A stretch of DNA of 64,000 nt. It comes from Eledone cirrhosa (Eukaryota). Positions 1 to 64,000 of the stretch are shown one piece after another. Both the position numbers and the translations under genes were made by a program. Under the pieces are notes generated by a model. That model made no database searches, had not been told where the DNA came from, and was given only the letters and a program-made list of their open reading frames with translations. Within the stretch, counting starts at the first letter, position 1, and each line of letters opens with the position of its first letter. The stretch covers positions 204,166,001-204,230,000 of the forward strand of contig OZ024741.1 of assembly GCA_964016885.1 (NCBI GenBank). Reading direction: 5' to 3'.

Positions 1-95
1 GACGAGGACTGTCATGCATTTCTTCTGAAAATTGCTAAACAATTTAGGAAGTTAATTATGATCCCATTCTTCGACAGCAAAGGCATTATCTACAT
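1..95 (+). mobile_element. Mariner transposase relic, 5' part (interrupted by hAT insertion)
   Basis: Reads ...KLIMIPFFDSKGIIY, the mariner (M)xxxFFDxxGIIY segment; continues after 2640. Confidence 0.75.
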
Positions 96-779
96 CACAG
101 GTTCTCAACCCATTTAGGCCAAACGCCCCCTTTTGTCCCTCGAAATCATGAAACGCCCCCTACCCTATTTTTCCATTTTTCAATATACTCCTGATTTTGA
201 TATCTGTAGATTACTAAAAAATTGATTAATAATATTCCATTGCAGGCAGCTGAGAGTATAAATACATTCCTTGAAAGGAAATATATAAATTTCAAAAAAA
301 GGAACATAAATGTTCTTTTTTATGAAAAGGACCAGTTGAATTTGTTATATTCCCACCAGGCGATACCAACTATTTTGAACAAGAGTAACTCTGTCTATCC
401 AAAGAGTGCTCTTATCTGGAAGAAAGTAGCAATTATATCATTTCAAAGCTTTCCAATTTTCCCTTTAATGAAACAGACAGAATAAATGTTGATATCTAAC
501 TTGATGTCCCCTCTGCTTTGTGAGCTTAGAGACCACGGAAGAGGGTTTTCATGACCACGCGGGAGGGTATATTTATTAGTAAATGGTAAAATATATACAA
601 CAAATGAGTAAGTGAATTGTAGTAGATGGTTTCCAGTACAGTCAGACTGCAACTACAAATAAAAAAAATTGTTAGTTTGCTTAGTAACAATAGCATATCC
701 AAGTTTTCAGATAAATCAACTTACTTTAACTTTGACCTCATTTCAATGGGACCCTTGAACTTCATGGAGTCTAGCTAAC

Positions 780-1805
780 TCTTTGACGTCAGGATGGATT
801 TTCGTAAGATGTAGCCAGAGATCTCCACATGTAATTACATTGTAGCGGTTGCGAGCCTTACTGTGCAGTCTGGAAACAGCACCAAACCTCCTCTTGACTA
901 AGTATGAGCTTGGAAAAGGCAGAGCAAATCTCTTAGCCTCTGCATGTAGGTGTGGAAATCGACGCTAAATTTCCTCTTGCATCCAAAAAAGGGGTTCACC
1001 TATTTTGGGAAATCTAATTTTGATCATGTCATCTGCTTGAAGTTCAATGAATTCTTCCTGAAATATAACGTCCAAATCATCGACATTAGCTATGAAGGGA
1101 TCTGCTACCCACATTGGGATGTCCATCGGCAAAAGGTCGACAAACCGTTCTCTCATGTTGTCTTGTAGCGCATGGAGGTGAGCAGTATACATTTGGAGTT
1201 GGTCATCGCTTACAGTGTTTTGAACATTGGCGACACTAGGAAAATTATAGAATTCCCGTCAACAAAGATTCCTTTCGATGACATTCAATTTGGCCAGGAA
1301 TGTTTTCACAGCATTCCTTGTTTAAGCAAGGTGATCTTCTTTCCCTGCAAAGCCAAAATGACGATAATGCATTTGTCAACGATGTCGGTGAGATAGGCGC
1401 TGTTTTGCCTCATATCGAGGGTTTTCTTGTACAGTTCTGTGTTGCGTCCTCGCAGAAACTCAATGATAGAGTCGAACAGTTCAAAGAAGTGAGTAAGGCA
1501 CTTGCCCTTTGAAAGCCACCTCAAATCATTATGAAGGAGCAACTTGACGAATTCTTCGTCATTATCTTGGCACAGTTGCCGGAAAATTCGTTCATTGAGG
1601 GAATGCCGTTTGATAAAATTGATGACATCAAGGGCCACCTGCAAGGACTTGCTCAGTGGCTTGCTGAGTTTTTTCACAGCCAAGTGTTGTCGATGAATGA
1701 CACAATGAACAATAAATACAGATAGATTTTCTCTCTTCAGAAGAGTGACGAAACCCTTATGTTGGCCGATCATTGCTCTTGCGTCATCCGTAGCACATGA
1801 TACAA
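780..1805 (-). pseudogene. hAT transposase pseudogene (ZBED5/Buster-like), frameshifted, N-terminus missing
   Basis: Motifs CATDDARAM, HCVIHRQHL, LLLHNDLRWLSKG (ORF 1306-1773) and a C-terminal FPSSYLV dimerisation-like segment near 850-930. Confidence 0.88.
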
Positions 1806-2160
1806 TGTGTGTTGTATTTGGTCCTAGATGTATGTATTACCTGCCTGTGTGTTGTAGGTAGTCCTAGATGTATGTATTACCTGCTATGTATTGCATGTGG
1901 TCCTAGATGTATGTATTACCTGATTATGTGTTGTATTTGGTACTAGATGTATGTATTACCTGCATGTGTGTTGTAGGTAGTCCTAGATGTATGTATTACC
2001 TGCTATGTATTGCATGTGGTCCTAGATGTATGTATTACCTGATTATGTGTTGTATGTGGTCCTAGATGTTTGTATTACCTGCTTATGTGTTGTAGGTGGT
2101 CCTAGATTTGTATATTATCTGATTATGTGTTGTATGTGGTCCTAGATGTGTGTGCTACCC
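1806..2160. repeat. 39-bp minisatellite inside the hAT element
   Basis: About 9 copies of GTCCTAGATGTATGTATTACCTG...TGTGTTGTA(T/G)GT. Confidence 0.9.
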
Positions 2161-2640
2161 GCTTCTGGGATTTTTTTTGATTTTTTATTTGTAATATTAT
2201 TTATAGAATAGGAAATAAAATAGATCTACATAGTGTTAACTCGTTACGGTTGAGTCAATAATTTCAGACATGAAATACATTGTTATCGGTGAAGGAAAGA
2301 CAAGATTCTAACTAGCTGCGCTTGAAGTGTCCTTGACCCAGTTGACTGTGGGTTTTTCCATTGTTAGGATCTCAATTACCGGACATGCCTGCACACCTGC
2401 TCACAGCTGCGGCCAGACTATAGTTATGCTGTCTGCATGCTCATTCAAATGCACTAACACTGGCTGTCTCAAAGACATACAAATATGGCTTATAAAACTT
2501 ACCAAAGTAAAGAGCCTTCCAGTGCACTCCAAAGCTCCAAAACGCCCCCCTAATGCCCCCTTGCTCCCAAACGACCCCTGGAGTTCCGAAACGCCCCCTG
2601 GGGGTGCATATGCCCCCCGTTGAGAACCTTTAATCTACAT

Positions 2641-3088
2641 CAACAAAGGGGTTTTGAGGCAGTTCAGAAAGAAATTTCTTTGCACAAGACCAGAACTCTT
2701 CAAATCTAGTCAGTGGCACCTGCACCAGAACAATTCCCCCTGCCACAAATCCATCCTGGTGACCAACTACTTGGCCAATATGGGAATCAAGACTGTCCCT
2801 CATCCTACCTACAGTACAGACTTAGCCCCTTGCAACTTCTGGATATTCCCGAAGCTGAAGGAGAAGTTCAGGGGTATCCGCTTTTGAGGATGTAGAGAAG
2901 ATGAAGGAGGCTGTGACAAGACACCTTCACTTTTGAAGACTATTACTTTCAGAAGTGGCTGGAGCGCTAAAACTAGTGCATTGAACTTGGAGGATCCTAC
3001 TTTGAGGGAGAATAGAGTTTTGTGTTGATCAGAGTTATATAAATATGTCTCTGATAAAAATCTCAAAACCTCTTGCGTGTACCTCGTG
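2641..3088 (+). mobile_element. Mariner transposase relic, 3' part and right end
   Basis: WHLHQNNSPCH (HQDNAP-like) and PHPTYSTDLAPCNFWIFPKLK (YSPDLAPxD motif); ends in ...GTACCTCGT before a TA tract. Confidence 0.88.
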
Positions 3089-3092
3089 TGTG

Positions 3093-3156
<64 letters not shown>

Positions 3157-3158
<2 letters not shown>

Positions 3159-3292
3159 GGAAAAAGTATGACCCCAACGGCTTGAGCTCTGCCGTCGGGG
3201 TCATACTTTTTCCTATTTCCCACTCTACTACCCTAAGTATTGAGTACTCTGGTGCGTTATGGTCCATCTGGTTCCTTACCACAATTCCTTTG
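3157..3292 (+). mobile_element. PLE terminal fragment with fold-back 5' end, between (TA)n tracts
   Basis: Hairpin 3157-3215; 3177-3292 is homologous to 36303-36421, which follows an HHR-like motif. Confidence 0.7.
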
Positions 3293-3326
<34 letters not shown>

Positions 3327-3565
3327 CCCACTCTCAAGCCTGAACCTAATACCAACACTGTTCGTACTGCACTCTTTGTTATTGTTTTTGTTTTTACTTA
3401 TATATATATATATATATTGTTATGCTTTGGGAGGGTCATGTTGCCAATAAGAAACACACGCACCAGTTGCTTTCACTTCAATTTATTATAGTAAATTTAT
3501 AAATTTATATTTATAAATTTCTGGTTGGTTGGTTGGTTCCACAACCAGATAGTTGTTTATATATT

Positions 3566-3608
3566 GTCATAGTTCTTTCGTCACACACTCTGTGACCTCT
3601 TCAGTGAC
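3566..3608 (-). ncRNA. Type I hammerhead ribozyme (PLE 3' terminus)
   Basis: Minus strand: GUCA-CUGAAGA-G-GUCACA gagug UGUGAC-GAAAG aa CUA-UGAC. Confidence 0.8.
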
Positions 3609-3808
3609 TGGGGATTCTTTTTCTTTGTTTTTGTGCCTCTCCTTTGTTCTGTCCTACGCCATTTTGTTTCTGTGTGTGTGTTGTGTGCTCAGTCTGCGCA
3701 TGCGCCACATCCGGGTGTCTGCGTGTTTATGTTCATTTATTTATTTGTTTATTTACATGTTACTGGTTGGTTGTTTGTTCTATGTGTGTGTGTGTTTTCA
3801 TTTTGTCC

Positions 3809-5176
3809 TTAATTGTAAGTTGTGATGTTGCTGTTCCACTCATATTTTCTATTTAATTTTGGTTTTAATTCTTTTATGTTTATTGCTTCTGTGATTTGTC
3901 TAAACATTGCGTCTTTTCTGTGTGTAGATTCTATTTTTATTTCTATGTTCTCTAATTTACCCTTGTGTTCTATTTTAGCATGTTGGTAGAGTACAGATGA
4001 TTCTTTACTATCTTGAAGGTCTCGCCAGTTTTCATTTATCCGTTCCGCTACACTACAAGCTGTCTCACCTATGAACACTATATTTTTGTCTCTACATTGT
4101 CCTTCAGTACATCTTATGCTATACACTACATTTCTAGTTTTACAGTTAATATGGGGGCTTATTTTACAGGTTATACATTTCTTATCTATACATGAGGGTC
4201 TTTGAAAAGGGTATGTCTTGCTAATAAGTGTTTTTACGGAGGTACCTGGTCTTTCTACTATTTTAATATTGAGTTTATGTTTATCTAGGGCCCTTCTAAA
4301 TTTGTAAGCTAATTCACCTCTAGGGGTTGTATCGATGAACATTACACTCTGGTATTTATTGCTATCATACCATGAGTTTATTCTGTTAGCCTTGTTCCTA
4401 GTTCTTTCTATTCTATTCCAAAATTTGCTCCTATACAAGGGGCAGGTCCCATTTATGTCATTATTTACCATTTTTTCCCATTTGGTTCTGGCTCCTCTAT
4501 ACACTCTGATTTTATCTCTCTGATTGTAGCCAGAGAACTGCATACGGTGGATGAAGTGTTGTATGTGTCTTTCTAGTTCTTCGGGGTTGCACATGCGGGA
4601 CACGTTTCTCATCACCCGTACCAAATCCGCAATCAGTATGTTGATTTTGGTATGGTCCGAAACGGCCGAGTTTCGGTGGATCAGATGTTTGGAAGTCATG
4701 GGTTTGGCATAATGGGAATGGAGGATTTGTTTTTTGTTATTAATGGTATCTAACCAGAGCTCTGTGTCTAGTACAGGTAATCGATGGTTGGGGTGTTTAC
4801 TTGGGTAGTCTATAGTAACTCTAATACTCTGGTGGATGGAGTTAGCTATTTGCTGGATACTTTCCATTGTGTTTTTCTCTAGTTCCTGACTGTTCTCTAG
4901 TTCCTGACTGTTCTCTAGTGGGGGTGTCTTAACTACGATGTTTATATCATCAACGTAACGGGAGTACATTATCAGGGTTAAGGGGTCTTCTAATTGTTCT
5001 TTAAGTTTAAGTTTAAGTCTACTGTCCCACCATACCATGAATAAGTTAGCTATGTCGCCTGCAATGCTAACACCAATGGCTGCTCCTTCCTCTTGGGCAT
5101 ATGTTTTTCCATTAAATTTGAACATATGTTCCTTAAGGGTTAGTTTTATGCTGGCCCCTACCGCATGTGCAATCAT
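3809..5176 (-). CDS. Penelope-type reverse transcriptase (C-terminal part) + GIY-YIG endonuclease, 455 aa, 5'-truncated
   Basis: FKFNGKTYAQEEGAAIG, YSRYVDD, LPVLD, thumb HYAKP, CxxxxCxxC linker, NVVYSIRC...FIGET...R, EAINI...PKLN. Confidence 0.92.
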   Translation of the reverse strand: MIAHAVGASIKLTLKEHMFKFNGKTYAQEEGAAIGVSIAGDIANLFMVWWDSRLKLKLKEQLEDPLTLIMYSRYVDDINIVVKTPPLENSQELENSQELEKNTMESIQQIANSIHQSIRVTIDYPSKHPNHRLPVLDTELWLDTINNKKQILHSHYAKPMTSKHLIHRNSAVSDHTKINILIADLVRVMRNVSRMCNPEELERHIQHFIHRMQFSGYNQRDKIRVYRGARTKWEKMVNNDINGTCPLYRSKFWNRIERTRNKANRINSWYDSNKYQSVMFIDTTPRGELAYKFRRALDKHKLNIKIVERPGTSVKTLISKTYPFQRPSCIDKKCITCKISPHINCKTRNVVYSIRCTEGQCRDKNIVFIGETACSVAERINENWRDLQDSKESSVLYQHAKIEHKGKLENIEIKIESTHRKDAMFRQITEAINIKELKPKLNRKYEWNSNITTYN

Positions 5177-5263
5177 TTTCTTCAGTCATCGTGGTTTTCG
5201 GGTGTCCGTATGGCTCTGGTCCACCCGTTCCATCTATCTGTGTGGGAAACAAATTCAGAAACG

Positions 5264-5348
<85 letters not shown>

Positions 5349-5357
5349 CATATATAT

Positions 5358-5851
<494 letters not shown>

Positions 5852-5958
5852 AAAAAAGAGACTCCAGTTGCATTTTAGATTTCATCTTTTTTCTTTATAC
5901 TCTCACTCGTGTAGAACACCTCGTTTTTTTTCATTTTGTAAAACAACCTCACTTTCTA

Positions 5959-6010
<52 letters not shown>

Positions 6011-6022
6011 ATACACACACAC

Positions 6023-6114
<92 letters not shown>

Positions 6115-6204
6115 TTTGAATGGTATCCCGTTTAAAGAACCTCAATTAAAGTAAGGTACACAATATATTAAGTTAAGATAGTACATTAATTTATTGAAAA
6201 GTAC

Positions 6205-6253
6205 CTCTTACAGGACTAGTTTTGTTTCTTTCCGTTAAGAAGTCATCGGAGAG
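6205..6253 (-). ncRNA. Degenerate hammerhead motif (core CCGAUGA)
   Basis: CUCU-CCGAUGA-cUUC uuaacg GAAa-GAAACA aaacuagucc UGUA-AGAG; same family as 31421-31471. Confidence 0.55.
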
Positions 6254-7829
6254 TGGCTAACTCAACCAGTTCTTTACTTATAAAAGATGTTGGCCAAGTT
6301 GAGTGAAGGTGTGGTAAGATTATTAATTCTCCAGCTTTTCTACCCATGCCGAGTTTTACGTAGTTTGTAATATAATTCCAGGATGAACTTTGTTGAAATC
6401 CTTCGTAAAGATAAGTTACACCACAGCCACAGCTGTTTCAGTACCTATTTATAAACCCTTAGAAATAAGGGGGACAACATTTACCTGAGTGGCAACCGTG
6501 CGGTGTGTCAGTTAACAGGTCATTGGTTAAACAATTTTAATATAAGTTATTGTTGAAAGTAGAATAAATACATATGTCGACTGTTACTAAATTCACAACT
6601 ATTTATATTTTATCGCCATATATTTTGATAACGGGTTTTCATTCTTCACTTTATCAACATATTTGTGATATTTAACTGAAGATATTCTTTATTTAGTTCT
6701 AGACGCTGTTTTTGTCGAAACACTTTCGTCTACTGTCTAAGCACGTTATGAACCATCACATAAAAGCCGTTTCCTTTTAGAAATCAATCTTTATTGGAAA
6801 CTGATAGAAGCATTGAAAATAGAAATGGAAATAAGTATTTAGTTATTATAATAGCGAAGGCTATAGAGTGGCAGTTTCTACGATCAATTGACATTGCTAT
6901 GTTTCTTGTATGTTTACATAAGACGATCATTATTCAATGAGAGCAGAGTATTATTATGCTATGGACCAGACACAACGATTCACATCGAATCATTTTGGCA
7001 AATTTAAACACAGTAATATCAGTCATCTATGATATTGATTGGGACAAGATTTATTAGATGTAGACTATACTAGACTATACTTAAGACAGCGAATTACTAG
7101 AACTTCGGAAAGACGTCTGCACTCTGAATTTAAATCCCTTTCAGGTTAATTTTGCCTTTCGTCCTTTCGAAGTACCAGTCCAGTACTGGGGTTGATTCTT
7201 TTTCATATCTCTTTCTCAATTCCTCTTCCTTCCTCCTTCTCTAACAAGAAGCTGACTGTGTTAAGACCTGGAGAGAGATGGGCTCCATCAGATTTAAATA
7301 GCCAAGACACACCGTTTGTCATAACGGTGTCACAATGACTCAATCGGGAGTTAGGGACGCAAAATATGATTATACTTAATTAGATGCACAATTCACAAAG
7401 TAGAATGATATATAATTGGAGCAACATAATGATCACTTGAGATTATTATAAACTCATTTCAAGTATGAAGTTTTACCACCAGGGGTGGACATAATTTGAA
7501 ATATTATCTGTAGAATTACATTGACAACTAAATTCAGAGTAATCTTTATGTTTCCTAATACAAGAAAAATATTTGATGGCTATAGGTTTTACAATCTGAC
7601 ATACAACTGAAATAGGATTAATGACTGAAGCTGCTTAACAATAGTTTTGTTGAGAGAATTATTGAGAGAAAACAATATCATTAGCTTGTCTCAGGGCAAT
7701 ATTACCAATGCCAGTCAATGTGTTTGATTATGACATTTACAATATAATTGGTTGAACATAATGCTGTAGGTCTGTAAGTACTCATTGTGACGTTTGTTTA
7801 TGTGTGTAATTACATACTGCACGAAAATA

Positions 7830-9570
7830 TTAGACATAGTGAACACTGAGGCATAGTGAACACTGAGACATGGTGAACACATAGACATGGTGAACACATC
7901 AGTAAACATATAGACACAGTGAATATACAAACAGTGAACATATAGACAGGGAACATATAGACAGTGAATATATAAACAGTGAATATATAGACAGTGAACA
8001 TATAGACACGGTTAACTCGTAGACATAGTGAATATATAGACACAGTGAACATACAGACACAGTGAAACATAGATATAGTGAACATATGAACACGGTAAAC
8101 ATATAGACACAGTAAACACATAGATATAGTGAACATATATACACAGTGAACACATAGGCATAGGGAACATATAGACACAGGGAACACATAGGCATAGGGA
8201 ACATATAGACACAGTGAACACATAGGCATAGGGAACATATAGACACAATGAACACATAGGCATAGGGAACATATATACACAGTGAACACATAGGCATAGG
8301 GAACATATAGACACAGTAAACACATAGATATAGTGAACATATATACACAGTGAACACATAGGCATAGGGAACATATAGACACAGTGAACACATAGGCATA
8401 GGGAACATATAGACACAGTGAACACATAGGCATAGGGAACATATAGACACAATGAACACATAGGCATAGGGAACATATATACACAGTGAACACATAGGCA
8501 TAGGGAACATATAGACACAGTAAACACATAGATATAGTGAACATATATACACAGTGAACACATAGGCATAGGGAACATATAGACACAGTGAACACATAGG
8601 CATAGGGAACATATAGACACAGGGAACACATAGGCATAGGGAACATATAGACACAATGAACACATAGGCATAGGGAACATATAGACACAGTGAACACATA
8701 GGCATAGGGAACATATAGACACAGTGAACACATAGATATAGTGAACATATAGACACAGTGAACACATAGGCATAGGGAACATATAGACACAGTGAACACA
8801 TAGGCATAGATACAGTAAGCGTATAGGAACATAGATACAGTAAGCGTATAGACACAATGAACACATAGACATGATGAACATAAGGACAATGAACATATGG
8901 ACACGGTGAACGTATAGACACAGTGTACGCAGAGCCATAGTGAACATATATACACATTGAACAAAAAGACAGTGAACATATAGACACAGGGAACACACAG
9001 ACACAGCGAACGTATTGACATAGTGAGCGCAGAGACACAGTTAACATATAAGCAGAGTACAGTGAATACATTGACACAGAGAACATATGAAAATAGGGAA
9101 CATAGAGACAAAGGGAACATAGAGACAGTGAACAGATAGCCATGGGGAACATACTGACACAGTGAACATCGACAATGGGGACATATAGACCAAATAACCA
9201 TATAAAGACAGTACACACAGACACGGTGAATATAAAGACACAGTGAACAGATAGAAAGAGCGAATACTGAAAACTGAACATATACAGTGAATATACAAAC
9301 ACAATGAACATTTAAAGACAATGAAAATATAGGCAGAGTAAACACAGACACAGTGAACATATAGATACAATGAACGCAAATACACAATGAACGCAAAGAC
9401 ATAGTGAAAGCATAGACACGTGAAAACAGAAACAGTGAACACATAGACACGGTAAACATATAGATATAGTGAACATAGAGACGCGGTAAACATAAAAACA
9501 CTGTGAACACTTAGACACAGTAAACATATACGCACAATGCACACATAGACACAGGGAACATATAAACCTA
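7830..9570. repeat. 17-bp minisatellite with 34-bp and 204-bp higher-order periods
   Basis: Alternating GAACATATAGACACAGT / GAACACATAGGCATAGG; variant AGTAAACACATAGATAT recurs at 8111, 8315, 8519. Confidence 0.93.
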
Positions 9571-9657
9571 AAGTATACAGACCATTCCGTTGCCGAAACC
9601 GCATATTTTATGAAACCGTATACTTATGATGAATATCTCCTCTTGTTCCAAAGAATA

Positions 9658-9784
9658 CTCCCCTGATGATAGAATATGTTCTTCCAATATTGGTTGTTCC
9701 AATTGGTTGTTCCAATTGGTTGTTCCATTGGTTGTTTGAAATGAATAATATTGTTTCTTTTATTTTTGAAACCATGGTAGGGAG
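9658..9784 (+). ncRNA. Hammerhead motif with ~98-nt expanded stem II
   Basis: CUCCC-CUGAUGA-[9670-9767]-GAAAC caug GUA-GGGAG; perfect 5-bp stem I, palindromic stem III. Confidence 0.65.
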
Positions 9785-9882
9785 AGGATTATATGAGTTA
9801 GACTAACTTATTTTAGTGGGTTTGACTTATAGTCCCCTAAAGTGAAATTTTGGTATAAATCTTAATTACTTTTCTGAATGAT

Positions 9883-9988
<106 letters not shown>

Positions 9989-10070
9989 TATATAATCGTA
10001 TTTATTCGATAATACGTATTTCGGTGGCACCAGTGTGGAGCTGTTATGTGATCGTTACAACAGCAAGCGG

Positions 10071-10277
10071 CACCTGGGAGACATGAATCAGATGTTAACA
10101 CAATTATATGAAGGAGTTGATATGTCGCAAGAGAACGCTTCCATATTTGCGAAAGTTCAATAAACATATGTTCACCTGATATGTTCTCCGGACTTTCACA
10201 AACATGGAAGCGTTTGTCTGCGACATATAAACTCCTTCATATAATTATGTTAACAGCTGATTCATGTCACACCGGTG
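10071..10277. repeat. Imperfect fold-back (~100-bp arms, 9-nt loop)
   Basis: GACATGAATCAG/CTGATTCATGTC, AATTATATGAAGGAGTT/AACTCCTTCATATAATT, AACGCTTCCAT/ATGGAAGCGTT, AACATAT/ATATGTT. Confidence 0.85.
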
Positions 10278-10830
10278 ACGTTTATTTCATACATACATAC
10301 ATTATAGGTTCGGAAGAGATTGATTTGGTAAAAACAGGAGCAGGCAGGAGAAAACTCTCAATATTCGTAGTTTGTAGTTACGATGTAGATGCAGTATAAT
10401 AATCTAAACTATAATAAAGTAAGGAGTGCGGGACTGCGTACGGTTTATAATTGTTTATCCTATTAGTAAAATAAGTTGGATTACTTTGAATAAATAATAA
10501 ATGAATATTACATAATTTATCTACTAAATTTCGTAGCTGTTGATGATTAAATATATTTTATTGTTTATTTAAAGATTCACTTCTTTAAAACTTTCAAATG
10601 TCAACACTTCCGGTTAACGATCGCTTAAATAAATATTCATATATATTTCCGTCACTAATTTTCTCCTGATGCAGTTTATATATAATATCGTCTTTTTTAA
10701 TGTATCATGGATTACATTACTGATTACATCTTCGTTCAATTTCTGTGGATATTGTCAATTGCGATTTTATTTGATGTATCATATCTACATCATATATACT
10801 TACGTATAATATCAATATGCACACTACAAA

Positions 10831-10872
10831 TGCTAGCAGAAAACCACCCGAAGGGTGGTTTTTCTGCTAGTA
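10831..10872. repeat. Short GC-cored hairpin bounded by CTAG at both ends
   Basis: CTAGCAGAAAACCACCC-GAA-GGGTGGTTTTTCTGCTAG. Confidence 0.85.
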
Positions 10873-11170
10873 ACATTAATAAAGATGCTGATGTCACATA
10901 AATCGTCTATTCATTATAATTATTTCAACGGTTCTCCCATGCAATCAAGATGTAATTCATGCATTTGTTGTTGTTATGAGAACGGTATCCTCAGATGAAA
11001 TTCGATTTTGTGATATTCTGCCGGCAGGAAAAACACATCCTTCTGCTCGTGCACACGGCAGACATAACAACAACAAATGCTTGAATTACATCTTGATTGC
11101 ATGGTAGAACCGTTGAAATAATTATAATGAATAAACGATTTATATAACATCAGCATCTTTCTTAATGTTA
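10871..11170. repeat. Inverted repeat, ~108-bp arms and ~84-bp spacer (MITE-like)
   Basis: 10871-10978 is the reverse complement of 11063-11170 with a few mismatches. Confidence 0.85.
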
Positions 11171-11183
11171 TTATTATACATAA

Positions 11184-11378
11184 AGGGCGGTGGATTGGCA
11201 GTATCGTTAGAGGCTCGGACGGTATGCTTTGCAACATGGAGTTTCGGGCCTTTACGATCTGAGTTCAAATCCCACCGAGGTTATCTTTGCCTTTCATTTT
11301 TACAGGGTCGATAAAATAAAGTACCAGTAATGCACTGGGAAAATTGATGACCTTGTGCTAAAAGTAGAAACAATTATT
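11184..11378 (+). mobile_element. tRNA-derived SINE, family A
   Basis: A-box-like TGGCAGTATCGTTAG, B-box GAGTTCAAATCCC, body TTTGCCTTTCAT...GTCGATAAAATAAAGTACCAGT; many homologues in the window. Confidence 0.8.
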
Positions 11379-11384
11379 ATACAT

Positions 11385-11437
<53 letters not shown>

Positions 11438-11439
11438 TA

Positions 11440-12445
11440 CACCGTTGTCGGCCTCCACGCTCTCTGACATTTTGGGAACTTTCGCTTTACACCTACCCTA
11501 GCTCTTCCACACTTTTCCACCTTACTAAGCTCATCCTCACTCTCAATGGTTTTTCCTTTTCCGGAGAGTTTTATTTACAGGTCTCTGGGGTAGCCAAGGG
11601 TACCAAAGTGGGCCCTAACTACTCCAACTTGTTCGTTGGTTACGTTGAGGCCCTGATGTTCTCCCGGTACACTGGACCCACCACTGTACTATACCGTCGT
11701 TACATCGACGATTGTTTCGGCTCTCCCTCTCTTTTCTGTGAACAACTCGGTTCCTTTCTTTCTTTCGTCCAGTCTTTTTATCACCATCATCACCTCCGTC
11801 TCCAACTCTTCTGTCCAAGTTCTCCACATTTCTCTGTCTATCGACCACACTCACCACACACTCTCTACCTCCATATTCTATAATACTACTGATTCCAGCT
11901 CCTACCTCTATTTCACCTCCTCCCGCCCTACCCACACCATACCTACATCCAATTCCTCAGTCTTCGTCAGCTCTGTAGCCAGAACCGCAAATTCAAGACC
12001 CAGTTCCAACATGTGGCCTCCCATTTCACTCAGCATTGATATCCCGTCTATCCTGATGCAAGCAGCCCCCACCCGCGCCAATTAAAACCGCTGTAACACC
12101 TGTTCTTTCATTTCTAACCTCACGACTCTCTCAGACAGTAACGTTTCTTTCCATATCCGCCACACATTTACCTGCACACCCACCAGCGTAGTCTATGCCC
12201 TCCGGTGTTCCCTTTGCGGGTCCAAATACATCGGACAAACAGGCGACCTGAATAGACCTGTTTTTTCTCAAAGATTCTTCTTTCGTTTCTGCCACTGCTG
12301 ACTCTCCTATATCTTCTTGATTTTCTCGTTCTATTTTCTGGTGAAGGGCTACCGTCTGAAACGCTAAGACTCTTTTCCTACTATATCAAGTGTAAAACTA
12401 ATATATTTCTTCATTGTACTGTGTCGTTTGCTTTGTTAATTCTAT
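11440..12445 (+). mobile_element. Degenerate Penelope-like element (RT and GIY-YIG remnants, decayed HHR)
   Basis: LTLNGFSFSGEFYLQVSGVAKGTKVGPNYSNLF, YRRYIDDCFG, FTCTPTSVVYALRCSLCGSKYIGQTG; CTGGTGA...GAAACGCT at 12338-12365. Confidence 0.88.
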
Positions 12446-12464
12446 TTGGCTTTTGCATACATAC

Positions 12465-12495
<31 letters not shown>

Positions 12496-13974
12496 TGTAT
12501 GTATGTATGTATGTATGTATGTGTGTGTATGGAAGATCTTAGAAGGACAATCAGCTAACATTTACATTAGGAGCTGTGCCAATCTCGGACCATGGACACC
12601 ATTGTGTTATGCCAAAAGTCTTAATTTCTCCCTCTAGTGTTAAGACCAGATGTTGTAGTTGTTTAAGGTTCCAAGGACCATATTCTTTCAATATCATCCC
12701 CATAAAAAACTTGGAAGGGATTTAAATACATTGCAATAACATTTGAACATTCTGCTGTCTAAGATCCTAGATGATTTTACGCCACAAGAAGAAAAACATG
12801 TAAGGTCATTTGTTTCAAATGTTCTTCTTCACCAAAAGCCAATTATAGAAAAAGAAAACTGTAGCAGAATTAATGGTATCGCCCAAGCATGGCCTCAACC
12901 CACGGACTGTAACAAATAAAACAGTTACAATTGTAATATATAGTACTATGAGAATCCTCAATCATTCTTCTGTTATTTCTATATTTATCACGTACATCCC
13001 CATTACGATGTGTGGGTGTAAAACAGTCAGCAATCTCTAAAGCTGGCCACTAAGAAGAGATTCAGTATTTCACTGTTGTTATGGAAATAATAGATATACG
13101 ACTCTAAACTATACGGTTAGATATACCGATAGATATACAGATATATTTCCATGAAGGAAAATAACAATATGACATTATAACTGAACTAGTAAAACTTATT
13201 GTTATTTATGCTTAGTATTATCGGTAGAGTGATGACTATCTATAATGTCTTACAATGATGTCTTTAATGCCATATGTGTTTAAATGTTCACTAAACCGAT
13301 TTACCTCTACGTTTAAAATGTCAAATATTGTGTTTTGTCTTAAAGTCAAAGAATTGACAACAACATTGAAACCTAGTAACTCATAAGTCTAATTTTTAAT
13401 TGAATTTTCTCACTTCCAGACACTTCTTACTGGAAACCCTTTAAAAAAAGAGTTTGTATGTGTGTGTGAATCATTAAAAGGGGGAACTAGTGTGTGTATA
13501 TGTGTGTATGCGTGTGGGGAGGCATTATCATCATCGTTTATACGTCTGCTTTCTATACTAACAGGTTGTCGCAGTCCGAAACCTGCCGGGTCGGGGAAGT
13601 CTCATCTTTCTCATACGTTCCATATTGGTTTCTATATTTGGAGATGTCTTTCCTAACACCAACCTCTTTATAGAGTATACAGTGTGTGTGTGGCACCTAC
13701 ACTACTACTTTACAGGATGTACTGGGTGCGTTTTATTGTGACACCACCACTAGCGATGCTGTCACATGCTCGTCAAGACTGAAAAGTCCTCTTAAAAGCT
13801 ATATTGTTTCCGTTTCATCGCCAAACACTGTAGCCTCCGAGTCTCTCGCCGCGTTTACTTTAAGTGTTGTAGTGCTTTTGCTGATGACTGAATGTGTAAG
13901 GTGCCAATCGTCAGATTAAACTAAGGAAAAAATATTACCATTGCTTATACTATTTGTCTATCACAACACTTGAC

Positions 13975-14563
13975 AGAAGAAACAATGCGAAATAAACTAT
14001 TTTGCTCAAGAACACAATGCGCTGCTTGGGCCAGGAATTGAACACACAATTTTATGTTCGTGAACCCAACACTAACCTCTAGCAATCGGGTTGTATAACC
14101 TAAATCGTACATGTATAACATTCTTCCTGGGAACTATGTTAAGGGTACAAGTGTCTCTAGAATGTTCAGCACATTAATTTCATGAGTAAGCAAGCTGTTC
14201 CGTTGACCAAACAGCTAAAACACGCGTCTTCTGAACCGTCATAGAAACTCCTACACACAACATAAAAATAAAGTTGGTGACGAAGTATGTTATATTCCAG
14301 GAAGTCTGAAATAAGAAATCGCTCGATTAAGATCCCAATCCTCACTCACTTATCGGGTGGAGTGGAGCTTGTCAAATTGACCAATGAAACAATGTTTTCA
14401 TTGGACTTTCCATTGCTGATATTATCTACCGGTCGCAACTCCTGGCAGAAAGAGCAGCCTGAAATAAAGTGTCTTTCTCAAGGACATAACACATCACCTG
14501 GTCCGGGATTCAAACCCGCAACCTCACGATTGTGAATCCAATTCTCTATCCACTAAGCCACAC
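13975..14563. mobile_element. Cluster of SINE family B fragments in both orientations
   Basis: GAAATAAAGTGTCTT-CTCAAGGACA-AAC...GGATTCAAACCC heads (minus) and a GAACTATGTTAAGGGTACAAGTGTC body (plus). Confidence 0.65.
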
Positions 14564-15939
14564 GGGAATGATTTTTTGGCTAACTTCCAAATACAAAGTA
14601 AACATCTTCAATGTAGAAACATGTTAAGTGTAAATGAAGATATTATCAATTATTGAAACATAAATATAATAGTTGAATAGTTAATTATACCATGATCACA
14701 GCAGGAACAATATTCAGGAGAAATTTTTGTTTTAATTTAGAATACAGAAATCAATAAACAATATATTTCATTAAATAACTTTAGACATTCCAAAGATAAT
14801 TATAAGTATATTCTCCAAAGTTTCTTTGTGAAAACAGGTTTTGTTTTAGGAAAAGTGGGTCATTAGTGATTAAAAGATGTTAAAAATGCACTTTACTAAA
14901 TCGATATCGCAGGAAAGAATTTCATTGAGAAACCTGTCTGGAGTAAATGTTAATTCCTGTTATATTTATACAGAAAAACACCCAAAATTAACATTGGTGT
15001 GTTTCTATGTAAGCATATTGATTTCTAACATAAGCACAGTACTGAAAATCTAGAGAAGGGGACAGTTAATATTATCGAACCAAACAGTTGACTGGTACTT
15101 ATTTTATCGATCACAAAAGTATGAATGACAAAGTCAATCTTGGCAAGATTCGAACACTACTGAAAATAATATCGTTCACGAGTTTTACTTGTAGTTCAAA
15201 CGGCCAGACTTGTCACACTTTGTGTCATGGTGAATCGTTAAGCTGGGAGCTACGTTAAGGGTAAGGTGTCTGCGGCGTTGATCAACCAACTGGAGCACGA
15301 GCCGTTAATACCGCCAGAAGTCTAACACACATACACACATGCATATTTGGGTATGGCACCAAATCGAAACTTGTCTTTTCTCCAATCAATACATATCTTC
15401 GACTGTCTTCGACTGTCTTCAGTATATTTAGTATTTCTGTCAGTTCTTTGTTTTTCAAAGGTAGGTCATAATTACCTTCCTTCTCTCACGTACCTGTTTG
15501 ACAGTTTCTGTCATATAATCAGTACCAACACTACCAATTAGGCCGGCTAGGGGACAGATCTCAGAGATGTGCATTACTAAACACCAAAGAATAACATTTT
15601 CATACATATTTGTATAATTAATTTAAATATATAATTATTTCCTGCAAGCAATAAATAAATCACTAAAGATATTCACTGTGTAGCAGAGTTGTGAAAATAT
15701 CTAAAGCAATGGAGAGGGTTGTATTGTTATGATCTGTCGTATGATTTGGTGTGGGCGAGTGTAGACTCTTTAGTATAAAATGCAGGCTTGGTAATTTTCT
15801 TAGTGTGGTCAAAGTAAAAAATGCCAAAAACCAGGTTCGTCAGCTTACCAACTTGTATGTGGAAATTATTTTATTCGGGAGAATAGGAGGGGACATAAGT
15901 AGGAGAACGCGGCACAAATTGTAGAATTTGTCTTGGGTG

Positions 15940-16295
15940 ATAAATACCCAGACATGCATTGTAAGGCTAGTCTTGAGAGCTAAACATTGTAGGGCTAGCC
16001 TAGGACGCTAAATACGCAGACACGTTGTAAAGCTAACCTAAGGCACTAAATACCATGATATATATTGTATGGTTAGCCTAGGGTACTAAATACCTAGGTA
16101 CATATAGGACTAGTCTAGGGCTGCAAATACCCAGGCACACATTATGTGGTTAGCCTAACTCATTAAATACCCAGGGACATATTGTAGGGCTAGCCATTGG
16201 CGCTAAATACCCACTCACATATTATAGAACTAGCCAAAGGCACTAAATATCCAGACACACATTTTAGGGCTAGCCAAAGTTGCTAAATAACCAGG
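15940..16295. repeat. Degenerate ~35-40-bp minisatellite
   Basis: Recurrent CTAAATACCCAG...ATTGTAGGGCTAGCC. Confidence 0.75.
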
Positions 16296-16899
16296 GGAGA
16301 GCTCCGTACATAATAATTTCATACGATGTCTTTCGTCTAAATGCTGGATGTCTAAAGCTGATCTGTTAGGAGTTGTGTGCAAAGATAAAACAGATACTTC
16401 ATCGCAATTAATGTACATCATTGTTGTTCATTTCCAAGGCTTGTGTGTGTGTGTGCGCGCACGCTCATGTGTGTGTGTTTATGTATATGTGTATGTGTGT
16501 ATATGTGTATGCCTGTGTCAGTGTTTAATGTATGTATATGATTGTGTACGTGTGGGGTTATGTGTGAGTATAGGCACCTTTGTGTGTGTATGTATGTATG
16601 TGATGTGTGTATATATGTGTATGTGAGTGTGTGAGTGTGTGAGGGTGCATGTGTTCCTTTTGTTATTTTCCTGTTAGTATTTCAAGAGACACAAATAAAA
16701 CATTTTTAAAACAATGTTCTTAAACCCCACACTGCTCTGCTGATGCCTCTTGGATCGATAATCAATAAAATTATCAATAATCTATAAAGAAAATATTCTG
16801 TGGTCTCTGCTTGATATCTCTAGCTTACAGATGGAAGAAGAAAAAATATACTAATGAAAGTTGTCGAACTTACACTGAAGTCATCCATAATATATTAGT

Positions 16900-19800
16900 A
16901 CTCTCTATAGTATAGTGGTACTGTCTATATTATAGTGGTACTGTCTATAGAATAGTGGTACTGTCTATAGTATAGTGGTACTGTCTATAGAATAGTGGTA
17001 CTGTCTATATAGTCGTACTGTCTATTATATAGTGGTACTGTCTATAGTATAGTGGTACTGTCTATAATATAGTGGTACTGTATATAGTATAGTGGTGCTG
17101 TCTATAGTATAGTGGTACTGTCTATAATATAGTGGCACTGTCTATAGTATAGTGGTACTGTCTATAATATAGTGGCACTGTCTATAGTATAGTGGTACTG
17201 TCTATAGTACAGTGGTGTTGTCTATAATATAGTGGTACTGTCTATAATATAGTGGTGTTGTCTATAATATAGTGGTACTGTCTATAATATAGTGGTACTG
17301 TCTATAGTATAGTGGTACTGTCTAGAGCATAGTGGTACTGTCTACAATATAGTGGTTCTATCTATAGTATAGTGGTACTGACTATAGTATAGTGGTACTG
17401 TCTATAATATAGTGGTGTTGTCTATAATATAGTGGTACTGTCTATAGTATAGTGGTACTGTCTATAGTATAGTGGTACTGTCTATAATATAGTGGTAGTC
17501 TATAATATAGTGGTTCTGTCTATAGTATAGTGGTACTGTCTATAGTATAGTGGTACTGTCTATAATATAGTGATTCTATCTATAGTATAGTGGTACTGAC
17601 TATAATATAATGGTACTGTCTATAATATAGTGGTGTTGTCTATAATATAGTGGTGCTGTTTATAATATAGTGTTGTCTATAGTATAGTGGTACTGTCTAT
17701 AATATAGTGGTACTGTCTATAATGTGGTGGTACTGTCTATAATATTGTGGTACTGTCTATAATATAATGGTACTGTGTATAATATAGTGATGTTGTCTAT
17801 AGTATAGTGGTAATGTCTATAATATAGTGGTACTGTCTATAGTATAGTGGTACTGTATATAGTATAGTGGTACTTTGTATAGTATAGTGGTACTGTCTAT
17901 AATATAGTGGTTCTGTTGATAATATAGTAGTACTGTCTATAATATAGTGGTACTATGTATAGTATAGTGGTACTGTCTCTAATATAGTGGTACTGTCTAT
18001 AGTATAGTGGTACTGTCTATAGTGGTACTGTCTAATATATAGTGGTACTTTCTATAATATAGTGTTACTGTCTATATAGTGGTACTGTCTATAATACAGT
18101 GGTACTGACTATAGTATAGTGGTTGTGTCTATAATATAGTAGTACTGTCTATAATATAGTGGTGTTGTCTATAGTATAGTGGTACTGTCTATAATATAGG
18201 GGTACAGTGTTGAATATGGTGGTGTTGTCTATAATATAGTGGTGCTGTCTATAGTGTAGTGGTACTGTATATAGTATAGTGGTACTGTCTATAATATAGT
18301 GGTACTGATTATCGTATAGTAGTACTGTCTATAATATAGTGGTACTGTCTATAGGATAGTGGTACTGTCTATAGTGGTACTGTCTATAGTATAGTGGTAC
18401 TGTCAATAGTATAGTGGTGATGTCTATAATATTGTGGTATTGTCCATAATATAGTGGTACTGTCTATAGTATAGTGGTACTGTCTATAGTATATTGGTAC
18501 TGTCTATAGTATAGTGGTACTGTCTATGGTATCGTGGTACTCTCTATAATATAGCGGTCCTGTCTATAGTATAGTGGTACTGTCTATGGTATAGTGGTAC
18601 TGTCTATAATATAATGGTACTGTTTATAGTATAGGGGTACTGTCTATAATATAGTGGTACTGTCTATAGTACATTATAGACAATATAGTGGTGCTGTCTA
18701 TACTATATTATAGACAACACCACTATACTATAGACAGTACCACTATATAATAGACAGTACAACTATTTTGAAGAGAGTACCACTATATTATAGGCAGCAG
18801 CACTATATTATGGACAACACCACTATACTATAGACAGTACCACTATATAATAGACAGTACCACTATAATATAGACAGTACCACTATACTATAGACAGTAC
18901 CACTATACTATAGACAGTACCACTATATTATAGACAGTAGCACTATATTATAGACAGTACCATTATATTACAGACAGTACCACTATACTATAGACAGTAC
19001 CACTATACTATAGACAGTACCACTATATTACAGACAGTACACTATATTATAGACAGTACCACTATATTATAGACAGTAGGACTATACTACAGACAGTACC
19101 ACTATACTATAGAGAGTACCACTATATTATAGACATTATCACTATATAATAGACAGTACCACTATATTATAGACACCACCACTATACTATAGACAACACC
19201 ACTATACTATAGACAGTACCACTATACTATAGACAGAACCACTATACTATAGAGAGTACCACTATACTATAGACAACGCCACTATATTCTAGTCAGTACC
19301 ACTATATTATAGAGAGTACAACAATATTATAGACAGCACCACTATATTATAGACAGTACCACTATACTATAGACAACGCCACTATATTCTAGTCAGTACC
19401 ACTATATTATAGAGAGTACCACTATACTATAGACACTACCACTATACTATAGACAGTACCACTACACTATAGACAGTACCACTATACTATAGAGAGTACC
19501 ACTATACTATATACAGTACCACTATATTATAGACAGCACCACTATATTATAGACAGTACCACTATATTATAGACAGTACCACTATACTATAGATAGTACC
19601 ACTATACTATAGACAGTACCACTATATTATAGACAGTACCACTATATTATAGATAGTACCATTATACTATAGACAGTACCACTATACTCTAGACAACGCC
19701 ACTATACTATATACAGTACCACTATATTATAGACAGCACCACTATATTATAGACAGTACCACTATATTATAGACAGTACCACTATACCATAGACAGTACC

Positions 19801-22800
19801 ACTATACTATAGACAGTACCACTATATTATAGACAGTACCACTATATTATATACAGTACCATTATATTATAGACAGTACCTCTATACTATAGACTGTACC
19901 ACTATACTATAGACTGCAAAACTATATTATAGACAGTACCACTATATTATGGACAGTAGCACTATATTATAGAGAGTAATGCTATATTATAGACAACACA
20001 TCTATACTATAGACAACACCACTATACTGTACACAGTACCACTATACTATAGGCAGTACCACTATACTATAGACAGTACCACTATATTATAAACAGTACC
20101 ACTATATTATAGGCAGTAGCACTATAGTATAGACAGTTCCAATATACTATAGACAACACCACTATACAATAGACAACACAACTATACTATGGACAGTATC
20201 ACTATAGTATAGACAGTACCACTATATTATAAACAGTACCACTATATTATAGACGGTACCACTATATTACACACCGTACCACTATATTATAGACAACACC
20301 ACTATACTATAGACAGCACCACTATACTATATACAGTACCACTATACTATATACAGTACCACTATATTATAGACAGTACCAGTATACTATAGACAGTACG
20401 ACTATACTATACACAACATCAGTATATTATAGACATTACCATTATATTATAGACAGTACCACTATGCTATAGACAACACCACTATACTATAGACAACACC
20501 ACTATATTATAGACAATACCACTATACTATAGACAACACCACTATACTGTAGACTGTACCACTATACTATAGACAGTACCAGTATACTATAGACAGTACC
20601 AGTATATTATAAACAGTTCCACTATATTATAGACAGTACCAATATACTATAGACAGTACCACTATACTATAGACAACACCACTATACTATAAACAGTACC
20701 ACTATATTATAGAGAGCACCACTATACTATAGAGTGTACAACTATATTATAGACAGTAGCACTATAGTATAGACAGTTCCACTATACTATAGACAACACC
20801 ACTATACAATAGACAACACAACTATACTATAGATAGTATCACTGTATTATGGACAACACCACTACTATAGAGAGTACCACTATATTATAGACAGTACCAC
20901 TATACTATAGACAGTAGCACTATACTATAGACAGAACCATTATATTATAGATGGTACCACTATATTATAGACAGTACCACTATGCTATAGACGGTATCAC
21001 TATATTATAGACAGTACCACTATATTATAGACAGTACCATTATACTATAGACATACCACTATATTATAGACAACACCACTATACTATAGACAACACCACT
21101 ATACTATAGAGAGTACCACTATACTATAGACAGTACCATTATATTATAGACGGTACCACTATATTATAGACAGTACCACTATGCTATAGACAGTACCACT
21201 ATATTATAGACAGTACAACTATAATATAGACAGTACCATTATACTATCGACAGTACCACTATATTATAGACACTACCACTATACTATACACAATACCACT
21301 ATACTATAGACAGTACCACTATACCATAGACAGTGCCACTATACTATATACTGTACCACAATACTATAGACAGTACCACTATATTATAGACTGTACAACT
21401 ATATTAAAGACAGCACCACTATAGAATAGAGAGTACCACTATATTATAGACAGTATCACTACATTATAGACAGTACCACTATATTATAGACAGCACCACT
21501 ATATTTTAGACAGTACCACTATACTATAGACTGTACCACTATACTATAGACAGTACCATTATACTATAGACAGTACCACTATATTATAGACTGTACCACT
21601 TTACTATAGACAGTACCACTATATTATAGACAGTACCACTATATTATAGACAGTACCACTATATTTTAGACAGTACCACTATACTATAGACAGTACCACT
21701 ATATTAGAGACAGTACCACTACACTATAAACAGTACCACTATATTATAGACAGTACTACTATATTATAAACAATACCACTATATTATAGATAGTACCACT
21801 ATACTATAGATAATACCACTATACTTTAGACAGTACCACTATATTATAGACAGTACTACTATATTATAAGCAGTACCACTATATTATAGATAGTACCACT
21901 ATACTATAGATAATACCACTATACTTTAGACAGTACCACTATACTATAGACAACATCACTATATTATACACAGTACCATTATATTATAGACAGTACCACT
22001 ATATTTTAGACAGTACTACTACACTATAGACATCACCACTATATTATACACAGTACCACTATAATATAGAGAGTACCACCATATTATAGACAGTACCACT
22101 ATATTATAGACAACACCACTATATTATAGACAGTACCACTATATAATAGATAGTACAACTATATTATAGACAGTGCCATTATATTATAGACAGTACCTCT
22201 ATAATATAGACAGTACCACTATACTATAGACAGTACCACTATACTATAGACAGTAACACTATACTATAGACTGTACCACTATACTATAGACAGTACCACT
22301 ATATTATAGACAGTACAACTATATTAATGACAGCACCACTATACTATAGACAATACAACTATATTATAGACAGTACCACTATACTATAGACAGTACCACT
22401 ATACTATAGACAGTACCACTATATTATAGACAGTACAACTATATTATAGGCAGCACCACTATATTATAGACAATTCCACTATATTATAGACAACACCTCT
22501 ATACTATAGACAGCACCACTATACTATATACAGTAGCACTATATTATAGACAGTACCATTGTACTATAGACAGTACCACTATACTATAGACAGTACCATT
22601 ATACTATAGACAGTACCACTATATTATAGAGAGTACCACTATATTATAGACAGTTGGTACTGTCTATAATATAGTGGTACTGTCTATAATATAGTGGTAC
22701 TGTCTATAGTATAGTGGTGCTGTCTATAATATTGTGGCACTGTCTATTATATAGTGTTACTGTCTATTATATAGTGTTACTGTCTATAATATAGTGGTAC

Positions 22801-25370
22801 TGTCTATAGTATAGTGGTACTCTCTATAGTATAGTGGTACTGTCTATTATATAGTGTTACTGTCTATAGTATAGTGGTGTTGTCTATAATATAGTGGCAC
22901 TGTCTATTATATAGTAGTACTGTCTATAGTATAGTGGTGTTGTCTATAATATAGTATACACAGCACCACTATATTGTCTGTAATGTACTATAGACAGTAC
23001 CACTATATTATAGACAGTACCACTCTATTAGAGACAGTGCCACTATATTATAGACAGTACCACTATACTATAGACAGTACCACTATATTATAGACAGTAC
23101 CACTATATTATAGACAGTACCACTATACTATAGACAGTACCACTATATTATAGACAGTTCCACTATATTATAGACAGTACCACTATACTATAGACAGTAC
23201 CATTATATTATAGACAAGACCACTATATTATAGACAAGACCACTATATTATAGACACTATATTATAGACCGTACCACTATATTATAGACATTACTACTAT
23301 ACTATAGACAGTAGCACTATACTATATACAGTACCTCTATATTATAGACAGTACCACTATATTATAGAAATTAACACTATACTATAGACAGTACCACTAC
23401 ACTATAGACAGTACCACTATACTATATATTAAACAGTACCACTATATTATAGACAGTACCACTATACTATAGACAGTAACACTATATAATATACAGTGCC
23501 ACAATATTATAGACAGCACCACTATACTATAGACAGTACCACACTATTATAGATAGTATAATTATAGTGGTACCCTATAGTGGTACTGTCTATAATATAG
23601 TGGTGCTGTCTATAGTATAGTGGTACTATCTATAATATAGTGGTGTTGTCTATAATATAGTGGTACTGTCTATCGTATAGTGGTAATGTCTATAGTATAG
23701 TGGTACTGTCTATAATATAGTGGTACTCTCTATAGTACAGTGGTACTCTCTATAATATAGTGGTACTGTCTATAGTAGTGGTGCTGTCTATAGTATAATG
23801 GCACTGTCTATAGTATAGTGGTACTGTCTATAGTATAGTGTTGTTGTCTATAATATAGTGGTTCTGTCTATAGTATAGTGGTACTGTCTATAATATAGTG
23901 GTACTGTCTATAATATAGTGGTACTGTCTATTATATAGTGGCACTGTCTATAATATAGTGCTACTGTCTATAGTATAGTGGTACTGTCTATAGTATAGAG
24001 GTACTCTCTATAATATAGTGGTACTGTCTATAATATAGTGGTGCTGTCTATAGTATACTTGTACTGTCTATAGTATAGTGGTACTGTCTATAATATGATG
24101 GTACTGTCTATAATATAGTGGTACTGTCTATAATATAGTGGTTCTGTCTATAGTAGTGGTGCTGTCTATAATATAGTGGTACAGTCTAAAATATAGAGCT
24201 ACTGTCTGTAATATAGTGGTACTGTCTATAGTATAGTGGTGCTGTTTATAGTATAGTGGTACTCTCTATGGTATCGTGGTACTCTCTATAATATAGCGGT
24301 CCTGTCTATAGTATAGTGGTACTGTCTATAATATAGTGGAACTGTCTATAATATAGTGGTACTGTTTATAGTATAGTGGTACTGTCTATAATATAGTGGT
24401 ACTGTGTATAATATTGTGGTACTGTCTATAGTATAGTGGCGCTGTCTATAGTGTAGTGGTACTGTCTATAGTATAGTGGTACTGTCTATAATATAGTGGT
24501 ACTGTGTATAATATTGTGGTACTGTCTATAGTATAGTGGTACTGTCTAAAGTATAGTGGTGCTGTCTATAGTATAGTGGTACTGTCTATAATATAGTGGT
24601 ACTGTCTATAGTATAGTGGTACTGTCTATAATATAGTGGTATTGTGTATAGTAGTGGTGCTGTCTATATTATAGTGTTACTATATATAGTATAGTGGTAC
24701 TGTATACAGTATAGTGGTGTTGTCTATAATATAGTGGTAGTGTCTATAGTATAGTGGTGTTGTCGATAATTTAGTGGTGCTGTCTATAGTATAGTGGTAC
24801 TGTCTATAGTATAGTGGTACTGTACATAATATAGTGGTACTGTCTATAATATAGTGCTACTGTCTATAGTATAGTGACGTTGTCTATAATATAGTGGTGC
24901 TGTCTATAGTATAGTGGTACTGTCTATTGTATAGTGCTACTGTCTATAATATAGTGATGTTGTCTATAATAGTGGTGTGGTGTGGTGCGTAACTTAGTGA
25001 TGTTGTTTGGAACTTAGTACTGTTGTGTGTAATATAGTATTGTTGTCTGTAACATAGTATTGTTGTATGTAACATAGTAGTGTCGTCTATAACATACTAC
25101 TGTTGTCTATAACATAGTACAGTTGTCTGAAATATAGTATTGTTGTGTTTAACATAGTACTGTAGTCTATACCATATTAGTGTCTTCTATAACATAGTAC
25201 TGTTGTCTGTAACATAGTAGTGTCGTGTGTAACATAGTGATGTTATGTGTAACATAGTACTGTCGTCTATAATGTTAGTGAATGTAACATAGTGATGTTG
25301 CGTGTAACATAGTACTGCCGTTCTCTAATGGTAGTGAATGTCACTTAGTAGTGTTGTGTGTAACGAATTG
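16900..25370. repeat. 20-bp satellite array (~8.5 kb) with four orientation switches
   Basis: Unit TATAGTGGTACTGTCTATA(G/A). Forward ~16900-18700, reverse ~18700-22654, forward 22655-22955, reverse 22956-23560, forward 23563-24970, diverged edge to ~25370. Confidence 0.96.
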
Positions 25371-25650
25371 TTGTGCTGGTGAAATCTTAATTGAAGTTGT
25401 CAACAGACATTCACTAAAAGTAACCAGAGAGCATTCTATTTATCTTCTATAGACGTCCATTTCTTGGCTTTCAACGATCAAAACAAAGAGAAGGTAAATC
25501 AATATTTTATTATTAGAAAATATCCCAGGGGTGCCTTCTGCATGAAAAAAACATATCATTGTTTCTTCGCAATTTCGACGATGCGCTTTTAATTTTTCGA
25601 TCAACTGAATGTCTGGCTCGTCAATTAACATGTAAGTAGCTGAGTATTCC

Positions 25651-26030
25651 ACAAACACCTGTGTCCTTATCGTAATTCTCAGACAGAATCATTGTTACAC
25701 AATATGTAACGAGGCTAAACCTTTGAACTACAGGTACATTTCATTGTGTATTATGGTGTAAGTGGCTGAGCATTGCACAAACACGTGTACCTTTAATGTA
25801 GTTCCCAACCCGAATAAACGTGACACAATCTGTGATAAGGCTTGAGTTTGAATTATATGTACAACCCATACGACGGGCTTCTACACAGTTTCAATCCACG
25901 AAATATTTCTCTCAAGGCTTGGCTCAACCCAAGACTAGTAAAGACATTTGCCTAAGGTGCCATTGTGTGGGATTGAACCCGGTACCTCATGATTATAAAA
26001 TTAACTTCTTAACCATGTCTGCGTTCACGT
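25651..26030 (-). mobile_element. SINE fragments (family B bodies plus a third SINE family)
   Basis: ACACGTGTACCTTTAATGTAGTTC, GTGACAC...TGTGATAAGGCT; CCTAAGGTGCCA...GGGATTGAACCC. Confidence 0.6.
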
Positions 26031-26179
26031 GAACAACATATAGTAATGTGCAGGTTAACATACATAGAGGCGCTGTATTGACATACGGCGTTTCTTGGGT
26101 ATTTTAAGCCTGGCGGAGCCCATCCCTCTCCAGGCCTGTGCACAGCAGATTTTCTTTCAGAGAGAGGAAGAATCGATCC

Positions 26180-26466
26180 TAGTACATTTTTTTATCGACC
26201 TCAAAAGGAGGAAAAGCAAAGTTGACCTCGGCGGGATTTGAATTCAGAGTGCTGAGAGCCGGAACGAATACCATAAAGCATTCTATCCGCCGTTCTAACG
26301 ACTCTGCCAATTCGCCGCCTAAACATACATAATACGATGACCAAAAAATAATTGTTTCTACTTTAGGCACAAGGCCAGAAATTACCCAGTGCATTACTGG
26401 TACTTTATTTTATCGACCTTGTAAGGATGAAAGGCAAAGTCAACCTCAGCGGGATTTGAACTCAGA
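26180..26466 (-). mobile_element. Two SINE family A copies
   Basis: TTTATCGACC...AAAGTTGACCTCGGCGGGATTTGAA...CTGCCAATTCGCCGCC; second, truncated copy at 26348-26466. Confidence 0.8.
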
Positions 26467-27599
26467 TGACCAAAAAATAATGCTAATTAATTATAATTCT
26501 ACTTAGCAGAAAATCCATTGGTGTTTGTAATAATTCTTGTGAAGTAAAGCAAGGGAGAGGATTCCAGGATTCTGTTATGTTTGTTCCACCTTCGAAAATA
26601 TCATACCAGTCCTGAGTCAATGTTATAATAGTTGAGTTGCAAGGCCAGCTAAGATTTTTAATTCAATGTCCCCTGATTTCAAAGAAAGCTGGCAAAAATA
26701 AATAATTCCCTACGTGGAATATTCATCATCTTATTTTGAGAAACGAATGCCTGAAAGTGTGCTTTTCTATAGAGCCTTCTTACGTCAAATGTAGAATGTA
26801 TGGAATTTCTACGATGTGGAACCATAGCAAAAAGGAGTTTTTATTCATCTAAGAATAAGAAAATGAAGGCTGAATTCTTTTAAAATATCTTGTTAGCTAG
26901 CAACCCAAGAACTAATTTTGGTAGTTATATTTCGTCTATCCAAGGTGAAAAGAGTTCATAGAACGTAGAATTAATTTAATTTAATTTAACTATACCATCT
27001 GGCCCTTCGGAGCAATTAGCGGAGTTCCCTTTATTAGAAACAATGAATCTAAAGATAAATTCCACCTTCTCTTCCACCAAACTCAATGGTAGTTCCTTCT
27101 GTTACAAACAATCGATCTGATGATTAGTTTCTCCTTGTCTCCCACAAGTTTCAAATGCCCGGTAAAGGTCATTGGTGCCGCCGTTCCTTCTCTCACTAAG
27201 CCATTATAAAATACATTTCTGAAAGGAAAAAGAAATATTTGTACTACAATATATCGTAATGCATGTAATTTGTGAGCGAAGGACAGGTTTTGACATGTTT
27301 TACGACGGTTCTTATGAATTTATGTCACAAGCCAATCAACCATCGATTACCGTATGAAAGGTTTTCTACAATACTTCACAAATCAATTATCGATTAAAAT
27401 GAGATGAGTATGTTATGCTTTTGATTACCAGTTTTATTTATTATATGTTATTATTTATTTATTTATTTATTATATGGTGGTTTGGGAATTCGGCTCACGA
27501 TCCTAAAATCGTCAGTTCGATTCCTGGCGGCGGGTTGTATCATTGAGCAAGACGGCGGTCCGACACTAATACAGATCCGTTTGACAATCGCCATCGACG

Positions 27600-27895
27600 A
27601 ATGCGAGAAAGTTCTTCAGGAAAGTTAACCAAGAATCTTTAAAAAATCTCCCCAACTACAAGTGAAGTCATTCTTTTCCTGATGTCAACATGAATGGACC
27701 TGTTATTTTTATCTAAAGACATTTTTTCAAATTCCATCCTGCCCGTCCCCTTAATCTATCTTATTTCTCATTCTTTCTTCTGATGAAGGACTATCGTCCG
27801 AAACGTTAAGAACCTCTTCCTGCTATATCAAGCGTTAACCTAATATATCCCTTCCATATACTGTACCGATTGTGTTGTTATTTCTGTTTACCGTT
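27600..27895 (+). mobile_element. PLE 3' terminal region (homologous to 30880-31167 and 12240-12445)
   Basis: Shared ATGGACCTGTTATTTTT...CTGATGAAGGAC...GAAACGTTAAG...CTTCCATATACTGTAC. Confidence 0.8.
27775..27812 (+). ncRNA. Minimal type I hammerhead ribozyme
   Basis: UUCUU-CUGAUGA-a-GGAC uauc GUCC-GAAAC GUU-AAGAA; loopless palindromic stem III (ACGU), the dimer-dependent type. Confidence 0.85.
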
Positions 27896-27929
27896 TACAC
27901 ACACACATATATATATACATAAATATATA

Positions 27930-27983
<54 letters not shown>

Positions 27984-28069
27984 AATATATATACATAAAT
28001 ATATATGTGTGTATATATATATATATACATAAATATATATGTGTGTATATATATATATATACATAAATA

Positions 28070-28392
<323 letters not shown>

Positions 28393-29034
28393 CTAAACAT
28401 AACAGCTATGCATCTCATTATAATCGAATACTGCTTTGATTAATGGTCTTTCCGGGCTTATATAAAGGAAGGAAAAAACACTATCGCAACACCTAGCGGT
28501 TTCGGCTTGTATTCGTGGTCGGGTTTTTACCTTCCTTTATACCCACTCTGCTTCTTCCCACGCATAGAGTATCCCTCCGATTTGTAATCTCCACGGTCTC
28601 GACCCTACAGACTTTATGTATATATATGTGTGTGTATGTATGTGTGTGTGTGCGTGTGTGTGTGTGTGTGTGTACATACATAGACACACACATACACACA
28701 TACATACATACATACATACATACATACATACATACATACATACATACATACATGCATACACACATACATAAATACACACATACATACATACATACATACA
28801 CATATACATACATACACACATACACACATGCATACATACATATATACATACATACTTAGATACATACTTACATACTAACATACTTACATAAATAAATACA
28901 TACACACATACTTACATACATTCATACATACATGCTTACACTCACATACACACATACGTACATACGTAATTACTAATACCAACATACAGTCAACCCAATA
29001 CATCATTATAATTCTCGTCATCATATTATCACTG

Positions 29035-29617
29035 CGACCTCCACCATCACCACCACTAATACCACCACCACCACTATCACCACCACTATCACCACCACCA
29101 CCACCACCTACACCACCGCCACCATCACCACCACCACCACCAGCATCACTATCACCACCACTATCACCACTACCACCACCTACACCACCACCACCACCAC
29201 TATCACCACCACTATTACCACCACCACCTACACCACTACCACCACCACTATCACCACCTACACCACCTACATCACCACCACCACCACCTACACCACCGCC
29301 ACCAACACCACCACCACCTACACCACTGCCACCACCACCACCACCACCTACACCACCGCCACCTACACCACCGCCACCAACACCACCGCCACCAACACCA
29401 CCACCACCTACACCACCGCCACCACCACCTACACCACCAACACCACCACCACCACCGCCACCTACACCACCGCCACCACCACCACCACCACCTACACCAC
29501 CGCCACCACCACCTACACCACCGCCATCAACACCGCCACCACCACCACCTACACCACCACCACCTACACCTACACCACCACCACCACCACCACCACCACC
29601 ACCACCACCACCACCAA
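29035..29617. repeat. (ACC)n cryptic trinucleotide tract
   Basis: ACC/CCT/CCG mosaic. Confidence 0.9.
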
Positions 29618-29779
29618 CATCATTTAACGTCTGTTTTCCCTTTTCTACTAAAGATTTGTCCAATACAAATATAACGTAGGTCATCCATAAATGTTCTATG
29701 ACACCACATCGTTGCTAACCTACAGCATAGTTTTACTATCCATCTCTCTCTCTATATATCTATCTCCCCCTCTCCTCCT

Positions 29780-29811
<32 letters not shown>

Positions 29812-29969
29812 GTCTGTCTGTCTATGTATCTATCTATTCATCTATTTATCCATCTACCTATCGTTCTACTATCAATCTAACACCCCTCCCTTCTCTCTCT
29901 ATTTATCTATTTATATGTCTGTCTATCTATATATCTATTTATCTATCTATTCCTATCTATCTCCCCTTG

Positions 29970-30032
<63 letters not shown>

Positions 30033-30143
30033 CTGTCTGCCTGTCTATCTATCTATCTGTCAGTCTATCTATCTATCTCTCTGTTAATCTGTCCGTCTAT
30101 ATGTACCTTTCTGTATGTCTATATAGCCATTTACCAGTCTGTA

Positions 30144-30187
<44 letters not shown>

Positions 30188-31047
30188 CTATCCACCTAAC
30201 TATCTGTATGTCTGTCTATCCGTCTATATATCCGTCTGTCTGTTATGCTGACTGTCGTCTCTCTTTCTCTATTTATCTATCTATTTATCTATCTATTTAT
30301 CTATCTATTTATCTATCTATTTATCTATCTATTTCTCGATTTTTTTTCTCTTACATTGACGTCACGCACTGATGGAGTTTCCATCGATCTTATGAAACCA
30401 TAGCAGCGCTCAGTTCTGCTCTGTTGCTTGCTTGTGTTTATTGGAAACAACTGCTACTTGCACCATTCCGTTTCCACAGACAGACAATCTCTCCTAGAAT
30501 GCTACTAGCTCACATTCTTGCAAGTGTGTTCATGCAATACCAAGATTACAACACCTTCAAATAAAGACACACTCGGCTTGTTTAGAATAGTTTTTCTATT
30601 GTTTTTATAGGGTTTCTAAGACAGAATTCTGTTTTATACTATTATATCACAATATATCCCAAAATACATGCTATCCTATCATATCACATAAGGAAATATT
30701 GTTGTGCATTGGTGTATGAACAGAAATCGTTATTAAATCCACAGATTAAGGTATAAAATAATAAAATAATAAATAAATAAATAAATAAATACGAACGTAT
30801 AATAACACACACACACACATACACACACGCACAAGTATAGCTCTATATACAAAACGTTTTTTTTTTCCTTTTCAGGTAGACGCGATCCATCATCCACTTT
30901 TCTACAAAAATAAATCATACACAAAACGCCAACATCAACAGTTTTCCAAGAGATGGCAACATAAATGGACCTGTTATTTTTCTCTAAAAACATTTTTTTC
31001 CAATTCCACCCCGCCCATCCCTTCAATCTTTCTAATTTCTCACTCTT

Positions 31048-31083
31048 TCTTCTGATGAAGGACTAGCGTCCGAAACGTTAAGA
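31048..31083 (+). ncRNA. Minimal type I hammerhead ribozyme in a PLE terminus (30880-31167)
   Basis: UCUU-CUGAUGA-a-GGAC uagc GUCC-GAAAC GUU-AAGA. Confidence 0.85.
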
Positions 31084-31164
31084 CCCTCTTCCTGCTATTT
31101 CAAGCTTTAACCTGATATATTCCTTCCATATACTGTACTGATTGTGTTGTTATTTCCATTTATC

Positions 31165-31270
<106 letters not shown>

Positions 31271-31355
31271 GCTCTGGTACTTACATAGAGCACTCTTCAC
31301 TCCTATGACTTTTTCAATTTTCAACGGAAACTTCAATACCTATATATATATATGC

Positions 31356-31412
<57 letters not shown>

Positions 31413-31420
31413 TATAGATA

Positions 31421-31471
31421 AGATTCTACAGGACTAGAAATGTTTCATTCTTTAGAAATCATCAGGAATCT
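31421..31471 (-). ncRNA. Type I hammerhead ribozyme with 10-nt loop III
   Basis: AGAUUC-CUGAUGA-uUUC uaaa GAAu-GAAACA uuucuagucc UGUA-GAAUCU; perfect 6-bp stem I. Confidence 0.75.
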
Positions 31472-31826
31472 GGGTATCAAAAAATAAATATGGTATTTAT
31501 AGGTCTCTTCAGATGGTAGGAGAGGGTGGGGAGTGGGATGGGTGTAGGTCATTGGTTGATATAACTATATACTAGATGGCTATCTGGTGTTGTCTAAAAA
31601 GTAAAAGAATACATTTCACAAATTCATATAATTTAATTCCATTTGTTGGAGTCTATTATATTATATAGTTGCGTGCAATGTTGTTACAGTTGTCTAGTGT
31701 AACAATTGTCACAGTATATGAAGGTGTTTTATATGTATCTATGTATATGTATATATATATATATATCTATGTATAAGTATATGTGTATATATATATACAC
31801 ATAACACCAATCAAACCCCTTTTATA

Positions 31827-31871
31827 GCTCTGACGAATCCTACGGTTACGCAAGGAAGAAACATTGTAAGC
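31827..31871 (+). ncRNA. Type I hammerhead ribozyme
   Basis: GCU-CUGACGA-aUCCU...AGGAa-GAAAC auu GUA-AGC. Confidence 0.65.
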
Positions 31872-32014
31872 CAATAAAAATCTTTTGATGTTGTAGACGC
31901 TCTTGTGTTCTTTTTCATATATACGGCTCTGCTCCAAAGCGTAGAGCTAATTATTATGCTGCCAATACCTTAATGGGACACGGGTATACAATACCTAACT
32001 CCTATTAATCTAAG

Positions 32015-32100
<86 letters not shown>

Positions 32101-32305
32101 TATGTACACGTACATACATATATGTATACAGACGTACAGTAGTATGTATATATATATACATACATGCACACATATATATATATATGTACGTATGGATTCA
32201 CCGAACATTTATTATAATGCTCGGTGTGTTTGTAAACAAACATCCCGTATTAAGCCGTAGTGTCTAGCAACCATCGTTGCTCGTTTGTTCAACACTGACA
32301 AAGGA

Positions 32306-32348
32306 ACGCTGTACTAGTTTCAAGCTTATTAGCTATCGTCAGCAACGT
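32306..32348 (-). ncRNA. Type I hammerhead ribozyme
   Basis: ACGUUG-CUGACGA-uAGCU aaua AGCUu-GAAAC ua GUA-CAGCGU. Confidence 0.85.
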
Positions 32349-32895
32349 ATACCTTCCTGCCAGATGATTGAACGTCTGAAAGTATATACTTTCCTTATGC
32401 ACATTAACGGCTGAGCAGCCTAATTTGCATATCAAGTGGGTTAATCGGCCGGGTGCACCGAAAGCGATAAACGGAAAAAATGAAACGAAATTTCATTTCC
32501 CACGCTTAGTACGACTGTTACTTAAATATAAGTATGTATACGTACATATATATATGTATACAGACGTACAGTAGTATGTATATATATATACATATATGCA
32601 CACATATATACATGTACGTATGGATTCACCAAACATTTGTTTACAAACACACCGAGCATTATAATAAATGTTCGGTGAATCTAAACGTACATGTATATAG
32701 GTGTGCATGTATGTATATATATATAACAGTCGTACTAAGAGTGGGAAATGAAATTTCGTTTCATTTTTTCCGTTTAACGTTTTCGGTGCACCCGGCCGTT
32801 TAACCCACTTGATATGCAAATTAGGTTGCTCAGCCGTTAATGTGCATAAGGAAAGTATATACTTTCAGACGTTCAATCATCTGGCAGGAAGGTAT

Positions 32896-32946
32896 ACGTT
32901 GCTGACGATAGCTAATAAGCTTGAAACTAGTACAGTAGTACAGCGT
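32896..32946 (+). ncRNA. Type I hammerhead ribozyme (inverted copy with 8-nt duplication at the cleavage site)
   Basis: ACGTTG-CTGACGA-TAGCTAATAAGCTT-GAAAC-TAGTACAG-TAGTACAG-CGT. Confidence 0.75.
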
Positions 32947-33206
32947 TCCTTTGTCAGTGTTGAACAAACGAGCAACGATGGTTGCTAGACACTACGGCTT
33001 AATACGGGATGTTTGTTTACAAACACACCGAGCATTATAATAAATGTTTGGTGAATCCATACGTACATGTATATATGTGTGCATGTATGTATATATATAT
33101 GCATACTACTGTACGTCTGTATACATATATGTATGTACGTGTACATACTTATATTTAAGTAACAGCCGTACTAAGATTGGGAAATGAAATTTCGTTTCAT
33201 TTTTCC

Positions 33207-33240
<34 letters not shown>

Positions 33241-33241
33241 C

Positions 33242-33339
<98 letters not shown>

Positions 33340-33340
<1 letters not shown>

Positions 33341-34860
33341 TGCCTATAATGCATATAAATGTAAAAAAAAAAACATGAATATACCACCAATACATCAAAC
33401 TAACCATAATACTAAAATAAACCACAGCAAACCACCATCTCATTCACATACAACAAGTCGAGAAAATTCCACACCTAATTTGACTAATTCCCCTGATATA
33501 ACATTCACGAAATGTTGTAACTGTAGAAACAAAGCAAATTGCCCGTTAAACGGAAATTGCCTTATTAATAACATAGTATATAAATGTAAAATTAACACTA
33601 AGGACTCAACTTATTCTTATATAGGAGCTACTTCTAACCAATTTAAAGTAAAATTTAATACCCACAAACAGTTTTTAAAATGCCGCATTAGCTAATACAA
33701 CATCCTTAGCTGAAATAATTAATAATTATAGAAAAAAGAATATCGATTATATCCTGACCTGGAGTGTGCTCAAAAGGGCCAGCCCTTATCAAAATAATAG
33801 GTATGAATGTAGATTATGTTCCCAGGAACTTTTTGAAATAATGAAATCTAAGGATATCCTATTAAATAAGCGACAAGAATTAATTATATCATGTAATCAT
33901 AGAATTAGAAGAACTTTTAAATATTAAAAACCTAATTAATATACACTTATATTTTATAAATTATTATAATAAATTTTTTTTTTTTTTTTTAAAATTAGTT
34001 AACCTATAATTAATATTCTACTACTAATGAACTGCATAATTTTATTTCCCTTTTACAGCTATCTTTTCCTAAAATTTATACCAATAAGTATACATATAAA
34101 CTATTTTAATTTCAGGTTATGAATCTATATTCCTTGTAATCTATATAAGTTTGTTATTTCTCACTAATACATTTATCCCCCCCCCCACATTTTTTTCCCT
34201 TCGTTTTTAACAACACTCTTTAATTACTTCTAACTCTTATTTATCATATCTATATGAATTAATATAAATTTATCCATATAAATATACCTATCAATTAAAT
34301 TAATTTATTTTTTTTTATAGATCTAAATTCCTTGTTTTAAATAAGATTGATATTTTTCACTAACACATTTATCGTAAAATTTTATTCTCCTTAGATTACA
34401 TTAACATTATTCTTTAATAACATCAAATGTTCGTGTACCTTTAACCGGCTTGACCTATTTTCATCCCCAAAGTAATATTTTCATTCAAAATACTCTTTCC
34501 ATTCAAAACTGAAGTCTGCTTTCCTCTACCCCTAAATTTAATTTCTACTACTACTATTCTATCAACTTGACCACTTACTACCTTTCTATTGGTCAATTCA
34601 AAACCTGTTCCCAAACAGACCTATTGTATTAAATCTTTGTTGGGTTTTTTTCAATAAACAAATATCATTATTTCTGAAGACAGCATATGTAGGTATGTAT
34701 ATTCCCTCTGATAGTTTGTAAAAATTTTACATAGATCTATATGATATACATACCAACGCACACATATATATCCTAGAAACGATCGTAAAATGATGAATTT
34801 TTTAATATAAAGAACTGCTTCTTTGTTTTTATTCATTATTTTTATTAATTTATATATATA
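33340..34860 (+). mobile_element. 5'-truncated Penelope-like element: GIY-YIG remnant, AT-rich 3' region and HHR terminus
   Basis: CNCRNKANCPLNGNCLINNIVYKCKI...YIGAT...FNTHK, then frameshifted CRLC...LLNKRQE...CNH; flanked by (TA)n. Confidence 0.88.
34666..34795 (+). ncRNA. Hammerhead motif with ~95-nt expanded stem II
   Basis: CAUUAUUU-CUGAAGA-[long hairpin]-GAAAC gauc GUA-AAAUGAUG. Confidence 0.7.
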
Positions 34861-34901
34861 TATATAGTTTTGCAAGAGACCGAGGTAGAGTTTTAATATT
34901 A

Positions 34902-35036
34902 ATTTTATTAAGGCTAGATAGTGAGTCTTGTTACTCTGGAGTTAGGTTATCATAGGGTCATCAGATGAGATTGTTCTTGTCTACTGATCCAGGCGAAACT
35001 GTGTTAACAAGACTCACTATTTAGCTTAAATAAAAT
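34902..35036. repeat. Short inverted repeat (~32-bp arms)
   Basis: ATTTTATTAAGGCTAGATAGTGAGTCTTGTTA / TAACAAGACTCACTATTTAGCTTAAATAAAAT. Confidence 0.75.
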
Positions 35037-35038
35037 GA

Positions 35039-35070
<32 letters not shown>

Positions 35071-35173
35071 AGAAGATGAGTAATATTGTAGAACAATAAA
35101 ACTATGCATATATCCGATAAGTAGCACTCAACAGTTGGTAGAACAGGAGTATATATTAAATATATATATATAT

Positions 35174-35260
<87 letters not shown>

Positions 35261-35418
35261 GAGGAGGTTAGTTCACTTGAAGCATTGTGTAATGAGGTAT
35301 AAACGTTTGAATATGTATAATAAAGCCAAAACAATGCAGGTATGGACATAGAAAAAAGAATGCAATTGCAAAAGATATTGTTGACAAATCGTCTTTTACC
35401 TTAGATTTATTTAAATGT

Positions 35419-35453
35419 CCTTAATTTTCGAGATAATATCTCTTCTTCAGAGG
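35419..35453 (-). ncRNA. Minimal type I hammerhead motif
   Basis: CCU-CUGAAGA-a-GAGAU auu AUCUC-GAAAA UUA-AGG; palindromic AAUU stem III, short stem I. Confidence 0.55.
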
Positions 35454-35490
35454 GAAATAAAGGTCTCAAACCAGCCTTCTAAATATCTAG

Positions 35491-35605
35491 ATACTAATAC
35501 TATCTCTAAGGATGCCGCCACGATACAAAAATTCGTACGAGCATTTATGTAGTTTGCACTAGAATTTTTGTATCGTGGCGGCACCCTTAGAGATAGTATT
35601 AGTAT
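35491..35605. repeat. Inverted repeat (~44-bp arms)
   Basis: ATACTAATACTATCTCTAAGGATGCCGCCACGATACAAAAATTC and its near-perfect reverse complement. Confidence 0.85.
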
Positions 35606-36232
35606 TCTTTTTCGGGATTCTGAATTATTATTTCGTATTAGTTTATTTTTTTTGTACTGGGTGGTTGCTGGCCTTGTGCCTGGGGTAGAAACCTTTATTT
35701 CGTACTGGTCTCGGGACTCTGAATTATTATTTCGTGGTAGTTTCTTTAGTATTTTGGCCCCCCACTTGTTGACCCGTCACCGTAAGATATACTCGGTTGA
35801 TTACTTATACCTCTTAAAAGGGTCTCATTATAATTCCGTCCCACCTAGTAAACCTTTCTTTAGTCTAGCAGTACCAGTGAGAGACTTGATAGCTGTCCTT
35901 AGGTTATAGTAACCAGAAATTGTTTTTTTTTTTACATTTAATTGTTTTTTAACACTCTTGGTATTTTTCTATATATTTACCCCATATTGTTTTACTTATT
36001 GTTTCGACTTCCTCCCCCTCGCCCTCCCTAGTATCATCTTTGACCTCCTGCCCAACTGTAGTTGGCACTATCAACGCACGACTTGGTTTCCTCCACCCCC
36101 CTCTCCCTCTTTCTTCTACTGGCAGGTTCAGCTACCCCTTCCCTCCACAAATTGCCATGATAGAATTATTATGTCTCAACAACAAACTTTTGACCAATCC
36201 TTGTGACAATCACTTTTACCATATATGGAATT

Positions 36233-36328
36233 ACCCCCTGAGAAGCTCGGCTATTCATATACCAGGATAAAAATGTTCATTTAGTCCAGAATTAGCCGTC
36301 GAAACGGCTTGAGCTCAGCCGTCGGGGT
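36233..36328 (+). ncRNA. Hammerhead-like motif with altered core (CUGAGAA) and long stems II and III
   Basis: ACCCC-CUGAGAA-...CGGCUA-UUC...GAAUUAGCCG-uc-GAAACGGCU ugagcuc AGCCGUC-GGGGU. Confidence 0.55.
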
Positions 36329-36501
36329 CCTACTCGTTCCTATTACCCACTCTACTACCCTAAGTATTGAGTACTTTGGTGCGTTATGGTCCACCTGGTT
36401 CCTTACCACATTTCCTTCGTTATATATATATATATATATAAATTATTAAAAAAATAATGAATAAACAAAGAAACAGTTCCTTATATTAAACAAAAAAAGT
36501 T

Positions 36502-36640
36502 CATTATTTTACGATCGTTTCTAGGACATATATGTGTTAGAATTGGTATGCATATTCAAAAGATCTATGTACAAAATTATACAAACTATCAGAGGGAATA
36601 TACATACCTTCACATATATATGCTGTCTTCAGAAATAATG
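36502..36640 (-). ncRNA. Hammerhead motif with 104-nt expanded stem II (antisense copy)
   Basis: Reverse complement of 37289-37427. Confidence 0.7.
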
Positions 36641-37288
36641 ATGCTTGTTTATTGATAATAACAACAATTCAATACAATAGGTCTGTTTGGGAACAGATTT
36701 TGAATAGACCAATGAAATAGAGATTGAGATACATAAAAATCTATCAAGAAAATACAGTTAGGTGTGTATATATGTATGTAAATACGCTCACAGATGTGCA
36801 TAAATGTGTATGCTCATATGTATACGTATAGTGAAAAAGTGTATGTAAATATAAAATTTAGGGCTAATGTATCTGTATGTCTGTAATCAACAGACGGAAT
36901 AGATACATCATAAGTATATGAATATTGAGGCGCTCACATAAACACGCCCACACACACTTACATTTAGATGCGGAAGTAAAAGAGGTAAGGGAGTATAGTA
37001 ATTAAAGGAAAGTGTCAATCTCGACATACTTATAAAAATGTATCAATAAATTAGAAATAAAAATTTTTTTATATAGAAGGAAAAAACTCAAGAAAAGAAG
37101 ACAAAAAAAAAACAAAAAAAAAGACAAAAAAATGAGGGGGTGGTACATATATACACAGACACGCATGTCTCACAAAAGAAACATAAAAAAATATAAAAGA
37201 GAGACATAAAGTGTCATTGGTCTATTCAAAATCTGTTCCCAAACAGACCTATTGTATTGAATTGTTGTTATTATCAATAAACAAGCAT

Positions 37289-37427
37289 CATTATTTCTGA
37301 AGACAGCATATATATGTGAAGGTATGTATATTCCCTCTGATAGTTTGTATAATTTTGTACATAGATCTTTTGAATATGCATACCAATTCTAACACATATA
37401 TGTCCTAGAAACGATCGTAAAATAATG
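37289..37427 (+). ncRNA. Hammerhead motif with 104-nt expanded stem II
   Basis: CAUUAUUU-CUGAAGA-[37304-37407]-GAAAC gauc GUA-AAAUAAUG; perfect 8-bp stem I. Confidence 0.72.
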
Positions 37428-37622
37428 AACTTTTTTTGTTTAATATAAGGAACTGTTTCTTTGTTTATTCATTATTTTTTTAATAATTTATCTTGACTCT
37501 GTTTTCCGTTTATCTTTCACCGAAAGTGATTTTTGAATGCATCTCTTCTTTTCATGATATCCGGATTACATTGAGTTCTTCATACGGATTGGACACTACC
37601 GTAAACTTTTGGTAGATTTATC

Positions 37623-37700
<78 letters not shown>

Positions 37701-37920
37701 GAATTGGTGCTTTGAAATAGCGATATATATATGAATGTATATATAGTGTATTTTGCAATACACTGTATGCTTAATTAAAAGCATTTTGAAGACTTTACGC
37801 TATTGTTTTAGAGTAGTGACAGTCTCACTTCCTTTAAATTTTCAGCAAACAGGGGAGATAAAGCTGACAGAGCTCTGTTTCGTACTTTTTGGTACTTATC
37901 AAAGCTAAGTACTCCACATG

Positions 37921-38531
37921 TAAGTATGTATGTATACGTACATACATATATGTATACAGACGTACAGTAGTATGTATATATATACAAACATGCACACATA
38001 TATATATGTACGTATGGGTTTACCGAACATTTATTATAATGTTCGGTTTGTTTGTAAACAAACAAACAGCCCGAATTACGCCGTACAGTGTTCAGGCAAC
38101 CATCGTCGCCTTTTTGTTCAACACTGACACAGGAACGATGTACTAGTTTCAAGCTTATTAGCTATCGTCAGCATCGTATACCATCCTGCCAGATGATTGA
38201 ACGTCTGAAAGTATATACTTTCTTTATGCATATTAACGGCTGAGCAGCCTAATTTGTATATCGAGTGAGTTAGTCGGCCGGGCGCACCGAAAACGATAAA
38301 TGGAAAAGAATGAAACGAAATTTCATTTCTCACTCTTAGTACGGCTGATACTTAAATATATGTATGTATACGTACATACATATATGTATACAGACGTACA
38401 GTAGCATGTATATATATATATACATACATGCACACACATATATATGTACGTATGGGTTTACCGAACATTTATTATAATGTTCGGTTTGTTTGTAAACAAA
38501 CAAACAGCCCGAATTACGCCGTACAGTGTTC
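37921..38531 (-). mobile_element. Second locus of the ~433-nt HHR unit (about 1.4 head-to-tail copies)
   Basis: GACGTACAGTAG at 37959 and 38393 (period 434); diverged homologue of 32098-32630. Confidence 0.85.
38135..38177 (-). ncRNA. Type I hammerhead ribozyme
   Basis: ACGAUG-CUGACGA-uAGCU aaua AGCUu-GAAAC ua GUA-CAUCGU; perfect 6-bp stem I. Confidence 0.85.
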
Positions 38532-38535
38532 ATAA

Positions 38536-38626
<91 letters not shown>

Positions 38627-39339
38627 CATATATATATAGAGATATACATACATATACTATTTTTAAAATCACGTGGGACATATACAGGAAACAGAAAACT
38701 CAAAAGCACATGGACAATTCTCGCTCGTCAGCTCGCGCCTGAGAATCATTATAGTTTCGGATGCTTCCAATATATATATATGCTTCAATCGGTAAACAAA
38801 TATTCAGATTCATATGCTGTGTTACTGGTTTTATATGTATATATGTTTATATTGTAACGATCTCTTCAGGACTAGAACTGTTTGGTTCGTTTCAAATCAT
38901 CAGAAATTATGTATTAAATTATATATTTAACTGGGGTGTCTTCTCGATCCCCTCAGAAAACCATCTTAAGTTGAGTGAAGCAACGCGAAATATAATATCT
39001 TGCTCAAGGATACAATGCGCCGCCTGGTCCGAGAATCGAACCCATGGCTTTAAGATCGTGAACCGAATAGCCTAAACACTAAGCCACACAATATATATAT
39101 ATATATATGTGTGTGTTTGTATGTATAGTTGATAACATTAAATATCAGTTGAATGAGACGGATAAAATACTCCTGGAAATGTAAAAAATAGACAGAGCTG
39201 TGAGCATACGAGAGATTCATAGTTTGATTCCAGCAGGTATCCCTGTCCATTATTTTTCATCTCCAGGGCTATTTTACCCAACTTTTATTCAACTATTTAT
39301 AGTTTTTCGCGTTGTGGCTAAAACATTTTCAAAATTTCA

Positions 39340-39560
39340 AACTTCCCCTATGCTTCAACCGAGCTCATGGATGCTCGTGATCTACATTTGGGTCTCCTCC
39401 CAGTTGGTTTTACCCATAAAATCTGTTCAGCGATTCTTTCCTTAGAAATTCTAACCACATATCCATAGTACCGGAGCTGTGATCTCTCGATTTGGAGAAG
39501 TAGCGGATCTACCTGGAGAGACTTCTTGATCTCCAAGCTACATATCCTATCGAATAACAG
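39340..39560 (-). mobile_element. RTE LINE 3' fragment
   Basis: LQVDPLLLQIERSQLRYYGYVVRISKERIAEQIL; homologous to 47490-47660. Confidence 0.8.
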
Positions 39561-40099
39561 ATGTTTTAATAAATTTATTCCAAAAATATTATTGCTAAAA
39601 GCCTTTCTTCAAACTCTTCTATTTTTCAATATTGCACTTTCGTTGTTGCTGTTGTTGGCTCTAGGTCAACTCTTTTTGGGTAAATGCATGATCAGAGCGT
39701 TTTATCTATAACCACCCCATTTTATTTTCAGACAACACATTCTGTCATATCCGAATTATTTGGGGGAATTTTTTAAAGGCGTTAGGGTGTAGTTTGAGAA
39801 GGATTATGCTGCTGTTTTTAGCAATCGAGTGACCTCAAGGAGCTTTTCTCATGACTGTGGTGTTACGAAAGTAAAAAAACACTAGTCTATATACAACACA
39901 ATACTTTATGTTATCTCTCATCAAGTTCTCAATTCAAATATTACCGGAATCAACATTGACCCCATCGTTCCAGGATCGATAAAAGAAGTACCTAGTATGT
40001 AGTCGATTCTATTCAAATGACTGTAATCTTTATCTACACAATGTAAGAAATTAATAATTTAATCACTTCCTAAAAGAGGGAATGACATCGCACATGGCC

Positions 40100-40290
40100 T
40101 TAGGAGATTCAGCGTGACACAGTGTGTGACAAGGCTGGTCCTTGGAATTACAGCTACTACTTATTTTTGTCAGCTGGGTGGAATGGAGCAACGTGAAATA
40201 AAATGTCTTGCTCAAGGACACGACACGTAGCCGAGAATCAAACTCGCAAACCTATGATGGTCAGTCGCACACCCTAGCTACTAAGCCACC
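40100..40290 (-). mobile_element. SINE family B
   Basis: GAGATTCAGCGTGACACAGTGTGTGACAAGGCTGG...GGAGCAACGTGAAATAAAATGTCTTGCTCAAGGACAC. Confidence 0.75.
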
Positions 40291-40319
40291 CAACTTTACA
40301 ACCACAAACACTTTATAAT

Positions 40320-40678
40320 CATACACACATACATATACTTCTAAACACATAAGCGTACTTCTGACAACACACACCGACTTGTAAACACATACACGCGTAC
40401 TTATAAACACCATATACCTACTTCTAAACATATATACCTCTACTTCTAAATGTATATACACCTACTGCTAAACACGTACGCACCTACTTCTAGACATGTA
40501 CACACCTACTTCTAAATCATACACACCTACTGCTAAACATGTACACACCTACTTCTAAATATGCACACACGTACTTCTAAACACATACACACCTACTTGT
40601 AACCCCGTATACACTAACGTCTAAACACATACACCTACTTTTAACCACATACAAACGCACTTCTAAATACACACACAC
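40320..40678. repeat. Degenerate ~20-22-bp minisatellite
   Basis: CACCTACTTCTAAACACATA repeats. Confidence 0.75.
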
Positions 40679-41240
40679 CAGTCAGATCTGGCACTCAAAA
40701 GGTCTTGTACTCAAGAGGTTTGATAACCAGTCAGATCTGGTACTTAAAAGGTTTGGAAACCATTCAGATATGGTACTTAAAAGGTTTGGTTAACAGTCAG
40801 ATCTGGTACTCAAGAGGTTTGATAACCAGTCAGATCTGGTACTCAAGAGGTTTGATAGCCAGTCGGATCTGGTACTCAAGAGGTTTGATAACCAGTCGGA
40901 TCTGGTACTCAAGAGCTTTGATAACCAGTCAGATCTGGTACTTAAAATGTTTGCTAATCAGTCAGATCTGGTACTAAAGAGGTTCGATAATGAGTTAGCT
41001 GTTGTACCCAAATGGACCGATAATCTGTTACTCAAGAGGTCTGGCAACCAACCAGATCTGTTACTCGGGAGATCTGTCAAGCAGCCAGATCTGGTAACCA
41101 GTTGGATTTGGTACTCAAGAAGTTTTCCAATCAGTCAGATCTAGTATTCAAGGAGCATGGTAACCACTTGGATCTGGTACTCAAGGGGTATGGTAACTAT
41201 TCAGATTTGGTACTCGGTTAGATATGGTGCTCAAAGGGTC
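40679..41240. repeat. 33-bp minisatellite
   Basis: AGTCAGATCTGGTACTCAAGAGGTTTGATAACC, period 33 (40795 to 40828). Confidence 0.9.
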
Positions 41241-41353
41241 TGTTAAGCTGTAATGAATATCGTTTTCAAAGATCGTGTTAGCGATAAATCATTAAATTAT
41301 GGCAGATAGCATACTAAAAATATTTTCAAAGAGAGAATATTTTTAATAGCTTT

Positions 41354-41385
<32 letters not shown>

Positions 41386-54674: not shown

Positions 54675-55065
54675 GTTTAAGTGTTACCTGGGATCGGTGA
54701 GAACGTCTTCAAATATTACCTGGGATATGTAAGAACTTCTTAAAATATTACCTGAAGTAAGTGACAACTGGGGAAGGTGAGAATTCTTCAAATATTGCCT
54801 GGGGTAGGCGAGATCTTCTTTAAATATTACCTGAAGCAGGTGAGAACTTCTTTAAGTATAAATTGGGACAGGAGAAAACTTCTCCATCCCATGGAGCCAT
54901 TAAGAACTTCTTCGAATATTATCTATTGCAGTGGAGGGGATGTTTAAGTATTACCTAGAGCAGGTAGAGATTCTTTAATTCTTACCTATAGCGGGAGAGA
55001 TATTCTTCAAATATTATCTGGGGTAGGCAAAAATGTATTTAAATATTACCTGAAGCAGGTGAGAG
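54675..55065. repeat. Degenerate ~31-bp minisatellite
   Basis: AAATATTACCTG...GGTGAGAACTTCTT. Confidence 0.75.
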
Positions 55066-55535
55066 GAATGAAAAATGTCTTACCTTCCTGTAAATATTAT
55101 GAATGTTGAGTTGGAGCAGTGAAAAGGGAAAATGAGATTTTAGTTGTTCTGGAAAAGGTAATTAAATAAATTACATACTTTTAAATAATCCTGAATTGTG
55201 TATTTTTCAGTTAAATTTTTACTAAAAGTTTAAAATATTACCAATATCTTGGCTCCATTTCAATCAATAATACTAATATATAATCGATTTAGAAATTATC
55301 CATTGTTTAAACAATAAGTTGAACAGTCAAATGAAATTCAATTGAGTTGATCGCTCTTGATGAATGGTCTACTAATTAAGATAATCAGTATTCTTTTCTT
55401 ACTTTCAGCCATTAGACTGTGGCCAAGCTGTCTCACCCCCTTGTGAGTATTTTGTCAATCATATCAATCCCAGTACTTATTTTATCAATTTCTTTTTGTC
55501 AAACTGGTAAGTTACAGGACATAAACAATTATATG

Positions 55536-55618
<83 letters not shown>

Positions 55619-55856
55619 TGATTGAAAAATATGATTGAAAAATTTTTTTGTTTGTTTGTTTGTTTGTTTGACCCGAATTACTTGGTCGTTTCTATGGCTG
55701 TGCGGATAATGGTTTAACCATCGTCTCAGTGTGTTTGGCCTTTTAACGTATGTTGTAGCTCTGGTTCGTTAGAATTTATTGAGCGCTTGCCACACATCTC
55801 GGAAGTTGTTTTTCGCTAATTTCAAAGCCGAAATACGATTCTCGCTAATTTATATT

Positions 55857-55896
<40 letters not shown>

Positions 55897-56097
55897 TTCT
55901 AAGGTTTTTGATATGAACTCGTGTGTTGAAACAAATATTGTTATATTTGGGGAGGGTCATATTGTTATAATATTGCCAGAAATAATAATAGAACACACTC
56001 ACTGTTTGGTTTTCGCTTCTGTATCTTTTATATCTCCATAGTTAATTTATCTAGCAATCAATGTTTATCATTGATTGACCAACGGTTAGAAATACAG

Positions 56098-56141
<44 letters not shown>

Positions 56142-56142
<1 letters not shown>

Positions 56143-56185
56143 ATCAAAGTTCTTTCGTCACACATCTGTGATATCATCAGTGGTA
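56142..56185 (-). ncRNA. Type I hammerhead motif
   Basis: UACCA-CUGAUGA-u-aUCACA gaug UGUGAc-GAAAG aa CUU-UGAUA. Confidence 0.6.
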
Positions 56186-56482
56186 CTATAATCTTTCTTC
56201 CCGTTGTATTGTAAGGCCTCCGCCATTACAATACAACGGGAGAAAACATAAGATACAGAAGCGAAAACCAACCCAAACCAAACAGTGAGTGTGTTCTATT
56301 ATTCTTTCTGGCAATATTATAACAATATATTGTTATGCTTTTGGAGGGTCATGTTGCCAATAAGAAACACACGCACCAGTTGCTTTCACTTCAATTTATT
56401 ATAAATTAAATTTATAAATTTAGGAATTTATAAATTTCCGGTTGGTTGGTTGGTTTCACAACCAGACGATTGTTCATATATT

Positions 56483-56525
56483 GTCAAAGTTCTTTCGTCA
56501 CACATTCTGTGACCTCTTCAGTGAC
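56483..56525 (-). ncRNA. Type I hammerhead ribozyme
   Basis: GUCA-CUGAAGA-G-GUCACA gaaug UGUGAC-GAAAG aa CUU-UGAC. Confidence 0.8.
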
Positions 56526-57147
56526 TGAGGATTCTTTTTTTTTTGTTTTTGTGCCTCTCCTTTGTTCTGTCCTACGCCATCTTGTTTTTGTGTGTGTTCA
56601 AAGCATAACAATATCGGTTTCAACACACGTTTTCAGATAAAGAATCTTGCTAAACAAATTCAGAAACGAAATATAACAATATGACCCTCCCCAAATATAA
56701 CAATATATATATATATTTATAATTTTCAGGGTAATTCATTTTTCTGGCATGTTTACATGCATACATATTAGATATGTGTATATATTTATACATGTTGGTA
56801 GAGTCTCCGTTACACATTCTGTATTTATAATGATATAACTTTATAATACACTTCTGCTAGCGCACTAATTAATTAATTACCAACACAAGCGGTAACTATA
56901 TGCAAATTCGTATGTCCATTTCAGAATAATACTATGAGCGAATGGAGATATACACCCATCAAATATATGTTTCCTGTAGTTGATTGATGTGGGTTCAATA
57001 AGATCCGAAAATCGATAAAGCTGTTTATCAATTTTTCAGTTTACAGGGTAATTCGTATTTTCTGGCATGTTTACATACCTACATATGTATATACATACAC
57101 GTTGATGCAGTCTCGGTTGCACATTCTCTATTTATATAGATATAACC

Positions 57148-57297
<150 letters not shown>

Positions 57298-57299
57298 GA

Positions 57300-57876
57300 T
57301 AATTTAATATATCAACTAACGGCGCACAGATGCACGTCCATGCCAGCAAATACACAGGTTATGTCATAGTACCTAGGTGGTTCAATGCAGGAGGGTGCAG
57401 AACAATAATATAAAAGACGTAAAATAAGAAAATACCTTTTAAAAAATTTTTAAAAAATTTTTTACTTACTTACTTAAATTTTCACTCCAACTAATTAGTT
57501 TCTGCAATGGGATAAAGACAGTTACGTAATCCAACTGTCGAGAATTCATTGCGTCATCAGGGAGTCTATTCTCAGCTGAGTCTCCAGGCAATGCGCGGAC
57601 ACTGGCGGCTCATATAAAAATAATAATAATTCGGTAGAAAGAACAGCTGGCGAGGACTGGATTCTATGTACTGAAATTCTCACTGCTTCTAGTCAAATGG
57701 CCGATTCTAAAGAATCAATCACGTGACACAGAGGCTAGTTAGAAGGAATGGGATGGTAAGATGACTGACGCCTACTAACACCCCATTGCAGAAACTAATT
57801 AGTTGGAGTGAAAATTTAAGTAAGTAAGTAAAAAAAATTTTTAAAATTTTTTTAAAAGGTATTTTCTTATTTTACG

Positions 57877-57885
<9 letters not shown>
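57300..57885. mobile_element. Inverted PLE-terminus-like pair (~105-bp arms) between (TA)n tracts
   Basis: 57408-57511 is the reverse complement of 57782-57885; left arm has a ~110-nt extension. Confidence 0.8.
57484..57565 (-). ncRNA. Hammerhead motif with two-helix expanded stem II
   Basis: ACUCC-CUGAUGA-c-GCAAUG..GACAGUU loop AACUGUC..CAUUGC-a-GAAAC uaauua GUU-GGAGU. Confidence 0.75.
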
Positions 57886-57970
<85 letters not shown>

Positions 57971-58162
57971 GAATAATCGAGTATCGGAAAATCAGCTCAC
58001 GAATTTACGATAAACAAAATCCGACATGAGTCGACAGAGGGCTCAATAATTCAGATAAATCAGAGCTATAACTATCGTTAAGATACCAACACACAAAGAT
58101 TATGCCTAAAATCACCCGTGCAGCTGAAAAATTACGACCAGGAAGATTCGGGACACTCAGAT

Positions 58163-58225
<63 letters not shown>

Positions 58226-58459
58226 GAAAACGAAGAATCAGTGATGCATTGGAACTTAATTTATTACGTATTACAATTGTTTCCCCAGCGAACAGCCGGG
58301 TAAACAATTGAGTTTTCCATTCTATCATACTCTGCACGGTAGGAGCATAGAGTGCTCAACCGGCATACCGCCTATTGACGCATCCTAGCTACCATAAGAC
58401 ATATATATATATAAAATAAAATAAATAAGTCAAATATTTACAATTTGGCTTCGTTTATT

Positions 58460-58514
58460 ACTGCTATATATATTTCGGTGACAGCCATCTTTGGCTGTGA
58501 CCTCTTCAGGCAGT
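58460..58514 (-). ncRNA. Type I hammerhead ribozyme
   Basis: ACUGC-CUGAAGA-GGUcACAGCCA aaga UGGCUGUcACC-GAAAU auau AUA-GCAGU. Confidence 0.85.
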
Positions 58515-58694
58515 CCGAATTGGTGTGGTAGAGACGGGTACACTTGTTGTTGAGGTGCTTAACTCCGTCAATACTGCGATATGTCCAGTTCCTGATTAGG
58601 TTGTTATTACTCCGGAGTAACCAAACCAACCTGCGCACTTCGTCTAGTGCTCCAATCTGCATACTGAGGTGTCGGTAAACAACCAACATATACT

Positions 58695-58767
<73 letters not shown>

Positions 58768-59624
58768 ATTTCTGCAGTTTCTAGCTACCAAAATCCTCTC
58801 ACAAAGTATTGATCAACCCAAGGTTATAGTAGTAGACACTCATTTAAGGTACCACACGGTGTGACTAAAACTAGAACTACATGGTTGTAAAACACAGCCA
58901 TACCTGAGCTTATACAAATAAAGCACCAAAAACCTGATTTGATGTACGGTCTAATATGAGTGGAAAGTAGAGAGATGAATAGGAAGGTCTGATAAACTGT
59001 TATCATCATCACCAAACCAATAATAGTCATTTGGAATATGTTTATAATGAAATGTCAATCCGATATATTTGTATCAGCTAAAGGGAGCGTAAATCCTATT
59101 CAATAGTTACTTGATTAATTTTTACTTAATCCAACCGTAATTGAAATCTATACAGAGTAATTAATAGCTGATACAAAACACAGACACCACTAATACTTCA
59201 TGAAATAACTAAATGTAAGACAAAAGGAAGTTGGGTTATATGTATCCATTCGACCTGCTGAAAATAGCAGTCAATCTGTTCAAATTACACCCTATAATCT
59301 TAAATATAGAAACGTATGTATCTAGAATAAGTTAATCTTCTGTCAGTTTCAACAATGAGCATTCAGTTGTTCAACCAGCTGAATGTCTCACTCGTGAATT
59401 AACATGTATACACTTAATCAGCATGACACAGTGTGTCATGGCTGGACGTCAGGATTACAATATTTCATCTGATCGGCTACCAAGCAATTTCACACACAAG
59501 GCTTGGGTTGACCTGAAGGTATGGTAAAGACACTTACTTAAACTGTCGTTCAGTGAGATTGAACCCAAGATCTTATGCTTGTGAAACGAAGTTCTTCACC
59601 ACTCAGCCGAATATATATGTATAG

Positions 59625-59704
<80 letters not shown>

Positions 59705-60229
59705 GGAGAGAGAGAGTATCTCTCTATCTCCATATATATGTGTGTATGTATGTGTGTGTGTTGGCGTTTGTAATAATATCAACTGGAAAACAGGAAACAA
59801 TGGCACAACACTGAAATAGAGTTTAACCCTTTAACATTTAAACCGCCCGTATCCAGCCTCTCAAGAAGAAGTAGAAGAAGAAGAAGAAGAAGAAGAAGAA
59901 GAAGAAGAAGAAGAAGAAGAAGAAGAAGAAGAAGAAGAAGAAGAAGAAGAATGTTTATATCGAAAGTGTCTCAAAGTACACTAATAGCAATAAGTACGTC
60001 AACATAAATTGTGACTTTTGAAACACCCTGTATATGTACGTATGTGTGCTTATGTGTGTGTACGTATGTGTGAGAGTGTTGTGTGTGTGATTGTTGCACA
60101 AAATTCATTTGTATGCTTAGGCCGAGCACTCAGGAACACTTAGGAAACGAACTTTGATTGACTGTTAATATCTTGGAATGATTCAGCAAAAAAATCTAAA
60201 AACAGGTTTGTTAATTCAAATGTTTACAG

Positions 60230-60790
60230 TATCTTTAGTTCTGGCCAGATTGTTGTGAACATTTATAGCATGAATCTTTAGTTCTGGCCAGTTGTGAACA
60301 GTTGCAGCATCAATCTTTAGTTCTGGCCAGATTGTTGTGAATTTGTAGCATTAATCTTTAGTTCTGGCCAGATTGTTGTGAAGTTATAGCATTAATATTT
60401 AGTTCTGGCCAGATTGTTGTGAAGTTGTAGCATTAATCTTTAGTTCTGGCCAGATTGTTGTGAAGTTAAAGCATTAATCTTTAGTTCTGGCCAGATTGTT
60501 GTGAAGTTGCAGCATCAATCTTTAGTTCTGGCCAGATTGCTGTGAAGTTGTAGCATTAATCTTTAGTTCTGGCCAGATTGTTGTGAAGTTATAGCATTAA
60601 TCTTTAGTTCTGGCCAGATTGTTGTGAAGTTATAGCATTAATCTTTAGTTCTGGCCAGATTGTTGTGAAGTTATAGCATTAATCTTTAGTTCTGGCCAGA
60701 TTGTTGTGAAGTTGTAGCATTAATCTTTTGTTCTGGCCAGATTGTTGTGAAGTTATAGCATTAATCTTTAGTTTGTTGTGAACATTTACA
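60230..60790. repeat. 41-bp minisatellite (~13 copies)
   Basis: TCTTTAGTTCTGGCCAGATTGTTGTGAAGTTATAGCATTAA; period 41. Confidence 0.93.
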
Positions 60791-60814
60791 GAACTTAATG
60801 TGACACGGTCTAGT

Positions 60815-61082
60815 GAACTCTATAGATAATGAACACAACCACAAGGATATGGTCCGAACGTGGAAAAGCCGAACTCCCACTGCCATCGACTCCATCTCTC
60901 TCGCCCTCCCCACTTCTCTGTATTATGAGCAAATGGGGTCCCACGTGCTGGCCTCCCCACAGCCCGGCGGACAGAATGGAGAGGGCGTTCCTCTGGAGGA
61001 TGGTAAGGGAGATGCGCTGGAAGAGCTATTCCAACTCGCGAGGCTCACACCTGCGGCTGGCTTTCCGGATATGTCTTACTAA
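60815..61082 (-). mobile_element. CRE-like non-LTR retrotransposon 3' fragment
   Basis: Minus strand ...CEPRELE*LFQRISLTILQRNALSIL resembles the EPRE..(W/F)LFQR(L/I)S.A.QRGNA.S(I/V)L C-terminus of CRE-clade RLE ORFs. Confidence 0.7.
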
Positions 61083-61689
61083 TTTGGTTTCATGTTGTTT
61101 GTCAATTCAAATATCAATATCTTTACTATTGATAGATCGTTGTGAACATTTACAGTATTAGAGCAAATATTTTTATCTTTTATGTTATGCAATCATGGTA
61201 CTGTTTTGAACTATACAAGACTGTCTTGCTAATGTGATTACACGTCGTACATGACGTTAAGAGTTAAAGTTGAAGTGTGAGTATGTGTGTGTATTTATGT
61301 GTGAACCTGTGTATACATGTATGTACATGTATGTATGCATGTGAGCATGCCTGTGTACATGGACATATGTGTGTGTATATGTGGACGTATATCAGTGTGT
61401 GTGCGTGTGTGTGTGTGTATGTCTGCGCGTGTTTCAAAATCTGTTGGTGTTATTAAGGCGATCCCTCTAAAAAAAAACAAAAAAAACAGTGCATCATGTC
61501 AAGCCGGATGTGCGTCACAGATTTGGTTCGTGATCGAAGCCAATCAGATCGAAGTCAATAGCCTCACTTGCAGTGCTAACGCCCTTGAAATAGCAAGAAG
61601 CAGCATTGTTCAAATACTTCTCTTAAGAAACACATACATATTGATTTCTTGGTTGGACACAAGGCAATTATTAAAAAGATGCTAATGTG

Positions 61690-61839
<150 letters not shown>

Positions 61840-61849
61840 TTTGTGCTGG

Positions 61850-62030
61850 ACCTCCGGCGATACCGACGACAAGTGTTCCAGTTGTTCAAACAACGGAACA
61901 GTCTGCTCATGAAATTACTGTACAAGTGGTTGAGTATTCCACTCACACGTGTACCCTCAACGTAATTCTCAGAGAGATTCTACGTGATACAGTGTGACAT
62001 AATTGACCCTTTGAGATACAGGTTCATCTC
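61850..62030 (-). mobile_element. SINE family B body
   Basis: CAACGGAACAGTCTGCTCATGAAATT...ACACGTGTACCCTCAACGTAATTCTC. Confidence 0.72.
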
Positions 62031-62256
62031 TTTATCTTGGTTTTGGTTTTTTTCATTGTTGTTGTTTTTGTTGTTATTTACAAGGCGAGTGGACAGGAGT
62101 AAATCTCTCTTTAACGGAACATAATATTCGGGAATGTAATCCAACATATAACTTTTAAAAAGGCGTAATGGTCACGGATGGAATGACTTTGATCATAGTT
62201 ATGTTCGATTAAGACTAGCCAATAACAACAATAAATAAGAAACATGTGTGTATGAC

Positions 62257-62314
<58 letters not shown>

Positions 62315-62650
62315 AGAGAGAGAGAGGGAGAGAGAGAGAGAGAGGGAGAGAGAGGGAGAGAGAGAGAGAGAGAGTCTATGTTGATAGCTTCTGGAATAAA
62401 GAAGATGAACCGAAGATGTAGGATTTTCTATTAGAATATAGATATAAAATCATATTTGAAAAGGAACCACAGAAATAAGCACGTGACGTTGTCCCTTCAG
62501 AAAGATGGCGTTATTTCTTATTTTGGGTAGATGGCGCTTTTATTAACAGATAGTCATTACTCGTTTTCTTGTTTCTGGGGGGGGGGGGTTGTGTGCGTGA
62601 GTTTGTTTTTAATATTTCACTAACAGCAGTTCCTACTACACCGAGAGTCT

Positions 62651-62720
<70 letters not shown>

Positions 62721-62724
62721 GTAC

Positions 62725-62772
<48 letters not shown>

Positions 62773-62839
62773 ATATATATATATATATATACAATACATA
62801 TATATATATATATAGATAGATAGATATAGATATATCAGA

Positions 62840-63018
62840 GAGATCCACACAATGATCGCGTCTCGAGCTGTCCGCCGGCGAAACAATCGTAACACAATAA
62901 ATTGAGTTCAGATGCGTCACTGATTTTTCGTTTTCTATTCTATCATACTCTGCTCTGTAAGAGCATAGAGTGCTCAACCGGCATACCGCCTATGGAAGCA
63001 TCTTAGCTACCATCAGAC
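62840..63018 (+). mobile_element. PLE-terminus-like fragment, homologous to 58220-58400 (where its 5' part is inverted)
   Basis: Shared TTCTATCATACTCTGC...GAGCATAGAGTGCTCAACCGGCATACCGCCTAT; HHR 3' half GAAAC-aatc-GTA. Confidence 0.65.
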
Positions 63019-63047
63019 ACACACACACACACACACACACACATACT

Positions 63048-63144
<97 letters not shown>

Positions 63145-63329
63145 GTGTGTGTGTGTGTGTGTGTGTGTGTTTGGCTCTGAACTAGCCACCTTAATAGTCC
63201 ATAAAGGAGGAGGAACTCAATATTCATAAGAGAGTAGATATTATTGGTAGACTTCATAGGTTTAGCGAACACTCGCTTTGCTGAAACATGGTAGTGATGC
63301 TGCAAGAGAGTGAAAAAATCAATCAAGTT

Positions 63330-63437
<108 letters not shown>

Positions 63438-63467
63438 TGCGTGTGTGTGTGTGTGTAATAAGTAGGA

Positions 63468-63658
63468 GAACGAGGTGTCAAAGTATCTTCATTAAGTTTA
63501 TTCGGATGTGAACGTCTTTAAGGAATCCTCGAGTTTGATGAACTATCGATTCCAGAGTCGGACCCGATCGATACGGATCGTACCTAGAGCTGATCAATCA
63601 CGAAACGCGCGTCCCACCTGAGTAAACTTAATATTGATACTTTGATGACATCTCGTTC
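63468..63658. repeat. Imperfect inverted repeat with an HHR 3' half
   Basis: GAACGAGGTGTCAAAGTATC..ATTAAGTTTA / TAAACTTAAT..GATACTTTGA..CATCTCGTTC; GAAAC-gcgc-GTC. Confidence 0.7.
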
Positions 63659-63696
63659 GTACTCATTATATATATAATGAGTACAAACGATGAGAC

Positions 63697-63868
63697 GGGC
63701 GGTGAATTGGCAGTATCGGTAGAGGGTCTGACGTCATGCTTTCTAGCAAAGAGTTACGGCCCTTTATGATCTGAGTTCAAATCCCGCCGAGGTTAACTTT
63801 GTTTTCATCCTTACGGGATCGATAAAATAAAGTACCAGTAATACGCTAGGATAATTGTTGGCCTTGTG
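63697..63868 (+). mobile_element. SINE family A
   Basis: GGCGGTGAATTGGCAGTATCGGTAGAG...GAGTTCAAATCCCGCCGAGG...GATAAAATAAAGTACCAGT. Confidence 0.82.
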
Positions 63869-64000
63869 AGAGAGAAAACAAGAGAAAGAGAAAGAGAAAA
63901 CATGAGAAAGAGAGAGAGTCTGTGGTGCTGTGACCGAGGAGGCGATTAATCATGGGAGTACTCGATGCATGGGGATATGCAGAGTGGGTATAGAGATATG

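What the first reader, a model, noticed from the sequence alone, without database searches (positions are those of the whole stretch)
34666..37427. PLE hammerhead family whose stem II is a ~100-nt rod
Seen: three copies (34666-34795 +, 36502-36640 -, 37289-37427 +) have CUGAAGA and GAAAC-gauc-GUA closed by an 8-bp stem I. The two core halves are separated by 95-104 nt that fold back (CAUAUAU(A)UGUG/CACAUAUAUG; GGUAUGUAUAUUC/GAAUAUGCAUACC). The diverged copy keeps the core and stem I (A-U to G.U). One copy lies at the 3' end of a GIY-YIG remnant. Known: PLE HHRs are typically minimal, with short stem II. Inference: descriptor searches with short length limits would miss this class, and the insert might be a protein-binding or regulatory module.
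Basis: partly seen in the sequence, partly recalled or inferred. Interest (0 to 1): 0.75.

Follow-up and report, generated by a model that had tools for sequence, protein, structure and literature searches.

The report
Giant-armed hammerhead heading Penelope retrotransposon RNA
These are end-pieces of a known kind of jumping gene whose predicted self-cutting RNA has one arm stretched to about 100 bases, a fold kept by paired changes across thousands of copies; the arm likely forms the start of the element's transcript and likely carries its own control signals, while a second hairpin is predicted to switch the cutting off.

Summary
The motif is real but overcounted: copies 2 and 3 are the identical arms of one inverted insertion, and copy 1 ends a truncated insertion of a sister subfamily. 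The host is a young Hydra-clade Penelope-like element. Published Hydra hammerheads have at most 26 nt between the core halves; here 99-116 nt is the norm. The invariant tip of the arm occurs 15,117 times in the genome (control 0). Across 13 subfamily consensuses (53-94% alike), stem I and the base of stem II are kept by paired changes. One lineage swapped C3-G8 for U3-A8, and 20 of 21 apical bases never change. So core and arm are under selection. Also seen: truncated copies pile up 7 nt before the core (likely transcription start); a downstream 10-bp helix competes for stem I (130 of 130 cells pair); a splice-donor-like site sits at +32 to +34 in all 13. Against the simple reading: stem II opens with a C.A mismatch, few copies begin at the cut site, and cleavage, splicing and binding are untested. 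The scan has reported long-armed hammerheads many times before, in this genome and others. Verdict: a new variant of a known kind.

The parts
33340..34855 (+). 5'-truncated Hydra-clade PLE insertion, subfamily B (endonuclease remnant + ~740-nt 3' UTR + hammerhead), between (TA)n tracts
   Evidence: blastn: 1,543 nt at 94% to L060 and similar to a dozen other copies; flanks
33339..33936 (+). GIY-YIG endonuclease remnant (CxCX5C linker, IVY-YIG, CxxC, CxH), one frame break near 33670-33680
   Evidence: tblastn to the open ORF of L033, 56% and 84%; ORF list
34666..34795 (+). Hammerhead copy 1, 95-nt stem II insert with a 6-nt deletion in the basal helix
36438..37210 (-). Left, inverted arm of one head-to-head insertion of subfamily A1 (3' UTR end + hammerhead copy 2 at 36502-36640)
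37214..37620 (+). Right arm: begins 83 nt before C3 and runs through copy 3 to the long 3' end (~200 nt past the cut site) at a (TA)n tract
37288..37296 (+). Stem I 5' strand; A37290 is the predicted transcription start (+1, initiator-like TCATT), 7 nt before C3
   Evidence: stem I covariation; 5'-end pile-up; start inferred
37297..37303 (+). Core 5' half CUGAAGA (C3-A9)
   Evidence: U3-A8 variant in the E subfamilies
37304..37407 (+). 104-nt stem II rod: C.A, 2 bp, C.C, ~11-bp basal helix, ~13-bp middle helix, apical module
37322..37327 (+). Splice-donor-like GTATGT at +33 (GTATGT, GTAAGT or GTAGGT at +32 to +34 in 13 of 13 consensuses); use not shown
37338..37367 (+). Invariant apical module TGATA-N-TTTGT ... 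TACATAGATC (predicted 3-bp + 4-bp stems around a 4x3 internal loop)
   Evidence: 20 of 21 positions invariant in 13 consensuses; 15,117 genome matches, control 0
37408..37419 (+). Core 3' half GAAAC-GAUC-GUA with a palindromic 2-bp stem III; predicted cut after A37419
   Evidence: monomer hairpin +2.4 kcal/mol vs intermolecular duplex -10.0
37420..37429 (+). Stem I 3' strand, also the 5' strand of the competitor helix
37468..37477 (+). Downstream TTCATTATTT block predicted to capture the stem I 3' strand (ribozyme-off helix), just before the short 3' end at ~37491
   Evidence: 130 of 130 cells paired in 13 consensuses

Best explanation
The motif is a type I hammerhead in the pseudo-LTR of a young Hydra-clade Penelope-like retrotransposon, with a ~100-nt stem II kept by paired changes; it likely starts the element's transcript, is predicted to cut only as a dimer or with protein help, and is predicted to be switched off in the RNA that gets copied. 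Steps. SHOWN: host element and position (2 kb after the ORF stop, ~350 nt before the next ATG); selection on stem I, the stem II base and the 3-8 core pair; an invariant apical module. INFERRED: transcription starts 7 nt before the core, so any downstream promoter element or 5'-UTR intron signal must be written inside stem II, which is my favoured reason for its length. A donor-like site lies at +32 to +34 in every subfamily and DPE-like bases at +28 in the D and E lineages. INFERRED: the invariant apical internal loop is a protein-binding site, most likely for the element's own RT-endonuclease. PREDICTED: once ~60 nt past the cut site are transcribed, a 10-bp competitor helix strips stem I. 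The uncut RNA is then reverse-transcribed from one of two internal sites (~+70 and ~+200 past the cut) back to its 5' end, giving the thousands of short, often head-to-head copies such as 36438-37620.
For: Host: open frames of 680-781 aa next to the motif with DKT, CNCRNKANC, CRLC and CNH, the Hydra signatures listed in PMC8557442 section 11. Selection: stem I 115 of 117 cells paired, 4 pairs with double changes; stem II base 116 of 117, 7 of 9 pairs with double changes; slid registers 26-71 of 117; 0 of 5,000 shuffles as high. The tool's own count on 13 real copies gives 96.1% paired, 0 of 500 shuffles. The basal helix has three unrelated sequences in three lineages. U3-A8 core with the same rod: 1,341 matches, control 29; 10 of 10 E copies found without asking for that core carry TTGACAA. 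All 13 inserts fold better than shuffles, z -2.5 to -8.6. 5' ends: 33 of 90 truncated intact-core copies end at -7, or 17 of 57 after removing 26 rows from hand-picked pairs and 7 copies sharing one fusion; contig pieces of a second organism also begin at that base. Competitor helix: 130 of 130 cells pair; probability 0.74-1.00 vs 0.00 for stem I in RNA from -7 to +72. Two 3' ends: 81 short and 45 long of 145 copies. Precedents read: TSS, internal promoter, DPE and 5'-UTR intron in the Penelope pLTR (PMC2377424, PMC8557442); protein-assisted hammerhead and uncut template in PAc (PMC11167929).
Against: No cleavage, RNA, splicing or binding data. Stem II opens with C.A in 12 of 13 consensuses instead of the usual G10.1-C11.1, which may slow the ribozyme. 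In subfamilies A, B, D and K, even RNA cut short before the competitor forms stem I with probability 0.01-0.32 (the energy model ignores hammerhead tertiary contacts and dimers). Copies that begin at the cut site are scarce: about 20 clear of 70 pattern hits against 10 of 13 for a control 4-5 nt upstream, no clear excess. No spliced junction among 38 tested 20-mers in the loci held. The donor-to-branch distance for the internal acceptor is only 18-24 nt. DPE-like bases are poor in subfamilies A and B. The apical module is invariant, so covariation cannot show that it acts as RNA rather than DNA. The 13 consensuses fall into about three lineages, and I kept only copies with the stem II base pattern and part of the apical motif (176 distinct copies, 169 in the 13 groups), so they are neither independent nor an unbiased sample.
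Confidence: 0.6

Rival explanations
1. The long arm is mainly the element's 5'-UTR spliceosomal intron placed inside stem II: donor at +32 to +34, acceptor at the invariant TACATAG (42-54 nt) or at the YAG whose G is core base G12 (82-98 nt). Splicing would remodel or destroy the ribozyme in the mRNA while unspliced RNA keeps it.
For: Donor-like hexamer in 13 of 13 at +32 to +34 (background 0.0064 per position in the window); a T/C/A-TGAT branch-like word and TACATAG invariant; terminal YAG in 13 of 13, which would explain the odd A11.1. Penelope and Chlamys-3 carry a 5'-UTR intron in the pLTR and PLEs keep introns in their copies. In D. virilis the intron end abuts the hammerhead.
Against: No spliced junction in genomic loci (0 of 38 tested) or in contigs, although retention is expected. 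The short intron has a very short donor-branch distance. The signals lie in paired regions. An unrelated family has C.A without YAG. GTATGT is common in this microsatellite-rich genome, and the test was post hoc.
Confidence: 0.3
2. The invariant module is a DNA element of the internal promoter (a bipartite factor site at about +48 to +80); the RNA rod merely tolerates it.
For: Position 48-56 nt after the inferred start in all subfamilies; no covariation inside it; the Penelope promoter and tissue-specific elements lie downstream of the start.
Against: The two halves are complementary over 7 pairs and are separated by 6-20 variable bases that extend the pairing, including one double change and a 10-nt duplication. 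A fixed-phase DNA site would not be expected to allow this.
Confidence: 0.2
3. The core no longer cleaves. It is a structural or recognition element, and the whole fold is kept for RNP assembly.
For: C.A at 10.1-11.1, a strong competitor helix and no clear footprint of cut templates; PAc insertion in vitro did not need cleavage.
Against: Only catalytically tolerated positions vary (N7; H17 = A or U) and the C3-G8 to U3-A8 swap is compensatory. Mismatched stem II bases occur in tested hammerheads: U.U in axolotl HHR_Amex2 cleaves, and C.A is listed for PLE-X1_cBra but not tested there.
Confidence: 0.2
4. The length of stem II is neutral: microsatellite-like sequence accumulated in a tolerant loop and hitch-hiked with successful masters.
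For: AT-rich, TA-repeat-like helices; unrelated families in the same genome have other long inserts of 40-102 nt; subfamily K gained a duplication without harm.
Against: 20 of 21 apical bases are invariant against 1 of 52 in the 5' flank, the core-to-module distance is held at 34-40 nt on both strands, and the basal helix is fully compensated. Short-insert derivatives appear only as scattered deletions and formed no subfamily among the 136 listed hits.
Confidence: 0.07

Closest known systems
Hydra-clade PLE hammerheads (Craig et al. 2021, PMC8557442; passages, section 11 and supplement part 2 with File S2 read)
   Same: Type I topology near the element's 3' end, 2-4-bp palindromic stem III, frequent mismatch at the first stem II position (U.U), (TA)n targets, inverted 5'-truncated copies, DKT and CxCX5C protein motifs.
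   Different: Published rows have stem II of 3-7 bp and loops of 3-10 nt (at most 26 nt between core halves); here 99-116 nt with an invariant apical module. The 3' UTR is 0.5-2 kb.
Minimal PLE hammerheads (Cervera and de la Pena 2014, PMC4209133; parts 1-3 of 4 read, supplement not read)
   Same: pLTR location, dimer-type stem III, U3-A8 core variant, opposite-strand pairs 100-700 bp apart.
   Different: Their helix II is 6-8 bp with G10.1-C11.1 and a short helix I; here stem I is 9 bp, there is no G10.1-C11.1, and the arm is several times longer.
PAc Poseidon element (Frangieh et al. 2024, PMC11167929; parts 1-2 of 4 read)
   Same: Two internal RT start sites downstream of the hammerhead that give an optional tail; uncut RNA is the main template; the ribozyme needs protein.
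   Different: The PAc hammerhead overlaps the start codon, and no long arm is described in the parts read. Here the cut is ~350 nt before the ATG and the tail is ~130 nt.
D. virilis Penelope pLTR (Schostak et al. 2008, PMC2377424; passages read)
   Same: Start site inside the pLTR, internal promoter with a DPE (RGACGTGY; subfamily D has AGACGT at +28), 5'-UTR intron beginning shortly after the start.
   Different: There the intron ends at helix I of the hammerhead; here the donor-like site is inside stem II, and neither start nor intron is shown by RNA data.
Animal non-LTR retrozymes (PMC7229834 passages and section 15; bioRxiv 10.64898/2026.07.22.740005 part 1 of 5 and passages)
   Same: Type I hammerheads with weak stem III that cleave better as dimers.
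   Different: These copies belong to protein-coding elements and are not tandem non-coding monomers.

Membership tests
Type I hammerhead ribozyme | Core C3-U4-G5-A6-N7-G8-A9 / G12-A13-A14-A15.1 / U16.1-H17 | tested here: met
   All three window copies; compensatory U3-A8 in the E lineage
Type I hammerhead ribozyme | Stem I formed by the two ends | tested here: met
   115 of 117 cells paired, 4 pairs with double changes
Type I hammerhead ribozyme | Stem II closed next to the core by G10.1-C11.1 | tested here: not met
   C.A in 12 of 13, then 2 bp, a pyrimidine mismatch and a long helix. This pair is typical, not obligatory: U.U forms cleave and C.A is listed once in File S2
Type I hammerhead ribozyme | Stem III (A15.1-U16.1), or a palindrome that allows the dimer | tested here: met
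   8-nt palindrome; monomer +2.4, duplex -10.0 kcal/mol
Type I hammerhead ribozyme | Site-specific self-cleavage after H17 | not testable with these tools
   No assay possible; genomic 5'-end footprint at the cut inconclusive
Type I hammerhead ribozyme | Stem I-stem II tertiary contact | not tested
   The conserved pyrimidine mismatch at stem II position 4 is a candidate only
Rfam hammerhead models | Match to a hammerhead covariance model | tested here: not met
   None on the three copies among the 150 of 188 hits listed; none on 4 loci holding long-arm copies
Hydra-clade PLE | Single ORF, RT followed by C-terminal GIY-YIG | tested here: met
   Open frames of 680-781 aa with YRDD and IVY-YIG; start MEKQ found in other copies
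Hydra-clade PLE | DKT, CxCX5C linker, CxxC and CxH, no CCHH | tested here: met
   DKT, CNCRNKANC, CRLC, CNH; no CxxC inside the GIY-YIG core
Hydra-clade PLE | N-terminal RWK motif | tested here: inconclusive
   RRVRWRA, with R in place of K
Hydra-clade PLE | (TA)n targets, inverted 5'-truncated copies, tail at one end | tested here: met
Hydra-clade PLE | Placement in the RT phylogeny | not tested
   No tree built; Pfam gave no RT or GIY-YIG hit
Non-LTR retrozyme | Non-coding tandem monomers of 150-450 nt | tested here: not met
   The motif is joined to a coding element in subfamilies A, B, B2-B4, K, E1 and E4
Spliceosomal intron | Donor, branch point and acceptor that are used in RNA | tested here: inconclusive
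   Signals present in 13 of 13; no spliced junction found in DNA; no RNA available

The most novel reading that the evidence does not exclude
A switchable, intron-bearing hammerhead. The element's transcript begins inside the ribozyme, and its 5'-UTR intron and an RT-docking loop are built into a 100-nt stem II. Splicing, a 10-bp anti-stem-I helix and protein-driven dimer cleavage then sort each RNA into mRNA, transposition template or cut product. Such arms would be a large ribozyme class (over 13,000 intact-core copies in this genome) invisible to standard searches.
Probability: 0.2. Interest if true: 0.8.

Novelty: new variant of a known kind. Interest (0 to 1): 0.5.

Why it matters
What hammerheads do in Penelope-like elements is an open question (PMC8557442 calls it unclear; PAc inserts without cleavage in vitro). 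This family gives a testable layout: a likely start site 7 nt before the core, a conserved competing helix next to the RT start, and a 20-base invariant loop. It also shows that length-capped descriptors and Rfam miss most hammerheads of this type here: 5,746 of 5,882 GUA-type matches have 69 nt or more between the core halves.

Tried and rejected
No RNA holder listed for the region. Contigs of four runs cover the motif in two coded organisms but cannot show ends or expression, and no joint at splice-like sites was listed. Footprint of cleavage in genomic 5' ends: a first hint (4 ORF-bearing copies starting within ~11 nt after the cut) was not confirmed by the targeted pattern and its control. 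Of the first 30 of 70 hits, 8 were clear truncations, 9 were microhomology joins to the inverted arm and 13 were small indels. Non-templated G as a cap mark: G precedes 10 of 33 ends at -7, but several come from the inverted arm, so it is not used. Kink-turn reading of the apical module: rejected by eye, because the C-stem does not pair in subfamilies A, B or K. Metagenome scan for the apical module: 34 hits, 0 with both core halves at the expected distance. Pfam found no domain in the ORF. The RNAalifold-based model R1 missed the basal helix because of a 5-nt alignment shift and was used only to confirm that the window has three copies. A truncated related element (L067) had no hammerhead end to compare. 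Literature: six searches on hammerheads, one on the Penelope promoter and one on octopus repeats found no report of a natural PLE hammerhead with a ~100-nt stem II. 'Long helix II' in PMC13725137 means 6 bp (passages), and PMC13282606 does not mention ribozymes (passages). PMC3088659 was read as passages. Lunse et al. 2017 and Hammann et al. 2012 are not held and were not seen. The supplements of PMC4209133 and PMC11167929 and of the bioRxiv preprint were not read and could hold long-stem examples.
Full report
OBSERVATION. The three motifs are at the stated coordinates, and a covariance model built from relatives finds exactly these three strong matches in the window. Each has CUGAAGA, a 95- or 104-nt insert, GAAAC-GAUC-GUA and a closing stem I. 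For core plus insert, copy 3 folds with z -4.96 and copy 1 with z -2.65. Copies 2 and 3 are not independent: they lie in the identical 278-nt arms of one inverted repeat. Copy 1 ends a 1.5-kb 5'-truncated insertion that starts in the endonuclease remnant. It belongs to a sister subfamily about 83% alike and lacks 6 nt of the basal helix. Rfam listed no hammerhead on them (150 of 188 hits shown).

HOST ELEMENT. The 278-nt arm has at least 40 copies at 99-100% identity (best 40 of 1,486 candidates scored), so the family is young. [quoted passage not shown] The protein has DKT, CxCX5C, CxxC and CxH and no CCHH. These are the Hydra-clade signatures of Craig et al.; no tree was built. The hammerhead lies ~2 kb after the stop codon and, in copies that run on, 353 nt before the ATG. 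It is therefore in the pseudo-LTR. Copies end at two places past the cut site: ~+70 (81 of 145) and ~+200 (45 of 145); 10 run on into the ORF and 9 were unclassified. This matches the two internal RT starts described for PAc.

HOW UNUSUAL. File S2 of Craig et al. lists 26 Hydra rows with stem II of 3-7 bp and loops of 3-10 nt; the longest non-Hydra exception has a 34-nt loop. In this genome, CTGANGA-N-GAAACGATCGTA occurs 50, 86, 1,019 and 4,727 times for N = 8-38, 39-68, 69-98 and 99-128 (controls 1 each). Part of the 69-98 bin is subfamily E matched through an inner look-alike word. The GUU/GUC form adds 7,208 (N 90-119, control 9) and the U3-A8 form 1,341 (control 29). These counts cover one stem III sequence only; short hammerheads with other stem III sequences exist, several in this window.

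SELECTION ON THE FOLD. I clustered 176 distinct copies that had an intact core, the stem II base pattern and at least part of the apical motif. From 169 of them I built 13 subfamily consensuses, 53-94% alike and falling into about three lineages, A/B/K, D and E. Of 274 distinct 3' cores held at that point, 85 had neither half of the apical motif; those shown were deletion derivatives or unrelated families. Anchored on the core, stem I pairs in 115 of 117 cells with 4 double changes. Stem II positions 2, 3 and 5-11 pair in 116 of 117 cells with 7 double changes. Slid registers give 26-71, and none of 5,000 shuffles reaches the observed values (relatedness inflates the shuffle test). The basal helix reads ATATATA, GGGTAGG and TGATGAT in the three lineages, each with its complement. 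The tool count on 13 real copies agrees for stem I. Position 1 is C.A in 12 of 13 and position 4 is C.C or C.U in 13 of 13. The E lineage has U3-A8, the compensatory core variant described by Cervera and de la Pena, on the same rod. Ten of ten E copies found without asking for it have TTGACAA. Core invariance as such is partly circular, because most copies were found by core patterns; the rod was not in those patterns. The apical module TGATA-N-TTTGT...TACATAGATC is invariant at 20 of 21 positions, against 9 of 34 and 6 of 40 in the rest of the rod, 1 of 52 in the 5' flank and 20 of 64 in the 3' flank. It sits 34-40 nt from the core on both strands. It occurs 15,117 times, control 0.

WHERE THE RNA STARTS. 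Head-to-head pairs often meet just before the core. Among 204 intact-core copies, 114 continue upstream and 90 do not; 33 of the 90 stop exactly 7 nt before C3, at the A of TCATT. After removing 26 rows from pairs I had picked for short gaps and 7 copies that share one fusion, 17 of 57 remain at -7. Contig pieces from a second coded organism also begin at this base. I infer a transcription start at -7; the lead came from earlier notes of this scan. Since such copies contain the whole ribozyme, their template was uncut. A direct search for copies starting at the cut gave 70 hits, about 20 of them clear truncations by their listed ends (8 of the 30 inspected). A control window 4-5 nt upstream gave 10 of 13. 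There is no clear excess, which counts against cut RNA being a common template.

AN OFF-SWITCH. A block TTCATT(A/G)TTT 38-58 nt past the cut is complementary to the 3' strand of stem I in all 13 consensuses: 130 of 130 cells pair, mostly through G.U absorption of changes, with one U-A / U.G / C-G series. In RNA from -7 to +72 this helix has probability 0.74-1.00 and stem I 0.00. With 40 nt of upstream sequence, A1 and D2 switch away from it while the other 11 keep it at 0.75 or more. The monomer stem III is unstable (+2.4 kcal/mol) and the intermolecular duplex is -10.0. The model has no tertiary terms, so these are predictions.

WHY THE ARM IS LONG. If the start is at -7, positions +15 to about +120 are stem II, so downstream promoter and intron signals must lie inside it. 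A donor-like hexamer is at +32 to +34 in 13 of 13 consensuses (GTATGT in A/B/K and D, GTAAGT in E2-E4, GTAGGT in E1; background 0.0064 per position). Subfamily D has AGACGT at +28, like the Penelope DPE RGACGTGY; E has (A/G)CATGT, which fits a looser DPE consensus recalled from memory; A and B fit poorly. Candidate acceptors are the invariant TACATAG and the terminal YAG ending at G12. No spliced junction was found in the loci held (0 of 38), but PLE copies retain introns. The apical module could be a protein site on RNA or a promoter site on DNA. Its complementarity across a 6-20-nt variable spacer favours RNA. None of this is shown by RNA data.

VERDICT. It works like a dimer-type PLE hammerhead and meets the sequence and structure tests for type I, except the usual G10.1-C11.1 pair; cleavage is untested. 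The long, selected arm is not in the papers I could search, but this scan has reported the class many times. It is a new variant of a known kind. My added points are the competitor helix, the donor-like site and the failed cut-site footprint; a word search of earlier notes for the intron reading returned nothing. Interest 0.5.

Noticed in passing
window 37386, 37398, 37400 (run X4): A-to-G differences in the rod's 3' strand at 15-28% of contig depth in run X4 against 0.04% or less in run X1; genomic copies have G at 37398 in 1 of 147 and at 37400 in 0 of 147. It would fit A-to-I editing of the rod, but X4 is not on record as RNA and is another sample, so it is only a lead.
   Followed up: partly
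window 37268-37281 and homologues: AATAAA lies 5-8 nt before the inferred start in 12 of 13 consensuses: a possible poly(A) signal of the upstream unit that would cut inside the 5' part of the hammerhead.
   Followed up: no
L146-L151, L233, L234, L253, L254; L099, L106, L116, L124; L228-L232: At least three unrelated families carry other long stem II inserts (95-nt two-hairpin, 63-nt rod, 92-102-nt rod); two share the pyrimidine mismatch at stem II position 4.
   Followed up: partly
window 27780-27807, 31052-31079, 32312-32342, 32902-32932, 38141-38171, 3570-3604, 56487-56521, 9663-9779: Other hammerhead-like motifs in the window: seven with 13-18-nt inserts and one with a 98-nt insert of short tandem repeats.
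   Followed up: no
window 37844-37919 (-): Weak Rfam HH9 hit (E 0.032); by eye a short U3-A8 hammerhead with a 4-bp stem II and a long palindromic stem III.
   Followed up: no
window 34905-35032: Very stable hairpin (-53.6 kcal/mol) with a 3' half-core GAAAC-TGT-GTT and a decayed 5' half: probably a worn long-arm hammerhead of another family.
   Followed up: partly
L038, L163, L169-L172, L181: Seven subfamily-B/A2 copies share one upstream repeat end fused exactly at -7, suggesting a chimeric subfamily driven by a captured promoter.
   Followed up: no
L360, L362, L369, L370, L384, L386: Inverted junctions join the cut-site side of one arm to the core of the other through the self-complementary stem I; 13 of the 70 hits end this way.
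   Followed up: partly
window 32091-33204 and 37871-38532: Another repeat family in nested inverted and direct copies, carrying the 14-nt-insert hammerhead.
   Followed up: no
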